The position numbers and the translations under genes were made by a program. Shown here piece by piece: positions 1 through 64,000 of a stretch of DNA of 64,000 nt. Source of the stretch: an uncultured Bacilli bacterium (GTDB lineage: Bacteria > Bacillota_I > Bacilli_A > RF39 > UBA660). Where the stretch lies: positions 68,905 through 132,904 of the forward strand of contig CAKPBJ010000001.1 of assembly GCA_934140575.1 (NCBI GenBank), written 5' to 3'. The notes under the pieces are model-generated. The model was not told the origin of the DNA and made no database searches. It saw only the letters and a list, made by a program, of their open reading frames with translations. Each line of letters opens with the position of its first letter. Position 1 is the first letter of the stretch.

Positions 1-270
1 ATTTTCATCATCATTTAGTCTTTTTATGAGTGAACTTATAAATGTGTCAAATATTTCTTCTGTGACTTTAAATATTACATCACTGAATTCTTTTGTATCT
101 CCAAATTTATTTATAATTTTTAATTTAGTTATACATTTTTCTTTTTTTAGACTAATACTTAATACTACCGAATTTTCTTTATCAGAAAGTCTAAATATAT
201 TAAATATTTTTTCTATATAATCATCATAGTTTTCATAATTTAAATTACTATTTAATAATTTATCATCCAT
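1..270 (-). CDS. hypothetical protein, N-terminal part (gene runs off the left edge of the window)
   Basis: ATG at 270 preceded by AGGAGAT RBS; open frame on minus strand to position 1 (MDDKLLNSNLNYENYDDYIEKIF...); not in supplied ORF track because truncated. Confidence 0.4.
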   Translation of the reverse strand, partial: MDDKLLNSNLNYENYDDYIEKIFNIFRLSDKENSVVLSISLKKEKCITKLKIINKFGDTKEFSDVIFKVTEEIFDTFISSLIKRLNDDEN

Positions 271-279
271 ATAAATCTC

Positions 280-1938
280 CTATGCCACTAGTGTGAATTG
301 GTTTGATACACTAGAGCTTGGTATATTTAACATATTATCCGTTGGTTGGATTGTGTTTACTTCATTATTTGCATAGTTTTGCATAGCTGTTGGTTGGTTA
401 TTTTGTGGATTAGAAGTTACTTGTTCCATTAATTGTTCGGCTTCTTCTTTTTTTCCTTCATGATACAATTGGTTTGCTTTGACTAGCATTTCTTCTGGTG
501 TTAGTACTGTTTCTTGAAGAATTGGATTTAGTATTGGATTTTTGATAGGCTTATCTTTATTAAAGATTGATGTATATAAAGCTTCTTGTGTTAGTAATGA
601 CCCTAATAAATTTTTATATTGTTTTGATGTAACTAGTAAGCTTTCTTTGCCTTTTTTATTTGTTTTAGTAAAATCTGGTTTCTTTTCTTCTTGGTCTACA
701 CTATCTTCTTTTACTATACTTTGAATGTCCGGTATATTCGCTAATGGCTCTTCTTTTGGAAGCTCTGCCTCAACTGGTTGTGCTTGTTCTACTGGTTGTA
801 TTTCTTCATTTTGTGTTGTTGATTCTTTTAAATCCTGTTGATCAGTCTGTGATAATTGAGGAGATTCTTGTTCTTCCACTATTGGTTCTATAGTTGGTTG
901 TATTTCAGGCAATGTAGAATTTTCTTGAACTGTTTCTGGAACAGGATTTGTTTCATTTACAGTAGTTTCAGAAACTATTTCTGGAACGGGATTTGTTTCA
1001 TTTTCTGGAGTTTCAATAACCATTTCTGGTAGAGAGTTTGTTTCATTTTCTGCTACTTCAGCAGCTATCTCTGGTTGTACTTCTTCTGCACTGTTAGAAA
1101 CTATTTCTGGTTTCTCTGAGGTTTCAGTTGTAGGAATTGTTACTATTGCTTCTTGTTGTGTTGGTTCTACTGTTTGTGTAGTTAGTGCAGGTTCTTCTTT
1201 TTCTTCCTCAACCTTTTTTTCAGGTTCTTCTTTTGGTGTTGTATCTTCAACTTCTTTTTGCTCTGTTATTACTTTAATATCACTCATTAGTGATTGTATA
1301 TCTTTGTTTAATTTTTCTTCTTGATTGTCTATTTCTTCTGTTGATTTTAAATCAGCATTTGTTGTTTCTTCTTTTTTATCTTCTACTTTTTGAGCAATAG
1401 GTTCTAAGTTTTCTTTAGTTTCTATATTTTGTAATTCTTGTTCTTCTTCTACTTTATTTTCTACCGGTGCTTGTTCTATAATTTTATTTTCATCTTGTAC
1501 TTGATTTTTTTGTTCTTTTTCTATTACTTGGTTAGTATTATTTTCTTTTGGAGCTTGAGGGTGTTTTTTTATCACGTTTCGTGTCTGTGGTTCATAATTA
1601 ATATTTTCTATTATTCTTGCGATATTTTCATCTTCTGTTTTTTTAGCTTCTTTTGATGTTTCATCAAGTCGTCTGAAAGAATTTGATAACTCATCTCCCA
1701 AATTATATAACTTTACAATTATATCTAGTTTTTCTCCACTTATTTTTATTAATGTTTGTTTTAACGTTTCATCTTTGATTGTATCTATTATTTTGTCTAT
1801 TTCTGCTAATGCTTTTTGTTCATTTCTGATAAGTCCCCATAAAATGGCTTTCATTTTTGTATCAGCATTTTCTAATTTAATGTTTTCAAATTTGTAATCG
1901 TCTATATAATCTTCTTGGACAAAATTAAAATTAGCCAT
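280..1938 (-). CDS. repetitive acidic (E/K/T/P/Q-rich) low-complexity protein with ~18-aa tandem repeats (ETNPVPE...), unknown function
   Basis: 552-aa ORF; structured N-terminal ~110 aa, then tandem repeats visible also as ~54-bp DNA repeats around 900-1100; no signal peptide. Confidence 0.5.
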   Translation of the reverse strand: MANFNFVQEDYIDDYKFENIKLENADTKMKAILWGLIRNEQKALAEIDKIIDTIKDETLKQTLIKISGEKLDIIVKLYNLGDELSNSFRRLDETSKEAKKTEDENIARIIENINYEPQTRNVIKKHPQAPKENNTNQVIEKEQKNQVQDENKIIEQAPVENKVEEEQELQNIETKENLEPIAQKVEDKKEETTNADLKSTEEIDNQEEKLNKDIQSLMSDIKVITEQKEVEDTTPKEEPEKKVEEEKEEPALTTQTVEPTQQEAIVTIPTTETSEKPEIVSNSAEEVQPEIAAEVAENETNSLPEMVIETPENETNPVPEIVSETTVNETNPVPETVQENSTLPEIQPTIEPIVEEQESPQLSQTDQQDLKESTTQNEEIQPVEQAQPVEAELPKEEPLANIPDIQSIVKEDSVDQEEKKPDFTKTNKKGKESLLVTSKQYKNLLGSLLTQEALYTSIFNKDKPIKNPILNPILQETVLTPEEMLVKANQLYHEGKKEEAEQLMEQVTSNPQNNQPTAMQNYANNEVNTIQPTDNMLNIPSSSVSNQFTLVA

Positions 1939-1951
1939 ATATTATCACCAC

Positions 1952-2221
1952 CTAAGCATTTGCAATTCTCTTTAAAAGAGTTTGTACATTACTCCATTCT
2001 TTATCATCTGTGATTTCTTCAAGAGTTAATACAGAGTCTTTTTTTATTATTTTAGAAACATAAATAACTACATCATTTTCAGAGCCACTTAATTCACCCT
2101 TTGTATATACTAAGTACTTATTAATTTGATCATCACTTATTAAATATGTTACTACCTCTACATCCATTAAACTACCATCTGGATTTTGTATTGTTACCAT
2201 TTTCTTTTCTTCTGTATCCAT
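1952..2221 (-). CDS. DUF1292 (UPF0473) family small protein
   Basis: 89 aa, M..EE...VT..DEDG.E.EFEV....E.DG.EY..L pattern and acidic C-terminus typical of DUF1292. Confidence 0.55.
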   Translation of the reverse strand: MDTEEKKMVTIQNPDGSLMDVEVVTYLISDDQINKYLVYTKGELSGSENDVVIYVSKIIKKDSVLTLEEITDDKEWSNVQTLLKRIANA

Positions 2222-2371
2222 AGTAAAACTCCTTCTATTCTAAGTTATATTATAACCAATTTTTGAATGGAAGTAAATATTTTTATCCTGCTTTAACAGT
2301 ATTAATTTAGAATATGTTTTTTAGTGACGAATATATTTATAATATATGTATTTTGCTTTTTTAGAATAAAG

Positions 2372-3343
2372 TTAATATTTTAAATATTTCTTTGTTGATA
2401 TGAATGGTTTTGTGTAGTTTCCTTTACTTGTTGGTCTATAGATATAAAAAGTTCTTCCTTCTGTAATGACAGAATCAATAGATGGATATTTGGCATATGT
2501 TGGGGCACTTGGACCACCATCATCATAACTTGCCTGGAACATATTTCCTGTTGTATTAGGAAACTTTTCTCTGGCTAATTTATTTCCTACATATATCATT
2601 GTATGGGTTGAACATATTAATAAATCGCCAGGTTTACATTTTTCATCGAATTTTTCACCAGCATTTACTGTTCCTACATATTTCCACTTTTCAGTATTAG
2701 CTTGTAAGTATTCAATCTGTGTTTTTGGTCCCATTGTATCAAAATCAGGATCTACTGTTGCTCTTATAACTCCTGCTGCTGCTTGAGCACATGATCCATA
2801 TGCATTGTTATCATTATATTTTCCAATTGTTTCGTCCATTACTTCAAAATAGTCATTTAATCTTGAATCATTTATCTTTAACCAAGGGTTCGCATTTGGA
2901 GCATATAAGTGGTCATCTGGAGTTGCTGTTGGAGATAAAGCAACTGCTAATTTTGCTATCTTTTTTCCTTTACTTTCGCTTTTTTCATATTTAGAAGGAT
3001 CTGATTTTATACTTTTTTTCTTCTTAGAATTGTCATTAATATCAACATATGAAGGTGTTTGGTTATCATACTTTGCATTTTTTATACAATTAGTTATATT
3101 ATAATTTGTATCAAACCAAGATAAAATAACATTTATCATTAAAGGGATAAAAAAAGCAACAAAAAGTGCAATTATACTATTTTTAATTTTACTCATCCCA
3201 TTTTTTTGATTAGGTGAAATCATTAATTTAGTAAATTGTGTTATTAAAGATATAATAAGAATTATTGGACAGACAATATTAATTAAAACCATTATATTTT
3301 TTATAATATAAAAGATTTGACTAAGTATTTGATTACATTCCAT
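2372..3343 (-). CDS. membrane-anchored protein with C-terminal papain-like (NlpC/P60- or CHAP-like) putative cell-wall hydrolase domain
   Basis: N-terminal TM helices, Lys-rich linker, C-terminal domain with Cys (YGSCAQAAAG) and downstream His (GDLLICSTHTMIYVG) resembling the Cys/His pair of papain-like amidases. Confidence 0.35.
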   Translation of the reverse strand: MECNQILSQIFYIIKNIMVLINIVCPIILIISLITQFTKLMISPNQKNGMSKIKNSIIALFVAFFIPLMINVILSWFDTNYNITNCIKNAKYDNQTPSYVDINDNSKKKKSIKSDPSKYEKSESKGKKIAKLAVALSPTATPDDHLYAPNANPWLKINDSRLNDYFEVMDETIGKYNDNNAYGSCAQAAAGVIRATVDPDFDTMGPKTQIEYLQANTEKWKYVGTVNAGEKFDEKCKPGDLLICSTHTMIYVGNKLAREKFPNTTGNMFQASYDDGGPSAPTYAKYPSIDSVITEGRTFYIYRPTSKGNYTKPFISTKKYLKY

Positions 3344-3440
3344 GTTACTAATTCACTTCCATTTGCTTACTATAATTAACTAAATTTATTATACTATATT
3401 ATTACGCTAAAATCATTACTATAATTATTTTGCTTTTATT

Positions 3441-3478
3441 AGAATAAAAAATTAAAAAAATACCAAAAATTGGTATTA
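3441..3478 (-). terminator. rho-independent terminator after thiol-disulfide membrane protein gene
   Basis: hairpin AATACCAAAAATTGGTATT followed on minus strand by T-run. Confidence 0.5.
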
Positions 3479-4699
3479 ATTGAATTGAAACATTAACCAT
3501 TCTGGTTTTATTATTAAAAGTAATCCAATAAGGAGCATAATTAGACCTCCTATTAGGTGAGAATATTTTCCATATTTTGTACTTATTCCTGTTGCTTTCA
3601 TGGTATACATTGAAATAGTAAACACTATTATATCATCTATTAAAAAGAATATGATATATATACTAATGTAGATAAATTTTATAAAACCAGATACATTATT
3701 TATAGCAAGTAATTCTGTAAATATTAATGGTAGTCCTGCAGAACAGGCTAATTCTACTAAATTAACGCTTATTGCAAGTCCGATTATTCCAAAAAAAGCT
3801 AATATAAAGCTTTTCTCTGATGTGAATTTTTTTATTTTAGAAAAAATATTTTTTCTTTTTTTTGAATCTACTATTTCACATCCTGAATTTTTACTTTTTA
3901 TAAAACTTTTTAAATTTAGTATTGCTCCTATTAAAGCAATTATTGCAATTATATTTCTAATCCAGACAATTGTTGTTATTTTAACAGCTATACTTATCCA
4001 AGATAACATAATTAACATGTAGACAAGACCTGATGTTATTAAGAATGTAAGTCCAAGAGTCCACATTCTTTTTCTATCTTTCATTCCGATTAGGGCACTA
4101 ATTAAAAATAATAGAATCCACATGGCGCATGGGTTAAAGCCATCTATTAATCCTAAAATTATAGCTGATGTTAGTAATGATACATCTTTTAAATTTACAT
4201 TTCCGACAATCGGTGCTTTTACAGATGTTTCTTTATCAAGTTTTGTTTCTTCTTCCTGAAATTTATCAGATTTTTTTGTGTTTTTTATGGCTGTTCCATC
4301 TTTTATTTCTTTTACTATATCTTTATAGTCATTTTCTTCATAGAAGTTTATAGCTCGTTCTATTTTTTTTCCAGTACTACTTTCATTTTGATATCCTTGA
4401 ATTACGGTATTTCCTATTATTGTTGTTGGTACTCCACTTCTTTTTATATTAAAGTATGACTCTACTTTTGTTAGAAGTGATGCATTGTCATCATCATACC
4501 ATACTTCATATTCTTTTATTTCTAAGTTAGTATACTTACCTTTTATTGTATCTAAATAGTCCATTTCTGCTTTACAATGTGGACATCCATCACCTTTAAA
4601 TACATATAGTGTTAAATTATCTGTTTCTTTGGCATTTACATTAGTAGATATGAAGATTATAGATATTATTATGAACATTAATTTAGCTATCTTTTTCAT
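3476..4699 (-). CDS. membrane thiol-disulfide oxidoreductase: N-terminal thioredoxin-like domain (CPHC) fused to DsbD/CcdA-like transmembrane domain
   Basis: signal peptide, CPHC motif, then polytopic domain with conserved Cys in TM segments (GFNPCAM ... ACSAGLP) as in CcdA/DsbD. Confidence 0.5.
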   Translation of the reverse strand: MKKIAKLMFIIISIIFISTNVNAKETDNLTLYVFKGDGCPHCKAEMDYLDTIKGKYTNLEIKEYEVWYDDDNASLLTKVESYFNIKRSGVPTTIIGNTVIQGYQNESSTGKKIERAINFYEENDYKDIVKEIKDGTAIKNTKKSDKFQEEETKLDKETSVKAPIVGNVNLKDVSLLTSAIILGLIDGFNPCAMWILLFLISALIGMKDRKRMWTLGLTFLITSGLVYMLIMLSWISIAVKITTIVWIRNIIAIIALIGAILNLKSFIKSKNSGCEIVDSKKRKNIFSKIKKFTSEKSFILAFFGIIGLAISVNLVELACSAGLPLIFTELLAINNVSGFIKFIYISIYIIFFLIDDIIVFTISMYTMKATGISTKYGKYSHLIGGLIMLLIGLLLIIKPEWLMFQFN

Positions 4700-4961
4700 T
4701 AATAACTCCTACTTTAGTTAATTCTTCTTTTAATTCTTCATAGTTAAATTCTTTAGAGAATCTAGTTATTTCTTTATCATTATCTAATACAATAAATAAT
4801 GGTATATTTTCTCCTACATTATATTTTACAACTTCTTCTTGGTCCATATCTAAATCTAGTTCTTCATATTCAAAATTATATTTTTCTTTTAACTTATTAA
4901 AGCTTTTATTTGTTATTAAGCAGGCACTACACCAAATAGCACTTATTTTTATTACTTTCAT
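4683..4961 (-). CDS. thioredoxin-family small protein (CxxC = WCSAC)
   Basis: 92 aa, WCSAC active-site-like motif, translationally coupled to downstream DsbD-like gene. Confidence 0.5.
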   Translation of the reverse strand: MKVIKISAIWCSACLITNKSFNKLKEKYNFEYEELDLDMDQEEVVKYNVGENIPLFIVLDNDKEITRFSKEFNYEELKEELTKVGVINEKDS

Positions 4962-4962
4962 A

Positions 4963-6084
4963 TTATCTCCTAAAATCTAGTTTTTTTATTGATTCATCCA
5001 AACTTTTTATAAAGATATCTATTTCTTCTTTTGTTGTTTGATATGAAATGCTTATTCTCATACTTCTACTTGCTTTTTCTTTATCTTTTGTGACAGCAAA
5101 TACTGAGGAAGAATAATTTCCAGTGGAACAAGCTGTTTGTGTAGATATATATATTTCTTTTTCTTCTAGTGCGTGGAGCATTACTTCACTTTTTATATTT
5201 TTTAAGCTAAAATTTACGATATTATTTATGCAAGCATCATTACTATTTATATATACATCTAATTTAGATAGTTTTTCTATTAGGTAGTCATGTAGCATTT
5301 TAACGTGATTAGTTTTTTCATCAAAATCTTCATACATTAAACGTAAGGCTTTGGCAAATGATGCGATTAATGGAGTTGCGGGTGTTCCACTTCTATAGAT
5401 TGTTGTTGATTTTCCTCCATGAATAAGTGGTTCAATTACTAATTTTTCTTTTTTTATTAAAGCTCCTATTCCTTTCATTCCAAAGAACTTTTGACATGAC
5501 ATAGAAGCTAAGTCTAATAATTCAAAATTTATTTTTTCTTTGCCAACACTTTGAGTAACATCACTATGAAAAATTACTTTTGGATGTCTTCTTATTATCT
5601 TACTTATTTTTTCTAAATCTTGTCTTACTCCTACTTCACTATTAACTGATGATATTGTGACAAGAATTGTATCATCTCTAATTAGGTTTTCTAAATCTTT
5701 TAAATCAACTAAACCTTTTTCATCTAATTTTACAAAGTCAACTTCATAACCTATACTTTGTAGGTAGTTTAGAGGAGCAATTATTGATGAATGTTCTAGA
5801 GGTGTTGTTATTATGTGTTTTCCCCTATTACTATATTTAAATGCTACTCCTTTTATAGCTTGATTATTGGCTTCACTTGATCCACTTGTATATATTATTT
5901 CATCACTTTGTACGCCTAAAATGTCTGCAATTTGTCTAGTACTAGCATCTATAATTTTTTTTGCTTTTATTCCTAATTTGTGAAGTGAATTTGGATTACC
6001 TATAAATTCACGACATACTCTACTATATGTATCAATTACTTCTTCTCTTACTGGTGTTGTTGCACTATAATCTAAATAAATCAT
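4963..6084 (-). CDS. cysteine desulfurase (class V aminotransferase, NifS/IscS type)
   Basis: MIYLDYSATTPV..., SGSSEAN, PLP-lysine region, 373 aa typical of NifS-like desulfurases. Confidence 0.85.
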   Translation of the reverse strand: MIYLDYSATTPVREEVIDTYSRVCREFIGNPNSLHKLGIKAKKIIDASTRQIADILGVQSDEIIYTSGSSEANNQAIKGVAFKYSNRGKHIITTPLEHSSIIAPLNYLQSIGYEVDFVKLDEKGLVDLKDLENLIRDDTILVTISSVNSEVGVRQDLEKISKIIRRHPKVIFHSDVTQSVGKEKINFELLDLASMSCQKFFGMKGIGALIKKEKLVIEPLIHGGKSTTIYRSGTPATPLIASFAKALRLMYEDFDEKTNHVKMLHDYLIEKLSKLDVYINSNDACINNIVNFSLKNIKSEVMLHALEEKEIYISTQTACSTGNYSSSVFAVTKDKEKASRSMRISISYQTTKEEIDIFIKSLDESIKKLDFRR

Positions 6085-6334
6085 TTTATCTTCCTCCTAC
6101 AACTAAGTATATTTTATAGATATTTTTTAAACAATAAATCATTGGTTGAATAACTAAACTTCTAGTTGAATTTTGATTTTTCATTAGTATATCACATTTT
6201 CTAGAACAAAAGGTAAATTAAAATTAATTACTTTGTTAGACCATTACCAGTATCATTTTTAATTTATGATTAATTATAAACAAATCTTTACTGGTATAAA
6301 AGTGATATTTTGTTTTAATGAATATTTGAGAAGA

Positions 6335-6375
6335 AAGCTCTTATAAATAATAAAAGCCATTTTATCATGGCTTTA
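6335..6375 (-). terminator. rho-independent terminator overlapping stop of alarmone synthetase gene
   Basis: AAAGCCATTTTATCATGGCTTT hairpin with flanking T/A runs. Confidence 0.45.
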
Positions 6376-7002
6376 TTTTTTTTCTTTGAATTTTCTAATT
6401 AAATCATATAGGTGTTGGACTGTTTTATCATATTCTCTTATATCTATAGCTCTTAAGTTCATATCTTCTTTTATTTCTTCTGGGATGTCTTCTGGTAACT
6501 TATATCTCAATTTATGATCTAGGCTTGCCCAACAATCCATTGCAATTGTTCTTATTTGTATTTCTGCTTCTATATATTCTGTTCTTTCAAGTAAGTGAAC
6601 TGGTACTAGTAAATTTATATGATAGCTACTATATCCACTATCTTTCGGATTCTTTATGTAGTCACTTTCTCCTATTATTACAAATTGTTTACTTGATTTT
6701 ATTATTTTTACTAATTCATAGACGTCATCTAGGAAGGAACAAACAATTCTTACTCCTACTACATCGTGAACATTTCTTACTATATTATCTTTAGTAATTT
6801 CTAGATTTTTATTTTTTAATTTAGCTTCTATACTATTATAACTTTTAATTCTTGATTTAATATGTTCTACAGGATTATAATCTGTTTTAAATTTATATTC
6901 TTCAATAAGAATTTCTATTTCACTGAGAAGTCTTTTTAAGGCAAAATTATATTTTAGCATTTCACCTTCAAATTCTTTATTATTTAATAATTTTATATCC
7001 AA
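6373..7002 (-). CDS. small alarmone synthetase (RelQ/RelP/YjbM-type GTP pyrophosphokinase)
   Basis: 209 aa single RelA/SpoT synthetase domain (GVRIVCSF...YSSYHINL...EIQIRT), no HD or regulatory domains. Confidence 0.8.
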   Translation of the reverse strand: MDIKLLNNKEFEGEMLKYNFALKRLLSEIEILIEEYKFKTDYNPVEHIKSRIKSYNSIEAKLKNKNLEITKDNIVRNVHDVVGVRIVCSFLDDVYELVKIIKSSKQFVIIGESDYIKNPKDSGYSSYHINLLVPVHLLERTEYIEAEIQIRTIAMDCWASLDHKLRYKLPEDIPEEIKEDMNLRAIDIREYDKTVQHLYDLIRKFKEKK

Positions 7003-7019
7003 ATTTTCATCTCCTATAT

Positions 7020-7286
7020 TTATTTGTTTGTATTTTGGTAATAATCTCTTTCAGCTATTGTTGAGGAGATATAATCTAATTCATCATCAACAATATCCAT
7101 GTTGCTTATTATATTTTCTATTTTGCATAATATTTCTTTTAAGCTAGAACAATTATCAAAATCAATGTGATACATCTTTAATACTTCTACTTCTCTATTT
7201 GTTAACATTAATCCACTTTTTACTTTTATAAATTTATTTGATTCAAAATCAATTTCATTTAATTCTTTTTCTATATCTATATTCAT
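7020..7286 (-). CDS. hypothetical cytoplasmic protein
   Basis: 88-aa ORF tightly spaced in minus-strand gene string; no recognisable motif. Confidence 0.3.
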   Translation of the reverse strand: MNIDIEKELNEIDFESNKFIKVKSGLMLTNREVEVLKMYHIDFDNCSSLKEILCKIENIISNMDIVDDELDYISSTIAERDYYQNTNK

Positions 7287-7288
7287 AT

Positions 7289-7819
7289 TTACCTACAAGT
7301 ATAACTGTTATTTTTTAATTTTTTCATTAGTTCACCATCTGTATACTTATCTCCTACACTTAATGTAATGGCATCACTACTTACAGTATTTGTATTTACA
7401 ATCATACCCAAATCATCTGTTCCCATAAAATCTATATTATCAAGTAATAGTAATTCATCATCTGAAACGTTAATCACTACAGATAATCCATTATTGTTAT
7501 TGTTATATTTTACTTTTTTACCTAAATAATCAAGTGTATTTTCTAATGAATATTTAATACTATTAGTGTAACTTTCGTCTTTTAAAAACTCATCGGGTAA
7601 AACAAATTTTTTTACTAAATGAATACTACTAATTTTTCCATTATCTATAGTGCTTGTAACTGTTTCTACTAGTTTGATGTCGTTGTCAAATAGAGTTGTT
7701 TTTTGACAGACAACTTTTTCTTGTTGTAGTGTTGCGAATAAATATACGATAATTATTATCATGATAAATGTTAATATAATTGGAAGTTTCATGCTTCTTC
7801 TTGTTTCCATAAGATTCAC
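7289..7819 (-). CDS. hypothetical membrane-anchored/secreted protein
   Basis: 176 aa with N-terminal hydrophobic anchor; no recognisable domain. Confidence 0.3.
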   Translation of the reverse strand: MNLMETRRSMKLPIILTFIMIIIIVYLFATLQQEKVVCQKTTLFDNDIKLVETVTSTIDNGKISSIHLVKKFVLPDEFLKDESYTNSIKYSLENTLDYLGKKVKYNNNNNGLSVVINVSDDELLLLDNIDFMGTDDLGMIVNTNTVSSDAITLSVGDKYTDGELMKKLKNNSYTCR

Positions 7820-7866
7820 CTCTATTAAATTATACCATAAATAATTAAAAATAATAACGACTATGA

Positions 7867-8529
7867 CTATTTATTTTTTTCTTTTATCATATATAAGAAT
7901 GGAGTGTCTACAATAGATAGAATAATTTCTATTATAGTTGTCGTTGTGGCAATTGAAAAAATTACATTTAAGTCATAAATTCCTATGAAAGCAAAGAAGA
8001 CAAATAAATAATTTTCTAAGCAATTGCTTATTATTGTTGATACATTACTTCTAAACCATAACTTGTTATTTTCTTTTAATTTTAATTTATTAAATAGATA
8101 TATTCCTAGACAATTACTTATAAAAAACATTATACAACTTGATATTGTAGTTCTTAAGTTAATAGAAAATAATTCTTTCATAGCAGTATTTACTATATCG
8201 TTTTTACTAGGTATATATAAAAGAGATATTTGAGTAAATATAACAAATAAAATATTCATAATTAGTGCTATTTTTACTGCTTTATAAGCATCTTCCTTAT
8301 TATATTTTTCACTAATGATATTAGTTGCTAGAAAGTTAGATGCAAATAAGATGTTTCCTAAGCTTAGAGTTACAGAAAATATATCTATTGATTTGCAGAC
8401 AATAATATTTGCTGTTATTGTTGCAAATGTTATCCATACAATTAGTCCTTCTTTTTTTAAATATTTATCTATGATTAATACTGCTGAATAAACTAATATT
8501 ATATTTATTATTCCTAAAATAATATTCAT
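7867..8529 (-). CDS. VUT-family (YhhQ/QueT-like, DUF165) putative queuosine-precursor transporter
   Basis: 220-aa polytopic membrane protein with overall resemblance to DUF165; no preQ1 riboswitch found upstream. Confidence 0.4.
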   Translation of the reverse strand: MNIILGIINIILVYSAVLIIDKYLKKEGLIVWITFATITANIIVCKSIDIFSVTLSLGNILFASNFLATNIISEKYNKEDAYKAVKIALIMNILFVIFTQISLLYIPSKNDIVNTAMKELFSINLRTTISSCIMFFISNCLGIYLFNKLKLKENNKLWFRSNVSTIISNCLENYLFVFFAFIGIYDLNVIFSIATTTTIIEIILSIVDTPFLYMIKEKNK

Positions 8530-8672
8530 AATTAGACTCCTTTTTCATTTAATTAATTTATCTAAATTTTTCTTTTTACTATTTAGATTGCTTTTTATAT
8601 TGAAATAATATCATAATCCAAATAATTTTTCATTAAAGAAAACAAAAAAATGATTTTTTTTATCATTTTTTG

Positions 8673-11015
8673 TTAATCTTTGAATCCTTCCCATTTCCAA
8701 TCTTTTACAAATGGCATATCAATTCCATATTCTCTTATATATTCGTTATGTTGTTTTAGCATTTCATTACACCAATCTATTAGTGCTTCTCCACTTTTTC
8801 TATATCTTGGTATTTCTTTTAATACTGCAATTACTAAATGGAATCTATCTATTTCATTTTGGACACGAATATCAAATGTTGTAGTGATTGTTCCTTCCTC
8901 TTTGTATCCATGAACATGCATGTTTCTATTTGTACGTTTATATGTTAATTGATGAATTAATGATGGATAACCATGGAAATTAAAGATTATCGGTTTGTTT
9001 GTTGTGAATATTTCATCATATTCTTTATCACTCATACCATGTGGATGGGTTTCTGGACTTTGTAATTTCATTAAGTCAATGACATTAACTACTCTAATTT
9101 TTATTCCTTTAACGCTTTTTCTTAAAATATCAACTGCTGCTAATACTTCTAGTGTTGGAGTTTCTCCACAGCAAGCAAGTACTACATCAGGATTACCTTC
9201 ATCATTTGATGCAAAGTTCCATACACCTAGACCTTTTTTACAATGCTGTCTTGCTTGTGTTTTTGTTAACCATTGTGGTCTTGGATGCTTTGAGGCAATT
9301 ATTACATTTACGTAATTTTTTGTTTTTATACAGTGATCAAAACATGAAAGTAAACAGTTTGTGTCAGGTGGCAAGTACATTCTAATAACATCTGCTTTTT
9401 TAGTTACTAAATGATTTAAGAATCCTGGGTCTTGATGAGTATAACCATTATGATCTTGTTGGAAAACATGACTTACTAACAAGAAGTTAAGAGATGCAAT
9501 TGGAGCTCTCCATGGAATCTGATTACATACTTTTAACCATTTAGCATGTTGACTTGCCATGGAATCAACTATTCTTATGAATGCTTCATAACTATGAATA
9601 AATCCATATCTTCCTGTTAATAAATAACCTTCTAACATTCCTTCACATAGGTGTTCTGATAAATATGAGTCCATTACACGACCATTTTGTGATAAAAACT
9701 CATCACTTTTTAATGTTTTATAATTCCAAGTTCTATTTTCTACTTCGAATACATGATTAAATCTATTTGATAAAGCTTCATCTGGGCCAAACATTCTAAA
9801 GTTTTTATTTTCTTTATTTAATACAAATAAATCTCTTATATATTTACCTAATTCCATTGTATCTTGATTAACAATGCTTCCTGGTTTTTTGATGTTTAAA
9901 CAGTAATCTTCCCAATTTGGAGTTTTTATTTCTTTAAGAAGAAGTCCACCATTTGCATAACTTGATGCTCCCATACATTTTGTTGGTGTTGGACATAACT
10001 CTCTTAATTCTTTAATTAATCTTCCTTTTGAATCAAATAAATCATCTATTTTATAGCTTTTTAGCCACTTTTCAAGTAATTTTAAATTATCTTGATTTTC
10101 ACGTGTTATTGGGATTGGGACTTGATGTGCTCTAAATGATCCTTCTATTTTCTTTTCATCTACTTCTTTTGGTCCAGTCCATCCTTTTGGCGTTGTTAAA
10201 ACAATCATTGGATAGTTTCCAGATTCATTAGCTTTAATCTTTTTAATTTCTTTAATTACTTTGTCCATTGTTTTGGCCATATCTTCATGCATTTTTAATG
10301 GGTCACTGCCTGATACAAAGTATGGTTTCCAACCATATCCACGGAAGAAATCATCTAATTCTTCATTACTCATTCTTCCAAATACTGTTGGGTTTGATAT
10401 TTTATAACCGTTACGATGAAGTATTGGTAATACTACACCATCTGTTTTTCTATTTAAAAATTTATTAATGTGCCATGATGTTGCGAGTGGTCCCGTTTCA
10501 GCTTCTCCATCACCTACAACACAGGCGGCTATTAAATCACTATTATCAAGCACTGCACCTGCTGCATGAGCAAGGCTATAACCTAACTCTCCACCTTCAT
10601 GAATTGAGCCTGGTGTCTCTGGTGCTACATGTGATGATACTCCTCCTGGAAAACTAAATTGTTTACAAAGTTTTCTTAGACCTTCTTCATCTTCTGTTAT
10701 ATCTTTATAAAATTTTGAATATATTCCTTCTAAATAATTATTCGCAATCATCGCTTGTCCACCATGTCCTGGTCCTGAAATATAAATCATTTTTAGATTG
10801 TCTTTTTTTATCACTCTATTTAAATGCATATAAATAAAGTTTTGTCCTGGAGTTGTTCCCCAATGACCTACTACATTTGGCTTAATATGATTAATTGATA
10901 ATGGTTGTCTAAGTAGAGGATTATCAAGTAAATATAATTGTGCGGCACTTAGATAATTTAAAACTCTAAAATATTCATCCATTCTTTTTAATTCGTCTTT
11001 TTTTAATACAGCCAT
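8673..11015 (-). CDS. xfp: xylulose-5-phosphate/fructose-6-phosphate phosphoketolase
   Basis: 780 aa; HWGTTPGQNF, GPGHG TPP-binding motifs; full-length match to phosphoketolase architecture. Confidence 0.9.
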   Translation of the reverse strand: MAVLKKDELKRMDEYFRVLNYLSAAQLYLLDNPLLRQPLSINHIKPNVVGHWGTTPGQNFIYMHLNRVIKKDNLKMIYISGPGHGGQAMIANNYLEGIYSKFYKDITEDEEGLRKLCKQFSFPGGVSSHVAPETPGSIHEGGELGYSLAHAAGAVLDNSDLIAACVVGDGEAETGPLATSWHINKFLNRKTDGVVLPILHRNGYKISNPTVFGRMSNEELDDFFRGYGWKPYFVSGSDPLKMHEDMAKTMDKVIKEIKKIKANESGNYPMIVLTTPKGWTGPKEVDEKKIEGSFRAHQVPIPITRENQDNLKLLEKWLKSYKIDDLFDSKGRLIKELRELCPTPTKCMGASSYANGGLLLKEIKTPNWEDYCLNIKKPGSIVNQDTMELGKYIRDLFVLNKENKNFRMFGPDEALSNRFNHVFEVENRTWNYKTLKSDEFLSQNGRVMDSYLSEHLCEGMLEGYLLTGRYGFIHSYEAFIRIVDSMASQHAKWLKVCNQIPWRAPIASLNFLLVSHVFQQDHNGYTHQDPGFLNHLVTKKADVIRMYLPPDTNCLLSCFDHCIKTKNYVNVIIASKHPRPQWLTKTQARQHCKKGLGVWNFASNDEGNPDVVLACCGETPTLEVLAAVDILRKSVKGIKIRVVNVIDLMKLQSPETHPHGMSDKEYDEIFTTNKPIIFNFHGYPSLIHQLTYKRTNRNMHVHGYKEEGTITTTFDIRVQNEIDRFHLVIAVLKEIPRYRKSGEALIDWCNEMLKQHNEYIREYGIDMPFVKDWKWEGFKD

Positions 11016-11099
11016 CTTAACACTCTCCTATTCTTATAAAATTATATTATAAATAAATTTAAATTACAAGAATAGAAAGATTTTAAATTAGCAGGACTT

Positions 11100-11140
11100 T
11101 TTTTAGAAAATAAAAAGTATTACTTAGATAGCAATACTTT
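11100..11140 (-). terminator. rho-independent terminator after hybrid histidine kinase gene
   Basis: AAGTATTACTTAGATAGCAATACTT hairpin then T-run on minus strand. Confidence 0.45.
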
Positions 11141-13199
11141 AAATAATTTCTTCTTTTTCTTCTTCCTTTTTATCTCCAAATACATAGGCTTCAGCATTAG
11201 CGAATCTGTCAACATTTGGGTTATATCTAGGCACATCTTCTACTATTTCTGGCATTATTTCTTTGGTTATATTTTTTTCAATTAGTAAAGATGAATAACT
11301 AATTTTAAAAATTTTATCTAATTTTTCTTTTATTTGTTCTTTTGAAAATGGCTTAGGAATATAATCGATAAATCCTTCGCTTAAATATTTTTCTTTTGAT
11401 CCTGTTAATGCATCTGCAGTTAAGGCAATTACTGGTGTTTTAAAATTATCTATTTTTTGTAATTCTTTTAGTGTTGTTTCTCCGCTCATATTTGGCATCA
11501 TTATATCCATTAATATTAAATCATAATCATTTGATTCTTGAATCTTATCTAAGCATTCTTGTCCACTCATTGATTCAACTATATTTAGATTAAAATCCTT
11601 TAATGCTCTTTTCGCAACTTTTATATTTAAAGCATTATCGTCGACTATCATTACTTTTTTATTAGAATAATTTATATTGCTATTTAGTACAACTGTACTT
11701 TGAGTGTTTTTAGCTGTTTCTTGATGAATTTTTTCATTTCTTATTATTTCTTCTTCTCTAATTTGTTTTGTTAGAGTCTTTATTTTTTGAGGAATTTGTA
11801 CCATAAATATAGATCCTTTTCCAAATTGTGATTCTACATTTATTTTTCCACCCATCATTTCAACTAATGCCTTAGTAATAGCTAGTCCTAAACCAGTACC
11901 TTCTGTTGTTGAATTTTTCTCAATATCTAGTCTTTCAAATTTTGTGAATAATCTATTTATGTGTTCTGCTTTTATTCCTCTACCTGTATCTTGACAAGTT
12001 ATAATTATATTAGAAGTATTTTTTTGTAGATTATTGATACATCTAATATTTAAAGTTATAGTACCCTCATCTGTATATTTTATTGCATTTGTTAGTAAGT
12101 TATTTATGATTTCTTTTACTTTTCCTTTATCTCCAATTAATTCATATGGAATATCATCAGCAATTTTTAGATTAAAGATAACGTTTTTTTCTCCTATTCT
12201 TGTTTGAGTGATTTTACACATATTTGTAATTTCTTTTCTAAATAAATATGGTTTTTCAACTAATTCCATTTTATCTGCTTCTATTTTATTAATATCTAAT
12301 ATATTTCCAACTATTTCTAGAAGAGTGTTTGAGGCATTTACTATATCATTTGAATTTTCTATTACTTCTTTTGGTAAGCTATCTTTGTATGTTAAATTGT
12401 CTTCTGATAGACCTACTATAGCATTTAATGGAGTTCTAATTTCATGGGACATACTAGATAAGAAGTCACTTTTTGCACGATTGGCTCTTTCGGCCTGTTC
12501 TTTAGCAAGTTCTAGTTCTGAAATCATTTTTATATCTGGATTTTCTATGGTGAAATACATAAGATAACATAACAAGCTTAAAATAAGATCATAAATATTA
12601 AATTGTGGGTGAAACATTACAAATAATCCTAGCAAAAGTATTATTGGAATTATAAAAAATATTGCATTAAATCTTTTATCATTTTTCTTAATATTTAAAA
12701 GTGAAATTACAAATGCGACTATTATATTTATAAACGCTAAAGAAAAGGTCAAAGTCACAGCTGAACCTTGTCCACTAGTGATTCCCCCTACTTTATAAAC
12801 TTTAAATTCTAGTAAAAACATTAATACTGTAACTATTAAATAAGATACTATGTTTATCATTCTATTTATTTTTAAGTTTTTTCTATATTTTTCAAAGGAA
12901 ATGTATAAAATATATGATAGTAAGTTTATTGTAATTATTACAATAAATATAGAACCTAGTTTATTAATAAATGAAAATATATTGGCAAACCAAGCAGTTA
13001 TACTTGTAGTTGCATAAATACTTGCTAAATAATGAGATATAAAGTTAGTACTATTTACAAGTAATGTAAATATAAGTATGTTTTTATAATAAACATTTTC
13101 TTCTAAGTCTATTTTTCTTTTTAAAAAAAAGACTAATGATATTAAAAAAGTAAAAATTAAACATACAAAAGGAATTTCATATTCTATCATATTCATCAC
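11139..13199 (-). CDS. hybrid sensor histidine kinase (multi-TM sensor, HisKA, HATPase_c, C-terminal receiver domain), orphan
   Basis: H-box [12 protein letters not shown]-box GTGLGLAI, then receiver [11 protein letters not shown]...[10 protein letters not shown]; no partner RR/HPt gene nearby. Confidence 0.8.
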
Positions 13200-13293
13200 C
13201 TATTATAATATTATCATAATAGACGACATTTTTCGAGGTTTATAAATAAAAAAACTATTTCTGATAGTGAAATAGTCTTTATCTTTTTGTAAA

Positions 13294-14436
13294 TTATTTT
13301 GTTTTTCTTTTTATTAGTTCCTCTCTCATATAGTTTGGAACATTCTTTCTTAGGTCATCATTTCTTTTTACAACATAACTTGTATTATCACTTAATATTT
13401 GTTTTTTAAATATTGGATAATATTTAGAATTTATAATTAGATTACTTATTGTTTCATTTATATTTTCATATGTTTGTTCTTCTTTTGTTTTTTTAGTTAA
13501 ATATTCTGCTCCAAATACATCTTTATCCCATTTAAGTTTTTCAAATGCATCATCAACTTTTTTCTTGCGAATTGTTTCTTCTATGTCATCGTATAATTCA
13601 CGCTTTAATGGTTTAAAGTGTCTTTTACTTAAGAAATATACACCTGTTGCCATCTTATCTCTAATATAACTTGTTATTGATTTTACATAAGCTTTCTCTG
13701 GATTTGGTTCTTTTGGATAGTATTTTGAAGGGTCAATATCTATTTTTTTTACATCAATAGGATTAGAAAAATCCATATATGTTGCATTGTTTTCTTCATC
13801 TCTTATTAGTGAAACAACAACTATTTTTCTTCCGGTTTTTAATGCAAGATTGGTTGGACCATCATATAAGTTATTTATTAACTTGTTAGGGCTTAAATTA
13901 TGAGATCCTTCTGGAAATATTAAAATACTATTAGTTTCTAAGGTCTTTTCCATTTTCTTTGGTAGAAGTATGCGTTCGTCTTTATCCATTATATCGAATG
14001 GGATTACTCCATTTAATAACCATAGTAAAAATATTTCTGGATTTGTTTGTAATGATTCTATTGATCCTAAAACTAATAATGAATTTCTATCAATTACATT
14101 TAGAGCTGTTTCAATATCTTCTGGACACGTATGATTACATACAAAGATATATGGCTCATCCTTTTCTAATTCTGGGTATCTTTCAACTATAATGTTATGT
14201 TTTTTTTCTTTGAAATTATATTCTGATATATCAATATATTCATCTTTTAGTGATTCAAAGTATTCATCATCAGATAAGTTTTTACCTTGATTCATTTGAA
14301 TAATATTTGTATTATCAAACATAGAAAGAATTCTTCTAAAATTCTTATTAAAAAGTTTTCTCAATAGTAAACCTCTTTTTGTTGCAAAATGGTTAACATC
14401 TTTCTTATTTAAATCACTTATTAATGGATTTTTCAT
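13294..14436 (-). CDS. PlsC-like lysophospholipid acyltransferase family protein
   Basis: HxxxxD motif (NHTCPED) and FPEG motif (IFPEGSHN) in correct order. Confidence 0.45.
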   Translation of the reverse strand: MKNPLISDLNKKDVNHFATKRGLLLRKLFNKNFRRILSMFDNTNIIQMNQGKNLSDDEYFESLKDEYIDISEYNFKEKKHNIIVERYPELEKDEPYIFVCNHTCPEDIETALNVIDRNSLLVLGSIESLQTNPEIFLLWLLNGVIPFDIMDKDERILLPKKMEKTLETNSILIFPEGSHNLSPNKLINNLYDGPTNLALKTGRKIVVVSLIRDEENNATYMDFSNPIDVKKIDIDPSKYYPKEPNPEKAYVKSITSYIRDKMATGVYFLSKRHFKPLKRELYDDIEETIRKKKVDDAFEKLKWDKDVFGAEYLTKKTKEEQTYENINETISNLIINSKYYPIFKKQILSDNTSYVVKRNDDLRKNVPNYMREELIKRKTK

Positions 14437-14865
14437 CTATTCCACCTACCCCTTTAATGACTTATATTATATCATATTTTTCTTCATTTTTCAATGTTCC
14501 GCTTACTATTAGCTTCTAAATTATATATATATTTGTTACATTTATGTATCGTGTGTTTTTTAATTCATTTATTACAGGATGTTCAAATATATCTATAAGA
14601 TTAAGTGCTTGCTTATAAATCACTTTTAAATATTGCATTAATATAACTATATTTTACAAACCCTTTTAATTCAAGTGAGGCAACTTCTGCTCCTTCATTT
14701 TCTAGTTTTTTTACTAAAGTATTATTTTCGAATGTATGATATTTAATTAATATTTTACTAACAATTCCAATTCTTGGCTTTATTTTTTCTTATACGTATC
14801 TTTTTAAAGTTAGAAACAATATCTTTTATATTTTGTTTATAAAAAAAATAATACTTTATTTAGTA

Positions 14866-15714
14866 TTATCTCTTTTTATAAACATAGCCTCTTCTATCTT
14901 CAAAGTCATATCTTTCAAATGAAGAATTGAATATTCTTTTTTCTTTTTTTATAGCGTTTTCATCTCTATTATTTAAATTTGAACATATTACAATACCATT
15001 ATTATTAGTTAACTTTTCTAGGTTTTCTTTAGCAACCATTAATTTTTTTCTATTTTCTTGGGCCCATTCTAGGATATTTGAAATATATATATAGTCATAT
15101 GTTTTGTCTAAGTCTACATCTTCAAATAAATTAAAGATATAAAAAGTTGGTTCTTTTTCAACGTATGGGGCAGCTTGTCTTGCTGTTGTAATTAATGAAT
15201 CCCCTTTTGTCTGTCTATCTATATCATAGAATAATTTATCTAATTCAGTTCCTTCTTTTATATGTCTTAAGTAGAATTTTACGGCATTTGCTTCTAATTC
15301 TGTTTCTGGTTTAACTTTTTTTATTAACCTTAGTAAATGGTTATTATTATATATATTAGGGTATAATTCATTATTGTATTTTATTGACCATCTTCTTAAA
15401 TAGTAATAATAAATAGTTAATCTATTCACATCAAATACATCTACTTCTGATGCCTCTAAACTTTTAAGCATTAACATTTGATCTGATGATGATAGTACTG
15501 TTAAAACACTTTTGTCTTGATAATCAAAACTTAATATGTTATCAGCCATTTTTTCGTTTACTTTAAAGTACATTTGTCCATAGTTTCCTTGAATTTCTTT
15601 TGGTAGATTTTTTTCCATACTAATAACTCTACTAGCTAAATAATCTAATTTGTTTATATCAATATCTATTTTTTTCATATATAACCCCTCTTTTGACTGT
15701 ATATAATAATACAA
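14866..15714 (-). CDS. hypothetical protein
   Basis: 282-aa ORF, no confident motif. Confidence 0.3.
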   Translation of the reverse strand: MYYYIQSKEGLYMKKIDIDINKLDYLASRVISMEKNLPKEIQGNYGQMYFKVNEKMADNILSFDYQDKSVLTVLSSSDQMLMLKSLEASEVDVFDVNRLTIYYYYLRRWSIKYNNELYPNIYNNNHLLRLIKKVKPETELEANAVKFYLRHIKEGTELDKLFYDIDRQTKGDSLITTARQAAPYVEKEPTFYIFNLFEDVDLDKTYDYIYISNILEWAQENRKKLMVAKENLEKLTNNNGIVICSNLNNRDENAIKKEKRIFNSSFERYDFEDRRGYVYKKR

Positions 15715-15754
15715 TTTACTAATTTTTTCAAGTTTTTCTTTATTCTATAAGATG

Positions 15755-15786
15755 TTTTCAAAAAAAAAAAGAAGGGGTTCCTTCTT
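15755..15786 (-). terminator. rho-independent terminator after htpG
   Basis: GAAGGGGTTCCTTC hairpin followed on minus strand by T11 run. Confidence 0.6.
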
Positions 15787-17676
15787 TTATTTAGATATTA
15801 CTTCACAAATTAATCTACTGATTTCTGTTGGATTATCAATTGGAAGTCCAGCAATCATTCTTGCTTCACTATATAATATTTTTGTATATTTTTTGAATTC
15901 TTCTTTATCATTTGCATATAAGTCTTTTAATTTTTCTGCAATTGGATGTTTTTCATTAATTTCAAGAATTGTTTGAGCTTTGATTCCCATATCATTTGGC
16001 ATTGCATCAAATACTTTTTGCATTTCTATTGAAACATCACCTTTTGTTGTTAAACATACTGGGTGTGATTTTAATTTATTACTGAATTTTACTTCATTTA
16101 CTTCTTTTATTTCATCACACATTTCTTTAAGCAAGTCTTTCATATCTTCATTTACTTTTTTAGTTTGTTCTTTTTCTTCTTCTGTTTCTAAGTCTAATGA
16201 GCCATCACTTACATTAACAAATTTTTTATCTTCATAATTTTGAATTGCGGTGATACAGAACTCATCAACATAATCAGTTAAGTATAAAATATCATAGTCT
16301 TTGTCTTTTACTTGTTCTACTTGTGGAAGAGCATTAATTTTATCAATAGATGCTCCTGATGCGTAATAAATACTGTCTTGATTTTCTTTCATTTCATCTA
16401 CATATTCTTTTAAAGTTATTAGTCTTTCATGTTTTGATGAATAGAACATTACTAAATCTTTTAATTTATCTTTATCTTGTCCATAGTTATTGTAAACTCC
16501 ATATTTTAATTGAACACCAAATGTTTTAAAGAATGATATATATGTTTCTCTATCATCTTTAAGCATTGTTTCTAATTCTCTTCTGATTTTACTTTCTATG
16601 TTTTTAGCGATTATTTTCATGCTTTGAGATTCTTGTAGCATTTCACGAGAAATATTTAGTGATAAGTCTTCTGAATCAACAACTCCTTTTACAAAGCTGA
16701 AATAATCTGGTAAAAGATCAGCACATTTTTCCATGATAAGTACTCCATTTGAATATAGAGAAAGTCCTTTTTCATAATCTTGTGTGTAATAGTCATATGG
16801 AGCATGTGATGGAATAAATAATAATGCTTTGAATGATGCCATTCCTTCTACAGATGTAGATATTACTTTTAGTGGTTTATCATAATCACTAAATTTATCC
16901 ATATAGAAATTTTCATAGTCAGCATCTGTTACTTCACTTTTATTTTTCTTCCAAATAGGAACCATACTATTTAATGTTTCTATTTCTTTATGATCTTCAT
17001 ATTTATGCTTTTCTTCATCTTTTAATTCATGATGAGTACATTCCATTTTAATCGGGAAACTTATATAATCAGAATATTTTCTAACTAAGTTTTTCAATTC
17101 ATATTCATCTAAATATTTTGAATAGTTAGTTTCATCATCGTCTTCTTTTAGATGAAGTTTAATTTCTGTTCCTCTTTCTTTTTTCTTACATTCTTTTATT
17201 TCGTAGCCATCTGCTCCTGTACTTTCCCAAGAATAAGCTTTATCTGAATCAATACTTAAACTTTTAACAGTGATTTTATCACTTACCATAAATGCAGAAT
17301 AGAAACCTACTCCAAATTGACCAATAATATCAATTTTTTCATCTTTTGTCATATTCTCTTTAAAAGATAATGAACCACTTTTTGCGATTGTTCCTAGATT
17401 AGACTCAAGTTCTTCTTTTGTCATACCACAACCATTATCTTTTATTGTTAATGTTCTTTTATCCTTATTGTATTCAAGGTTGATTTCTAAATCTTCTTTA
17501 TTTACTTTAACATCTTTATCAGTTAAACTTCTATAATAAAGTTTATCTAGAGCATCACTTGCATTACTAATCAACTCTCTTAAAAATATATCTTTATTTG
17601 TATAAATAGAATTAATCATTAAATCTAATAGTCTTTTAGATTCTGATTTAAACTCTTTCATAGCCATATTTTTCAT
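15787..17676 (-). CDS. htpG: molecular chaperone HtpG (Hsp90)
   Basis: [12 protein letters not shown] ATPase motif, 629 aa, full Hsp90 architecture. Confidence 0.9.
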
Positions 17677-17714
17677 CTCCTTAACAATTGTATATCTAAT
17701 TTATAGCACCATTT

Positions 17715-17741
17715 TTAGCACTTGTCAATTATAAGTGCTAA
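17715..17741 (-). promoter_or_regulatory. CIRCE-like inverted repeat (HrcA operator) overlapping a TTGACA-N17-TATAAA promoter upstream of htpG
   Basis: TTAGCACTT-N9-AAGTGCTAA matches CIRCE consensus TTAGCACTC-N9-GAGTGCTAA; located ~40 nt upstream of htpG start. Confidence 0.5.
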
Positions 17742-17777
17742 GAAAATAAAAAGAAAAAGTAAATATAAAAATTTACT

Positions 17778-18815
17778 TTAACTATAAATATAATTTATTA
17801 TTTCATTTCTTTTATCATTTTCATATTTATTATCTAAATATTTATAAATTAGATTTTTTTCTTTTTCTCTACACTGAGTAATTTTTATAAGTTTATTTTC
17901 TAATTGTTGTAGAGTTATGTCTTTTTCAAGTAATTTATTTAATACAATAAACTTTTTATTTTCTAAATCTACATTGTAAAAATAAATTAATAATTTGTTA
18001 TCTTGACTTTTATCTAATTGAAGAGTTAATTTATTAAATTCTTTCTTTAGATTTTCTCTAATAGCTTTTATTATGATTAATACTTCAGCACCTATTGGAC
18101 TACTTTTCTCACTATAGATACTTATTTTATTTAGGCTTTCTATATTTTCTATAATATATTTCTTGTTTTTTATTACTGCACAGAACTTATTACCTACTTG
18201 TTCTATGAAGTCTATGTCGTTAAATGTATAGGTGTTGTTGTTTAGTGTTTCTTGATTGAACATTTTATTATAGTCATCTTTAAATAGATTAAAGTCTATT
18301 GTTGCATTATATTTTGGTAATTCGAATGGTGTATTAAATTGTTCTAGTAATTTATTACATAATTCACTAATTATATGTGGAGTATGTTCAAATAATATTA
18401 CTATTATTTCAAATAGAAATTCAAATTCATAATCTATATAATTACTAAAGTTAAATAAATAGTCTTTATTTGAAACATGGGTTGTTAGTTCTATGTAGTA
18501 AGAATCATTTGTTTTAATGGCTTTTTCTCGCATGTGTTTTTCTTTATATAGATCTTCATTTTCATTAATTAATTCCATAATATAATTTACTGTTTTTACA
18601 AAGATAAATTGGTAACAGAAATATTCTTCTACTTTGTCACCTATTCTTATTGCATCTATTGGGACATATAGTACTTTAAATTTTTCTATTTTTTCATTAT
18701 ATACTAAAGCAATATATATATTTGCTCCATCATAGTCTTTTAAATATAAGTCTACTACTACTGATTCTTTTTGTTTTTTTAATGCATTATAAATTTTATT
18801 TTTGATATCTATCAT
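17778..18815 (-). CDS. hypothetical protein
   Basis: 345-aa ORF, Asn/Lys-rich, no recognisable domain. Confidence 0.3.
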   Translation of the reverse strand: MIDIKNKIYNALKKQKESVVVDLYLKDYDGANIYIALVYNEKIEKFKVLYVPIDAIRIGDKVEEYFCYQFIFVKTVNYIMELINENEDLYKEKHMREKAIKTNDSYYIELTTHVSNKDYLFNFSNYIDYEFEFLFEIIVILFEHTPHIISELCNKLLEQFNTPFELPKYNATIDFNLFKDDYNKMFNQETLNNNTYTFNDIDFIEQVGNKFCAVIKNKKYIIENIESLNKISIYSEKSSPIGAEVLIIIKAIRENLKKEFNKLTLQLDKSQDNKLLIYFYNVDLENKKFIVLNKLLEKDITLQQLENKLIKITQCREKEKNLIYKYLDNKYENDKRNEIINYIYS

Positions 18816-18896
18816 TCTTCCACCCTCTTTAATATTATTATCATCTAAATAATAATTATGCTTATTTTTAAAAAAAATAACCCAATCATTCAGTGA

Positions 18897-19895
18897 CTAG
18901 ATTACTTTTTCTTTTTCAACTGCTGTTGTTACGACAGATGATAAAGCAACTGCGTTATTTTTTACATCTTCTTTTTTATCAGCATTATCATTGTTCTTAA
19001 AATCATTACAAATAATTAGTCCATTTTCACCAGTAAATAAATTAATTTTTCCTTCACGAAAAGCCAAATATATCTTATTCCAAATTACACTTTCTACATA
19101 TCTTGCTTTTTTTGGATGCATTAAATATCTTACAGTTAATTCTATATGGTCTTGGACAATTCTTGTATAAATTATTGGATCATATTTGTTATAGTATATT
19201 CTATTTTCTGTATTTATCTCACTTATTTGACTTTTCATTTTTCTTGGGATACTTTTAATAGTTTCTATATTATTAACTATTTTATACATTTCCTTTTTAT
19301 TTTCTACTAAATCACTATCTAGAGATATGTTTACTACTAATTCATCCCAAATATATTTAAATCCTTTGTTTATATTTTTTACAGGTTTTGATATAACTAT
19401 TGAGTTTGGAAAGCTTACTACTATTCCAGTTGACTGTCCATTGTCTTCTTTTGTTGATACTTCTAATACTTCAAAGTCAAGTGCTGAGATATTCATGACA
19501 TCTCCTTTTATATCGTCTATTTGAATTCTGTCTTCTACTTTAAATGGTCTTCTTACTTTTATATATAATCCACAGAAGAAATTTAGAATAATTTCACGAA
19601 GAGCATAAATTAAGGCAGCTGATAATACTGAAATTAATGTCATGATATTTTTTAGATATTCGCTCCATACTAATAATAGTAAAAACAGTTCTATAATGTT
19701 CATGAATATCTTAAATGATTGGTTTAGAACGTATTCTCCTCTTCCACTTAATTTGTCTTTTATAAAACTTCTACCTACTGTTTTTAATATTGAAAATATA
19801 CAAATAATTAGTAATGTTAAAGATACTACTTTAATTATACCTACATCAATAGTAGTAATTTTACTTAAATACTTACAAAAAGCATCGAACATCAT
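18897..19895 (-). CDS. MscS-family small-conductance mechanosensitive channel
   Basis: TM helices followed by GLYIKVRRPFKVEDRIQIDDIKGDV beta-domain signature. Confidence 0.7.
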   Translation of the reverse strand: MMFDAFCKYLSKITTIDVGIIKVVSLTLLIICIFSILKTVGRSFIKDKLSGRGEYVLNQSFKIFMNIIELFLLLLVWSEYLKNIMTLISVLSAALIYALREIILNFFCGLYIKVRRPFKVEDRIQIDDIKGDVMNISALDFEVLEVSTKEDNGQSTGIVVSFPNSIVISKPVKNINKGFKYIWDELVVNISLDSDLVENKKEMYKIVNNIETIKSIPRKMKSQISEINTENRIYYNKYDPIIYTRIVQDHIELTVRYLMHPKKARYVESVIWNKIYLAFREGKINLFTGENGLIICNDFKNNDNADKKEDVKNNAVALSSVVTTAVEKEKVI

Positions 19896-19980
19896 ATCAC
19901 CTCAAGAACTATTATTCTAACATAACTATACTATACTTTATATAAAATAATCAATCAAATTATTAACTTTACGGAATTTT

Positions 19981-20020
19981 ACAAATAAATAAAGAATAGA
20001 CATCTATTTTGTCTATTCTT
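19981..20020 (-). terminator. rho-independent terminator after aspS
   Basis: AGAATAGACATCTATTTTGTCTATTCT hairpin with T-runs both sides. Confidence 0.55.
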
Positions 20021-20024
20021 TTTC

Positions 20025-21770
20025 TTATCTTATTTTTATATGTGTTTCTCTAAGTTGTAGTTCTGTTACGTTTCCTGGGGCATTCATTAAGAGGTCTGCT
20101 CCTCCTGCTGTCATTGGGAAAGCTATTGTTTCACGAATTGATTCTTCATCTAGTAAAAGCATTAGCATTCTATCAATTCCAGGGGCCATTCCTGCATGTG
20201 GAGGTGCACCATATTTGAATGCTTCGTATAAAGCTTTAAATCTATTTTCCAAGTCTTCTTCACTATACCCTGCAATACTGAAAGCTTTTCTCATTATATC
20301 TAAATCATGGTTTCTTACTGCTCCGCTTGCCATTTCAATGCCATTACATACAAAGTCAAATTGGTATGCTAAAACATCTTCTGGTTTTTTGTTATTTAGG
20401 GCATCCATTCCACCTTGTGGCATACTGAATGGATTATGAGTAAATATGTATTGATCATCTTCTTCACTCCATTCAAACATTGGAAAATCTTTTACTATGC
20501 AGAATTTAAATTCATCTTTATCAATTAAATCTAGTCTACGTCCTAATTCATTTCTTATTTCACCTGCGTATTTATAAGCATTATTTCTATCAGCTATAAA
20601 AAATATTACACAGTTAGGTTTAAGATTTGCTACTTTTATTAAATCTTCTCTTTCATCTTCACTTAAGAATTTATCGATTGGTCCGACAAAAGACATATCT
20701 TCATTTACTTTAAAGTATCCAATACCTGCACTCATTCCGATACTTTTTGCATACTCACCTAAATCATTAAACCAAGAGTTTGACTTATCTGCGATGTCTT
20801 CTACAACAATTCCTTTTACTGTAACTCCTCTAAATGGACGGAATGTTGTTTCTTCAAATACATCTGTTAAATCTACTAATTCAAGTGGGTTTCTTAAATC
20901 TGGTTTATCTGTACCAAATCTTTCCATTGACTCTTTATAACTTAATCTTATAAATGGTTTTTCACTTACTTTTTTACCTTTTCCAAATTCTTTAAATGTT
21001 TCATAGAATATTTTTTCTCCCATTGCTAGGACTTCTTCTTCACCTACAAAACTCATTTCATAATCTAATTGATAGAATTCTCCATATACTCTATCACTTC
21101 TTGCATCTTCATCTCTAAAGCATGGTGCTATTTGAAAGTATTTATCGAAGCCACTACACATTAATAATTGTTTAAATTGTTGTGGGGCTTGTGGCAAGGC
21201 ATAGAACTTTCCATGAAATTTACGGCTTGGTACTATAAAGTCTCTTGCTCCTTCTGGAGATGAGGCTGTTAATATTGGTGTTTGTAATTCTAGGAAGTCT
21301 TGTTCTTTCATTATTTTTCTTAAGAAGTCGATTACTTTACTTCTAAAAATTATGTTTTCTTTTACTTTTGGATTTCTTAAATCTAAGTATCTGTATTTTA
21401 ATCTTACATCTTCTGATACTTCTTTTGATGTCATAACTTCGAATGGTAAAACATTATTTGCTTTTCCTAATACTTCTAAATCACTTACAAGTAATTCTAT
21501 TGTACCTGTTGATATTCTTTCATTATAATCTTCTTCTGCTCTTTTTCTTATTATACCTTGAATAGTTATACTTGATTCTCTTGTTATTCCATCAAATATA
21601 GAATCATCATTTGATACTACTTGAATTACTCCAGTGTTATCACGAATATCTACAAAGATAACACCTCCATGATCTCTTATATTTTCAACGAATCCTGCAA
21701 CTCTTACTTCACTATCTATATCACTTTCACTTAGTTTACCACAGTAATGTGTTCTATATCTTTTATCCAT
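20025..21770 (-). CDS. aspS: aspartyl-tRNA synthetase (likely non-discriminating, given gatCAB operon and Asn-type T-box)
   Basis: 581 aa class II aaRS; N-terminal OB fold MDKRYRTHYCG, motif 2 FRDEDARSDR. Confidence 0.9.
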   Translation of the reverse strand: MDKRYRTHYCGKLSESDIDSEVRVAGFVENIRDHGGVIFVDIRDNTGVIQVVSNDDSIFDGITRESSITIQGIIRKRAEEDYNERISTGTIELLVSDLEVLGKANNVLPFEVMTSKEVSEDVRLKYRYLDLRNPKVKENIIFRSKVIDFLRKIMKEQDFLELQTPILTASSPEGARDFIVPSRKFHGKFYALPQAPQQFKQLLMCSGFDKYFQIAPCFRDEDARSDRVYGEFYQLDYEMSFVGEEEVLAMGEKIFYETFKEFGKGKKVSEKPFIRLSYKESMERFGTDKPDLRNPLELVDLTDVFEETTFRPFRGVTVKGIVVEDIADKSNSWFNDLGEYAKSIGMSAGIGYFKVNEDMSFVGPIDKFLSEDEREDLIKVANLKPNCVIFFIADRNNAYKYAGEIRNELGRRLDLIDKDEFKFCIVKDFPMFEWSEEDDQYIFTHNPFSMPQGGMDALNNKKPEDVLAYQFDFVCNGIEMASGAVRNHDLDIMRKAFSIAGYSEEDLENRFKALYEAFKYGAPPHAGMAPGIDRMLMLLLDEESIRETIAFPMTAGGADLLMNAPGNVTELQLRETHIKIR

Positions 21771-23200
21771 TACTTACATCTCCTTTCTAATTCTTCTGTT
21801 ATTAATTCGCGTGATTTATTTGGGTTTGCTTGTCTATTACTTTTTTTCATTACTTGTCCTACAAAGAAGTTTATTGCGGATTTGTTTCCTTCTTCTACGT
21901 ATTGTCTTACTACTTCTTTGTTTTCTTCCATACATTCATTAATTAAACTTAAAAGTTTATCTGAATCATTTATTTGGACTAAGCTTTCTTTCTTTATTAA
22001 TTCATTTGGATCTATTTTTTCATCTATTGCTTTATAAAGTAATTTTTTAGCGGCATCTAAACTCATTTTTCCTTCATTTACATAGTTTATTACTCCACTT
22101 AACATTTTAGGGGTAATAAATAATTCATTTATCTTTATTTCTAATTTATTTAGTGTACTTAAAATTGCGGTTGTGGTGAAGTTAACTGTTAGAGCTACAT
22201 CACTACCATAACTTATTACTTCTTCAAAGTAATCAGATAGACTTCTTTCTTTTGAAAGGATTGCTGCATCATATTCACTTATTCCTAATTTTTCAATATA
22301 TTTAAAATATCTATCTAATTTTAATTCTGGTAATTCGCTTTTTAATTCATATAATAAGTCATCTGTTACTGGAGTACTTGGAATATTTGGTTCAATAAAA
22401 TATTTGTAGTCTACTGCATCTACTTTTGCTCTCATTGAATAAGTTTTTCCATCTTCTGCGATACGACGAGTTTCTTGAATTACTTTTTCACCTTTATTTA
22501 GTATTTCACTTTGTCTTTTTATTTCATATTCAATTGCGGCTCTTACATTATTAAATGCATTTATATTTTTCATTTCTACTTTTGTACCTAGTTCTGTATC
22601 TGTTTCTTTCATAAGAGAGATATTAACGTCACATCTCATTTGACCATAGTTACTTTTTGCTTCACTTACTCCAAGATATAAGAATACATCTCTTAAGTCT
22701 TCTAGGAATGTTACGGCTTCATCAGCACTTTCCATACAAGGTTCTGTTACTATTTCCATTAATGGTATACCACTTCTATTGTAGTCAATTAGAGAGTACT
22801 TTGGATAATGTTCTAAAGATGCTGTATCTTCTTCTAGATGTAAATCATGAATATCTACTCTTTTTACATGATTATTTACTAAGATATCTAAGTATCCATT
22901 TATTCCCATCGGTTTTGTATTTTGTGTTATTTGATAACCTTTTGGTAGGTCTGGATAGTAATAGTTTTTTCTGTCAAATATTACTTCATCTGGTGTTTTA
23001 CAATGTAGTGCCATTGCAGTTAATAGAGCACGACGGGCTGCTTCTTTGTTGGCAACTGGTAATATTCCAGGTAATCCTAAGTCAACTGTTCCGACATTTA
23101 TATTGTGGGATTCAGTAAACATATTAGGAGCTGGTGAAAAGTTTTTTGATTTTGTTTCTAGTTCACAATGAACTTCAAGTCCGATTACTACTTTATACAT
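21770..23200 (-). CDS. gatB: Asp-tRNA(Asn)/Glu-tRNA(Gln) amidotransferase subunit B
   Basis: MYKVVIGLEVHCEL... canonical GatB N-terminus, 476 aa. Confidence 0.9.
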   Translation of the reverse strand: MYKVVIGLEVHCELETKSKNFSPAPNMFTESHNINVGTVDLGLPGILPVANKEAARRALLTAMALHCKTPDEVIFDRKNYYYPDLPKGYQITQNTKPMGINGYLDILVNNHVKRVDIHDLHLEEDTASLEHYPKYSLIDYNRSGIPLMEIVTEPCMESADEAVTFLEDLRDVFLYLGVSEAKSNYGQMRCDVNISLMKETDTELGTKVEMKNINAFNNVRAAIEYEIKRQSEILNKGEKVIQETRRIAEDGKTYSMRAKVDAVDYKYFIEPNIPSTPVTDDLLYELKSELPELKLDRYFKYIEKLGISEYDAAILSKERSLSDYFEEVISYGSDVALTVNFTTTAILSTLNKLEIKINELFITPKMLSGVINYVNEGKMSLDAAKKLLYKAIDEKIDPNELIKKESLVQINDSDKLLSLINECMEENKEVVRQYVEEGNKSAINFFVGQVMKKSNRQANPNKSRELITEELERRCK

Positions 23201-24662
23201 CTATATCACCTACTTTACTATAAATATCTCTTAGTCCTGTTACTTTTTCTACATAGTTTGCCATGTTTAGTACTACATCATCTTCTTTTACTCTTCCTGT
23301 GATATTAAGTCCTACTGGCATATCATTAATCATTGTATATGGAAGTGTAATTGATGGAAATCCACCAAAGTTTCCTATTGCTAGATGGTTTTCTAGAATT
23401 AAATATCTATCACTTAGTTGTTCACTACTACTATCAAAGCTTTGAGCTGGTCCTCCACTACATGGAGCAATCATTCCGTCATATTCTTTAAAGAACTCAT
23501 TCATTTTATCTACTATCATATGTCTTACTCTTTGGGCATTTAAGAATAATTTTTCTTGATTTTCTTTTTGTAAAATATAACTTCCTAAGATGAAACGTCT
23601 TTTTATTAATTCAGAGAAACCTTTTGTTCTTGCATCAAACATTATTTCTTCTACACTTTGTCCTTCTCCACGAGGTCCAAATTGGATTCCTGTTAGGTTT
23701 GAGTTGTTTGATGTTGCTTCGGCACAACTTATACACATATATGTTGGATATATTGCTTCTAATAATTTTTTATCCATTGATACTTCTTCAATAATGAAGC
23801 CTTGGCTTCTTAACTTATCTAGTGTTTCATGAAAGCTTTCTAGTGTTTTTGTTAATGTTTCATCTGAGGTATCTTTGTATGTGTCAAGTCCACATATTTC
23901 TTTTATATAGAATAATTTTTTACCTTTAATATCATTATCTATTAAATCTGCATATGTTTTTTTATCATCATTTAATGTTACCATATCATTTATGTCTTTA
24001 CCTTTTAAGACATCTGTTATTATTGCGGCATCTCGAACGTTTCTTGAAAACATTGCGACATGGTCTAGACTTGATGCGAAAGCAAATAATCCATATCTTG
24101 AAATTCTTCCATATGTTGGTTTAAATCCAACTAGCCCTCCATGTGATGCTGGTTTTCTAACGCTATCACCTGTATCACTTCCGATTGAGAATGGTACTAT
24201 TCCTAAAGCTACGCTCGATGCACTTCCGGCAGATGATCCTCCAATCATGCAATCTTTGTTCCATGGGTTTCTTACAATTCCTGTGTGTCCTGTTGTTCCT
24301 GTTCCACCCATTGCAAGTTCATCTAGTACTGTCTTACCTACTAGCACGGCACCGGCTTTTTTTAATTTCTTATAAACTGTTGCGTCATATACGGGAATAT
24401 AATCTTTTAATATGTTAGATGAGGCTGTTGTTAAGATTCCACTTGTTGAAAAGTTATCTTTTAGAGCATATGGAATTCCATTTAATAGACTATTTCTATC
24501 CTTATATTTAAATTTATCTATGATTGTTACAAATGAATTGTAATCTTGTTGGAAATAGTGAGCTAATCTATTAGCACTATTAAATAATTCTTCTGGGGTT
24601 ACTTCACCTTTATCTAACATACTTCTAAGTTCTTCTATACTTTTTCCTCTATACATCTTCAT
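23193..24662 (-). CDS. gatA: Asp-tRNA(Asn)/Glu-tRNA(Gln) amidotransferase subunit A
   Basis: amidase signature GGSSAGSASSVA; start probably at internal Met (MKMYRGKSIEEL) overlapping gatC end. Confidence 0.9.
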   Translation of the reverse strand: MKMYRGKSIEELRSMLDKGEVTPEELFNSANRLAHYFQQDYNSFVTIIDKFKYKDRNSLLNGIPYALKDNFSTSGILTTASSNILKDYIPVYDATVYKKLKKAGAVLVGKTVLDELAMGGTGTTGHTGIVRNPWNKDCMIGGSSAGSASSVALGIVPFSIGSDTGDSVRKPASHGGLVGFKPTYGRISRYGLFAFASSLDHVAMFSRNVRDAAIITDVLKGKDINDMVTLNDDKKTYADLIDNDIKGKKLFYIKEICGLDTYKDTSDETLTKTLESFHETLDKLRSQGFIIEEVSMDKKLLEAIYPTYMCISCAEATSNNSNLTGIQFGPRGEGQSVEEIMFDARTKGFSELIKRRFILGSYILQKENQEKLFLNAQRVRHMIVDKMNEFFKEYDGMIAPCSGGPAQSFDSSSEQLSDRYLILENHLAIGNFGGFPSITLPYTMINDMPVGLNITGRVKEDDVVLNMANYVEKVTGLRDIYSKVGDIDV

Positions 24663-24948
24663 CCACCACCTTTGGTACTTTAACTTGATCATTTACTTGA
24701 TGTTTTGTATTTTCTAATACTTCTGATACTGTTAAATAATCTCCTATTTCATCTTCTCTTAATTCTACATCTGTATTTTTATATGGAAATGTCATTGGAC
24801 TAACTTTTTCTATATCCTTAATTTTTCCAATTAAGTCCATTTGTTTTAGTATAACTTCAAACTCATCTTGAAGTACTGAGTATTCTTCATCATCCATATC
24901 AAACATTAATTTATTGGCATATTCTTTTAATTTTTCTTTTTCTATCAT
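24649..24948 (-). CDS. gatC: Asp-tRNA(Asn)/Glu-tRNA(Gln) amidotransferase subunit C
   Basis: 99 aa, position and sequence pattern of GatC, RBS AGGAGGGATATAATG. Confidence 0.8.
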   Translation of the reverse strand: MIEKEKLKEYANKLMFDMDDEEYSVLQDEFEVILKQMDLIGKIKDIEKVSPMTFPYKNTDVELREDEIGDYLTVSEVLENTKHQVNDQVKVPKVVDEDV

Positions 24949-24964
24949 TATATCCCTCCTATAA

Positions 24965-25245
24965 TATAAAAAAACACTAGTCCTTATCTCCTACTACATT
25001 ATTAAATATAGTAAGGGACGAAGACTAGTGTTTCCGCGGTACCACCCTTATTATTATAAATCTCTTTATAATCACTTTCGGTTCAATCAAACCTAAGCAT
25101 AAATAACGGTATGCTACCGACTTATTCTACTAAATTTCTTTAAGTACTCAGAAGTGTTCGTTCATATTGTTTCTTTATTAGGTTCCACCAAACCCTAACT
25201 CTCTATAAAAGAAAATAATATTACTTTTCTTCTTCAGCGATTTCT
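24965..25245 (-). promoter_or_regulatory. T-box riboswitch leader (probable Asn specifier) with intrinsic terminator, controlling gatCAB-aspS
   Basis: minus-strand T-box sequence TAAGGGTGGTACCGCG (revcomp of 25035-25050); terminator ACACTAGTC...GACTAGTGTTTTTTT at 24973-25030; candidate specifier GAACGAACA (AAC) in stem I region. Confidence 0.7.
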
Positions 25246-25258
25246 AATTAAGAATACA

Positions 25259-25684
25259 CTATTTGTTACGTTTTGTCAATTGTTTAGGTTTTGATTTTCG
25301 TGTATCCATTTTTTCTACATTTGTCATATCATAGAATTCTCTTATAAATATTAGTTCTTCTCTTAGTGCACGACTATATTTATTTTTTATTAATTCATCT
25401 ATATTACAATCAATTAAGTCTTGTAGATTTAATATTTTATTTTGTCTTAAGAATTCTATTTGATCATCAGGTAATATATTAAGTTTTCTAAACATTTTAA
25501 GATTAAATTTTTCATTTAGTGTTAATTTTTCTTGATCTTTTTTTGTTTTAATTTCTGAATCAATATCTTCTATTAATTCATCAAGGCTTTGGTATCCTTT
25601 GATTATTTCCTTTAATTTTTCTAAATCTTTACGATTTATTTTTTTTAATATTTCATTTTTCATAGTTACCCCCATAAAGTACAC
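25259..25684 (-). CDS. hypothetical protein (possible helix-hairpin-helix segment)
   Basis: 141-aa ORF, charged, no confident domain. Confidence 0.3.
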   Translation of the reverse strand: MYFMGVTMKNEILKKINRKDLEKLKEIIKGYQSLDELIEDIDSEIKTKKDQEKLTLNEKFNLKMFRKLNILPDDQIEFLRQNKILNLQDLIDCNIDELIKNKYSRALREELIFIREFYDMTNVEKMDTRKSKPKQLTKRNK

Positions 25685-25982
25685 ATATTATATCATATTT
25701 ATTGTGTTTTTAATAGAAAAATTTTAAAATATATTAACATTTAATGATAATGTCATATTTTTTAGGGACTTTATATTAGTAGATGATGGTTTACTTAAAT
25801 AAGAATTGTTTTTATTTGTTAATAATAGCTTTTGCTTTTTCACATTTTTATTTAATTTAAGTATATATAGTTATCCGCTATTTTTTTGAAATTTAATAGT
25901 TTATTTTTTTATGTTTGAGGAGAAAAAAATAAGAGTTTTTATTTTCTCTTATTTTATATTATATTTAATATTTTTATAATTA

Positions 25983-27332
25983 TTAATAATTATAATCTAA
26001 ATCATAATCACTGTCATAATTTAGTGAAGTATCATTTGTGTAGCCTTCTATTAAATCACCTAAATCATATCCTAAATCACTTATTAATTCTTGGTATGCC
26101 TTATTATTTTTTAAATTATTATATATTGTAGTTCCAACATCAGGAGTTAGTTCTTTATATTTAATTGAGTCTGTTGGTTTGTCTATTTTAAATGTTTTAT
26201 TATATTCATAAGAATATTTTACATTAAATGATAGAGTTGTTTTATCTTCAGTAACTGCTATATTATAATTATTATTTTCTAAGTCAGATAACTCATATGT
26301 TGCTTCTCCATAAATCATTTTAAGTTTTACAAACTTATTAAATAATCCTTTGGTATATATTGATATACTTATATTTTCATCATTTAGTACGGATGCATCT
26401 TTATCAATATTATTAAGTGATTTTTTTATTTTACTTTTACTTTCATTAAATACTTTTGATGCTGCTTCAAGATATTCATCATCTTTCTTTAAAATATTTT
26501 GAACACTTTCAGTAATATCTTTTATATTAGTATCTGTTAATTTCATTGTATAAACTTTAGAATTTATAGTTTTTCCATTTAATTTTATTTTTTCTTTTGA
26601 TTTTTTAAAATATTCTTTTTTTAATGATTTATTAAATGCTTTTGTTGTTTTTTCTATTACAATTTCTGTATTTTTATCTCCTGCTTTCTTAAATACATCA
26701 GATAATGAATTATCATCATATTCTATTGCTTTTGGATATATGTTTCCTAGTGATATATACATTTTTTTATCTTTATATATTGTATCTATATCTATTAAAT
26801 TATTTTTATTATAGTTTGCAGTTACTTTATAATCTAATTTTTTGTTTTTATAATCTGTTTTAGTTTCTATTTTTAAATTTACTTTATTTATAATATTTTC
26901 TAAATCTTTATTTCCTGTATTAGATATTTTTGGTGTTACTTCTGCATTTGCTATTACTGAATCATATTTTCCTGATAAACCATCTGAAAGTGTTTCACTT
27001 AGTTTATTTGTATTTGATCTAAATATTGAAATTGCAGATGGATTAACTACAATAAATAATACTATTAATGATATTAATACTAATAGTGATATAACTATTA
27101 TAATTGGTAGTTTTTTATTTTTACTGTTTATTTCTTCTCCTTTTTCAATATTTTGATTTATATTTTGCCCTTCTAGTTGTGTATTATTTGTATTTTGAAC
27201 TGGTACTGATTCATTGCTTATATTTTGACTATTAATTTGATTTTGTTGATTATCAGTGTCTAATTGTTCTCCACACATAGCACAAATTTTACTTTCTTCT
27301 TTATTTTGTGCATTACATTTTCTACATATCAT
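25983..27332 (-). CDS. zinc-ribbon-containing single-pass membrane protein, large extracellular domain
   Basis: N-terminal CRKC...CAMC zinc ribbon, one TM helix, then ~300 aa extracytoplasmic region. Confidence 0.35.
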   Translation of the reverse strand: MICRKCNAQNKEESKICAMCGEQLDTDNQQNQINSQNISNESVPVQNTNNTQLEGQNINQNIEKGEEINSKNKKLPIIIVISLLVLISLIVLFIVVNPSAISIFRSNTNKLSETLSDGLSGKYDSVIANAEVTPKISNTGNKDLENIINKVNLKIETKTDYKNKKLDYKVTANYNKNNLIDIDTIYKDKKMYISLGNIYPKAIEYDDNSLSDVFKKAGDKNTEIVIEKTTKAFNKSLKKEYFKKSKEKIKLNGKTINSKVYTMKLTDTNIKDITESVQNILKKDDEYLEAASKVFNESKSKIKKSLNNIDKDASVLNDENISISIYTKGLFNKFVKLKMIYGEATYELSDLENNNYNIAVTEDKTTLSFNVKYSYEYNKTFKIDKPTDSIKYKELTPDVGTTIYNNLKNNKAYQELISDLGYDLGDLIEGYTNDTSLNYDSDYDLDYNY

Positions 27333-27444
27333 TCTCTCTTCCTCCTACTATATTTTTATTATATCATGCTGTTTTGTATATTGTAAATTGAATTTCATTT
27401 TAGTATAATATGCTTAGTTTAATATAGTATAAAGAAGGTTTTTT

Positions 27445-28056
27445 ATGAAGTTTGATTTTAGTAGTATACAATTTGATTATAATTCAAAAGTTATTATTAC
27501 TTATTTAATTTTATCTTTAATTGCTTGGTTTCTTAATTTAATTAGTCACGGAAAAACAAACAAGTTATTATTTGAAAATTATAGGTCTTCTTGGCTTAAT
27601 CCATTGACTTATGTAAGACTTTTTACTCATAGTATAGGTCATGAGAATTGGGATCATTTAGTTGGCAATTTTTTATATATATTGTTAGTTGGTCCTATGA
27701 TTGAGGAAAAGTATGGAAGTATGAATTTACTTATAATGTTACTTATTACTTCTCTTGTAATTGCACTTTACAATATTATATTTACTAATTGTAGTATTTT
27801 AGGTGCAAGTGGTAATGTTTATATGTTGATTGTTTTAAGTTCTTTTGCGAATATTAGTGATGGTAAAATACCTATAACTGTTTTATTAATATTTATTTTT
27901 TATATAATTAGTGAGGTTAAGAAGAAAGTATTAAGTGGTAGAAAGGATAAAACATATCACGATGGACATTTATTAGGTGCTGTTTGTGGTATTTTATTTG
28001 GAATATTCTTTTTAAATCATAGTAATTTAATTGATGTTGTTAAAATGATAAAATAG
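27445..28056 (+). CDS. rhomboid-family intramembrane serine protease
   Basis: 6-TM protein with GASGNV (GxSG catalytic Ser) and downstream His in HLLGAVCG. Confidence 0.6.
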   Translation: MKFDFSSIQFDYNSKVIITYLILSLIAWFLNLISHGKTNKLLFENYRSSWLNPLTYVRLFTHSIGHENWDHLVGNFLYILLVGPMIEEKYGSMNLLIMLLITSLVIALYNIIFTNCSILGASGNVYMLIVLSSFANISDGKIPITVLLIFIFYIISEVKKKVLSGRKDKTYHDGHLLGAVCGILFGIFFLNHSNLIDVVKMIK

Positions 28057-28071
28057 AGAATTGGTTTTTCT

Positions 28072-29046
28072 CTATTTTTTTGTTTGGATTACTTTTGTAT
28101 ATTGTTTTATAAAGTCTTTTTTATCAGTTTTTGTTTTACTAATGGTATTTATTAAGTAATTAAATAATTCTTCATCTTCAAAATTATAGAAATATCTTAA
28201 TAAGAAGGTTCCATCTGTTTCTAATTCATCTATTAAGTAATCTAAATATTTAATATCAAATTTATTTTCTGATATTGCCTCTATTAAGCTTAAGGTAAAT
28301 TTAACATTATTTAGTATTGTTTCTATATTTAGTGTTGCGTTTGGGTATCTAATTTCAATTAGGCCTTGATTTCTTTTAGCTAAATTTATACCATTTTTTG
28401 TTTTAAATGAATTACTTTTATTTATTATATTCTCAATTGAATCTTTATTAAAATCAATTATTCTTATATTTTTTAATAAACTTATACTCATTTTTGAGGC
28501 ATACTTTTTAGCTGTTTTTCTTTCTTCATACTTGTCTCCCATATAAAATAATGAAATATCTGTTTCAAATAACGTAATTATTTTATATAAAGTCTCAATA
28601 AATATTTTATCTTGTAATTGTTCTTTTATGTCTACTGTTATATGTTCACTGCAATATGATCCTGGGTATGACTTAGTTTCTTTTAATACTTTGCAAATGT
28701 TTTCTACTTCTTTCCAGTCTTTTTGGTTATCTGTCATTATTTTACTTGATAGTTCTCCTCCAAATAATCTTTCTTTAGAGTTTATTGTGACGGATGCATC
28801 TATATCTAAGTACCAACTTTTATAGTCTAAAAGTTTGGATACATGTAATGCATGATTATTTAGAAATTTTATTGGTAATTTTTCTGATACTAGTTCTGAA
28901 TATATTTGATTTAGGTCTTGTTCTTCATTAGCAAATTCTATTTCTAGTCCAAATTTATATTTGTCACTGAAGCCAATTGTTCCTTGTTTCATACTTATCC
29001 CCTTCTTTTGGTTCCATATTATAACATATCCTATTATATAAAACAA
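28072..29046 (-). CDS. hypothetical protein, possibly GS-like amidoligase (Amidoligase_2-type) family
   Basis: N-terminal GLEIEF motif resembling carboxylate-amine ligase nucleotide site; weak. Confidence 0.25.
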   Translation of the reverse strand: MFYIIGYVIIWNQKKGISMKQGTIGFSDKYKFGLEIEFANEEQDLNQIYSELVSEKLPIKFLNNHALHVSKLLDYKSWYLDIDASVTINSKERLFGGELSSKIMTDNQKDWKEVENICKVLKETKSYPGSYCSEHITVDIKEQLQDKIFIETLYKIITLFETDISLFYMGDKYEERKTAKKYASKMSISLLKNIRIIDFNKDSIENIINKSNSFKTKNGINLAKRNQGLIEIRYPNATLNIETILNNVKFTLSLIEAISENKFDIKYLDYLIDELETDGTFLLRYFYNFEDEELFNYLINTISKTKTDKKDFIKQYTKVIQTKK

Positions 29047-29099
29047 ATATAGAAAGAGTCTTTAAATTATGATAGAATATAATGAAGGAAGTGATTAAT

Positions 29100-30104
29100 A
29101 TGAAAAAAACTATATTAACTGGTTTAAGACCTACTGGTAATCTTCATTTGGGTCATTTGTTTGGAGCTGGTCAAAACTATGTTAAATTACAGGATGATTA
29201 TGAGTTCTTTTTAGAGATAGCTGATGTTCAAGCTTTAACTGATAATTTTAATAATCCAGATAAAGTTAGAACTAATGTATATGAAATAACAAAAGATTTA
29301 CTTGCAATCGGACTTGATCCTGAAAAAGTTAATTTCTTTGTTCAATCTAAAATACCTGAAATTGCTGAACTTACTGTTTATTATAGTAATTTAGTAACTG
29401 TTTCTAGACTTCAAAGAAATCCAACTGTAAAAACTGAGATGTCTCAAAAGAAAGAGTTATTTGGTAATTCTGGTGAAAGTATTACTTATGGATTTTTAGG
29501 TTATCCAGTATCTCAAGCTGCTGATATTACTGCATTTAAAGGAGAATTAGTTCCAGTTGGTGAGGATCAATTACCTCTTATTGAACAATGTCGTGAGATT
29601 GTTAGAAAGTTCAATTCAATTTATGGTGAAACTTTAAAAGAACCAGATGCATACCTTTCAGAGAATAAAAGAATAAAGGGACTTGATGGAAATGAAAAGA
29701 TGGGTAAGAGTTTAGGTAATGCGATATTCTTAGTTGATGATGAAGAAACAATTAAGAAAAAAGTTATGGGTGCATTAACTGATACTAATAAGATTAAGAA
29801 AGATGATCCAGCAAATCCTGATGTTTGTATGGTTTATTATTACCATAATCTAGTTAATAAACACGAAAATACTGAAAAAATTTGTTCTGAATGTAAAAAA
29901 GGTTCAAGAGGATGTGTTCAATGTAAGAAAGAATTAATTGAAGCAATGAATAATTTCTTAAGACCTATTCAAGAGCGTAGAAAGATGTATGAAGAAAATC
30001 CAGAACTTGTTCAAAGTATTTTAGATAAAGGTACTGAGAAAGCTCGTGAAAGAGCTAAAGAAGTTATGAGTGAGGTTAAACATTCAATGAAAATAGACTA
30101 TTAA
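29100..30104 (+). CDS. trpS: tryptophanyl-tRNA synthetase with C-terminal Cys-cluster insertion
   Basis: HIGH-type TGNLHLGH and KMGKS motifs; start at second ATG (29100) behind AAGGAAG RBS; C-x18-C-x2-C-x6-C-x2-C segment. Confidence 0.85.
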   Translation: MKKTILTGLRPTGNLHLGHLFGAGQNYVKLQDDYEFFLEIADVQALTDNFNNPDKVRTNVYEITKDLLAIGLDPEKVNFFVQSKIPEIAELTVYYSNLVTVSRLQRNPTVKTEMSQKKELFGNSGESITYGFLGYPVSQAADITAFKGELVPVGEDQLPLIEQCREIVRKFNSIYGETLKEPDAYLSENKRIKGLDGNEKMGKSLGNAIFLVDDEETIKKKVMGALTDTNKIKKDDPANPDVCMVYYYHNLVNKHENTEKICSECKKGSRGCVQCKKELIEAMNNFLRPIQERRKMYEENPELVQSILDKGTEKARERAKEVMSEVKHSMKIDY

Positions 30105-30122
30105 TTAATAATAGCCTATTTT

Positions 30123-30869
30123 TTATTTATAATTGTTTAATTGATTTATTTTTTTTATAAAATCTTTACTTTTTATATAAAGACCGGTATATCTATCGTA
30201 ATAATCATCTAAGAATCTTGATATTTCTTTTGTTAATTCATCACTTACTTCTAGTTTTTTTATATTTTCTATGTCTACATAATAATACATTCTAATCATT
30301 TGAATTGTTTTGTTACTTACTAGTGGTTCGTTGTTGTAGCAATTACTACAGATGTATCCTCCAGCATAACTTGATATTGTGACTATATTTTTTTTACTAC
30401 CACAATGAGTACAAGAGTCAATATTAGGAGCAATTCCTAGATAGTTTAATAACTTTAATTCAATTATATTAGTTAATACTAAGGGATTAAGCCCCTCCTC
30501 TATTTTTATTAGTGTATTTTTTAATATTGGAAATATTTCTAGAGAGTCGTTTTGTCTTACTACTTGTCCAGTTAAATCAAGTATATATGATGCATATGAT
30601 ATTTTTTCAAGGTCCATTAATGTTTTTGAAAACGAGTTTATTATATCTATACTTATTAATGTAGAAAGACCATTTTCTTTATAATAGACATTAAATTTAC
30701 CATAAAGTAGTTTTCTACTTACTCCTCGTAATTTACTTTTCATCTTACGACAACCTTTAGACATTATACCTATTAGTCCATGGTTTTCTGTTAAAACATT
30801 TAAAATTTTACTTGATTCACTATAATTAGTTTCACTTAGTATAATTCCTTCAAAACTCTCTATTTTCAT
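30123..30869 (-). CDS. recO: DNA repair protein RecO
   Basis: 248 aa, OB-fold N-term, C-terminal zinc motif CTHCG...CSNC; conserved position after era. Confidence 0.8.
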   Translation of the reverse strand: MKIESFEGIILSETNYSESSKILNVLTENHGLIGIMSKGCRKMKSKLRGVSRKLLYGKFNVYYKENGLSTLISIDIINSFSKTLMDLEKISYASYILDLTGQVVRQNDSLEIFPILKNTLIKIEEGLNPLVLTNIIELKLLNYLGIAPNIDSCTHCGSKKNIVTISSYAGGYICSNCYNNEPLVSNKTIQMIRMYYYVDIENIKKLEVSDELTKEISRFLDDYYDRYTGLYIKSKDFIKKINQLNNYK

Positions 30870-30873
30870 TAAA

Positions 30874-30960
30874 TCACTTCTTTTTTAATTCTGTTAATAA
30901 ATTAAAATATTTAATATCACCTGTTTTTTTAAATAATTCCCATAAAATATCTTTAGTCAT
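30874..30960 (-). CDS. yqzL: YqzL-family small protein (28 aa), not in ORF track
   Basis: MTKDILWELFKKTGDIKYFNLLTELKKK with GAGGTGA RBS; resembles B. subtilis YqzL (..FTWKVFSQTG.I.TYLL.KE..) and lies between era and recO as in Bacillus. Confidence 0.6.
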   Translation of the reverse strand: MTKDILWELFKKTGDIKYFNLLTELKKK

Positions 30961-31001
30961 AAAATCACCTCTACTTATATAGTGGTGATTTTTTACTTTT
31001 T

Positions 31002-31892
31002 TTATTCATCGTCTTCTTTTAATCCAAGTTCTATTAGATATTTTTCTTCATCTCGCCAATTTTTAATTGACTTAACATATGTTTCTAGAAAGACTTTCTT
31101 TCCTAAGAATTTTTCCATATCTATTCTTGCTCGTGTACCAATTTCTTTTAACATTGAGCCCTGTTTTCCAATTATTATTTTCTTTAAATTATCTCTGTCT
31201 ACTACAATTAATACTTGTATGTGAACAACCTTTTCATCTTCTTCATAATTTTCTACATAACATGTTACTGTATGAGGAATTTCATCATGAGTTAGTTCAA
31301 GTACTTTTTCTCTTACAAATTCTGCCATTATAAATCTTGTTGTGACATTTGTAAGATCTTCTTCTGAATATATTTTGTCACATTCCGGTAATTCTTTTTT
31401 TATACAGTCAATAAGTAGTTTTACATTATCATTTTTCTTTGCAGATATTGGTATTATTTCTTTAAAATCATGTAGTTCTTTTAAATCATTTATTTGTTTT
31501 AAAAGTTTTTCTTTATTCTTTACTAAATCAATTTTATTTAATAGTAAAAATATTGGAATACCTTTATCTTTTATTTTATCTAGTATAAATCTATCGCCTT
31601 TTCCGAATCCTTTTGATATGTCTACAAGGAATAGTATTATATCTACTCCCTCTGTATTATTGTAGGCTTTTTTATTCATAATATTTCCTAGCTTATTGCT
31701 TGGTTTATGAATACCCGGAGTATCTGTAAATATTATTTGAGATGTTTCATCATTATATATACCATTTATGACATTTCTTGTTGTTCCAGAAACATTGGAA
31801 GTTATTGCAAGATGCATACCTAATATTGAATTTAGTAAGGAACTTTTTCCTACGTTTGGTCTTCCAACTAAGCTAACAAAACCACATTTCAT
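31002..31892 (-). CDS. era: GTPase Era
   Basis: GRPNVGKSSLLN G1, DTPG G3, C-terminal KH domain, 296 aa. Confidence 0.9.
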   Translation of the reverse strand: MKCGFVSLVGRPNVGKSSLLNSILGMHLAITSNVSGTTRNVINGIYNDETSQIIFTDTPGIHKPSNKLGNIMNKKAYNNTEGVDIILFLVDISKGFGKGDRFILDKIKDKGIPIFLLLNKIDLVKNKEKLLKQINDLKELHDFKEIIPISAKKNDNVKLLIDCIKKELPECDKIYSEEDLTNVTTRFIMAEFVREKVLELTHDEIPHTVTCYVENYEEDEKVVHIQVLIVVDRDNLKKIIIGKQGSMLKEIGTRARIDMEKFLGKKVFLETYVKSIKNWRDEEKYLIELGLKEDDE

Positions 31893-32278
31893 TTTAAATC
31901 CTCCTCACCAAATGGATATGGGCATAATTCTTCAACTGTCTTTTCTATATATTCTCCTTGTGTATTAAAACATCTTATGATTGCATCCTTTTCAAATAAT
32001 TCAGAAATCATTTGGCGACATACAAAGCATGGCATACCAATTGTTTTTGTTGATGATGTCATAATGTTTATTTCTTTAAATTCATATTTTTTTACGCCAC
32101 TTGTTATAGCTTGAAATATAGCATTTCTTTCGGCACATGTTCCAGCTCTTGTTGAGGCATCTTCTACATTTACTCCATAAAACTTTCTTCCATCCTTTGT
32201 AATTACACAAGCAGATACTGGATAATTTGAAATTGGAACGTAGGCATTTTTATGTAAATTTAATAATTCTTCTTTCAT
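31889..32278 (-). CDS. cdd: cytidine deaminase
   Basis: CAERNAI and PCFVCRQ zinc-binding motifs, 129 aa. Confidence 0.85.
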   Translation of the reverse strand: MKEELLNLHKNAYVPISNYPVSACVITKDGRKFYGVNVEDASTRAGTCAERNAIFQAITSGVKKYEFKEINIMTSSTKTIGMPCFVCRQMISELFEKDAIIRCFNTQGEYIEKTVEELCPYPFGEEDLK

Positions 32279-32287
32279 TTTTCTCTC

Positions 32288-32719
32288 CTATATTAATTCT
32301 ATTATTTTTGGTAAAAATATTACTATTCCGCCTATTAATGCAGTTATACATAATATTAGTGTTGCGGAACTTGCTGTATCTTTTGATATTTTTGCTAGTG
32401 GATGAATTTCTGTTGTGGTTAAGTCTATTGCGGCTTCTATTGCAGAGTTTACAGCTTCACAGGCAGTAATTGATCCACATACTAAAATAACAAATAACCA
32501 TTCATAGGTTTTTATTTTTAGTATAAACCCTAGGATGGTTACTAAAATAGTAGCTATTATAATTATTATGATATTATGCTCATATTTTGTAATGTATACT
32601 ATTCCATCAATTGCATGAAAAAAGCTTTTTCTATATCTTTCTAAGGCAGTACCTGTATCTTTATTTCTAACAGGTGTCTTCTTTTTAAATAGATTTTTAA
32701 TTTTATCTAGTAATTCCAT
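32288..32719 (-). CDS. dgkA: diacylglycerol kinase / undecaprenol kinase (DgkA family)
   Basis: 3-TM 143-aa protein with ..NSAIEAAID.. signature; conserved ybeY-dgkA-cdd order. Confidence 0.8.
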   Translation of the reverse strand: MELLDKIKNLFKKKTPVRNKDTGTALERYRKSFFHAIDGIVYITKYEHNIIIIIIATILVTILGFILKIKTYEWLFVILVCGSITACEAVNSAIEAAIDLTTTEIHPLAKISKDTASSATLILCITALIGGIVIFLPKIIELI

Positions 32720-33152
32720 AAGAACTTAGTACCTCCTCTTGCTTTGTAAACATGATTTTTTCTTCTTCTTTTGTTTGGTGATCATAACCTAATAAATGAT
32801 AAAAACCATGGACAGCAAGAAATGATAATTCTCTAAGCAATGAATGTCCATATTCTTCAGCTTGAGCCTTAGCTTTATCTATTGATATATAAACATCTCC
32901 TAATATTCTTTCTTCATCTGGAATTATTACGCTATCTTCATCTTCTAAGGCGAATGTTATTACATCTGTTTCTCTATCAATATGACGATATGTTTTATTT
33001 AATTCATGGATATAGTTGTTATCTACTATTATTAAATTAAAACTTGTGTTTTCTAACTTTTCTTTTTCCATTGCACTATATAAAACTTTTTCTACTGTTT
33101 CTAATTCATTTACTTCTTCATCTATTTCTTTAAAAATTTCTATTTTATTCAT
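32703..33152 (-). CDS. ybeY: rRNA maturation RNase YbeY
   Basis: HGFYHLLGYDH zinc-binding motif, 149 aa. Confidence 0.85.
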   Translation of the reverse strand: MNKIEIFKEIDEEVNELETVEKVLYSAMEKEKLENTSFNLIIVDNNYIHELNKTYRHIDRETDVITFALEDEDSVIIPDEERILGDVYISIDKAKAQAEEYGHSLLRELSFLAVHGFYHLLGYDHQTKEEEKIMFTKQEEVLSSYGITR

Positions 33153-33161
33153 TTTTACCTC

Positions 33162-33773
33162 CTAAATAAACAATATTATTGAAACAATTCCTACTAATAT
33201 TAAAATTGATAATATATCTAAAAACCATTCCTTACGACAGAACGATGGAAGGCTTTGTCCAATACTTTTTAATATTTTATAAATTATATATCCTAATATT
33301 CCTCCTAGTACATTAAGAATAATATCATCTACGTCAAAGACTCTACCTATTGACATTTGAACAGACTCAATAGCTATAGATGTTATTAAACTTAATACTA
33401 GTGGTAAATGGACTTTTTCTACTTTTAAATAAAGACTTGCGAATAAGCCAAATGGTAAAAATAGAATCATATTACCAATTACGTTCTTTATAAATAAATT
33501 ACTTGTAATATTATATCTTAAAATCTCTTTAAATGGAATAAAATTATTACTTGCCCAAGAAACATTATCTTGGAATGTTACGACTTGGAACAGGCATAAT
33601 ATATATATTATAAAACTTAGCATTAATAAGTCTTTATATAAAACTAGTCTTTCATGATTTTTAATTAAATATGTAATTCTAAATGAAACTAAGACTACAA
33701 TTGATATTAAAATCATTGGCCACGTAAAATCTACTACTCCGTGAATTGTACTACTTAATGGACCTAACACCAA
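33162..33773 (-). CDS. VanZ-like family membrane protein
   Basis: 4-TM protein with GN..LF.PFG and ESVQ....R..D..D...N..GG..G pattern. Confidence 0.5.
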   Translation of the reverse strand: MVLGPLSSTIHGVVDFTWPMILISIVVLVSFRITYLIKNHERLVLYKDLLMLSFIIYILCLFQVVTFQDNVSWASNNFIPFKEILRYNITSNLFIKNVIGNMILFLPFGLFASLYLKVEKVHLPLVLSLITSIAIESVQMSIGRVFDVDDIILNVLGGILGYIIYKILKSIGQSLPSFCRKEWFLDILSILILVGIVSIILFI

Positions 33774-33774
33774 A

Positions 33775-34935
33775 TCACTCCTCTTTTTTATTTAACTCAT
33801 CAATATCTAAGGTGCTTATATCAAAATAGTCAGTAATATTTTCTTCTGCGACTATAAATACATCTACTTCTATTTTACTATTATTTATACTTTTTTTCAA
33901 AATTTTTTTATCTATTATAGTTGCATCACTAGGTAGATGTTTCTTTATTGCTTTAGTTGCTTCTAAAAAAGCCTTTTCATTTTGCAATTTATCATTTAAT
34001 AATTTTTTATATTCTTTTATTTCATAATTTTTTGAAATACCGATATTTATTGGAATTATCTTACTGTCTATTATATTATACTGTTTTATTTTATAATTTT
34101 TTAAATTGTTATTATAAAGTATATTTTTATTTAATATTTGGATTGTTAAGGAGTGTTTTGTTTTGTTGGTTTGTTTTTGTATTGTTTCATATTGAGAAAA
34201 TTTTACATGTACTGTATACCATGTGTTTCCATATACTTTTCCTACTGCACAAACTTTATTTTTGATTGTTTCTTTGTTGTGAATTAAACCACTAATTATT
34301 GTTTCTCCTTTTACTATATAATCATCTTTCTTTTTTACGATTTCTCCTTTTTCTGCTTCTATTCTTGTTATTACGGCGTTCTTTTTTGATACAATGTTTC
34401 TCGGCTTACATTCTTTATCCTTTGATTTTAATTTTCGCATTTCAACGTTTACTATATATTTTGTTCCTACTCTTTCTATTTCTATCCATTCAATATCTTT
34501 ATGTTCTAATAATTTGTTTTTTATTATGTTTATTTTTTTTGTTGATAACATAAGATTGTATTTTTTTAAACCCATTTTTTCTAGTTCATTTTTAATTTCT
34601 TTTACTAAGACTTTATTAGAATTATTTATTTCTACTGAGAAAATTATATTAGATAAAAATATATTTAGAAAAACTGATAAAATGAAAAATATAATTATTA
34701 ATCTATATTTTTTTAGGAGATATTTCATTTTTGATATACCAAAATAGTCTATTATTTTAATTTTGTTGGTTGTTTTTATTTGTTTTATTTTTTCATAATC
34801 TTCTGCATCTATGATTAGTTCTAATTTACTTTTTGTTTTATTGATGTTGTAGATATTTATTTTATTTCTTAGTAGTTCTTTAAAAAAGTAATTAGTATTT
34901 TTTCCAGTTACATTTATTTTTAATCTATTTTTCAT
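33775..34935 (-). CDS. yqfD: sporulation protein YqfD
   Basis: PRNIVSKKNAVITRIEAEKGE...VKGETIISGLI...AVGKVYGNTWYTVHV aligns with B. subtilis YqfD core (PRNIVAKKKATITRM...GQLLVSGLI...IYGETWYRSEV); follows yqfC. Confidence 0.7.
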   Translation of the reverse strand: MKNRLKINVTGKNTNYFFKELLRNKINIYNINKTKSKLELIIDAEDYEKIKQIKTTNKIKIIDYFGISKMKYLLKKYRLIIIFFILSVFLNIFLSNIIFSVEINNSNKVLVKEIKNELEKMGLKKYNLMLSTKKINIIKNKLLEHKDIEWIEIERVGTKYIVNVEMRKLKSKDKECKPRNIVSKKNAVITRIEAEKGEIVKKKDDYIVKGETIISGLIHNKETIKNKVCAVGKVYGNTWYTVHVKFSQYETIQKQTNKTKHSLTIQILNKNILYNNNLKNYKIKQYNIIDSKIIPINIGISKNYEIKEYKKLLNDKLQNEKAFLEATKAIKKHLPSDATIIDKKILKKSINNSKIEVDVFIVAEENITDYFDISTLDIDELNKKEE

Positions 34936-35167
34936 TTATAACCTCAATATATTTTATTTCTCCTTTTATCACTATTTCATTATCTAATAATTTATTAGGA
35001 GTAAGATTTATTCCTTTTATGTTTAATTTTTTTGAGGTTGTTGTGAAGGATATAAAGTTATTTTCTAACGATATTAATCTTTGATAATTTTTTATATGTA
35101 TATATTTATCAGTAATTATTAATTCAAAGTTATGATCATTTATATAGTTATTTAATCTATCAAACAT
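34925..35167 (-). CDS. yqfC: sporulation protein YqfC
   Basis: 80 aa; IKNYQRLISLE...NIKGINL...IVIKGEIKYIEV parallels B. subtilis YqfC (IENYRGIVLFSE...LVIKG...IEEIRY). Confidence 0.6.
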   Translation of the reverse strand: MFDRLNNYINDHNFELIITDKYIHIKNYQRLISLENNFISFTTTSKKLNIKGINLTPNKLLDNEIVIKGEIKYIEVINEK

Positions 35168-35239
35168 ATTATCACCAATTAATTATATGTTTGAGGGTAG
35201 TAAAATTATAATTTTATCTTAGAAATACTTTTGCTTTTT

Positions 35240-35272
35240 TGGCAAAAAAAAAGCATTTTATGATGCTTTTCA
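35240..35272 (-). terminator. rho-independent terminator after yqeY
   Basis: AAAAGCAT-CATAAA-ATGCTTTT hairpin followed by T9 on minus strand. Confidence 0.55.
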
Positions 35273-35710
35273 TTATTGAAGTCTTTCTCTAATGATAGTT
35301 GATACTTCTTTAATATCAGCTTTACCTTTTAATTTAGCTTGTGCTTCTTTCATTACTTTTCCCATGTCTTTTTGACTTTCAGGTTTTACTTCAGCAAATA
35401 TTTCATCAATTACTTTTATAACTTCTTCGCTTGATAATTGTTCTGGTAAATAAGCCATTAAGATATCAATTTCATTTTGAGTCTTTTCTACTAAATCGGC
35501 TCTATTTCCTTTTTCAAATTCTGTAATAGAATCTTTACGCATTTTAATTTGTTTATTAACAACATCAATTAATAGGTCATCATTAATTTCTTTTTTATGA
35601 TCTATTTGTTCTTGTTTTAATGAAGCTTTTACCATTCTAATTACAGTTAATTTTTCTTTGTCTTTTGCTTTCATAGCTTCAATCATGTCTTTGTCTAATT
35701 TTTCTACCAT
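35273..35710 (-). CDS. yqeY: GatB/YqeY domain protein
   Basis: 145 aa, pattern of YqeY family; conserved rpsU-yqeY adjacency. Confidence 0.75.
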   Translation of the reverse strand: MVEKLDKDMIEAMKAKDKEKLTVIRMVKASLKQEQIDHKKEINDDLLIDVVNKQIKMRKDSITEFEKGNRADLVEKTQNEIDILMAYLPEQLSSEEVIKVIDEIFAEVKPESQKDMGKVMKEAQAKLKGKADIKEVSTIIRERLQ

Positions 35711-35789
35711 ATTTTTTTCATCTCCTGTTTTTATTATAGCAAATTTATTTGGAATATGAAAGAACTCGCTAGTGGTTTTTTTCTAACCA

Positions 35790-35828
35790 ATTGAATATAT
35801 TTTTAAATAAAAAATAGAGATTTTAGTA
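35790..35828 (-). terminator. rho-independent terminator after rpsU
   Basis: AAATAGAGATTTTAGTAATCTCTATTT hairpin overlapping stop, T-run on minus strand. Confidence 0.55.
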
Positions 35829-36026
35829 ATCTCTATTTCTATTAGCGCGATCTCTTTTTCTAGAATTCTTGATTCCTTCTTTTTTTGCTGCTCTTCTTTT
35901 TACTCCTGGCTTATCATAAGCTTCTCTTTTTTTCCATTCTGAAGGGACACCGTCTCTTGCTACTTTTTGTTTGAACTTTCTTAGAGCTTGATCAAGATTA
36001 CCTCTAACAGTTACTTTAGTTGCCAT
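35823..36026 (-). CDS. rpsU: 30S ribosomal protein S21
   Basis: MATKVTVRGNLDQALRKFKQKVARDG...REAYDKPGVKRR; start at internal Met with GAAGGGAGGG RBS. Confidence 0.85.
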   Translation of the reverse strand: MATKVTVRGNLDQALRKFKQKVARDGVPSEWKKREAYDKPGVKRRAAKKEGIKNSRKRDRANRNRDY

Positions 36027-36066
36027 CAAATTCCCTCCCTTCACATTAACTAAATTGAATTATAGC

Positions 36067-36095
36067 AGAAGATTTATTGATTTTCAACCCATTTT
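36067..36095 (-). promoter_or_regulatory. sigma-A-type promoter for rpsU (TTGAAA-N17-TATAAT)
   Basis: minus-strand TTGAAAATCAATAAATCTTCTGCTATAAT about 35 nt upstream of rpsU RBS. Confidence 0.45.
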
Positions 36096-36305
36096 CCGAC
36101 ATTTTTAGTAAAAATAAAAGAAAAATCTATAATTATTGGATGTTTTTTGCCTTTTTTTAGGGTTTTTATAAGAAGAATAGATATAGGTTTCTTAAAAAAT
36201 TACCAAAATACAATCCCAAACTAAATATAAATTTAATTATATATGGAAGAGTTATAACTATTATTACAAAAATCAATATATTGATTATTATCTTTTTTAA
36301 ATTTA

Positions 36306-36473
36306 TTTTAATGGACAAACATTTCCTTCTGCGATACGTCTTATTCCTGAACCAAAGCTATATCCAGCTGCTTTTAATTCTTTAATTACATTAACAAGTG
36401 CATTTATTATTGTACCAGATATACTTGTTCCTCCTTTTATATTTTCTAATTCTTGTTCTGAGATTGGTTTCAT
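36306..36473 (-). CDS. double-glycine-leader bacteriocin-like prepeptide (56 aa), not in ORF track
   Basis: hand translation: MKPISEQEIRKIKGG|TSISGTIINALVNVIKELKAAGYSFGSGIRRIAEGNVCPLK; GG leader, located directly downstream of C39-ABC transporter gene. Confidence 0.5.
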
Positions 36474-36507
36474 TTTATTTACACCTCCTATTTTAATTGC
36501 AACGACT

Positions 36508-36612
36508 AGGATTTGTTATGCCTTCAAATACTCCACTTATGAATACTACTAAAGCAGATATTCCTAAGGCAATCCAAAGAGTCATTCCTTCTCCACCCTT
36601 TAATTTATTCAT
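36508..36612 (-). CDS. second GG-motif small hydrophobic peptide (possible two-peptide partner); start uncertain (ATG 36612, or upstream GTG 36645 / ATA 36630 giving longer leader)
   Basis: hand translation: (V/M)IKIERLTDNE-MNKLKGG|EGMTLWIALGISALVVFISGVFEGITNS; core is a single hydrophobic helix. Confidence 0.35.
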
Positions 36613-36637
36613 TTCATTATCAGTAAGCCTTTCTATT

Positions 36638-37048
36638 TTAATCACCTTCTAATATAACTTTAAATATTTCTATTAATTTTATTTTTCTTTCTCTTATTGT
36701 TAGATTAACAGTATCATTTGTTTTATAACTTTTTACTAAGTCTACTTTTATTAATATTTCTTTATATTTCTTTTTTCCATTAGTGACTACTACGTTATTG
36801 TCTTCTATAATTTTAAAAGTATTTTCTTTATCATTAACATACAATTTCATATTTTTATGTAGCAATTCTTTTTCTTTATCATCTAGTACTAATAAACAAA
36901 TATTTTTATTCATTACTATACATGTAAGAGTTTTATTTTTATAGACTTTGTAATTTGTCATTAATAATATAAATATTAGTTGGATAATAATTAATAAAAC
37001 TGTTATTATTTTTATTTTTGTTAAATCTTCATACTTTTTTTGTATCAT
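36638..37048 (-). CDS. small single-TM protein between transporter and peptides: putative bacteriocin accessory or immunity protein
   Basis: 136 aa, N-terminal TM helix; position equivalent to HlyD-like accessory/immunity genes but far shorter than HlyD-family proteins. Confidence 0.3.
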   Translation of the reverse strand: MIQKKYEDLTKIKIITVLLIIIQLIFILLMTNYKVYKNKTLTCIVMNKNICLLVLDDKEKELLHKNMKLYVNDKENTFKIIEDNNVVVTNGKKKYKEILIKVDLVKSYKTNDTVNLTIRERKIKLIEIFKVILEGD

Positions 37049-39119
37049 ATATTTTTCTTTCTTCTAGTTTTAAAACTCTATCAAATAGTTTCTTGTTATT
37101 AGATCTATGTGAGATTACAATTATTGTTTTTTCTTTTAATTTTGAAAAAATAGATTGAAGTATTTTCTTTTCTCTTACTATATCTATTTGACCTAGTGCT
37201 TCATCAAAGATATAAATATTTGTTTTTTTAATAAGACTTCTTGCGAGTATTATTCTTTGACGTTCTCCATTACTTAGATTAAAACCATTTTCTTCTAGTC
37301 TTTTATCGAGTCCTAAGGAATCATCTTTTATTATGTCATTTATACTACAAATTTTTACTATATCTTCTAAGTCTTCTTCATTGTACTCTTTATAAAGAGT
37401 TATATTATTTCTTATTGTATCATTAAAAATAAATTCATTACTTGTGACATATGTTATATTTGACCTTATATTTTCTAAGTGATAATGATTGATATCAATA
37501 CCTGATATTTTTATTACTCCATAGTCTGTTTCAATATATTTTAGTAACATTTTCATGAGAGTAGATTTACCACTACCACTTGATCCAGTTAATAGAATCT
37601 TTTCTCCTTGCTTTATTTCTAAATTTAAATTTTCAAATAATACTTTTGAGCCTATTTTATAATTTAAATTTTTAAATATTATATTTCCTGTCAAATTATA
37701 TGAAAGATAGAAATAATTATTTTTAAATTCTTCTTCATCTATCATAAATAATTCTTCTACTCTATCTTTAGATATTTTATAGCTTGGATAATTTTCAATT
37801 AATACTAAACAGTTTGAAAAACTACTAATTAAATAATTAGAAAATGTTTCAAATATTAAAAGATTGGCTAGTGATAACTTGTTTTTTATTACTAAATATG
37901 AGCCTATTGTATAAATTAATAATTGAAGTAAATCATTAATATTATTTTTTATGAAATTATATAATTCTTGAAAGGTACTATATTTATAGATACATTCTAA
38001 TAAATTTTTATATTTAATATTAAATTTATCTATTAGTCTTTTTTCTAGATGACTACCTTTAATTGTATCTACATTACTTACTCCTTCTATCAAGTATGTA
38101 TTTATTATGTCTTCGTGTTTTGATAATTGCTTTATATGTTTCTTTTTTTTAGGAGTTAAAAGTATTGTTAATATAAATAGAATTATATATGTTCCCAGAG
38201 ATATTAATGTTAATTCTGTGTTGTATTTAAACATTATTGATAAAAATATAATTATACAAAATATGTCTGTTAAAGAAGTGGTTATTAAATTAGCGATATA
38301 TGTTCTTGTGGTATTTAGATCTTTAAATCTAGATATAACTTCTCCTGTTGTTCTATTTTTATAGTATAAATATGGAAGTAAAAGTATTTGTTTATATGTA
38401 TTTGTTGTTGTATCGTTATCAAGGATTGTTAACCATTTAGTTACCATTATATTTCTTATTACTAAATTAATATTCTTAAATATTAAAATTGATAGAAGGG
38501 TTATAAATATTATTATGATGTGTTCAGTAATATTTATATTTATTGAATATTCTAAAAAGTATTTGAAGGTATATGAAAAAACAATGTTTTCGATAAAGTA
38601 TATAGTGGTAAGTAAAATTATAAATATATAAGTTGATTTATTTCTTTTTAAGTTTAATTTTATATTTTTAGTTAGAATATTCTTTTTATGCATGATTGGT
38701 AATTTTTTAATAGGTTTTAAGAATAAATAATTATTACTTGTTAATAGATTAAATTCTGAGAACTTAATAGTTACTTTTCCTTTTGCTGGGTCCATTATTG
38801 TGACTTTTTTCTTTTTATGATTTACTTCATATAATACAACAAAATGTTTATAGTTTTTATTTACTATGAAATGAACAATGCATGGTAAGTTATTTACATT
38901 TATATTTTCTAGTTTTCCTGTCATTCCAGTAGATTCAAAACCTATTATATTTGATGCATTTGATAAATCATATAAAGATACGCCATCTTTTGTTGTATTT
39001 GTTATTTCTCTTAAGTATTCTTTAGATACATCTCCACCATAAAATCTAATAATAGATAAAAGACAACAAATACCACAATCTTTAATGCCATCTTGATTTA
39101 CAACTTTTAGTTTATTAAT
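37029..39119 (-). CDS. peptidase C39-domain bacteriocin-processing/export ABC transporter (LagD/ComA type); apparent ATT start
   Basis: ORF track starts at internal Met; in-frame upstream region encodes C39 motif QDGIKDCGICCLLSIIRFYGG and His (KHFVV); Walker A GSSGSGKST, signature LSNGERQR, Walker B IYIFDEA; no ATG/GTG/TTG between upstream terminator and C39 motif, AGGAGGTGAAAGT-ATT. Confidence 0.8.
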   Translation of the reverse strand: MNKLKVVNQDGIKDCGICCLLSIIRFYGGDVSKEYLREITNTTKDGVSLYDLSNASNIIGFESTGMTGKLENINVNNLPCIVHFIVNKNYKHFVVLYEVNHKKKKVTIMDPAKGKVTIKFSEFNLLTSNNYLFLKPIKKLPIMHKKNILTKNIKLNLKRNKSTYIFIILLTTIYFIENIVFSYTFKYFLEYSININITEHIIIIFITLLSILIFKNINLVIRNIMVTKWLTILDNDTTTNTYKQILLLPYLYYKNRTTGEVISRFKDLNTTRTYIANLITTSLTDIFCIIIFLSIMFKYNTELTLISLGTYIILFILTILLTPKKKKHIKQLSKHEDIINTYLIEGVSNVDTIKGSHLEKRLIDKFNIKYKNLLECIYKYSTFQELYNFIKNNINDLLQLLIYTIGSYLVIKNKLSLANLLIFETFSNYLISSFSNCLVLIENYPSYKISKDRVEELFMIDEEEFKNNYFYLSYNLTGNIIFKNLNYKIGSKVLFENLNLEIKQGEKILLTGSSGSGKSTLMKMLLKYIETDYGVIKISGIDINHYHLENIRSNITYVTSNEFIFNDTIRNNITLYKEYNEEDLEDIVKICSINDIIKDDSLGLDKRLEENGFNLSNGERQRIILARSLIKKTNIYIFDEALGQIDIVREKKILQSIFSKLKEKTIIVISHRSNNKKLFDRVLKLEERKIYDTKKV

Positions 39120-39159
39120 ACTTTCACCTCCTATTATATTATTAGGAAGTTTTTTTATT

Positions 39160-39200
39160 TTTCGAAAAAAAAAGAAGAAATATTTTCTTCTTATGTGGAT
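39160..39200 (-). terminator. strong hairpin plus T9 immediately upstream of the ABC-transporter RBS (terminator or attenuator)
   Basis: minus strand AAGAAGAAAATATTTCTTCTT followed by TTTTTTTTT, ~35 nt before AGGAGG. Confidence 0.5.
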
Positions 39201-39564
39201 AAATAAATCTTTGTCAATACGCGTGATAAAAAGATAAAGATTTATTGTGCAAGATTACTTCTTACTTATCCGTATTTAATATTATCATAGTTGAGTGAAT
39301 TTTACAAATAAAATGTATAATTATTTGTCGAAATATGTAACAATAGACAAATTAAAATTTGTTACTTTGGTCGTCACCAGTCAAAATTTTACTTTGTGTT
39401 TGCTTTTAGAACTATTTGGATGCAACCTAAACTTATAAGCTTTATACATGTACTACGTCTTCAATATCTTGACTTACTATAACTGACTACAAATAAGTGT
39501 TTGTTAATATAAAATAGCAATTATAATTTTAGTTACTTTTTTAAAGTAAATTCCTTATAAATAG

Positions 39565-39597
39565 AAAAGAAGACTTTTCTATGTCTTCTTTCTTTGA
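39565..39597 (-). terminator. rho-independent terminator after surface-protein gene
   Basis: AGAAGACTTTTCTATGTCTTCT hairpin with T-rich tail on minus strand. Confidence 0.5.
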
Positions 39598-39602
39598 ATT
39601 AA

Positions 39603-41006
39603 TTAATTAAATCTTTTTTTCATTGCATATCCAATACCAGCAGCACTTACTAACATTGTTCCAATTACTGCATAAATATTGATATCTGAAGTATTAGGAT
39701 TTGTTACCTTTTCTTCTGTACGCTTTTGAACTAATTTCATGTATACAGTTGTATCTTCTTTTATTGGATTTGTGAAATCAAAGGCTTTTGTATATTCCTC
39801 ATCTAAATAGAATCCATCAAAAGTATATCCTGTTCCTTCTAATTCTTTCATTAATTCATTTTTTAATTCTTCGATTTCTTCGGCTGTTAATTTTGTTCCT
39901 TCTGGAATTTCAACACTTTCTGTTTCACCATTAGCACTGAATGTTAATGTTACAGGTTTTGCTACTGTATATGTTCCGTCTTCATTATCGAATACTTTGT
40001 ATCCATTTGGTACCATATCTTCGCTTGGCTCTGTAGTATAAGTTCCACCTTGAGTTTTTACTGTTGTACCTGTTGTAGCAGTAATTTCTCCATTGATTTC
40101 TCCTTCTGCTACTTCAAGTTTTCCACCATTTTGAACAATTATATCCCCAGAAATTTTTCCACCTTTGATAGTAACTTCTGGAGCATGTCCATTATAGCTA
40201 CCATCTCTTGCTATTTTAACGAAACCATTCATTGTTCCATTTTCGATAGTTGTTGTTGATTGATATCTGTCATCCCATGAATATGCTGTTATTGATGCTG
40301 CTCCATCTACTGCATTTAGTTCTCCACCTTTAAGTGAAAAATCACCCCAGTTTTGAACTGCACTTCCTCCTGCTTTTTTAGTAGATACTTTTCCTCCAGA
40401 AATTACTAACTTACCATTATCATCATTTTTTAATACGATAAAGTCATTTTCAAAAGTTCCTGCTTCTACATATAATTTTGCTTCAATGTTTCTGATTAAT
40501 GAACTAAATCCTGATGTATTAACAACACTTCCACCTTTAAATATTAATTCTGCTTTTGTACCATTGTTGTCGATAACATACCATGAGTTTCCTCCATTGC
40601 TACCACGAACTCCTGCTTCTTTTGAACGTGTAAAAGTTCCTGATAAAACAGTTACTTTTCCGTTGTTTACTAAAGCACCTTTTCCGTGAGTAACGTTATC
40701 AACTTTACCATTACCTTTAACAGTTAATGTACCTTTATTGGTAATGGTATTTCCTGATTTGTTTGTTAATGTGTAAGTTCCCAAATCAAGAGTAATATCT
40801 TTGCCTTCAGCTACTGTGATATCTTCTTTTGTATCAGATGTTAATGTAACTGTCTCACCAGTTTTTGCCGCATTGATTGCCTCTTGTAGTGTAGAATACT
40901 CAACATTTCCTATTTTTGCAACGTTACTATTTTCTGCATATGCATTTGGAACAATTAATGCACTAGCAATTATAGTCATTGCAAAGAATAATATTTTTTT
41001 TCGCAT
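39603..41006 (-). CDS. secreted Gly/Thr-rich beta-repeat surface protein with C-terminal NPNTS sorting signal (putative sortase B substrate)
   Basis: signal peptide, repetitive G/T/N-rich body, C-terminus NPNTSD + hydrophobic stretch + KKRFN; adjacent divergent class B sortase. Confidence 0.55.
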   Translation of the reverse strand: MRKKILFFAMTIIASALIVPNAYAENSNVAKIGNVEYSTLQEAINAAKTGETVTLTSDTKEDITVAEGKDITLDLGTYTLTNKSGNTITNKGTLTVKGNGKVDNVTHGKGALVNNGKVTVLSGTFTRSKEAGVRGSNGGNSWYVIDNNGTKAELIFKGGSVVNTSGFSSLIRNIEAKLYVEAGTFENDFIVLKNDDNGKLVISGGKVSTKKAGGSAVQNWGDFSLKGGELNAVDGAASITAYSWDDRYQSTTTIENGTMNGFVKIARDGSYNGHAPEVTIKGGKISGDIIVQNGGKLEVAEGEINGEITATTGTTVKTQGGTYTTEPSEDMVPNGYKVFDNEDGTYTVAKPVTLTFSANGETESVEIPEGTKLTAEEIEELKNELMKELEGTGYTFDGFYLDEEYTKAFDFTNPIKEDTTVYMKLVQKRTEEKVTNPNTSDINIYAVIGTMLVSAAGIGYAMKKRFN

Positions 41007-41207
41007 ATTCTCCTCTCCTTTTTTAAGAGCATGCCTACTCTTATGCCCTAATTATATATCCGAAGTTATAGGTTGTCAATCAAATTCAAATGGGACTTTT
41101 TTATTATATGTAAAGCAAAAAATATGAAGAATTTTGTACAATGAAAAAGCTTTATAGCTACTATTATTAATGGTATAATTTACTTAAGAGCTAAGGAGAT
41201 TAGAAGT

Positions 41208-42068
41208 ATGAAGAAAAAGAAGATGACAAGAGTTGAATATCAGAAAAGACTCAGAAGGAAAAGAATGAGATTAAAACCAGTTCCTTTTGCTATATTAATT
41301 TTGATTTGTTCTTCAATATTTATTTTTTCTTTATACTCACTTGTCACATGGCAACTTGATAATAATAAAATTAAGAATCTTCATAGTGAGATAGATGATA
41401 TTTCTAATGGAGAGTTTATTAAAGATAAAGGCGATGCTTTTAATCCGCCTGATGATAAAGATAGTGATTATTGGTATTACATTGATCTTCCTTTTTATAA
41501 TGTTGATTTTGATGAGCTATTAAAGAAGAATAAAGATACTGTTGCTTTTATTCATATGGAAAATAATAATATTAATTATCCTGTTGTTCAATCTAAAGAT
41601 AATAATTATTATTTAACTCATGCATTTGATAAAAGTTATAATGAAGCAGGATGGGTATTTTTAGATTATAGAAATAATATTAATTCATTATCTTTTAATA
41701 ATATTATATATGGACATGGTAGATTAAATAAAACTGTATTTGGTTCTCTTAAAGATACTCTTGATAAGAAATGGCAAAGTAATAAAGATAATTTAGCTAT
41801 TTATATTTCTACTCCTAATGAGAATATGATATTTCAAATATTTTCTATTTATACTATTAAAAGTGAGTCTTATTATATTAATACTTTATTTAATAATAAA
41901 AATGAAAAAAGTAAATGGTTAGATACTATGATTCAGAGAAATACTTCTGCTATTAATACTTCTGTTGATACAAATGATAAAATTCTTACATTGTCTACTT
42001 GTCTTGATGACAATGGTGGACGTGTTGTCGTACAAGCAAAGTTAATAAAAACTCAAAAAAGACTGTAG
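41208..42068 (+). CDS. srtB: class B sortase
   Basis: N-terminal TM anchor, His (IYGHG), TLSTC catalytic Cys motif, downstream Arg; 286 aa. Confidence 0.75.
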   Translation: MKKKKMTRVEYQKRLRRKRMRLKPVPFAILILICSSIFIFSLYSLVTWQLDNNKIKNLHSEIDDISNGEFIKDKGDAFNPPDDKDSDYWYYIDLPFYNVDFDELLKKNKDTVAFIHMENNNINYPVVQSKDNNYYLTHAFDKSYNEAGWVFLDYRNNINSLSFNNIIYGHGRLNKTVFGSLKDTLDKKWQSNKDNLAIYISTPNENMIFQIFSIYTIKSESYYINTLFNNKNEKSKWLDTMIQRNTSAINTSVDTNDKILTLSTCLDDNGGRVVVQAKLIKTQKRL

Positions 42069-42095
42069 ATTATATAATTTACAGTCTTTTTGGTA
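42055..42095 (+). terminator. rho-independent terminator after sortase gene
   Basis: GACTGTAGATTATATAATTTACAGTC hairpin then CTTTTTGG. Confidence 0.55.
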
Positions 42096-42192
42096 CTTAA
42101 AGTGTAATGGTTAATTATAAATTTGGAATTTACTATTATTTTTTTATAAAAATTTAATCATAACAATGAGAAAGAAAAAATTTGTCCTAAGC

Positions 42193-42243
42193 AAAATAAA
42201 AGCGTTGATTTCTCAACGTGTATTTCTTAATGGTGGAGCATAG
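42193..42243. repeat. direct repeat copy A: duplicate of tRNA-Ala 3' end (13 nt) plus its downstream terminator hairpin
   Basis: AAAATAAAAGCGTTGATTTCTCAACGTGTATTTCTTAATGGTGGAGCATAG nearly identical to 43094-43145. Confidence 0.8.
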
Positions 42244-42288
42244 TCTAAACAGAATAAAAAGAGAGAGCATCTGTCTCTCTTAGATAGT

Positions 42289-42323
42289 CTTATATGTCCC
42301 TAGCTAAAAGCGTCGCAATGCTA
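42289..42323. repeat. 35-bp direct repeat R1 (downstream of MazF-like gene)
   Basis: CTTATATGTCCCTAGCTAAAAGCGTCGCAATGCTA; 34/35 identical to R2. Confidence 0.8.
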
Positions 42324-42342
42324 TCTATATAATAATATGTAA

Positions 42343-42750
42343 CTACTTTTTGTTTTTATACATTATTTTATTTATATATGAGATGATTTTCATCTTTAAT
42401 ATTTTTTGAGTTTCATCATTTAATACAACAATTTTCCCATCTTTGTTTTCATAATAGTTTTTAATTCTATTTTTAGATATTATTTTCATTTGATCTAATA
42501 AAGCAATCGAATCTGTTTGTTTTAAATATTGCCAACTAAAATGTTTTGTTTCTTTATAATTTCTGTTATTAAATGCTTCTTCTGATTTAAAATGTTTACT
42601 TTTAGGGCTCGTTAATGGAATGCAAAAGATCATATTTTTAATTCCTGGTATAGTATATAATACACCTAAATGGATACTATTAATTTCATTTCCAACATTT
42701 CCAGTAAAATCAATATGGCATAATGTTCCATCTAAAAAACTATAATCCAT
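42343..42750 (-). CDS. MazF/PemK-fold toxin-like protein (solo; no adjacent antitoxin ORF)
   Basis: start likely internal Met (AGGAGG-N8-ATG); GTLCHIDFTGNVGNEINSIHLGVLYT..MIFCIPLTSPKSK aligns with MazF GDLIWVDFDPTKGSEQAGHRPAVVLS..MCLCVPCTTQSK. Confidence 0.5.
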   Translation of the reverse strand: MDYSFLDGTLCHIDFTGNVGNEINSIHLGVLYTIPGIKNMIFCIPLTSPKSKHFKSEEAFNNRNYKETKHFSWQYLKQTDSIALLDQMKIISKNRIKNYYENKDGKIVVLNDETQKILKMKIISYINKIMYKNKK

Positions 42751-42811
42751 TATCTTGCCTCCTAATATAATAAGAAAGAGGAACCTGAGTTCCCCTTTTA
42801 CCAAAAGTAGA

Positions 42812-42846
42812 CTTATATGTCCCTAGCTAAAAGCGTCACAATGCTA
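42812..42846. repeat. 35-bp direct repeat R2 (upstream of MazF-like gene)
   Basis: CTTATATGTCCCTAGCTAAAAGCGTCACAATGCTA. Confidence 0.8.
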
Positions 42847-42870
42847 CCCATAGATGTTTAATTTTGATTG

Positions 42871-42905
42871 ACTAATATGTCCCTCGATTTCTCTTCACAA
42901 TGCAA
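42871..42905. repeat. degenerate third copy R3 with conserved ends and variable centre
   Basis: ACTAATATGTCCCT-CGATTTCTCTT-CACAATGCAA shares ends ACT.ATATGTCCCT / CACAATGC with R1/R2. Confidence 0.6.
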
Positions 42906-43093
42906 TCAATTAACATAATTAATTATGTGTTGCTTATTATAACACATATTATACAAAAAATCAAAATAATAAACTTTAGTTTGATTTCTGTAATTAAATT
43001 GTATATTATTTTATTTCTTATGACAAGTCTTTTTTTCTTGACAGGCATCTCCTCTATTATATTATTATCAAATATTTTTATTTTTACTAATTT

Positions 43094-43145
43094 TTAATTA
43101 TAAAAATAAAAAACGTTGATTTCTCAACGTGTATTTCTTAATGGT
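43094..43145. repeat. direct repeat copy B (native tRNA-Ala 3' end plus terminator)
   Basis: see copy A; contains terminator hairpin ACGTTGATTTCTCAACGT (43103-43120). Confidence 0.8.
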
Positions 43146-43207
43146 GGAGCATAGCGGGATCGAACCGCTGACCTCCACGGTGCAAACGTGGCGCTCTCCC
43201 AGCTGAG
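43132..43207 (-). tRNA. tRNA-Ala (anticodon UGC), CCA encoded
   Basis: minus strand GGGGCATTAGCTCAGCTGGGAGAGCGCCACGTTTGCACCGTGGAGGTCAGCGGTTCGATCCCGCTATGCTCCACCA; G3:U70, cloverleaf with TGC anticodon. Confidence 0.9.
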
Positions 43208-43225
43208 CTAATGCCCCATTAATTA

Positions 43226-44029
43226 CTAGTCTTTTTCACAACCAGTAATTGAATTATAGCAAACACTATTTTTTGTGTCAACGTTTTTTTTGAAATTTTT
43301 GTATTTTTTTTCTAAAAAGTCCTTTTCTAGGTAGTATTTATCATGTTCTTTTATAATATGCGCATTGTTCCTATAAAAATTATTTATATTCTTTATTATT
43401 TTTTTCTTTTTAAATTTAAAATTATACAATGTTCTCTCTAATAAAAATTTATTATATGTGTACTCTATTTTTAATTCTTCTTTATGAATTACTGTTAATA
43501 AGAAGAGTGACATTATAATTATATTTAATTTTATATTTGTTTGGAGAAGAAAAATTATCAATACTAGGATGTAACTAATTTTAATTGTTAGTTTAAAAGA
43601 ATATTTGTATGGAAGGATTTTATTAAATAATAGATTTAGTAATTTTCCTCCATCTAAGGGATAGATTGGTAGTAAATTAAATACTAATAGTGATAGATGA
43701 TATATAAGTATTAATTCTTTATCTGTTTTAAAAATATTTATTAATAAGATATAGGCAATATTTTGAGTTATTGGACCGGCGATTAGAACTAGAAATTCTT
43801 TTAGAGGACTTATATTTAATTTCATATCAAACTTGGAAATTCCACCTAATGGATAGATATATATTTTATCTACTTTTATTTTTAATATATAAGCCATTAT
43901 AAAATGACCTAGTTCATGGATTATTATTATTGTATTTAATATTAAATATTCTTTAAATGATCCTATTAAAACTGCGAATAGGCCTAAAATATATACTAAT
44001 GGATTTATTTTAAATATATTTTTTATAAT
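43226..44029 (-). CDS. spoIVFB: SpoIVFB-like site-2 (M50) metalloprotease; apparent ATT/ATA start, overlapping end of upstream gene
   Basis: LPIYPLDGG motif in annotated part; HELGH zinc motif encoded in-frame upstream of the first ATG with no ATG/GTG/TTG back to the in-frame TAG at 44030-44032. Confidence 0.6.
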   Translation of the reverse strand: MIKNIFKINPLVYILGLFAVLIGSFKEYLILNTIIIIHELGHFIMAYILKIKVDKIYIYPLGGISKFDMKLNISPLKEFLVLIAGPITQNIAYILLINIFKTDKELILIYHLSLLVFNLLPIYPLDGGKLLNLLFNKILPYKYSFKLTIKISYILVLIIFLLQTNIKLNIIIMSLFLLTVIHKEELKIEYTYNKFLLERTLYNFKFKKKKIIKNINNFYRNNAHIIKEHDKYYLEKDFLEKKYKNFKKNVDTKNSVCYNSITGCEKD

Positions 44030-44576
44030 CTAGTTTTTCTCCACTTTTTTCGAATGAAAGATATAATTCTGTTGAAGCGGTTTCTCCTAGTACTTGGCCT
44101 TTTTCTATGTAGTCATATAATTTATAATTGTTTGTATTAACATTTGAATAATATGTATCAATACCATCCACTTGCTCTACTATTATTGTCTTTAAATTAT
44201 CTTTTTCTCCTACATAGACAATTATTCCGCTTTCTAATACTGGAACTAGGTAATGTTCATCAACTGTTAGTTTTACTCCATTTTTATATTCTTTTGAGTC
44301 TTTATATGATAATTTTTCACTAAATACTGAGCTTTCTTCTTTAACTACTTTATCAAGTGATAATACTTTTCCAAAATATTTATCATATATGTTTCTGACT
44401 TTTGTAAATTTAAAACTCTTAGTATATACTTCTTCTTCTATGAATTCTTTTACTTTTATATTTTGCTTTACTAAGATTAGACCTATTAAAAATATTATTA
44501 TTGCACATAGTACTTTACTTATGAATATTTTTACTTGTTTTTTTAATACTAATTTTTCTTCTATTTTTCTTTCCAT
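44010..44576 (-). CDS. spoIVFA: SpoIVFA-like membrane protein with degenerate LytM/M23-like C-terminal domain
   Basis: N-terminal TM, C-terminal GIIVYVGEKDNLKTIIVEQVDGIDTYYSNV..GQVLGE resembling M23 fold; position upstream of spoIVFB after mreD. Confidence 0.4.
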   Translation of the reverse strand: MERKIEEKLVLKKQVKIFISKVLCAIIIFLIGLILVKQNIKVKEFIEEEVYTKSFKFTKVRNIYDKYFGKVLSLDKVVKEESSVFSEKLSYKDSKEYKNGVKLTVDEHYLVPVLESGIIVYVGEKDNLKTIIVEQVDGIDTYYSNVNTNNYKLYDYIEKGQVLGETASTELYLSFEKSGEKLDYKKYI

Positions 44577-44642
44577 ATAATCTCCTCGATTAATTATATG
44601 TAGAAGGATTATTTAATATAATAAAAAATAAGTATAACTTTT

Positions 44643-45152
44643 TTAGTTGATACTTATCTTTTTATATTTTTTAGGTATAACTTTTATTATTCCATATAGA
44701 AGTTCTCCATATATTATATTTAATAATAAGCTATGGGTAATTTTATATAATACTTTTAGTATTGTTACTGGGACAATATTATAGATAAATAATATTAGTC
44801 CTGTTAGTGATTCATAAGCTGTTATTATAATTATTAGGTATATTATTAGTTTTGTAGCATTTACTTCTAAATTTTTATATATGTACATTGTTATTATTGC
44901 TATGCATAAGAATAATACTGCATTAAAGAATAAAAGATTTGTATATAATAAATCATAAATTATTCCTAGAAGAAATACTATTATAAAGTATGATATTTCT
45001 TTTTTCTTAAAGAAGGGATATATTAAAAATATAGAGACTAATGTAAGTAATGGGGTGAAAAGTGATAGGTCATTTACTAGATATGGTAAATAATTTGATA
45101 ATATTCCATCTAATAATAAAGATATTATTAATATTATTGTACTTGCTAGCAT
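44643..45152 (-). CDS. mreD: rod shape-determining protein MreD
   Basis: 169-aa polytopic hydrophobic protein immediately after mreC. Confidence 0.55.
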   Translation of the reverse strand: MLASTIILIISLLLDGILSNYLPYLVNDLSLFTPLLTLVSIFLIYPFFKKKEISYFIIVFLLGIIYDLLYTNLLFFNAVLFLCIAIITMYIYKNLEVNATKLIIYLIIIITAYESLTGLILFIYNIVPVTILKVLYKITHSLLLNIIYGELLYGIIKVIPKKYKKISIN

Positions 45153-45934
45153 TACTTTGTCCTTAATACTGTTACATAGTGAATATCATTAAAATCTTGA
45201 TATGTCTTTATGTATACATTTTTACTTAGATTATACTTATCACTTTCAATTTTTTCTACTGTACCTATATATATACCCTGAGGTGTTGATTGGCCAAGGC
45301 CACTAGTTAGAACAACATCTCCTTCTTTTATTTCTGTTGTTTTGTCTATGTCTGATGCTTTTATTAATCCTGTTTTTTTATTATATCCATTTAATATAGC
45401 ATAGTTGTCATCGTTATTTGTTTTTATTGCGACACTAACTTTGAAATTTACATCATCTGATGTGATTAATTTTACTTCACTTGAGTTTTTTGAAACACTA
45501 GATATCTTTCCTACCAAACCGTTTTTTGTAATGACTGCCATATTTTTTTCAATACCAGAGTTTGAACCTTTATCAATTGTAATTGTATTAAACCAATAAC
45601 TTTTATTTCTTGATAGTATTGTTGCATTTACTGGTGTATATTCTGTTAGAGTTTTATTTAATTCTAGTGTGTCTTTTAATTCTTTAATTTCTTTTTCTAA
45701 TGAAGCGTTTACATTCTTTTGAATTAAGTAACTTTCTGATGCAGTTTCATCTTTATCTTTATTTAATGTCGTGAATGGATACATTACTACTTTTTGAATA
45801 TCAATTCCAATACTTTTTAATATTGTATTTTGACTTCTTGTTGTAAGTAGTGAAATTGATAGTAGAATTACTAGTACTACAGCAACAATTGATATTATAA
45901 TAAATTTTTGATTTTTTTTCTTTTTTCTATACAT
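45152..45934 (-). CDS. mreC: rod shape-determining protein MreC
   Basis: N-terminal TM, coiled-coil, C-terminal beta domains (GLVGKISSVS...VVLTSGLG). Confidence 0.8.
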   Translation of the reverse strand: MYRKKKKNQKFIIISIVAVVLVILLSISLLTTRSQNTILKSIGIDIQKVVMYPFTTLNKDKDETASESYLIQKNVNASLEKEIKELKDTLELNKTLTEYTPVNATILSRNKSYWFNTITIDKGSNSGIEKNMAVITKNGLVGKISSVSKNSSEVKLITSDDVNFKVSVAIKTNNDDNYAILNGYNKKTGLIKASDIDKTTEIKEGDVVLTSGLGQSTPQGIYIGTVEKIESDKYNLSKNVYIKTYQDFNDIHYVTVLRTK

Positions 45935-45978
45935 ATAATCATCTCACTAAACTATTATATTATATTTTTCTTTTTGTT

Positions 45979-46662
45979 TCAATTTAGAATGTTTAAATGT
46001 TCATAAAAACTGTAAAAAGAGTTGTCTCCAACAATTATATGGTCTGTTACTGGTATTCCTTGTATTCTCCCTGTTTCCATTAAATTTTTCGTAAATAATA
46101 TATCTTCTTTTGATGGTGTTGTATCACCTGTTGGATGATTGTGAATAGCAACTATTGATGATGCACTTACTCTATATGCTTCCTTAAATATTTCTCTTGT
46201 ATGTGTTACTGATCTATTTATTGTTCCCATAAAAATTAATTTCCTTTCAATTAACTCTTGTTTTGTATTAAAGTAGTAGCAATAAAAATATTCTTGTTTC
46301 TTCCCTAAAAGTAAATATCTTACAGACTTCCATATTGCTTTAGGATTATCTAGTTTAACTAATCTTTCATCTTTTTCTAAAAATATTCTTTTTCCAAGTT
46401 CGATGCTTGCCAGTAACTCCATTGCCTTAACCTCACCCACTCCGTCTATACTCATTAAATCATTCATACTTAGGTCTTTTAATTGGCTTAGATTGTATTT
46501 ATTTAATATTTCTAGAGATATTTCATTTACGTTTTTATTTTTTGTACCTGTTTTTAGTATTATAGATATTAATTCTTTATTTGATATATTTTCTATTCCT
46601 ACTTCTTTTAATCTTTCTCTTGGTCTTTCTTCTTTTGGTATATCTTTAATTCTATAATTCAT
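45979..46662 (-). CDS. radC: RadC-like JAMM-family protein (UPF0758)
   Basis: HhH N-terminus, JAMM motif AIHNHPTGD...SKEDI, 227 aa. Confidence 0.85.
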   Translation of the reverse strand: MNYRIKDIPKEERPRERLKEVGIENISNKELISIILKTGTKNKNVNEISLEILNKYNLSQLKDLSMNDLMSIDGVGEVKAMELLASIELGKRIFLEKDERLVKLDNPKAIWKSVRYLLLGKKQEYFYCYYFNTKQELIERKLIFMGTINRSVTHTREIFKEAYRVSASSIVAIHNHPTGDTTPSKEDILFTKNLMETGRIQGIPVTDHIIVGDNSFYSFYEHLNILN

Positions 46663-46693
46663 ATTTCACCTCTATATATTATTAGAGAGTTTA

Positions 46694-47116
46694 TTATGAA
46701 TTAGTGTTATTTCTTAATATTTCTTCATAAGTTGCGATTACTGTTTCTTCTATTTTTAATATTTCTTCATGTGATGATGTTTCATTTATTAAGTTATCAA
46801 ATTGAGTTACTGTTTCTTTAAATTCTTTGTTTGTTAGATATTTTTCTTTTATTGTTACCTTTTTGTTTTGTTCTTCTAGAATAGATTTTATTTTATTTGC
46901 AGTTTCTAAGTTTCTTGATATTCCTTTTTTTATATAAAGATTATCATAACCTTTTATAGATGTTTTGACTGTATTACTTCCTTTTTCTTCTATAAAATAA
47001 TATATTTCTTTATTGGTTATATTTTTTATTAAATCTATTTTACTCTTAAACAATATATTTCCTAATATGTATCCTATTATTATGTATATTAATCCTTTTA
47101 TTATGATTTTTTTCAT
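46694..47116 (-). CDS. hypothetical membrane-anchored protein
   Basis: 140 aa, N-terminal TM. Confidence 0.3.
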   Translation of the reverse strand: MKKIIIKGLIYIIIGYILGNILFKSKIDLIKNITNKEIYYFIEEKGSNTVKTSIKGYDNLYIKKGISRNLETANKIKSILEEQNKKVTIKEKYLTNKEFKETVTQFDNLINETSSHEEILKIEETVIATYEEILRNNTNS

Positions 47117-47193
47117 GTGATCACCATCGTTAATATAACAGACTAATAATTAGAATTTTGTCAAAAAAAATAGGTATTCTTTTTTTGAATACA

Positions 47194-49383
47194 CTATTTT
47201 TGTTTTTTTGCTTGTATTATCGTTGTGACTATTATGATTGATAGTCCTATTACTAATAGATATAACCAAGCTGGTATTGATAACCATACATCTTTTAATT
47301 CATAAATTATATTTAGTATTATCATAATCATTCCCATAATATAGAAACTATTATATTCTTCTTTATATCCAATAATTACTAGAATTATACCTAATGTTAG
47401 GAAATAGATAAATAACATTATGCTTGGTAGATATAAAACTCCACTTATTGCTATTGATAATATTATTCCAATTATTCCAACTATATTTTTATTATCTTTT
47501 CCTTTTACTACATATTTTAGTAATAAGAATAATATATAAAATATTAGTATACTTCTAATTATTGTTGTGATATCAGCATTTACAATTTCTGAATTACATA
47601 GTACTAATAATGGTATAGCTATATAAAAGTATGTTGATGTTTTTATGTCATCAGATTTGGATATTACAATTATAAAACTTAATACCCAAATAAATAATAT
47701 ATTAATTAGATATATATTTAAATTTATTATATTTAAACATATAAATGGTAAGTAAATACTTGATAGTAATAATATATATGAATAAATATTTTTAAATCTA
47801 TTTGATTGTTTTCTTTCTATAATAAATAAATATATACATGGAAGTAATGATATTATAGATACCAAAATATTTGTATTAGTACTTGTAGATAGGAGTGTTA
47901 AGGTTACTGATATCATTAAACTTAATTTGTAAATATTATCATCTTTTTTTAGATAATTAATTAGACTATATATAATTGATGTTAGCGAGAATGCTAAGAC
48001 TAAGTTTGCATTTATTATGTGTTCTGTATCTAATATATTTAAAATTCCTGATACTAGTAAGAATATAGCAACTGGTGTTGTGTATTTTGTCATGTTCACT
48101 GTTTCAAACTTTAATAAATTATTGATTGATAATAAATTAAATAAGATATAGATTGCTGGTACTAAGACTGATACTGATGGGTCTTTACTTGATAATATAC
48201 CAAAACATATAAATGATATAAATGTATATATTATATAACTTAGTTTTTTATTGTTTTTAGAAGTAGTTAGTACATTTTGCATTATTGTTGTTGTATAAAA
48301 TGTCGTACAAATAAAGTCAAATATTAGATTTGTATTTACTGTTCTTAATGGTATTTCAATTAATATGTATGTGAATATTAAGTTTAAACTATTTGTTATG
48401 TTTGAATTTTCTTTTTGGTTTATAGTTAGATATAATAAATTTAAGAAATTAGTAATGGTTGCGAGTAATAAGAAATATATGTTTGCGTCAGTTGAGTATT
48501 TTAATATGAATAAAACTAAGATGTATGATGCTGTTTTTGTAAATATTTTTAGAACATTATTATCTTTAATGCGAATATTTACAAATAATACAACTAATGA
48601 CACTAATGAAATTACTCCCATTACTTCTAAATTTAGATATGTAAGTAAATTATATAATGCAAATATTATTGCGACATATGATAGATATGCTAGATAGTTT
48701 TTATTATATTTTATATAACTAATATATGTAAATAAGCCTATTACTAAATATGTAATAAAGTATGATAATTTAGAACCTATTCCGCTGTATGTTAAGAATG
48801 AACCAAATATACCAAAGTACTGTATAGCGACAATTGATAATGTATAGAATGATATACTTAGTATCCAATACATAAATGATGTTTTATATAGTTTTAATTT
48901 TCTTTCTGTTAATATTGATAGAATTAAAAATGAGAAAGCAAATAATATTAAGACTATTACTTTTATTTTATCTGTAATTATTTCCCATGATGTAGTTGCG
49001 AAAAGCATTCCAGATATTATTACCATTAATACTCCCAATTTTAATAAGTTATCAATTTTTTTTGATTCTTGATTTTCTTTTTTAGGTGGACCATTAATAG
49101 CATTTACAGCTTGTTCATATTTACTTAATTTTCCAATAAATACAAATATTAATATTGAAGGAATTAAATATATTGGTATATTAATAATTCCAAGAATAAT
49201 AAGTGACTTTTTATTATCTATTAAGTCAAGTCCTTTGGTTTCACTTATTGATAATATAATTATTCCTATTACTAGGGTAATTATTCCTATTACTAGACTA
49301 TCTGTTAATATCAATATTATGGCAGATAATAAGTCTAATATTCCTGCTATTTTTAATAAAATTTTATCACTATCCATATACAT
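47194..49383 (-). CDS. large polytopic membrane protein of unknown function
   Basis: 729 aa, roughly 20 predicted TM helices. Confidence 0.4.
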   Translation of the reverse strand: MYMDSDKILLKIAGILDLLSAIILILTDSLVIGIITLVIGIIILSISETKGLDLIDNKKSLIILGIINIPIYLIPSILIFVFIGKLSKYEQAVNAINGPPKKENQESKKIDNLLKLGVLMVIISGMLFATTSWEIITDKIKVIVLILFAFSFLILSILTERKLKLYKTSFMYWILSISFYTLSIVAIQYFGIFGSFLTYSGIGSKLSYFITYLVIGLFTYISYIKYNKNYLAYLSYVAIIFALYNLLTYLNLEVMGVISLVSLVVLFVNIRIKDNNVLKIFTKTASYILVLFILKYSTDANIYFLLLATITNFLNLLYLTINQKENSNITNSLNLIFTYILIEIPLRTVNTNLIFDFICTTFYTTTIMQNVLTTSKNNKKLSYIIYTFISFICFGILSSKDPSVSVLVPAIYILFNLLSINNLLKFETVNMTKYTTPVAIFLLVSGILNILDTEHIINANLVLAFSLTSIIYSLINYLKKDDNIYKLSLMISVTLTLLSTSTNTNILVSIISLLPCIYLFIIERKQSNRFKNIYSYILLLSSIYLPFICLNIINLNIYLINILFIWVLSFIIVISKSDDIKTSTYFYIAIPLLVLCNSEIVNADITTIIRSILIFYILFLLLKYVVKGKDNKNIVGIIGIILSIAISGVLYLPSIMLFIYFLTLGIILVIIGYKEEYNSFYIMGMIMIILNIIYELKDVWLSIPAWLYLLVIGLSIIIVTTIIQAKKQK

Positions 49384-49434
49384 TACCTCTTTATTATATT
49401 ATAAAGATAATAATTGATATTGTCTATTTTTTTA

Positions 49435-50832
49435 TTAATTTTTCTTCAAGACTTTTTCTAATGAAGTTTTTTTATCAACTACTTTTCGTAATATTTCAAC
49501 TCTATCCGTATTATTTAGATCATAGTCTTGACCTACTACTTTTTCATTTACTATGATGTCTACAGGCTTATCTATTAATTCTGGATATATTGTGCAGATA
49601 AAATCAAAGGCTGTTGAACCATATGGTAGTTCTATTGTTCTGTCTTTGTCATATACATAAATATGTTCTGTAAATAATCTTTTATTTGCTTGTGATATAA
49701 AGTCATAATTGTTTTTTGAGTTTTCATCTATTTCCATTAATACTTTTATAAATGGGATGTGTTGTTTTATATATTCTTGAGTTTCTTCTTTTGTCATACC
49801 ATTTTTAATATTCCATAACGCTGATACTCCATAAGCTGTTACTTTATCCATATCATATGTTCTTATTTTTACTTTTGTAGGAATACTATTTGCTGATACT
49901 GTTGTATGTAGAGATTGATAAAGATTCGTTTTTGGATTTGAAATATAGTCTTTTAGTCTTCCATTAATATGTGGGTATTCTCCATGTACAAGACCTAGAG
50001 TTCTATAACAATCATCTACTTCTTCTACTAATATTTTTAAATAAAATAAATCATAAATATTTTCCAATTCATAGCCTTCTAATATTTTTTTATAAGTTGT
50101 ACAGATGTTTTTTGTTCTTAAAAGAATTTGACTAGGTATTTCTTTTGCTTTTAGAATTTCATTGATTTTATATTTTATTTCTTCTAAATGTTCTTTTTTT
50201 TGTTCTTGTAGTTTTTGCTTTTGATATGAAATTTGTTTATATGCATCTGGTTCAATATACTTTAGTGCTAGGTCTTCTAAGTCGCTTTTTATTTTATATG
50301 CTCCTATTGATAAAGCTAGTGGAACGAATATTTCCATTGTTTCTATGGCATTTTCTCTTTGCTTTTCTGCCTTTTTAAAATCTAGCGTTTCCATATTGTG
50401 AAGACGATCTGCTAATTTTATCAATATTATTCTTACATCTTTTGAAAGACCATTTGTGATTTTTCTTGTGTTTGCTAGTACTTGTTCTTCTTTTGTTGAA
50501 AAATTCATTCTTCGCATTTTTGTAACACCATCTACTAATTCTGAAACAGTTGGATTGATTATTCTTGCGATATCTTCTTTTGAAAAATCTTCTCCATCTT
50601 CTATTGTATCGTGAAGAAGACAAGCACAAATTGTATCGGCATCATAAATTTCCATATTAAGTGCATTTTTAGCAACATTCAATGGATGAATTATATAAGG
50701 CTCTCCACTTTGTCTAAATTGATTTTTATGTATATCACTTGCTAGATGAAATGATTTTTTTACATTTTCTAAATCTTGTTCTGTTACATTATGCTTTTTT
50801 AATTCTTCTAAAATATCTTCTATCGTTATCAT
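49435..50832 (-). CDS. Rel/SpoT-homolog catalytic half (HD hydrolase + synthetase) lacking TGS/ACT regulatory C-terminus
   Basis: MITIEDIL..QSGEPYIIHPLNVA HD domain, ..LHDTIED.., synthetase YQSLHTTV; only ~466 aa versus ~730 for full Rel; start at internal Met. Confidence 0.75.
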   Translation of the reverse strand: MITIEDILEELKKHNVTEQDLENVKKSFHLASDIHKNQFRQSGEPYIIHPLNVAKNALNMEIYDADTICACLLHDTIEDGEDFSKEDIARIINPTVSELVDGVTKMRRMNFSTKEEQVLANTRKITNGLSKDVRIILIKLADRLHNMETLDFKKAEKQRENAIETMEIFVPLALSIGAYKIKSDLEDLALKYIEPDAYKQISYQKQKLQEQKKEHLEEIKYKINEILKAKEIPSQILLRTKNICTTYKKILEGYELENIYDLFYLKILVEEVDDCYRTLGLVHGEYPHINGRLKDYISNPKTNLYQSLHTTVSANSIPTKVKIRTYDMDKVTAYGVSALWNIKNGMTKEETQEYIKQHIPFIKVLMEIDENSKNNYDFISQANKRLFTEHIYVYDKDRTIELPYGSTAFDFICTIYPELIDKPVDIIVNEKVVGQDYDLNNTDRVEILRKVVDKKTSLEKVLKKN

Positions 50833-51021
50833 ACGAACCCTCCATATTATAAAAAAACAACTCAAAATTACTTATTGAATCGTTTATATTTTGACATGGT
50901 TGATATATGAATTTTTAATTATATTTAATTTAGACATATATCTCACCTCTTTTTTTATTAATATAAATATATAACAAATATAGGTTTCATTGTCAATGAA
51001 ATATGAAAATTTATTGTTTTT

Positions 51022-51519
51022 TTAATTTGATGATGGGATTTTACTTCCTTTAGCTAGTATTGTTACTGTTGTTTTATCTGTAGTTTCTGTTATTTCTTTA
51101 CCAAGATTATTATTTCTATCTTTATAGTCTTTTATTGTGAATGTTATTTGTTTATTAGTGGTTGGTTGATTTAAAACTTGATAGTATGAAACATAATAAC
51201 CATTTCTTTTATATAGAGTTGTTTCTTTACCATTTATTATTATGGTTGGGTTGGTTCCTAATTGTTCATTAAATTTAAACTTTAAGGTTATTGTATTTCC
51301 TTCTTCGGCATAGTTTGAGTTTGTTTCATTATCACTTGTTATAGTTACATATGTTATTTCTGGTGGTATTTTATCATTCTTGTCTATGGGATTAATAAAA
51401 TTAATTATAGTTTCATTATTTTGATAAACTAAAAAAATCAGTAATAGCATACCTAATATAATTAAAATAATTGTAATTATACTAGATAATTTTTTTTGTT
51501 TCTTTTCTTCTTCTATCAT
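51022..51519 (-). CDS. hypothetical secreted/membrane-anchored protein
   Basis: 165 aa, N-terminal TM. Confidence 0.3.
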   Translation of the reverse strand: MIEEEKKQKKLSSIITIILIILGMLLLIFLVYQNNETIINFINPIDKNDKIPPEITYVTITSDNETNSNYAEEGNTITLKFKFNEQLGTNPTIIINGKETTLYKRNGYYVSYYQVLNQPTTNKQITFTIKDYKDRNNNLGKEITETTDKTTVTILAKGSKIPSSN

Positions 51520-51734
51520 ATTAAAATACCTCTTTATTTATATTAATAGATTATCATTTTTATAAGTTTGTTTCAATAGGTGTTTCTTTATATTTATTAT
51601 TTAGAGGGATGTTTGTTTACATTTAATTTACTATGATTTTTTTAAATGCAATTATCTAAGTTATAATAATTTTTTAATATTTGTGTACTTACTCCTGGAG
51701 AAGATATTACTTAATTCTTATAAAGCTAATATTA

Positions 51735-51780
51735 GTTGTGAAAAAAAAGCAAAATAAAATATTGGAAAAATCCAATATTT
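51735..51780 (-). terminator. rho-independent terminator after 113-aa gene
   Basis: perfect palindrome AAAATATTGGA-AAAA-TCCAATATTTT with T-run on minus strand. Confidence 0.6.
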
Positions 51781-52121
51781 TATTCACTTTTTGTAAGTTG
51801 TCCAATTAAAAGTGTATATGTTCCTTTTTCAACATCTACTTCATAATTTACTATTGCATCTGAATCATCGACTTTATAGCTATATGTATAGATATTTTTA
51901 TCACTTGATACAAATTCTAAGTTGTCTTTTTTTATTGTTTCACTTGAATCTAAAATTATTTTTTCTGCTTTTTGTTTTTTATTTTTATTAGGTTTATCTT
52001 TATTTTCATTTTCTTTTATATTTGAATTATTATTTTCTATTAATAAATTATAGGATATTCCAGATACTATTAATAGAGTTGAGATAATAAATACTATTAA
52101 GATTATTTTTTTTCTTTTCAT
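51780..52121 (-). CDS. hypothetical secreted protein
   Basis: 113 aa with signal peptide/anchor. Confidence 0.3.
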   Translation of the reverse strand: MKRKKIILIVFIISTLLIVSGISYNLLIENNNSNIKENENKDKPNKNKKQKAEKIILDSSETIKKDNLEFVSSDKNIYTYSYKVDDSDAIVNYEVDVEKGTYTLLIGQLTKSE

Positions 52122-52133
52122 TTCGTTCTCCTT

Positions 52134-53969
52134 TTATCTGTATTTCCATCCTTTAGGTATATATGATAAATGTTTTAAATCTGAGTTTATACAAATCACA
52201 TCACTGACATTGCCTGCTTTATCTTCCATTGTCATACATTCTTGTGTTCTACTTAAACCTTGTAAGTATGAGAAAGTACAATTATCTAGATTAAGATTCC
52301 CATAGCGTTGTGAATATGGGCCACGATAATTACCAGTAGTATTTTTATCTGTTGTACATGTTTTTTCCTTTGAACTAAGATTACATCCAGATTTACTATC
52401 AAAACATTCAAGAACAAAATAGTAGAAAATTCTTCCTGTTGTTTGGAAAGCAGTATCACAATTTGCAGGACCGTTTGCTGTATTTATTCCACTACAATTT
52501 CTTCCTGTCATTAAAACAATGTCATTTTTGTGTTTATTATACATACTTTCATATGGTGATCCTTTATAATATTGGTATCCCATTGCAGTATATTTATCAT
52601 ATAATTGGAATACTGTACTAAAATCTCTAATACCAATTATTGGTTTTGTTCTATCAATGTTTATTATTGCATTAGATTTATTACACATTTTAAAGTTTCC
52701 TGCATTATCTTGGATTTTTATATTTACATTTGCTGTTCTAGCTTCTTCTGTGAATGTTTTTGTAAATATACCTTTTGCACATCCACTAGTAGAATCTTGA
52801 CAGTTAACGCCTATTGTTCTAGTTTGATTTGTCCAATCATTTGCAGAACCTTCTCCTACCCAATTTCCACATGTAGGTGCTGTCTTATCAATTCTAATCA
52901 TTGTTCTATTACTTGCTGAACATACATTTCCATTTACACAAAGTCTAATATATACATATTGATTTCTTTCTTTTGAAAAATCATTTGTTTCAAATTTAGT
53001 TTTATTAGAATTTTTATAAGCTACCCATGATGTTTCAGGATTTGTTCCGATTTCTGTTGCATTTGCATTGTATGTGTATTGATAACTATCAACATTTTTT
53101 GTATCATCACTAGGTGTTAATGTTAAGTTAAATGCATTATTAGTCCACATTTCTTTTGATGGATTTTCAATGTTTGGAGCTGCTGGAGGATTAATAATAG
53201 CTTCTTTTGTATTAATAATTACTGTTTGGAAGTTACTATAGTCTGAACATTTTGATTCACTTTCACAAACTCTCCATGCAATTTTTACTGTTCCATCTTC
53301 TTTAATATTTAAATACTCTGTTTTTTCATTTTGTTTTGTGATTTTTCCATCTACTTTTAATTTATATTCATAATGATCTACATTTGTTGTTGTAGATGTT
53401 GCGGATGGAATTGAAATTACTGGTACTTTACTTTCTTGACCAGATACATAATTTTTTAATGTTTTTGAGGTTTCTATAGTTGGCTCTGTTATTTTATCAT
53501 TCCAGCTATATAATTTTACAAGAGGTGGATTTAATTCATTATCATCAAATTCACAACTACTTATTTTTGTTTGTGTTCCTTCTGGAAATGAATATTCCAT
53601 TTTATAGTTATGGCAACATAGTCTAACTTTATAACTGTTTTCATTAAGTGTAGACCCATCACCTTCTTCATGAATTATTTTTACATTTCCATCACAAGTT
53701 TTTCCTCTTTTTCCTGGATCTTCTGTTTGTTTAAGATAATTTTCTTTTACAAGTTCGCTTATTTCTAATTGAGATACCGCTCCATTATCCATCATGTATT
53801 CTTCAACAGAACTTGTAACACTCTTAGCCATTGTATCATAAGATTGATGTTTTGCTTTTGTACTATATCTACCATAAGCCATAATAGCTAAACATATCAA
53901 TATGCCAAGAATTAAAATTACTCCTAATAATTCAACCAAAGAAAATCCCTTTTCATTTTTTCTTTTCAT
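52134..53969 (-). CDS. large (611 aa) type IV pilin/pseudopilin-like protein with Cys-rich C-terminal domain
   Basis: class III signal: MKRKNEKG|FSLVELLGVILILGIL with Glu at +5; long extracellular domain with >25 Cys. Confidence 0.6.
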   Translation of the reverse strand: MKRKNEKGFSLVELLGVILILGILICLAIMAYGRYSTKAKHQSYDTMAKSVTSSVEEYMMDNGAVSQLEISELVKENYLKQTEDPGKRGKTCDGNVKIIHEEGDGSTLNENSYKVRLCCHNYKMEYSFPEGTQTKISSCEFDDNELNPPLVKLYSWNDKITEPTIETSKTLKNYVSGQESKVPVISIPSATSTTTNVDHYEYKLKVDGKITKQNEKTEYLNIKEDGTVKIAWRVCESESKCSDYSNFQTVIINTKEAIINPPAAPNIENPSKEMWTNNAFNLTLTPSDDTKNVDSYQYTYNANATEIGTNPETSWVAYKNSNKTKFETNDFSKERNQYVYIRLCVNGNVCSASNRTMIRIDKTAPTCGNWVGEGSANDWTNQTRTIGVNCQDSTSGCAKGIFTKTFTEEARTANVNIKIQDNAGNFKMCNKSNAIINIDRTKPIIGIRDFSTVFQLYDKYTAMGYQYYKGSPYESMYNKHKNDIVLMTGRNCSGINTANGPANCDTAFQTTGRIFYYFVLECFDSKSGCNLSSKEKTCTTDKNTTGNYRGPYSQRYGNLNLDNCTFSYLQGLSRTQECMTMEDKAGNVSDVICINSDLKHLSYIPKGWKYR

Positions 53970-54052
53970 ATAGACATACCCTTTCTAGTAAAATATGCCC
54001 TTTTATGATATAAACATTTTTTATTATATTATTATTTTTTCACTATATATTT

Positions 54053-54109
54053 ACACCTACAATATATATTTACATTTATAATATATATTTATTTTTCTTA
54101 TTATATCTA
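54053..54109. repeat. three imperfect tandem 19-bp repeats (TATATATTTACANNTANAA) plus further TTTACA motifs upstream of the pilin-like gene
   Basis: TATATATTTACACCTACAA / TATATATTTACATTTATAA / TATATATTTATTTTTCTTA; TTTACA also at 54127 and 54162. Confidence 0.4.
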
Positions 54110-54295
54110 CACCATATTTACATATCCTACTTACAATATGATGATAACATTTTTACAATTTAAAATCAATCATGTTATAGATAATAAAATACAAATAAAT
54201 TTTTCTTATCAAATGTCCATTTTTTAACACTAAATTTATTTGTTTTACTATCACAACGAATGCTTTTTTTATTATAAAAAAAAGAAAATTATTTA

Positions 54296-54937
54296 CTAAT
54301 CTTCTTCATCTATTTTATTTAATTTACCCTCTTCAAGTTCATATATTTCATCATATAAATCTTTTGCCCTATCACTAGTATGTGTAGAAATTATTAGAGT
54401 TCTTCCTTCGCTTTTTATTTTTTTCAAGTAGTCATAAATCATGGCTAAACTACCTTTATCAATACCACTAAATGGTTCATCTAATATTACATATTTTTGA
54501 TGTTCCATTATGGCTTGACATATACCTAATTTTTTTCTCATCCCTAAACTATATTTATAATACTTTTTATCTTTTTCTTCTAATAAATTAACATTTTTTA
54601 ATTCTTCAATAATTTCATTATCATCAATTGTTTTATTAATAGTCGCTAAAAGTTTAAGATTATCAAATCCAGTTAAATTTGGTACGAATCCACTATTATC
54701 TAGTAAAACACCTGTATTATCTGGGAATGTTTCTTCTTTATTAATATCTTTACCATCATAGATAATTGTTCCTTGATCAGGAGTAATAAATCCACTCATA
54801 ACTTTTAATAGAACTGACTTTCCACTTCCGTTTTGTCCAATAATACCATATATTTTTCCTTCTTCAAAATTAATACTGATATCATCTAAAATTTTTCTTT
54901 CATCATATGACTTAGTTATATTTTTTATTTCTATCAT
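54296..54937 (-). CDS. ABC transporter ATP-binding protein
   Basis: Walker A GQNGSGKS, signature YSLGMRKK, Walker B ILDEPFSG; 213 aa. Confidence 0.8.
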   Translation of the reverse strand: MIEIKNITKSYDERKILDDISINFEEGKIYGIIGQNGSGKSVLLKVMSGFITPDQGTIIYDGKDINKEETFPDNTGVLLDNSGFVPNLTGFDNLKLLATINKTIDDNEIIEELKNVNLLEEKDKKYYKYSLGMRKKLGICQAIMEHQKYVILDEPFSGIDKGSLAMIYDYLKKIKSEGRTLIISTHTSDRAKDLYDEIYELEEGKLNKIDEED

Positions 54938-55577
54938 AATAAATACCTCCTATTAAATATAAAAATTTATTATTCTTAAAATATGAAAATAATATAATTA
55001 TAATATCCATAATAGTAATAAATATTAAATAATAAAGATTACTTATAATACACTTTGGTATAAATATAATACTTAATATAAGTATTATATAAAAAAGTAT
55101 TTCTTTTTTTCTAAATAAACAAGTTAATAATACTAAACTCATTACTAATAATGAATAAGATATATCATGAATATAATAACTTAGAATTAAACTTATATTA
55201 GTATTAAATAATAATATAAATATAATATATTCTATACTTTTCATAATTAAAATAATAATTATATATGAAATAATCTTTATAATTAACCATTTATACATAG
55301 ACATTCTAGTAAATAATAACGGAAACATATTTTTTAAATCTTTTTCTAAAAGAAATACAAATATATAAATATATGTAACTATATTAAGTAAATAAGAAAA
55401 TACTGTAATAAGATCTGTATTTTCTATAGTTAAATCTAAACCTAGAATATATTTAGGTTGCATAAGTGTATTTCTAGTAAATAAAAATAAAGAAATCATT
55501 AATATATTAAATATTACAATTATATTTTTCTTTTTACTAAATATATACATTAAGTCTCCACTTATAATTGATTTCAT
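54912..55577 (-). CDS. ABC-2-type permease-like membrane protein (component 3)
   Basis: 221-aa polytopic, overlaps ATPase gene start. Confidence 0.4.
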   Translation of the reverse strand: MKSIISGDLMYIFSKKKNIIVIFNILMISLFLFTRNTLMQPKYILGLDLTIENTDLITVFSYLLNIVTYIYIFVFLLEKDLKNMFPLLFTRMSMYKWLIIKIISYIIIILIMKSIEYIIFILLFNTNISLILSYYIHDISYSLLVMSLVLLTCLFRKKEILFYIILILSIIFIPKCIISNLYYLIFITIMDIIIILFSYFKNNKFLYLIGGIYYDRNKKYN

Positions 55578-56311
55578 TTTTTCCTCCTAGTGATTATTTT
55601 CATTGAAATATAGTTAATTAATATTAATAATAATATACATAGGATTGATGAAATTAAATCATATTTAAAACTTTTAAAAGACATCAAACCTAAAATATAA
55701 TAAATATTTAATGATACACCCATATTAGTATTAAAAATATCTAGATATAATCCTGCTAAGAAAATAAAATCAAAGATAAAAACTTTATATTTTAATTTAC
55801 CATATAGAATTGTATTAAATGTACAAATAGCACAACTAATTATAGTTAATCTAATAGTAAAATAAATTAAGAATAATACTTTACTAATATTATAATTACC
55901 ATATTGAGTATTATTAATATAACCAAGATGTCCTAAATATATAAATGAATATATAAGTATAAATGTTAGGAATAAATAAAATAATGTGACTAATATAGTT
56001 TCTTTAATTCTAAATACTATTATATTATATTTATTTTTCATTCTTATTTCTTGAAAGTATGATACTTTATCTAATAGTTTATTAAAAGATATAGTATTTA
56101 CAAGTAATAATACAAAAAATATAAGTAAAAATGTTGGGAAAGAAAGTACATTTAAAATTCCATCAATAGTATCTTTATCACTTCTACCTAATAAAGCACT
56201 ATAAATAGACAATAATACAGTTATAAAATATATTTCTTTAAATCTACCTTTATTTATATAGTAAGAAATAAAACTACTATATCTTTGAAGTTTGCTTTTC
56301 AATTTCTTCAT
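55574..56311 (-). CDS. ABC-2-type permease-like membrane protein (component 2)
   Basis: 245-aa polytopic, overlapping neighbours. Confidence 0.4.
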   Translation of the reverse strand: MKKLKSKLQRYSSFISYYINKGRFKEIYFITVLLSIYSALLGRSDKDTIDGILNVLSFPTFLLIFFVLLLVNTISFNKLLDKVSYFQEIRMKNKYNIIVFRIKETILVTLFYLFLTFILIYSFIYLGHLGYINNTQYGNYNISKVLFLIYFTIRLTIISCAICTFNTILYGKLKYKVFIFDFIFLAGLYLDIFNTNMGVSLNIYYILGLMSFKSFKYDLISSILCILLLILINYISMKIITRRKK

Positions 56312-57221
56312 AGAACTTATCCTTTCTTCTATATTTACACACTATATATATAGAAGGAATAATTAATAAAATTAATAAATTTACAAATATTAATAAATAA
56401 TTATTAATTTCATTAAAACTAGCATAACCAAATATATTAAAAGTTCCTGCATAAACATCCATTTTTATAATCTTACCAAAAATATAATTACCAATTATAT
56501 AATCAAATATGCCTAAAGCAATACATAATAAATAAGACTTTATAATGGCAACTATAGTATTGTTTTCTTTAATATAACAAATAAATGCAATAAGTCCATA
56601 AAATATACATGTTAAGTATGTTGCGCTACATACAATTATAAAATAAAATTGATAATGATTTTCTATTGCTTTACTGTATACTGCAATTCCTTTATTAACG
56701 CTATCTATATTAAAATTAAATCCTGTTATAAAGCACGATATTAATACAATAATTATTAAGGATACAGGATATAATAAAGAGTATATGAATATTTCACTTA
56801 ATTTACTATGTAGATATTTTTTATAACCTTTTCTTAATATAATACTTTGATAAAACTTAGTTTTAATATCTGAACTTAGAGATTTAACAACTAATATTAC
56901 TATGAATAATGGAAAGAAAAATCCTATAACACTAAAAAGATTATTCTGGATAATTTCTGATGATAATGTAATTGTATCTAGTGTTTTTCTTGTATTTACA
57001 GAAGCATATTTTAAAAAATCTTTATAGGATTCTTTATCATAGACACCATTATCATTACAAAACTTAGTATCTTGTTTTATTTTACACTTTTCTATTACCA
57101 TAGAATCTAATTCCATTAGTTCTTTAGAAAATTTTGGATGCATATATTCATAAAAAGATATACCAATAATGATAAAGATAAATAATGAAATTATTATAAA
57201 AGTTTTTTTATTATATAACAT
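56277..57221 (-). CDS. ABC-2-type permease-like membrane protein (component 1)
   Basis: 314-aa, N-terminal TM, extracytoplasmic segment, further TMs. Confidence 0.4.
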   Translation of the reverse strand: MLYNKKTFIIISLFIFIIIGISFYEYMHPKFSKELMELDSMVIEKCKIKQDTKFCNDNGVYDKESYKDFLKYASVNTRKTLDTITLSSEIIQNNLFSVIGFFFPLFIVILVVKSLSSDIKTKFYQSIILRKGYKKYLHSKLSEIFIYSLLYPVSLIIIVLISCFITGFNFNIDSVNKGIAVYSKAIENHYQFYFIIVCSATYLTCIFYGLIAFICYIKENNTIVAIIKSYLLCIALGIFDYIIGNYIFGKIIKMDVYAGTFNIFGYASFNEINNYLLIFVNLLILLIIPSIYIVCKYRRKDKFYEEIEKQTSKI

Positions 57222-57264
57222 ATTACCTCCAATAAAATGTAGGGGAGAGTTTTAATAAAATTAT

Positions 57265-57666
57265 TTAGTTAATTTGCCAATTTCCAACAAATCTACATGA
57301 TTCTACACTATTGCTTACTTTTAAATTTAATTTATATTGAGCATTTGCTGTTTTCATTCTTTCACCAGTTAATTCTCTCGCACTGCTTGAAAGGTTAACC
57401 CAATTTCCTCTTCCTGAATTATCAGATACTTTAATACCTCTTCCTTGAACTGATAGGTTTGTACCACTAACAACACCATAACAAGAATTCTTACTAGCAT
57501 ATTGTAGAGATGAAGTGCTTTTTTGGTGACCACTTGTATAATATAATCCAAGATTGTCTACTGTTACTGCACCTATTCCTATCGCATCAATATTTAACAT
57601 AGATAATGTAACTGTTAATATCATTAACATAAATGTGTGTTTAATATATTTCATTTGCACACACAC
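57265..57666 (-). CDS. small secreted protein with two Cys; candidate Sec-dependent bacteriocin-like protein (lactococcin 972-like architecture)
   Basis: signal peptide, ~100-aa mature Gly/Ser/Asn-rich beta-type domain, immediately followed by membrane + ABC ATPase genes. Confidence 0.3.
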   Translation of the reverse strand: MCVQMKYIKHTFMLMILTVTLSMLNIDAIGIGAVTVDNLGLYYTSGHQKSTSSLQYASKNSCYGVVSGTNLSVQGRGIKVSDNSGRGNWVNLSSSARELTGERMKTANAQYKLNLKVSNSVESCRFVGNWQIN

Positions 57667-57719
57667 TTTGTTCTTTTAGCGTCCTCACCTTACAAGTTAA
57701 TTATATCAGATTTTATGAA

Positions 57720-57755
57720 ATTGAATATAAAAAAAGAAAATTATTTACTAATTTT
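57720..57755 (-). terminator. rho-independent terminator after valS
   Basis: AAAGAAAATTAGTAAATAATTTTCTTT hairpin then T7 on minus strand. Confidence 0.55.
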
Positions 57756-57765
57756 CTTTTTATAA

Positions 57766-60294
57766 TTATTTAGTTAAATCTGCAAGTTTATTTTTTTCTT
57801 CTTCAAGTTTTTGTCTATCCATTTCTACTATATTTGCAGGTGCTTTATTAACATAATTTTCATTTGATAATAGTTTTTCACGTCTTGCGATAGATGATTT
57901 TAATTGTTCTATTTGGGCTTCTTTTTGAGCTATGTCTGCTTCTGTTTCAATCTTTTCAAAGAATATTTTAGCTTTTATTCTGTTTGAGAATACTTTGTAT
58001 GCTTTAATTCCTAATGGTTCTTTTACTAGATTGTCTTGAAGTTTTAACATCTTAACAATAAGTTCATTATCATCTTCTGTATCAAACATTACTTTCATAT
58101 CTTTTGTGATATTGTTTTCTGCTTTTACATTTCTGAATGTTTTAATAAACTCTATTTGATCATCTACTATTACTTCTTCTGTTTCAAATATAAATTTCTT
58201 TGAATATTTTGGATAAGTTGAAATCATAATAGATTCTTGATCTTTTACTGGTAACATTTGATATATTTCTTCTGTTACATATGGCATGAATGGATGAAGT
58301 AATTTTAATATTCCAGTTAACACTGTACATAAAACTGATTGTGTAGTTTCATCTCCACTAGTGTACTTTGCCATTTCAATATAGTAGTCACAGAAATAGT
58401 TCCATGTGAAATCATAGATTGCAGCTCCTGCGTTATTGAATTGGAATTTATCCATGAATTTTTTTACTTCATGAATAGTTTTTTCATATTTTGTTAGAAT
58501 CCATTTATCTTCTGGTTTTAGATTATCTAGTTTTATTTCTTTTAAGTTTTCAATATTCATTAATGTGAAACGAGATGCATTCCATAACTTATTTATAAAG
58601 TTCCATGTTGCTTTGATTTTTTCTTCATCGAATCTCATGTCTGTTCCGCCTGCTACATCTGTTGCGAGATAGTATCTTAGAGAATCTGCTCCATATTTTT
58701 CTATCATATCGAATGGGTCAATTCCATTTCCTAAACTTTTTGAGAATTTTCTTCCTTGTTTATCTCTAATAAGTCCATGGATTAGACAGTGTTCGAAAGG
58801 TCTTTTTCCTAAAAGTTCTTCTCCTTGGAATGTCATTCTATTTACCCAGAACGGGATAATATCATATCCTGTTACTAATACGTTATTTGGATAATATCTT
58901 TTTAACATATCAGTCTTTTCAGGCCAACCAAGTGTTGCGAATGGCCATAATGCACTAGAGAACCATGTATCTAATACATCTTCATCTTGCTTCCATCCTT
59001 CTCCTGTTGGTGCTTCTTCTCCTACATAAACTTCATCATCTTTATACCAAGCAGGAATTCTATGTCCCCACCATAATTGTCTTGAAATACACCAGTCATA
59101 TGTTATTTCCATCCAATGATTCATAGTCTTTTCATAACGAGCTGGGACAAAATGAACTTTTGTATCTTTATCTTTTTGATTTTTAAGAACTTGGTCAGCT
59201 AATGGTCTCATCTTAACAAACCATTGTTTTTTAATCATTGGTTCTACCATTACTCCTGTTCTTTCACTATGTCCTACTTCATGAACTATTGGTTCAACTT
59301 TTATTAATAAGCCAGCTTCTTCTAAGTCTTTTAATAATTCTTCACGACATTTTTCTCTAGTCATTCCTTGATATTTTTCAGGACAATTTTCATTCATTGT
59401 CGCATCGTCATTCATGATTTGGATTCTTTCTAGATTATGTCTATTTCCAACTTCAAAGTCGTTAGGGTCATGAGCTGGAGTAATTTTAACTGCTCCTGTT
59501 CCTTTAGTCATATCAGCATGTTCATCTGTAATTACTGGTATTTTTTTATTTACAATTGGAAGTATAACATTCTTTCCTACAAAGTCTTTATATCTTTCAT
59601 CTTCTTCATTTACAGCTACTGCTGTATCTCCAAATAATGTTTCTGGTCGTGTTGTTGCGACATCTATAAACTTATCACTATCTTCTAACTTATATTTTAA
59701 ATGATAGAAAGCACTTTTTTCTTCTTTATAAATAACTTCCTCATTTGATAGAGCTGTTTGTGCAGCTGGGTCCCAGTTAATTATTTTTTCTCCACGATAG
59801 ATTAAGCCTTTATTATAAAAGTCTATAAATACTTTATTAACTGCTTTTTTCATTCCATCATCTAGAGTAAATCTTTCTTTTGAATAATCTAGAGATATAC
59901 CTAATTTTGACCATTGAGCTCTTATTAAATCAGCATGTTCTTTTGTCCAAAGCCAACATTCTTCAAGAAACTTTTCTCTTCCTACTTGATGTTTTTCTTC
60001 TCCTCTATCCTTTAATCTCTTAACAACTTTTGCTTCTGTTGCGATTGCGGCATGGTCCATTCCTGGTAACCATAAAGCATCATAACCTTCCATTCTTTTG
60101 TATCTAATAATTATATCTTGAATTGTTACATCCCAGGCATGGCCTAAATGTAGAACTCCTGTTACATTTGGAGGAGGAAGGACTATACAGAATGGTTTCT
60201 TACTTGTATCTCCAGATTTAAAGTAATTCTTTTCTTTCCATGTTTCATATTTGTTTTGTTCTACTTCATCATGATTATATTTTTTTTCCAACAT
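57766..60294 (-). CDS. valS: valyl-tRNA synthetase
   Basis: HIGH (PPNVTGVLHLGHA), KMSKS (KFSKSLGN), C-terminal coiled coil; start moved to internal Met (MLEKKYNHDEVEQNKYETW...). Confidence 0.9.
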   Translation of the reverse strand: MLEKKYNHDEVEQNKYETWKEKNYFKSGDTSKKPFCIVLPPPNVTGVLHLGHAWDVTIQDIIIRYKRMEGYDALWLPGMDHAAIATEAKVVKRLKDRGEEKHQVGREKFLEECWLWTKEHADLIRAQWSKLGISLDYSKERFTLDDGMKKAVNKVFIDFYNKGLIYRGEKIINWDPAAQTALSNEEVIYKEEKSAFYHLKYKLEDSDKFIDVATTRPETLFGDTAVAVNEEDERYKDFVGKNVILPIVNKKIPVITDEHADMTKGTGAVKITPAHDPNDFEVGNRHNLERIQIMNDDATMNENCPEKYQGMTREKCREELLKDLEEAGLLIKVEPIVHEVGHSERTGVMVEPMIKKQWFVKMRPLADQVLKNQKDKDTKVHFVPARYEKTMNHWMEITYDWCISRQLWWGHRIPAWYKDDEVYVGEEAPTGEGWKQDEDVLDTWFSSALWPFATLGWPEKTDMLKRYYPNNVLVTGYDIIPFWVNRMTFQGEELLGKRPFEHCLIHGLIRDKQGRKFSKSLGNGIDPFDMIEKYGADSLRYYLATDVAGGTDMRFDEEKIKATWNFINKLWNASRFTLMNIENLKEIKLDNLKPEDKWILTKYEKTIHEVKKFMDKFQFNNAGAAIYDFTWNYFCDYYIEMAKYTSGDETTQSVLCTVLTGILKLLHPFMPYVTEEIYQMLPVKDQESIMISTYPKYSKKFIFETEEVIVDDQIEFIKTFRNVKAENNITKDMKVMFDTEDDNELIVKMLKLQDNLVKEPLGIKAYKVFSNRIKAKIFFEKIETEADIAQKEAQIEQLKSSIARREKLLSNENYVNKAPANIVEMDRQKLEEEKNKLADLTK

Positions 60295-60730
60295 TTTCAT
60301 CAACTTCTTTCTGATATCTTTTATATTTTTTTCTAATTTCATTTACAATATCGGTTATTCCACTAATTTGTTCTGGTTCATCTTCTTCAAACGTTAAGGA
60401 ATAAGCACCAACTAAATTTTTATTTAAAAAATCCATTTTATTATATTCCATCCAAGTTAACTGTCTTTCTGTTATTCTTCTTGGAATATAAAATATTGTT
60501 ATGTCATTAACACCTAATTCTTTTACTATTAAATGACCTTGATTTGCTAATTCTAATGGTGCATCTTGATAGTCGCCTAGGCTAAAGTTATAACCTAATT
60601 TAAACTTATCTGAAAAGTCTTGAAAGGCTTCTAAATGGTTCTTAATTATTCCTTTTTCATATTTATCTTGAATAATTTTTTCTTCATCTGGTATTATTAT
60701 GACCTTTCCTTGTTCATGCATTATAATCAC
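60275..60730 (-). CDS. hypothetical protein in valS operon
   Basis: 151-aa ORF between HAD gene and valS. Confidence 0.3.
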   Translation of the reverse strand: MIIMHEQGKVIIIPDEEKIIQDKYEKGIIKNHLEAFQDFSDKFKLGYNFSLGDYQDAPLELANQGHLIVKELGVNDITIFYIPRRITERQLTWMEYNKMDFLNKNLVGAYSLTFEEDEPEQISGITDIVNEIRKKYKRYQKEVDENVGKKI

Positions 60731-61277
60731 CTTCTAATTCTTTTAAAACATCTTCCCAGGTATTGACTCGTGTAATACCTTTTTCATCTAAATCTTTTTT
60801 GGATATTTGTTTATTGTGCCAAGCAGTAAATAATATTTTTTTATTAGTATGGAGATTAGATAATTTATCATCAATTGAAATGTCTCCTTTAATTAGTTGT
60901 TTATTAGTTGTGAATATATATTTACTAGGATCAATAAATGGTAAATTTTCTCTTAAATAATTATATTTATTTTTTAGATTGTTGGCACTTGAATCTATTT
61001 TATCTTTCCAGAGATAAGATGTTACTATATAGATATCATATTTTTTATTTAACTTTTCTAATACTTTATAACAATTTCCTTTTAAAGGACAATCTTCATA
61101 TAAATTTTTTGTACTTAAGAATTCATAGAATTCATTTTTTCTATCCTTTACTAGGTTTTGAAGATAGAAGTCTGTTTGGTCTTCTAATTTGTAATCTGTA
61201 TTTAAAAATTCATTTATGTAGTCTAGTATTTTGGGGTCTGTTATACAGTTGTCCATATCAACTAGTAATGTTTTCAT
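60714..61277 (-). CDS. HAD-superfamily 5'(3')-deoxyribonucleotidase-like protein (NT5C family)
   Basis: motif I LVDMDNCITD (DxDx[TV]); start set at ATG 61275-61277 behind AGGAGG, just after T-box terminator. Confidence 0.5.
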   Translation of the reverse strand: MKTLLVDMDNCITDPKILDYINEFLNTDYKLEDQTDFYLQNLVKDRKNEFYEFLSTKNLYEDCPLKGNCYKVLEKLNKKYDIYIVTSYLWKDKIDSSANNLKNKYNYLRENLPFIDPSKYIFTTNKQLIKGDISIDDKLSNLHTNKKILFTAWHNKQISKKDLDEKGITRVNTWEDVLKELEGDYNA

Positions 61278-61282
61278 AATAG

Positions 61283-61500
61283 CCTCCTTTCTAAAAACTA
61301 AAAAACTATTCATCCAAAGGACGAATAGTTCGTGGTACCACCTTAATTTATACTTAAAGTATCTTAATATTTATAACGGAATTATCCGGAATTATTTACT
61401 TTGTTTCAATAATTATGTTCCTCTGCTACCTTCAATATCCTTGTTTATTCATTTACACCTACCATGAACTCTCTAGAAAACAGTAAATATTTACTCCTCA
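61283..61500 (-). promoter_or_regulatory. T-box riboswitch leader (probable Val specifier GUA) with terminator, upstream of HAD-hyp-valS operon
   Basis: minus-strand AAATTAAGGTGGTACCACGAAC T-box sequence; terminator AACTATTCGTCC..GGATGAATAGTTTTTT; AGAGAG and GAAGGTAGC in stem I region. Confidence 0.65.
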
Positions 61501-61529
61501 GATTCATCACATCTGGTTTTGATTATATA

Positions 61530-61814
61530 TCATTTTTTGGGATTTATCAATATTTTTTGATTTTTTATGTTGTCCAGATAGTTTTTTTCTTCATTATCCA
61601 TGTATCCTTTAAATATAATCTTATTTATTTCTGAATGATTGAATACACAAATTGTATCTGATCTTAATATTCCTTCTGGATACATACAACCACAGTAATC
61701 AAATACATGATTTGGATAATCATTAGTACTTACTAAGTAACCAGTTACCATTAATTTCTTTTTACCACCATTTAGAAGTACTATACTACCTAAGGGTAAT
61801 AATTCTTTATTCAT
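61530..61814 (-). CDS. DUF4176-family protein (paralog 1)
   Basis: LPLGSIVLLNGGKKKLMVTGY...DYCGCMYPEG pattern; start at internal Met 4 nt after preceding stop. Confidence 0.55.
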   Translation of the reverse strand: MNKELLPLGSIVLLNGGKKKLMVTGYLVSTNDYPNHVFDYCGCMYPEGILRSDTICVFNHSEINKIIFKGYMDNEEKNYLDNIKNQKILINPKK

Positions 61815-63054
61815 CGTCATCACCTCTATAGAAAAAATCATCTTCTTCATTGTAGAATTTATTTATACTATTTTTATCTCGTGATGCATGATATGGAGTA
61901 TTATCTTCTATTTCTTTTAAATTTTGTTGATTAATTGTAGAGTTTTTTGATGCGAATGATTCATTTTGATTAATACTATTTGATGTATCATATGTTCCTT
62001 CTAGTTGTAGTTCTTCTTCACTATTTCTATCATCATAATACATTTTTCTTTTTCTATTATCTTTGTATTTTTTATCATCAATAATTACTGCACCTAGAGC
62101 ACCTGTTATTCCTGCGGCTGCTATTCCTAAGCCAATTGGTACTGTATTATATGAACTAGATGTTGTTTCTGTGGGTTGTTGTGCTACTGGAGGTACTGTT
62201 GTACTACTCATGCTTTGAGTCAGACTTTTGCTTAAATTAGTATCATATTTATTTTCGATTGCGCTTAATCTATCTGAAATTGAATTTATAGCATTTTGTC
62301 CAGTATTATTTTCTTTTACAGCATTTAATTCTTCACGTAGAGACGCTACAGTATTTGCATCTTCCCTACTCATATCATATCTTGCCATATATCTATCAGA
62401 TAAATTTTGTCCATTTTCAGTGTTAGATGAAGCAAATGATGATACTTTTGAACCAGTTTGTTCTTGTCTCCATACTGACATATCTCTTGATACTAAGTCT
62501 TCTTTTTCTGAAGTACTTAAATTTAAATTATCATATTTTTTTAAGAGTGAATTTTTCCACTCATCTGATGATGAATAATTAGTTGGATATTCATTTGCAG
62601 TATTTGTAACCATATAGTCTTTTATTGAATCATCAAGATTATTATTAAAGTCATTAATATTATTAGAAATATTAATAGTATTATTTTTAGATAATAATGA
62701 ATTTATCTTACTACTAGAAGTAGTGTCTTTATAGATTGTTGATAAATCTTTTATATCATTAGATGTGACTTCTTCAACATTAGAAAATCTTTCTAATGTA
62801 CTATTAAGGGCATCTTTTAGATTAGTTATTTGTTTTTTTGTACTTTCTAATTTCTCATATAGTTTATTAATAGAATCTTTGTAGGAAGTTATACAATTAC
62901 CATGTTCTAAATTAGTTGTGGTAATTAGATTTTCTATATCTTCAAAGTAAGTTGTTAAGTCAGTATTATTAATGCAATTTTCGACTGATGTTAGAGTATC
63001 AAGTGAAGTTGATATTCTTTCTAAGTCGATGCAACCAGTATATCCTTGTGCCAT
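61807..63054 (-). CDS. hypothetical protein: ~300-aa helical Ser/Thr/Asn-rich N-region, single TM (VPIGLGIAAAGITGALGAVII), acidic C-terminal tail
   Basis: 415-aa ORF translationally coupled between 143-aa gene and DUF4176 paralog 1. Confidence 0.35.
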   Translation of the reverse strand: MAQGYTGCIDLERISTSLDTLTSVENCINNTDLTTYFEDIENLITTTNLEHGNCITSYKDSINKLYEKLESTKKQITNLKDALNSTLERFSNVEEVTSNDIKDLSTIYKDTTSSSKINSLLSKNNTINISNNINDFNNNLDDSIKDYMVTNTANEYPTNYSSSDEWKNSLLKKYDNLNLSTSEKEDLVSRDMSVWRQEQTGSKVSSFASSNTENGQNLSDRYMARYDMSREDANTVASLREELNAVKENNTGQNAINSISDRLSAIENKYDTNLSKSLTQSMSSTTVPPVAQQPTETTSSSYNTVPIGLGIAAAGITGALGAVIIDDKKYKDNRKRKMYYDDRNSEEELQLEGTYDTSNSINQNESFASKNSTINQQNLKEIEDNTPYHASRDKNSINKFYNEEDDFFYRGDDDE

Positions 63055-63063
63055 ATTGATCTC

Positions 63064-63495
63064 CTATAATGTCTTAGCAAGTTCTAATCTTGCTTCTAGA
63101 CTTTTTATTCTTCTATTTGTTGTTTCTTTTGATAATTTTTTTTCTTCTGCAATTTTATCTTCTATTGCAGTAATTAACTGATTCTTTTCAATTTTCTTTT
63201 GTTCAGATGATGAGTTTTCTACTTGTAGTTTTATATTTTCAAGGGTACTTTTTATTTCATCTATATTATTTAATATATTTATTGCCATTTCATTAGCAGG
63301 AGTTGCTCCCATAATATTTATTGATGATTTATCAAGTCCTCCATTAATTGTTTCATATTTTATATTTTCATATATTACTGGATTCATATATGAATTAAAA
63401 TCTGTATATATATCATTTATTTTATCAGTTAATTTATCAGGATTAATGATTTCTTTTGAATCAGTTTTCCAAGTTATCCAATCTACTTTAGACAT
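63064..63495 (-). CDS. hypothetical alpha-helical/coiled-coil protein (143 aa)
   Basis: predicted helical, coiled-coil C-terminus; 9-nt gap to downstream gene. Confidence 0.35.
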   Translation of the reverse strand: MSKVDWITWKTDSKEIINPDKLTDKINDIYTDFNSYMNPVIYENIKYETINGGLDKSSINIMGATPANEMAINILNNIDEIKSTLENIKLQVENSSSEQKKIEKNQLITAIEDKIAEEKKLSKETTNRRIKSLEARLELAKTL

Positions 63496-63568
63496 ATTAA
63501 CACCTTACCTTTATTCTATATTAATTATAGGAAAATATGAGTGTTAAGTCAAATAAAAAAAAGAAAGC

Positions 63569-63928
63569 TTAAGCTTGCGCTTCGCTTTCTTTTTCTTTAT
63601 TAATTTCGGTTACTTCTTTTTTTATTTCATCAATTGATAGTTTTAACATATGATTAAAGCCATCATGTTCAGCCGTCTTGTATCCTTGATAACAAATTTT
63701 TTCAATTTGGTCATGATTAAAGCCAATTATTTGATCTTGCCTTATTATACCTTCAGGGTATGTACAGGCACAATAGTCATACATTTTCCCTGTTGAATCA
63801 ATCTTTTTTCCATTTTCATATAACTCACCTGTTGGAAAGATACAATATCCTGTAATCATTAACTCTTTTTTTCCACCTTTTAATAAAACTACTGTTCCAA
63901 TTGGTAAAAATTTTTCTTCTTTTTCCAT
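63569..63928 (-). CDS. DUF4176-family protein (paralog 2)
   Basis: FLPIGTVVLLKGGKKELMITGY...YDYCACTYPEG; GGGAGGAG RBS. Confidence 0.55.
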   Translation of the reverse strand: MEKEEKFLPIGTVVLLKGGKKELMITGYCIFPTGELYENGKKIDSTGKMYDYCACTYPEGIIRQDQIIGFNHDQIEKICYQGYKTAEHDGFNHMLKLSIDEIKKEVTEINKEKESEAQA

Positions 63929-63944
63929 TTTTACTCCTCCCTAT

Positions 63945-64000
63945 TTATTGTAAGTCAGCGAGTTCTTCGCTAGATCTTGCATCATATTTTTCTTCATTAT
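63945..64000 (-). CDS. C-terminal end of a gene entering from beyond the right edge
   Basis: open minus-strand frame ...NEEKYDARSSEELADLQ* ending just upstream of DUF4176 paralog 2. Confidence 0.3.
   Translation of the reverse strand, partial: NEEKYDARSSEELADLQ

Follow-up and report, generated by a model that had tools for sequence, protein, structure and literature searches.

A putative class IIb-like two-peptide export operon with a conserved structured leader RNA in an uncultured gut bacterium

Class IIb bacteriocins are defined by the genes of two different peptides lying adjacent in one operon, accompanied by an ABC transporter and an accessory protein. Each peptide has a double-glycine (GG) leader of 15-30 residues, both contain a GxxxG (or AxxxA/SxxxS) motif, an immunity gene is found in the same operon, and the accessory protein may itself be involved in immunity (PMC2850506). 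The pneumococcal rtg locus encodes the peptidase-containing ABC transporter (PCAT) RtgAB together with GG peptides; it is intact in 17% of strains and is controlled by Rgg/SHP (PMC7018657).

The window, i.e. the whole 64 kb stretch of DNA analysed, comes from an uncultured, very AT-rich gut bacterium. On its minus strand we find, in this order, a leader RNA, a PCAT, a 136-aa accessory protein, the peptide genes pepA and pepB and, in this sub-lineage, orf5, a conserved fifth small ORF missed in the preliminary description of this DNA. The C39-ABC exporter, the 136-aa single-transmembrane protein and the two ORFs of less than 60 aa that had been described before are all present on that strand. 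The features are as follows.

39279..39307, minus strand: leader promoter, sigma-A-type, as read from the sequence
39165..39271, minus strand: leader RNA, a conserved structured element of ~107 nt
39125..39132, minus strand: Shine-Dalgarno sequence of the exporter (AGGAGGTG), kept in all species
37029..39119, minus strand: exporter (PCAT), from Pfam and NCBIfam searches and the PCAT1/ComA alignment
36638..37048, minus strand: gene of the 136-aa accessory protein, with overlaps of 20 nt at the exporter stop and 8 nt at the pepA start
36493..36645, minus strand: pepA, a 50-aa precursor with a GTG start within the stop region of the accessory gene
36303..36473, minus strand: pepB, a 56-aa precursor
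36166..36318, minus strand: orf5, encoding a hydrophobic peptide of 50 aa from a TTG start and overlapping the last 16 nt of pepB

The peptide genes are 19 nt apart on the same strand, and their order is kept in every locus spanning both.

Begun at the ATT at 39119-39117, the exporter is 696 aa long and comprises a C39 peptidase domain, a six-helix ABC_membrane domain and a nucleotide-binding domain. When the frame is extended upstream of the first Met, the N-terminus matches Peptidase_C39 (PF03412, E 5.9e-30, profile positions 2-130 of 133), as had been proposed, and further matches are found to ABC_membrane (PF00664, E 5.9e-32) and ABC_tran (PF00005, E 4.1e-27). The nearest solved structures are PCAT1 (4RY2, E 3.4e-81) and then ComA (8HF7, 1e-73), and exporter residues 5-689 align with both. 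In the alignment the oxyanion Gln, the catalytic Cys (QDGIKDCG), the His (KHFVV) and the Asp (MDP) coincide with Q/C21/H99/D115 of PCAT1, and the nucleotide-binding domain shows the Walker A/B, signature and H-loop motifs (GSSGSGKST, LSNGERQR, IYIFDEA, SHR). The catalytic Cys and His had both been placed upstream of the Met at 38924 where the listed ORF begins; the alignment with PCAT1 and ComA retains the Cys there and puts the His, like the Asp, downstream of it. No curated NCBIfam PCAT subfamily is reached at its trusted cutoff (TIGR01193, 332.9 vs. 523.85; TIGR03796, 319.4 vs. 853.3; NF045998, 318.1 vs. 500), and the exporter can be assigned to a divergent PCAT lineage. The export and processing machinery as such is well supported by the sequence.

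The pepA precursor consists of an 18-aa GG leader (MIKIERLTDNEMNKLKGG) and a 32-aa hydrophobic core (EGMTLWIALGISALVVFISGVFEGITNPSRCN). That of pepB, which has its own Shine-Dalgarno sequence (AGGAGGTG) 9 nt upstream, consists of a 15-aa GG leader (MKPISEQELENIKGG) and a 41-aa core (TSISGTIINALVNVIKELKAAGYSFGSGIRRIAEGNVCPLK) containing a predicted amphipathic helix; its AF2 model, of low confidence, has three helices. Double-glycine leaders on both ORFs had been recognized before, and in an alignment of ~20 species the GG is invariant and positions -4, -7 and -12 are hydrophobic, with the consensus L(-12) E(-8) L/M(-7) I/L(-4) G G. The earlier hand translation needs correction at a few residues, the pepB leader reading ...QELENIKGG and not ...QEIRKIKGG, and the end of pepA was wrongly put at 36508: since its C-terminus is ...GITNPSRCN, the 3' end lies at 36493/36496. 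A search with a GG-leader regular expression among ORFs of 30-90 aa on both strands of the 64 kb returned exactly two matches, pepA and pepB, and zero were returned from 30 first-order Markov simulations, which excludes chance as their origin.

Both peptides have conserved orthologues. The pepA core is invariant at a Phe, at GxxxG (SGVFEG) and at NPxxC, and the pepB core at AGxxxGSGxRR, with CP[L/M]x at the C-terminus; the GxxxG motifs (G38xxxG42 in pepA, G37xxxG41 in pepB) are kept in all orthologues, as is a single C-terminal Cys in each peptide. At the strain level pepA has a pN/pS of 0.11, and the pepB core is 100% identical in 11/12 other same-species loci, the remaining copy (L007) being broken by masked bases. 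The net charge of the mature cores ranges from -2 to 0 for pepA and from -3 to +3, mostly -1 to +1, for pepB (-1 and +3, respectively, in the window). Neither window peptide passes any curated bacteriocin model, in keeping with the earlier remark that there is no obvious family assignment. The window pepA stays below threshold on the class IIb lactococcin G-beta model (NF038034, 21.5 bits vs. a cutoff of 37), to which 17/19 pepA orthologues show weak matches; 10/19 weakly match the lactobin A/cerein 7B class IIb model, and the sole orthologue passing TIGR03949 is that of L015 (29.2 vs. 21.5). The window pepB matches leader models only, and these below their cutoffs (Bacteriocin_IIc, PF10439, E 0.0047, 17.3 vs. 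27.1; TIGR03949, 13.8 vs. 21.5), and its core resembles no family in Pfam or NCBIfam. Adjacent genes, leaders of 18 and 15 residues and an invariant GxxxG in each peptide agree with the two-peptide class II architecture that the preliminary description had considered possible.

The cassette lies immediately upstream of rpsU in 37/37 related loci fetched, most of which were found via its own proteins and so carry an ascertainment bias. Its divergence is about that of the neighbouring core genes (ABC 58-65%, YqfD 45-59%), its GC content equals that of the flanks, and within-species pN/pS is 0.05-0.17 for the cassette genes, which points to purifying selection, and higher, 0.54, for the more weakly constrained orf5. 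The operon can be regarded as vertically inherited and chromosomal.

Our preferred reading, to which we give an even chance, is that this is an export and processing operon for a class IIb-like two-peptide unit, most likely a narrow-spectrum membrane-active toxin. The 64 kb contain no GG-leader ORFs other than the two directly downstream of the exporter, and a small hydrophobic ORF follows the peptides at the position of a class IIb immunity gene (PMC2850506). Several traits are atypical of bacteriocins: in most species the mature peptides are uncharged overall or anionic, and the rpsU synteny is fixed in every locus fetched, instead of a patchy or variable presence. Characterised class II bacteriocins are cationic, which is a typical trait and no formal criterion of class IIb.

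It is possible, if on balance unlikely, that the same machinery exports peptides which are not weapons and are directed at the producer, forming a conserved heterodimer (a membrane/surface pair or a cell-cell signal) with a clade-fixed physiological role, e.g. in envelope function, development or sporulation, or population signalling. Such a role would fit the strict rpsU synteny, the core-gene-like divergence and the lack of a compositional anomaly, and also the neutral or anionic peptides and an immunity gene that is not consistently present. The Cys, GxxxG and GSGxRR of the cores are invariant despite divergence of the accessory protein down to 28% identity, and the pepA core, which approximates a single transmembrane helix, would partition into the producer's own membrane. 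The cargo of PCATs is functionally diverse, signalling included, and the pneumococcal rtg GG peptides are of unknown function (PMC7018657). However, no receptor kinase, Rgg/PlcR-type regulator or other sensing partner is found nearby, and hydrophobic or amphipathic GxxxG cores of 32-41 residues typify pore-forming two-peptide bacteriocins and not known pheromones. The synteny is subject to the ascertainment bias mentioned above, and a fixed chromosomal site is also seen for some bacteriocin loci, e.g. blp.

The earlier view that no regulators are visible leaves out a structured RNA, conserved and ending in a terminator, that directly precedes the operon. Its promoter has a -35 box TTGTAA (39307-39302), a 17-nt spacer and a -10 box TAATAT (39284-39279), and the transcript is predicted to start at G 39271; matching -35/-10 pairs, equally far from the GGGATAA start, occur in L001, L004, L017, L022 and L024. 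In the P1 stem GGATAA (39271-39266) pairs with TTATCC (39202-39197). The P2 hairpin is variable and dispensable, being absent in L016. The loop closed by the P3 stem, UUAUCACGCGU (ATCACGCG at 39227-39220), is invariant. The RNA ends in a terminator hairpin rich in A and T (39192-39172) and a U-run to 39165, and the exporter Shine-Dalgarno sequence lies ~45 nt past this terminator. The MFE is -23.4 kcal/mol (z -4.13), none of 200 dinucleotide shuffles being equally stable, and 12 sequences folded singly gave a common architecture. In a covariation alignment made by hand, the MAFFT alignment being structurally inconsistent, all pairs of P1 and P3 are canonical (100%) in 11 species, as are those of the terminator stem in the 9 rows checked, and the helix sequences themselves vary among species (e.g. 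G-C, A-U or U-A at P1 position 2). Loci with the element have a single copy, which in every case precedes the exporter on the same strand; some species (L008, L019, L025) do not have it. Strain copies without gaps all equal that of the window, and changes occur in the L007 and L034 copies.

A search of 35700-39700 against Rfam 15 (4227 families) gave no match at E<=1, and the whole window yielded only two T-boxes and one tRNA at gathering thresholds. The element is a candidate cis-regulatory leader/attenuator or small RNA. Like terminator-type riboswitches and leader attenuators of Bacillota, it has a promoter-proximal junction, covarying stems, an invariant loop and an intrinsic terminator directly after; unlike them, it falls in no described Rfam family, its P2 is dispensable and some species are without it. 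A structured RNA that shows covariation and belongs to none of the Rfam families would count as a new regulatory RNA, the first linked to peptide export. A leader dedicated to the operon suggests metabolic or physiological rather than quorum control, which speaks for the producer-directed role considered above.

Doubtful to us is a joint reading in which the AUCACGCG-loop RNA would be a new riboswitch/attenuator class for a peptide-export operon, and the cargo a clade-fixed, non-cationic, disulfide-linked heterodimeric membrane peptide that is no bacteriocin and is exported via a minimal one-domain membrane-fusion protein. Within the same joint reading, the attenuator may be protein- or RNA-responsive, and the role of the cargo may be physiological in uncultured sporulating gut Bacilli.

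The assignment of immunity involves both remaining small proteins. The orf5 start is TTG in the window and ATG in most other species that have the gene. Orthologues with the motif LP..I..F.F..G.Y.G.FLRNL are present in L001, L004, L007, L009-L013, L015 and L017; orf5 is absent from L014, L016 and L019-L027, where the gap between pepB and rpsU is 80-190 nt and ORF-free. It can be considered a candidate for an immunity or membrane component. The statement that there is no dedicated immunity gene overlooked this candidate, which is absent from about half of the lineages retaining both peptides.

The accessory protein is predicted to have an N-terminal transmembrane helix (residues 4-32), a beta-barrel of ~90 residues and a C-terminal helix. 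Its gene is in the same position in every locus whose contig covers that stretch, and it is the fastest-evolving component (28-45% identity). A Pfam and NCBIfam search with this protein and 73 family members gave no match, HlyD families included, and Foldseek matches to membrane-fusion proteins were not significant (E 0.4-0.8). Compared at that level with ZneB, BesA, MexA, MacA and Spr0693, the predicted accessory protein would correspond to the barrel alone, without the lipoyl, alpha-hairpin and membrane-proximal domains of membrane-fusion (periplasmic adaptor) proteins; it shares a membrane anchor and an exporter-adjacent gene with HlyD/ComB/LcnD-type proteins. ComB/LcnD-type accessories are ~450 aa long. 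A single-barrel family of ~135 aa may show how little of a membrane-fusion partner suffices for a Gram-positive PCAT.

We consider it quite improbable that the 136-aa protein is instead the immunity protein, a membrane-anchored extracellular binder similar to LanI lipoproteins, with no part in transport and with orf5 unrelated to immunity. It is encoded in every locus, including those without orf5, and the fastest evolution would be expected if it tracks the cognate peptides. The membrane-fusion fold is without significant Foldseek support, and participation of accessory proteins in immunity has been suggested for class IIb systems (PMC2850506).

No ATG, GTG or TTG occurs in the exporter frame ahead of the internal Met at 38924. 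Orthologues begin with GTG (most) or ATG (L011/L013), and the species of the window has CTA at the same codon. The sole near-cognate start with good spacing is the ATT at 39119, 7 nt from GGAGG and the same in 12 other same-species loci fetched; the exporter probably initiates there. Among 10 strain variants, the 63 codons ahead of the first Met show 30 synonymous vs. 5 non-synonymous differences, and the resulting pN/pS of 0.047 indicates strong purifying selection on the N-terminus. Gene callers begin the exporter at the internal Met or a Leu, giving 631 or 645 aa, and the conserved ATT start cautions that they systematically shorten the exporter and conceal the catalytic Cys. Decay, with loss of the start codon and a truncated Met-38924 pump that lacks the catalytic Cys and no longer processes the peptides, is highly improbable: this species is without a regular start ahead of the C39 domain and the pneumococcal PCAT gene rtgA commonly has start-codon mutations (PMC7018657), but the 63 upstream codons are at least as constrained as the remainder of the gene (0.095), frame, Shine-Dalgarno sequence and ATT are identical in 13/13 same-species sequences, and the peptide cores do not vary within the species.

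Returning to the two-peptide toxin as the preferred reading, transcription would begin ~150 nt upstream of the exporter and cross the structured leader, where the terminator probably gates read-through, and the non-canonical ATT start would keep exporter expression low. Translation of the accessory gene and pepA may be coupled to that of the exporter via the overlapping stop and start codons. During their export by the ABC core, both precursors would be cut after Gly-Gly by the C39 domain, possibly with the help of the membrane-anchored beta-barrel of the accessory protein. Once outside, the two helices, hydrophobic in pepA and amphipathic in pepB, could pack in a membrane via their GxxxG motifs, and the single C-terminal Cys of each peptide may join in an inter-peptide disulfide. 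The targets would most likely be close relatives, and the producer might be protected by orf5 and/or the accessory protein.

Should the peptides prove antimicrobial, they would constitute a two-peptide bacteriocin family from an abundant, uncultured lineage of the human and animal gut, chemically unusual in being non-cationic and perhaps linked by a disulfide; otherwise GG-peptide export would have been recruited to a conserved cellular function. In the assembly collection, about 2,800 blocks are indexed as carrying the identical S21 sequence.

Compared with known systems, the locus shares with lactococcin G (lagA/B, immunity, ABC, accessory) and enterocin 1071 the adjacent peptide genes, the C39-ABC exporter and the accessory gene. 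As in class IIb operons, the leaders are of 15-18 residues, the cores are of 32-41 residues with a GxxxG each, and a small membrane ORF follows the peptides; the weak matches of pepA orthologues are likewise to the lactococcin G-beta/enterocin 1071B and lactobin A/cerein 7B models. Unlike in class IIb systems, the present cores are neutral or anionic with one invariant C-terminal Cys each, the accessory protein has 136 aa, half of the clade is without the candidate immunity ORF and the locus is fixed in a neighbourhood of core genes. The exporter has the full-length architecture, the Gln/Cys/His/Asp residues, the Walker A/B motifs and the H-loop of PCAT1 (Hungateiclostridium thermocellum) and ComA (Streptococcus pneumoniae), and differs from both in falling below all NCBIfam PCAT cutoffs, in being without a canonical start here and in being paired with a miniature accessory protein. 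With pneumococcal rtg it has in common a PCAT and accessory protein, co-encoded GG peptides of unsettled function and start-codon variants of the PCAT (PMC7018657). In contrast to the strain-variable rtg, the present locus is found in every related sequence fetched, and a structured RNA leader takes the place of the protein regulator.

The cassette upstream of rpsU is real and well conserved and belongs to a generally known type of system, and we are highly confident in reading it as export and processing machinery with two co-evolving cargo peptides, a reading that is well supported. Its features, all on the minus strand, are the following.

39165-39307, minus strand, promoter, structured RNA of ~107 nt and intrinsic terminator, directly upstream of the exporter
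37029-39119, minus strand, exporter (C39-peptidase ABC transporter, PCAT), with its probable start
36638-37048, minus strand, 136-aa ORF, overlapping the exporter stop
36493-36645, minus strand, pepA, leader MIKIERLTDNEMNKLKGG, predicted core EGMTLWIALGISALVVFISGVFEGITNPSRCN
36303-36473, minus strand, pepB, leader MKPISEQELENIKGG, predicted core TSISGTIINALVNVIKELKAAGYSFGSGIRRIAEGNVCPLK
36166-36318, minus strand, orf5, hydrophobic, 50 aa, overlapping the end of pepB

The preliminary description had proposed a C39-peptidase ABC transporter, and the profiles agree: with the frame extended upstream of the ORF-track Met (38924) to include ...GGESINKLKVVNQDGIKDCGICCLLSIIRFYGG..., the protein matches Peptidase_C39 (E 5.9e-30), ABC_membrane (5.9e-32) and ABC_tran (4.1e-27). 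Among proteins of solved structure the nearest are PCAT1 (4RY2, E 3.4e-81) and, from pneumococcus, ComA (8HF7); the alignment to PCAT1 shows that the oxyanion Gln is kept, and so are the catalytic Cys (DCG), the His (KHFVV) and the Asp (MDP). The catalytic Cys does lie upstream of the called Met, as had been described, but the His, placed there too, falls inside the called ORF, as does the Asp. Most orthologues start at GTG-AAA-GTT (MKVV...QDGIKDCG), and two related loci, L011 and L013, at ATG; the window species has CTA at the orthologous codon and offers no ATG, GTG or TTG start. The sole plausible start is probably the ATT at 39119-39117 (minus strand), 7 nt past GGAGG, in a region identical in 13 same-species sequences (the window and 12 other loci). 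Gene callers shorten the exporter to 631 or 645 aa, dropping the catalytic Cys. Across the 63 codons 5' of the first Met, synonymous differences number 30 and non-synonymous ones 5 (pN/pS 0.047, against 0.095 for the remainder of the gene), and this low N-terminal ratio indicates that the peptidase domain is translated and that the locus is not in decay.

A good sigma-A promoter (TTGTAA-17-TAATAT) lies between the terminator of the upstream gene and the exporter, and the structured RNA starts downstream of it at GGAUAA. In the RNA, the helices P1, P2 (which varies) and P3 form a junction, and P3 encloses a loop, UUAUCACGCGU (also given as AUCACGCG), that is invariant; an AT-rich hairpin and a U-run end the element at 39165, which leaves 45 nt to the ATT. 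Twelve distinct sequences were found, one copy per locus, on the same strand and upstream of the exporter; folded singly, each takes the same shape (z = -4.13 for the window copy). Since one strand each of P1 (5') and P3 (3') was misaligned by MAFFT, the helices were checked by script in a hand-made register. There, all pairs of P1 and of the two parts of P3 are canonical in 11 of 11 species, as are all pairs of the terminator stem in the nine rows reached by the script. Helix sequences vary by species with compensatory changes; position 2 of P1, for example, is G-C, A-U or U-A. The element matches no Rfam family and is absent from three related loci (L008, L019, L025). It is a candidate terminator-type, riboswitch-like leader, an independent small RNA being a possible alternative; both readings stand because the search for a separate promoter between the leader terminator and the exporter Shine-Dalgarno sequence gave weak matches only.

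Directly 5' of that Shine-Dalgarno sequence, every species, whether or not it has the leader RNA, keeps a motif (GAATAATA / TAATAATATAAT; window 39133-39145, minus strand) that may enhance translation as an A/U-rich element or act as the -10 box of another promoter. L011 and L013 carry ~350-400 nt between leader RNA and exporter start (L011 2575-2924; same region in L013), flanked by two copies of a TCTAATAATAyAATTGGAGG... 5' region, the first of them followed by a 9-codon remnant ORF; this looks like an insertion with target duplication. Elsewhere in the window, all on the minus strand, are one tRNA (43145-43217) and two T-box leaders (61314-61516 and 25011-25246; 133 and 130 bits).

Homologues of the 136-aa protein fall into 169 clusters (phmmer against 1.84 billion representatives, E<=1e-3), and among the best 150 of these the length is mostly ~135 aa; no Pfam family was matched in any of 74 members. 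The AF2 model from the family alignment (pLDDT 92) begins with a TM helix that spans residues 4-32, continues into a beta-barrel that includes a single short helix, and closes with a C-terminal helix; it found no significant Foldseek match in the PDB. Based on this predicted fold, the gene position and the overlap with the exporter stop, we read the protein with moderate confidence as a one-domain 'mini' membrane-fusion accessory protein; an immunity role in place of an accessory one is possible. Its C-terminus, ...EGD*, is conserved, and the coding stretch GAAGGTGATTAA (36638-36645, minus strand) also holds the GTG start of pepA, so that the protein-level conservation may reflect translational coupling to pepA.

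The two double-glycine (GG) leader peptides claimed earlier are borne out by alignments of ~20 distinct orthologues, in which the GG is invariant; the earlier hand translation had some residues wrong and cut pepA short. Chance ORFs are ruled out by this conservation and by a GG-leader regular expression, which among all 30-90-aa ORFs of the window matched pepA and pepB only and in 30 Markov-simulated windows gave 0 matches. The G of pepA and the hydrophobic helix after it would also suggest a type IV prepilin-like protein, a reading that was rejected on inspecting the alignment: Glu is missing at +5, the GG and the residues at -4/-7/-12 follow the pattern of C39 substrates, and the cassette has no gene for a prepilin peptidase beside it. 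Besides the GG, pepA has invariant F35, G38xxxG42 and N45-P46-x-x-C49, and pepB has invariant L9, A25, A36-G37-x-x-x-G41-S-G-x-R-R, E49 and, three residues from the C-terminal end, C53-P54. From the single invariant Cys near each C-terminus an inter-peptide disulfide would be possible.

A 5.8-billion-protein set yielded 15 homologues for pepB (64-96% identity) and 2 for pepA, all metagenomic, one labelled 'hypothetical protein, Bacilli bacterium'. A tblastn search of 72,556 plasmids with pepB and the 136-aa protein found nothing, and neither peptide has a PDB relative (best E-value 0.19, to an unrelated protein). The AF2 model of pepB (pLDDT 58) gives helix positions only. The lactococcin G-beta/enterocin 1071B model was matched by 17 of 19 pepA orthologues (best 30 bits vs a cutoff of 37; 21.5 bits for the window), and the lactobin A/cerein 7B class IIb model by 10 of 19, of which L015 alone passed the cutoff (29.2 vs 21.5) and the window pepA was not one. 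This profile evidence for class IIb appears weak but consistent; the matches of pepB are limited to leader-type models.

For comparison, 37 related loci were fetched by exact-protein look-up, from species-representative genomes (among them 'Bacillales bacterium UBA3789' and one titled 'uncultured Bacillales bacterium') and from metagenomes scanned with 14 sequences of the 136-aa protein family. Gene order was the same (PCAT, 136-aa protein, pepA, pepB, sometimes a small ORF; tblastn) in all 27 loci fetched by that point, each followed by rpsU-yqeY-yabP-yqfD-vanZ-ybeY-dgkA-cdd-era-recO, most of the 37 having been located through the cassette's own proteins. The cassette is also present in 10 of 10 loci fetched, independently of it, via the S21 protein of the window, all from the same or very close species.

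Cross-species identity to the window of cassette and neighbouring proteins
S21: 92-100%
YqeY: mostly 79-87%
YbeY: mostly 79-87%
PCAT: 58-65%
YqfD: 45-59%
YabP: 35-59%
pepB: 48-73% (core 59-82%)
pepA: 34-60%
136-aa protein: 28-45%

GC content is 20-27% throughout the region, the same in the cassette as in its flanks, and this, with the strict synteny, rules out a recently acquired island. Synteny, core-like identities and uniform GC together argue that the cassette is vertically inherited, diverging like a moderately conserved core gene. Upstream of the operon, window 39603-42068 encodes a 467-aa surface protein with a signal peptide, a C-terminal TM segment and a weak Flg_new match, and, in the reverse orientation, an ORF of 286 aa (41208-42068) that is a putative sortase by its TLSTC motif. 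The surface-protein block appears to be a lineage-specific insertion, because in other species (L004, L034) an M50-peptidase gene holds its position; that gene adjoins an M23-peptidase gene and is taken to be spoIVFB-like from this position.

The position of orf5 matches that of immunity genes in class IIb bacteriocin operons. Roughly half of the related lineages carry it and the others lack it; it measures 45-54 aa across species and starts with TTG in the window and ATG in most other carriers. The motif LP..I..F.F..G.Y.G.FLRNL is common to L001, L004, L007, L009-L013, L015 and L017; in L014, L016 and L019-L027 orf5 is absent and the pepB-rpsU spacer is 80-190 nt without an ORF. Within-species constraint is weak (pN/pS 0.54). 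In L008 ('Bacillales bacterium UBA3789'), which also lacks orf5, two tandem paralogous ~400-aa proteins, each with an N-terminal TM segment, are inserted between pepB and rpsU (6786-9193).

Several properties of the peptides are atypical for a bacteriocin: the predicted cores are non-cationic (net charge -2 to 0 for pepA, -3 to +3 and mostly about 0 for pepB), each has its Cys in a single-Cys arrangement, and within the window species the cores are invariant and the leaders variable. A producer-directed or signalling function is a serious rival, although a less probable one, favoured by the non-cationic cores, the synteny fixed across the clade, an immunity candidate inconsistent across lineages, and RNA-based control. 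The pneumococcal rtg locus (PMC7018657) offers a precedent for PCAT cargo whose function is unresolved, and candidate class II bacteriocins from the gut have been collected in large catalogues (PMC12648112). The undescribed parts of the present system are the two peptide families, the mini accessory family and the RNA leader. Its architecture seems closest to a class IIb two-peptide bacteriocin, with an antimicrobial role that is putative and about evenly balanced. Class IIb systems have adjacent peptide genes in one operon, GG leaders of 15-30 residues and a dedicated ABC transporter that is paired with an accessory protein, and GxxxG is said to be present in all characterised members (PMC2850506); the cassette shares the adjacent genes, the leaders of that length and the transporter with its accessory protein, and both pepA and pepB carry GxxxG.

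Follow-up and report, generated by a model that had tools for sequence, protein, structure and literature searches.

A MazF/PemK-fold toxin gene accompanied by conserved folded RNA units: a compact cassette beside tRNA-Ala, probably of type III toxin-antitoxin design, in uncultured gut Bacilli

[quoted passage not shown] The segment lies in a window of 64,000 nucleotides (contig CAKPBJ010000001.1 of assembly GCA_934140575.1), which is the whole stretch of DNA that was analysed. The features listed in an initial annotation of the window are all present in the sequence and are not chance occurrences. What it described as 35-bp direct repeats are, as judged from comparison of the sequences, units of a folded RNA that is conserved alongside a MazF-like toxin gene. 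The toxin gene and the RNA units are found together in more than 50 gut-bacterial genomes, and this association of a conserved folded RNA with a MazF-like toxin most likely represents a new toxin-antitoxin family with an RNA antitoxin.

The RNA units are approximately 52 nt long and lie on the same strand as the toxin gene, and a covariance model built from them identifies exactly three in the window, all on the minus strand. Unit A (42861-42912, 71.6 bits) corresponds to the third, degenerate repeat copy (42863-42910), unit B (42801-42853, 57.8 bits) to the repeat previously termed R2, and unit C (42278-42330, 53.2 bits), which directly follows the stop codon of the toxin gene in its 3' UTR, to R1. 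All three of the repeats first described are present and they are slightly longer than was stated, as the 45-nt stretches 42285-42329 and 42808-42852 have 91% identity. The pattern GCATTGYGA-N10-13-GGGACATAT likewise occurs three times in the window, always on the minus strand, with 0.00 occurrences expected. In unit A the closing stem is P1 and the variable hairpin is P2, and the conserved strands are UGCAUUGUGAAG on the 5' side and CGAGGGACAUAUUAGUC on the 3' side. The invariant internal-loop strands of the units are UUGUGA and RACAUAU, and the ACAU of the loop resembles U^ACAU, the cleavage motif of Firmicute MazF.

The evidence that the units are folded comes from an alignment of 71 of them from about 45 loci, in which the stems are maintained through compensatory changes. 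In the stem columns 93.9% of cells pair, compared with 27-40% in controls whose 3' partners were displaced by 1-3 columns, and the covariation score is 0.39 against values of no more than 0.094 in these controls. Changes on both sides are seen in seven of the eight P1 pairs and in all four P2 pairs, G-U pairs occur, and RNAalifold concurs on both P1 and P2. Single-sequence folding gives the units of the window no stability beyond that of shuffled sequences (z −0.1 to −1.0), so that the structural case for them comes entirely from covariation. Two units with a period of 59-63 nt are present in nearly all loci. They are not identical to each other and are separated by a 24-nt linker. Within a locus, units A and B share the same 3' loop 6-mer in 23 of 30 cases, compared with 30% between loci, and their P1 stems are identical in 0 of 30. 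Tandem Repeats Finder reported no array in 42200-43150, and Rfam 15 gave no match to the units of the window at E values up to 10 and nothing at gathering score in 20 related loci.

The arrangement of the cassette is the same across loci, in the order promoter, unit A, unit B, intrinsic terminator, ribosome binding site and toxin. In 42-45 distinct loci the two units are located on the toxin strand about 150 and about 90 nt upstream of the ATG of the toxin gene, and they are bounded by a TTGAYT-17-TATAAT promoter and a terminator. The promoter of the window is of the sigma-70 type (42936-42964, minus strand; TTGATT, a 17-nt spacer and TGnTATAAT) and its position is conserved in other loci, while the palindrome GTGTTATAATAAGCAACAC (42927-42945) straddles its −10 box and has arms that covary between loci. 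Further upstream, about 100 nt before unit A, is the conserved motif TATAATAGAG (43052-43061, minus strand), which many other loci share and which possibly represents another −10 box or else the cassette's left part. The intrinsic terminator between the units and the toxin ribosome binding site (42775-42798, minus strand) is a hairpin with a T-rich tail that is found at the same place in 28 aligned loci, and sequence analysis places another intrinsic terminator at 42259-42281 (minus strand), which closes the cassette. Units A and B occupy the 5' leader ahead of an attenuating terminator, and unit C occupies the 3' UTR. Most loci have both copies upstream of the toxin gene and none downstream, and a unit after the stop codon is also present in the loci of about 14 other species, with covariance model equivalents in L023, L024, L004-6, L001, L034, L039, L066 and L070-75.

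The toxin gene (42343-42750, minus strand) encodes a protein of 135 residues when counted from the ATG at 42750, which is preceded by an AGGAGG at 42758-42763. On the basis of its modeled structure it is a MazF/PemK-fold protein, as the initial annotation proposed, and we predict that it is an endoribonuclease. The AlphaFold model (pLDDT 91.4) matches MazF structures in Foldseek with E values of 1e-5 and TM scores of 0.66-0.78, the top matches being the MazF proteins of S. aureus and B. subtilis, and CptN (4rmo) is matched at the level of the fold (E 7.6e-4). PemK (PF02452) is the sole Pfam family matched by the protein of the window (E 0.02), at 15.1-15.7 bits, which is below the gathering cut-off of 23.1. 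All 44 aligned family members match PF02452 with E values up to 0.1, the best being 1.6e-9, and many relatives carry a precomputed match to it. The ToxN_toxin family is matched marginally by 11 of the 44 relatives (best E 0.0014). When the PDB was searched with a profile of the toxin, only MazF, PemK and EndoA chains were recovered, with no ToxN or CptN chain at E values up to 10; phmmer against the PDB gave nothing useful, and PHROGs gave only weak MazF-like and MazE-like labels. In hhalign comparisons the invariant Thr47 of the toxin, which together with Ser48 is part of a conserved PLTS motif, aligns with the catalytic Thr48 of B. subtilis MazF (EndoA), and a nearly invariant His27 occupies the position of its catalytic Arg25. 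The replacement of this Arg by His means that the activity of the toxin could differ. Members of the family occur only in uncultured gut Bacilli and Firmicutes, with no relatives in IMG/VR, the INPHARED phages or the PLSDB plasmids, and the exact protein of the window occurs in 216 blocks of the sequence collection.

The association between toxin and units is close. Every toxin gene with enough upstream sequence has units, and the only loci without unit matches are those that are cut off upstream or that hold a gene fragment. One species has two units and no toxin, which is the asymmetry expected of an antitoxin. Our search for a protein partner agrees with the earlier report that there is no antitoxin ORF next to the gene, as no conserved family of neighboring ORFs exists within 450-520 nt in 42 distinct loci, except for spurious ORFs that overlap the units or are antisense to the toxin, and among more than 40 loci none has a gene for a MazE/PemI-like protein upstream of the toxin gene or next to it. 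We also considered a small protein antitoxin whose reading frame would span the units, and rejected it, since the ORF clusters merely mirror conserved DNA, and the lengths of the units vary by 1-4 nt in steps that are not divisible by three, which rules out coding. The suggestion in the initial annotation of a search for a type III-like RNA antitoxin was the right lead, and it is the covarying units that would fill this place.

In type III systems a terminator precedes the toxin gene, repeats precede the terminator and a promoter precedes the repeats (Blower 2012, PMC3401426). In the window the hairpin at 42775-42798 is directly ahead of the toxin gene and the −35 and −10 boxes (42964-42936) are upstream of the units, and the cassette has the same grammar as ToxIN, CptIN and TenpIN, namely a promoter, short RNA repeats, whose place is taken here by the two non-identical units, an intrinsic terminator and a toxin gene. 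The published repeats of type III systems are 31-62 nt in length and are present in 1.9-5.6 copies (PMC3401426; PMC12283969), and the repeats of the cassette, at 59-63 nt and about two copies, fall within or near these ranges. Non-identical repeats have also been reported for TenpIN (PMC3401426; PMC12283969). The toxin shares the broad Kid/MazF-like fold class with ToxN and CptN, but it differs in matching the PemK/MazF family of Pfam and only marginally that of ToxN, in a sequence comparison that covers ToxN and CptN. In contrast to the pseudoknots of ToxI and CptI, each unit of the cassette is a closed hairpin that has an internal loop in addition to its closing stem. The units are separated by linkers, there is an extra one in the 3' UTR, and Tandem Repeats Finder misses them. 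The best structural and sequence relatives of the toxin are those of the type II MazEF/PemIK systems (B. subtilis EndoA/MazF and S. aureus MazF), which it resembles in the conserved PLTS motif and the Thr equivalent to the catalytic Thr48. It departs from MazF in having a His for the catalytic Arg, an extra C-terminal helix and a 20-residue insertion, and from MazEF in that a cognate MazE/PemI gene was not found beside it.

In our preferred reading, a constitutive-looking promoter would drive the two folded RNA units, the terminator and then the toxin gene. The terminator would halt most transcripts, so that the RNA would be made in excess, and read-through would yield the toxin mRNA. The units, as putative RNA antitoxins, would bind and neutralize the toxin, probably by means of their two invariant internal-loop strands, and the toxin may also process them. 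If transcription of the cassette were to stop, as upon phage takeover or loss of the locus, the RNA would decay and the stable toxin would be freed.

Neither PADLOC nor NCBIfam has a match to the cassette, and nothing equivalent to the combination of this toxin with RNA units was found in Rfam, PADLOC, NCBIfam or the literature that was searched. The 224 candidates of Weinberg 2017 may reportedly include a "pemK" RNA motif that lies upstream of pemK genes. It goes unmentioned in the main text of that study and, should Rfam 15 include it, it gives no match to the units of the cassette. A full-text search of a 2026 preprint that mines non-coding elements by coevolution finds neither "MazF" nor "PemK" in it.

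Two other readings of the repeats have to be weighed against that of an RNA antitoxin. The units might serve as a cis-regulatory leader only, to which the MazF-like RNase or another factor binds to control termination at 42775-42798, with the protein being a housekeeping or self-limited RNase. The location of the units in the 5' leader directly ahead of an intrinsic terminator and a ribosome binding site is in keeping with this, the tandem pair recalls tandem riboswitch or attenuator designs, and the palindromes at the promoter hint at further regulation, but a 5' attenuator does not explain the third unit past the stop codon in about 15 species or the persistence of unit arrays without any toxin gene. 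In addition, the MazF fold and the conserved PLTS motif suggest a toxic RNase, which would require a neutralizer, and there is no conserved protein candidate for one. We therefore regard a role as leader only to be improbable. The other reading is that the repeats act at the level of DNA as recombination sites, iterons or operators and form the boundaries of a minimal recombination cassette, which was one of the possibilities named in the initial annotation. While the near-identical R1 and R2 do flank the gene as direct repeats in the window, in most loci both copies lie on its upstream side, and the positions of the units are fixed relative to the promoter, the terminator and the ATG rather than to the ends of the cassette. 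All 128 of the covariance model matches are on the toxin strand, the stems show compensatory changes, and the G-U pairs would be A-C mismatches on the other strand. A function of the repeats as DNA sites is thus hardly credible, and their role as boundaries is to be abandoned in favor of RNA units.

How the cassette came to its location is a separate question. Judged from comparison with related genomes, it occupies a variable spot immediately 3' of tRNA-Ala. The tRNA-Ala(UGC) gene itself (43142-43217, minus strand; ARAGORN, and 64 bits to the Rfam tRNA model) is intact, with the cassette just past its 3' end. As first noted from the sequence, the end of this gene and its terminator are duplicated. 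The copy adjacent to the tRNA (43104-43154) includes the last 13 nt of the tRNA, a terminator hairpin (43113-43130) and a T-run, and the distal copy (42193-42243) has the same 13-nt tRNA 3' end and terminator. These 51-nt direct repeats are 94% identical and their 30-nt core is present exactly twice in the window, with none expected from shuffles. A further similarity of 25 nt (42129-42153 and 43083-43107, 84%) prolongs the duplication across a 43-nt indel. The two copies are separated by 860 bp that contain no integrase, in agreement with the original description, and neither an integrase nor a recombinase is present among the Pfam-annotated genes within 10 kb on either side. The cassette is carried by 17 of 17 contigs of the species of the window and the duplication is found in 17 independent contigs, the second copy being specific to this species. 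In the genome scan there was no match at 90% identity or above, and the samples that carry the species include the Hadza and other gut data sets behind L014-L019 and L077-L079. Gene conversion between the copies was considered and rejected, since their polymorphisms vary independently (12 contigs with both copies).

In the sister lineage L080 the cassette is absent, and blastn finds no counterpart there of 42076-43104, as the homologous sequence breaks off at the tRNA terminator and picks up again where the sortase gene ends. In the comparison with empty sites that the initial annotation recommended, L080 has an unrelated 790 bp at this site rather than a clean empty site. In L082 the cassette is also absent and a different gene follows the tRNA. 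L024, which is only distantly related, carries the cassette next to this same tRNA-Ala, with an identical tRNA gene and a conserved terminator stem, and no second tRNA-end copy is visible there within the 280 nt available. Across the family, 15 of 56 loci have a tRNA gene whose 3' end is turned toward the cassette, and in six of 37 loci the cassette is bracketed by duplicated host DNA. These bracketing sequences are different host sequences of 30 to about 440 nt with 80-96% identity, and among them are a complete tRNA with its flanks, intergenic DNA and gene ends of 270-440 nt. No terminal motif common to their junctions was found, and such duplications of differing host sequence are unlike the fixed att core of a single integrase. 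Some copies of the cassette are in prophage ends beside serine recombinases. The recurrence of cassettes at tRNA 3' flanks, sometimes bracketed by host duplications, indicates that they move.

Elements that are flanked by att sites and lack their own recombinase are known from the Streptococcus literature as cis-mobilizable elements (CIMEs), and toxin-antitoxin genes are common cargo on these and on tRNA-targeted islands. The cassette is like them in that a tRNA 3'-end direct repeat brackets a small cargo with no integrase, and one possibility, less likely than not, is that it is what remains of an island that integrated into the tRNA gene, or else a miniature integrative element that depends on an integrase supplied in trans from another location, with the two tRNA-end copies as attL and attR, as the initial annotation read them. 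This concerns the arrival of the cassette and is compatible with the RNA-toxin reading of its content. Consistent with it, the duplication begins inside the 3' acceptor strand of the tRNA and includes the terminator, tRNA 3' ends recur next to cassettes, some copies adjoin serine recombinases in prophages, and the presence of the cassette at the same tRNA-Ala in L024 and its absence from closer relatives fit site-specific targeting. Against it are the absence of an integrase within 10 kb, the lack of a second copy within the 280 nt available in L024, a relative with the same site, a flank past copy 2 that is unlike the native flank of L080, and the varied bracketing duplications of other species, which have no common junction motif and are not fixed-length tRNA 3' ends. 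The segment, at 0.86 kb, is also far smaller than such islands, a search of IMG/VR for its 30-nt att-like core yielded neither a match nor a partner element that shares the att site, and the toxin family has no members in IMG/VR, INPHARED or PLSDB. Alternatively, the cassette may spread by homologous recombination of the Campbell type, in which a circular or concatemeric DNA with the cassette and a conserved host stretch integrates through a single crossover. Integration would duplicate that stretch, for example a tRNA gene and its terminator, on both sides, and recombination between the copies could excise the circle again. This would account for bracketing repeats that are always local host sequence, different in every genome, and for the absence of a nearby recombinase, and tRNA genes with their terminators are the best conserved homology between species, as is seen between the window and L024. 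Yet only six of 37 loci have such repeats, some of which could be local tandem duplications or effects of MAG assembly, the first arrival at a new site is left unexplained and a circular junction was never observed, and we consider this route unlikely. More speculative still, and decidedly improbable, is that the cassette is a self-contained mobile unit of less than 1 kb that lacks its own recombinase, homes to tRNA 3' flanks and conserved gene ends and inserts with a host duplication of tens to hundreds of nt, whether by homology-driven integration of a circle or by a mechanism that uses its own RNA or nuclease. If true, it would constitute a novel type of minimal selfish element with an RNA-neutralized MazF at its core.

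Type III systems are still sorted into three families by their toxins, toxIN, cptIN and tenpIN (PMC12283969). If our preferred reading, that of a type III-like cassette with an RNA antitoxin, is correct, the cassette would add a family with a recognizable MazF/PemK toxin, the best-studied of the type II toxins, and it would be an evolutionary and mechanistic bridge between MazF-fold nucleases that are neutralized by protein and those that are neutralized by RNA. The design of the RNA would also be unlike that of ToxI and CptI, as a closed hairpin with a conserved internal loop in non-identical copies, one of which is in the 3' UTR. Pipelines that depend on repeat finders miss these units, and hence similar systems are probably under-counted. 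The positions at tRNA 3' flanks, together with host duplications and no recombinase, raise the question of how such tiny cassettes move. With a toxin family of uncultured gut Bacilli and Firmicutes and a protein that recurs so widely in the sequence collection, the cassette is plausibly a phage-defense or addiction module in a little-studied part of the human microbiome.

We propose that the cassette behind tRNA-Ala in the window is probably a type III-like module, in which a MazF-family toxin is accompanied by an RNA antitoxin. All of its elements are on the minus strand, and they comprise a sigma-70-type promoter (TTGATT, a 17-nt spacer and TGnTATAAT; 42964-42936), the ~52-nt RNA units A (42912-42861) and B (42853-42801), an intrinsic terminator (42798-42775), a gene for a 135-aa toxin with AGGAGG preceding its ATG (42750..42343), RNA unit C after the toxin stop codon (42330-42278) and a second terminator (42281-42259), where the units are those located by a covariance model. 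From the promoter through to the toxin, 28 aligned loci have these elements in the same order, and the same model places a unit just past the stop codon in the relatives L023, L024, L004-6, L001/L022, L034, L039, L066 and L070-75. The initial annotation described the gene as nested within 35-bp direct repeats, and these do exist, with 91% identity over 45 nt between 42285-42329 and 42808-42852 and a third, degenerate copy at 42863-42910. They also flank the gene, but two of them are RNA units of the 5′ leader and the third lies in the 3′ UTR, and the idea that they are recombination sites was mistaken. Palindromes overlie both promoter hexamers: one (TGTGNTA..TANCACA) straddles the −10 box (window 42927-42945), and the other has the −35 box as its 3′ arm (e.g., AGAAAGTCA..TGACTTTCT; window ~42958-42995). 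Both are at equivalent positions in other loci, with arms that covary between loci, and they may serve as operators or form hairpins in a longer RNA. A conserved CATATAATAGAG motif is located ~100 nt upstream of unit A (window 43052-43061).

The structural case for the units rests on covariation, since those in the window, folded one at a time, are of unremarkable stability (z −0.1 to −1.0). There are three matches to the pattern GCATTGYGA-N10-13-GGGACATAT, each on the minus strand, compared with 0.00 expected. We collected 115 homologues of the toxin protein and retrieved their loci, mostly from MAGs of animal and human guts annotated as uncultured Bacilli, "Tenericutes" or Firmicutes, and nearly all have two copies of the motif in the same orientation as the toxin, ~150 and ~90 nt ahead of its ATG and 57-63 nt apart. 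Alignment of 71 units defines a closing stem P1, a conserved 5′ strand (UGCAUUGUGAAG), a variable hairpin P2 and a conserved 3′ strand (CGAGGRACAUAUUAGUC). In the proposed structure 93.9% of the cells pair and the covariation score is 0.39, versus 27-40% and at most 0.094 when the 3′ partners are slid by 1-3 columns. Two-sided changes affect seven of the eight P1 pairs and all four P2 pairs, G-U pairs are also present, and RNAalifold predicted P1 and P2 independently. The inner helix UUGUG/CAUA is invariant, so covariation neither supports nor contradicts it. A covariance model built from the alignment has 128 hits across 61 sources, without exception on the strand of the toxin, and across the 64-kb window it finds the three units and nothing else. 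A coding role is ruled out because unit lengths vary by 1-4 nt.

The toxin is predicted to belong, as a divergent member, to the MazF/PemK superfamily rather than to the ToxN, CptN or TenpN families, based on Pfam, PDB profile, structural and hhalign matches, in agreement with the initial call of a solo MazF-like gene. The window protein has PemK as its only, sub-threshold, Pfam match, and all 44 aligned relatives match PF02452 (best E 1.6e-9), 11 of them also matching ToxN weakly. A profile search of PDB sequences returned exclusively MazF/PemK/EndoA chains. The AlphaFold model is confident (pLDDT 91.4), and its top structural matches are the MazF proteins of S. aureus and B. subtilis (E 1e-5, TM 0.66-0.78), with CptN at rank 27. 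The PDB-sequence matches are in accord with hhalign against B. subtilis EndoA, in which the invariant Thr47 of a PLTS motif aligns with the catalytic Thr48 and the nearly invariant His27 with the catalytic Arg25.

Several observations lead us to read the RNA as the antitoxin. No conserved neighbouring ORF family was found in 42 distinct loci, consistent with the absence of a protein antitoxin in the initial annotation; apparent clusters of neighbouring ORFs proved either to overlap the conserved units or to run antisense to the toxin gene. The covariance model finds units with every toxin gene that has enough upstream sequence, and the loci lacking hits are solely those cut off upstream or holding a gene fragment. 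Antitoxins are expected to outlive the loss of their toxin, while toxins without an antitoxin are not expected to survive, and a DNA-pattern scan of metagenome contigs revealed a toxin-less species that has two units together with a promoter-like site and a hairpin (L086:2070-2214 and L083:7481-7568, minus strand). Such an orphan array is what an antitoxin remnant or anti-addiction module would look like, and it lies ~100 nt from the 3′ end of a tRNA-Asn, which in L086 faces the array. The two units of a locus share an identical 3′ loop 6-mer in 23 of 30 loci, compared with 30% between loci, and an identical P1 stem in none of the 30, a pattern that fits two independently folding units with one recognising partner. 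Firmicute MazF cleaves at U^ACAU, and the resemblance of the invariant ACAU in the unit loop to this motif suggests possible substrate mimicry or processing. The initial lead toward a type III-like RNA antitoxin was well placed.

The cassette lies behind the sole tRNA gene of the window, tRNA-Ala(UGC) (43142-43217, minus strand), and the duplication of its 3′ end noted initially is borne out. The last 13 nt of the tRNA, the terminator hairpin and the T-run form a direct repeat of ~51-52 nt (43104-43154 and 42193-42243) with copies 94-96% identical and 911 bp apart, and the 64 kb contain exactly two copies of its 30-nt core, compared with none in 100 shuffles. A further 25-nt weaker similarity (43083-43107 and 42129-42153) lengthens the duplication across a strain-variable 43-nt indel. 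The cassette and both repeat copies are present in 17 of 17 contigs of the window species from independent samples, the copies being 1-2 SNPs apart and varying independently. In the sister lineage L080 (M50 protein 91% identical) synteny is as in the window, and the gap from the tRNA-Ala terminator to the sortase gene holds an unrelated 790 bp (L080:4223-5010) with no unit, toxin or second tRNA-end copy. The more distant L082 is without the cassette, and the still more distant L024, which shares the MreC-M23-M50-tRNA-Ala synteny, has it at exactly the same place; its toxin is 72% identical, and the 280 nt that remain before the contig ends show no second copy of the tRNA end. The tRNA-Ala-to-sortase gap is a hotspot for small variable cargo. 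Across the family, a tRNA gene is within ~300 nt of the cassette (460 nt once) in 15 of 56 loci, representing eight different tRNAs whose 3′ end is always toward the cassette. These comparisons demonstrate that the cassette comes and goes as one piece, with a preference for tRNA 3′ flanks.

Host sequence is directly duplicated around the cassette in 6 of 37 distinct loci. Besides the window, these are L026 (123 nt of intergenic DNA, 96%), L069 (a whole tRNA-Thr, about 100 nt, 82%, the second copy decayed), L050 (274 nt, 80%), L045 (the 3′ part of a gene, 270-440 nt, about 80%) and L057 (30 nt, 90%), and no common junction motif was found at them. In the window, the 860 bp between the tRNA-end copies contains one real gene and, as initially annotated, no integrase, and no recombinase is among the genes within 10 kb on either side, which are of housekeeping type (RelA/SpoT, RadC, MreC, M23, M50, sortase, S21, YqfD and YbeY). 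An integrase acting in trans and decay of a larger island are both possible origins. Homology-driven (Campbell-type) insertion, also possible, is the best fit, if a weak one, to host duplications that vary in both length and identity.

The L080 gap contains a 116-aa ORF (4348-4698, minus strand) matching no Pfam family. L004, L005 and L006 have an identical toxin protein in three prophage-end contexts (cassette at 2700-3480), where it is situated between lysis genes (XhlA holin, amidase), an Acb2/Tad1-hairpin (anti-CBASS-like) gene and a serine recombinase; despite these contexts, no toxin relatives were found in IMG/VR or INPHARED. A 327-aa ORF adjoining the L026 cassette (3773-4756) appears by eye AbiD/Abi_2-type abortive-infection-like, and ORFs upstream of that in L037 (211-1358) appear IS200/IS605 TnpA- and rve-type transposase-like. 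The ~1.5 kb upstream of the L050 cassette (1500-2980) has no ORF of at least 60 aa and includes an unusually G+C-rich part within the duplicated host sequence, and an Rfam scan of 2200-3800 gave no family match. In L085 (105-830, minus strand) a window-type promoter and one RNA unit precede ~190 nt of sequence unlike that of the window, with a strong terminator at its end, after which a 127-aa PBECR3 nuclease gene (Pfam PF18812, E 5e-16) replaces the MazF-like toxin. Cassettes that combine RNA with a nuclease toxin may exchange parts.

Type III toxin-antitoxin loci are defined by a promoter followed by repeats, then a terminator and then the toxin gene (PMC3401426). The window cassette has this order, and its repeat period and copy number are within or near the published ranges. 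Its repeats escape Tandem Repeats Finder, the tool of that survey. The described families were still toxIN, cptIN and tenpIN in 2025 (PMC12283969), and the toxin is outside all three toxin families, ToxN, CptN and TenpN. No Rfam family matches the RNA units, PADLOC and NCBIfam have no model for the cassette, and a full-text literature search returned no MazF/PemK-family toxin with upstream RNA repeats. One caveat is that the Weinberg 2017 candidate list reportedly includes a "pemK" RNA motif. Because its toxin is outside the three families and its RNA and overall arrangement are unmatched in these resources, the cassette is classed as a new family within a known kind of system.
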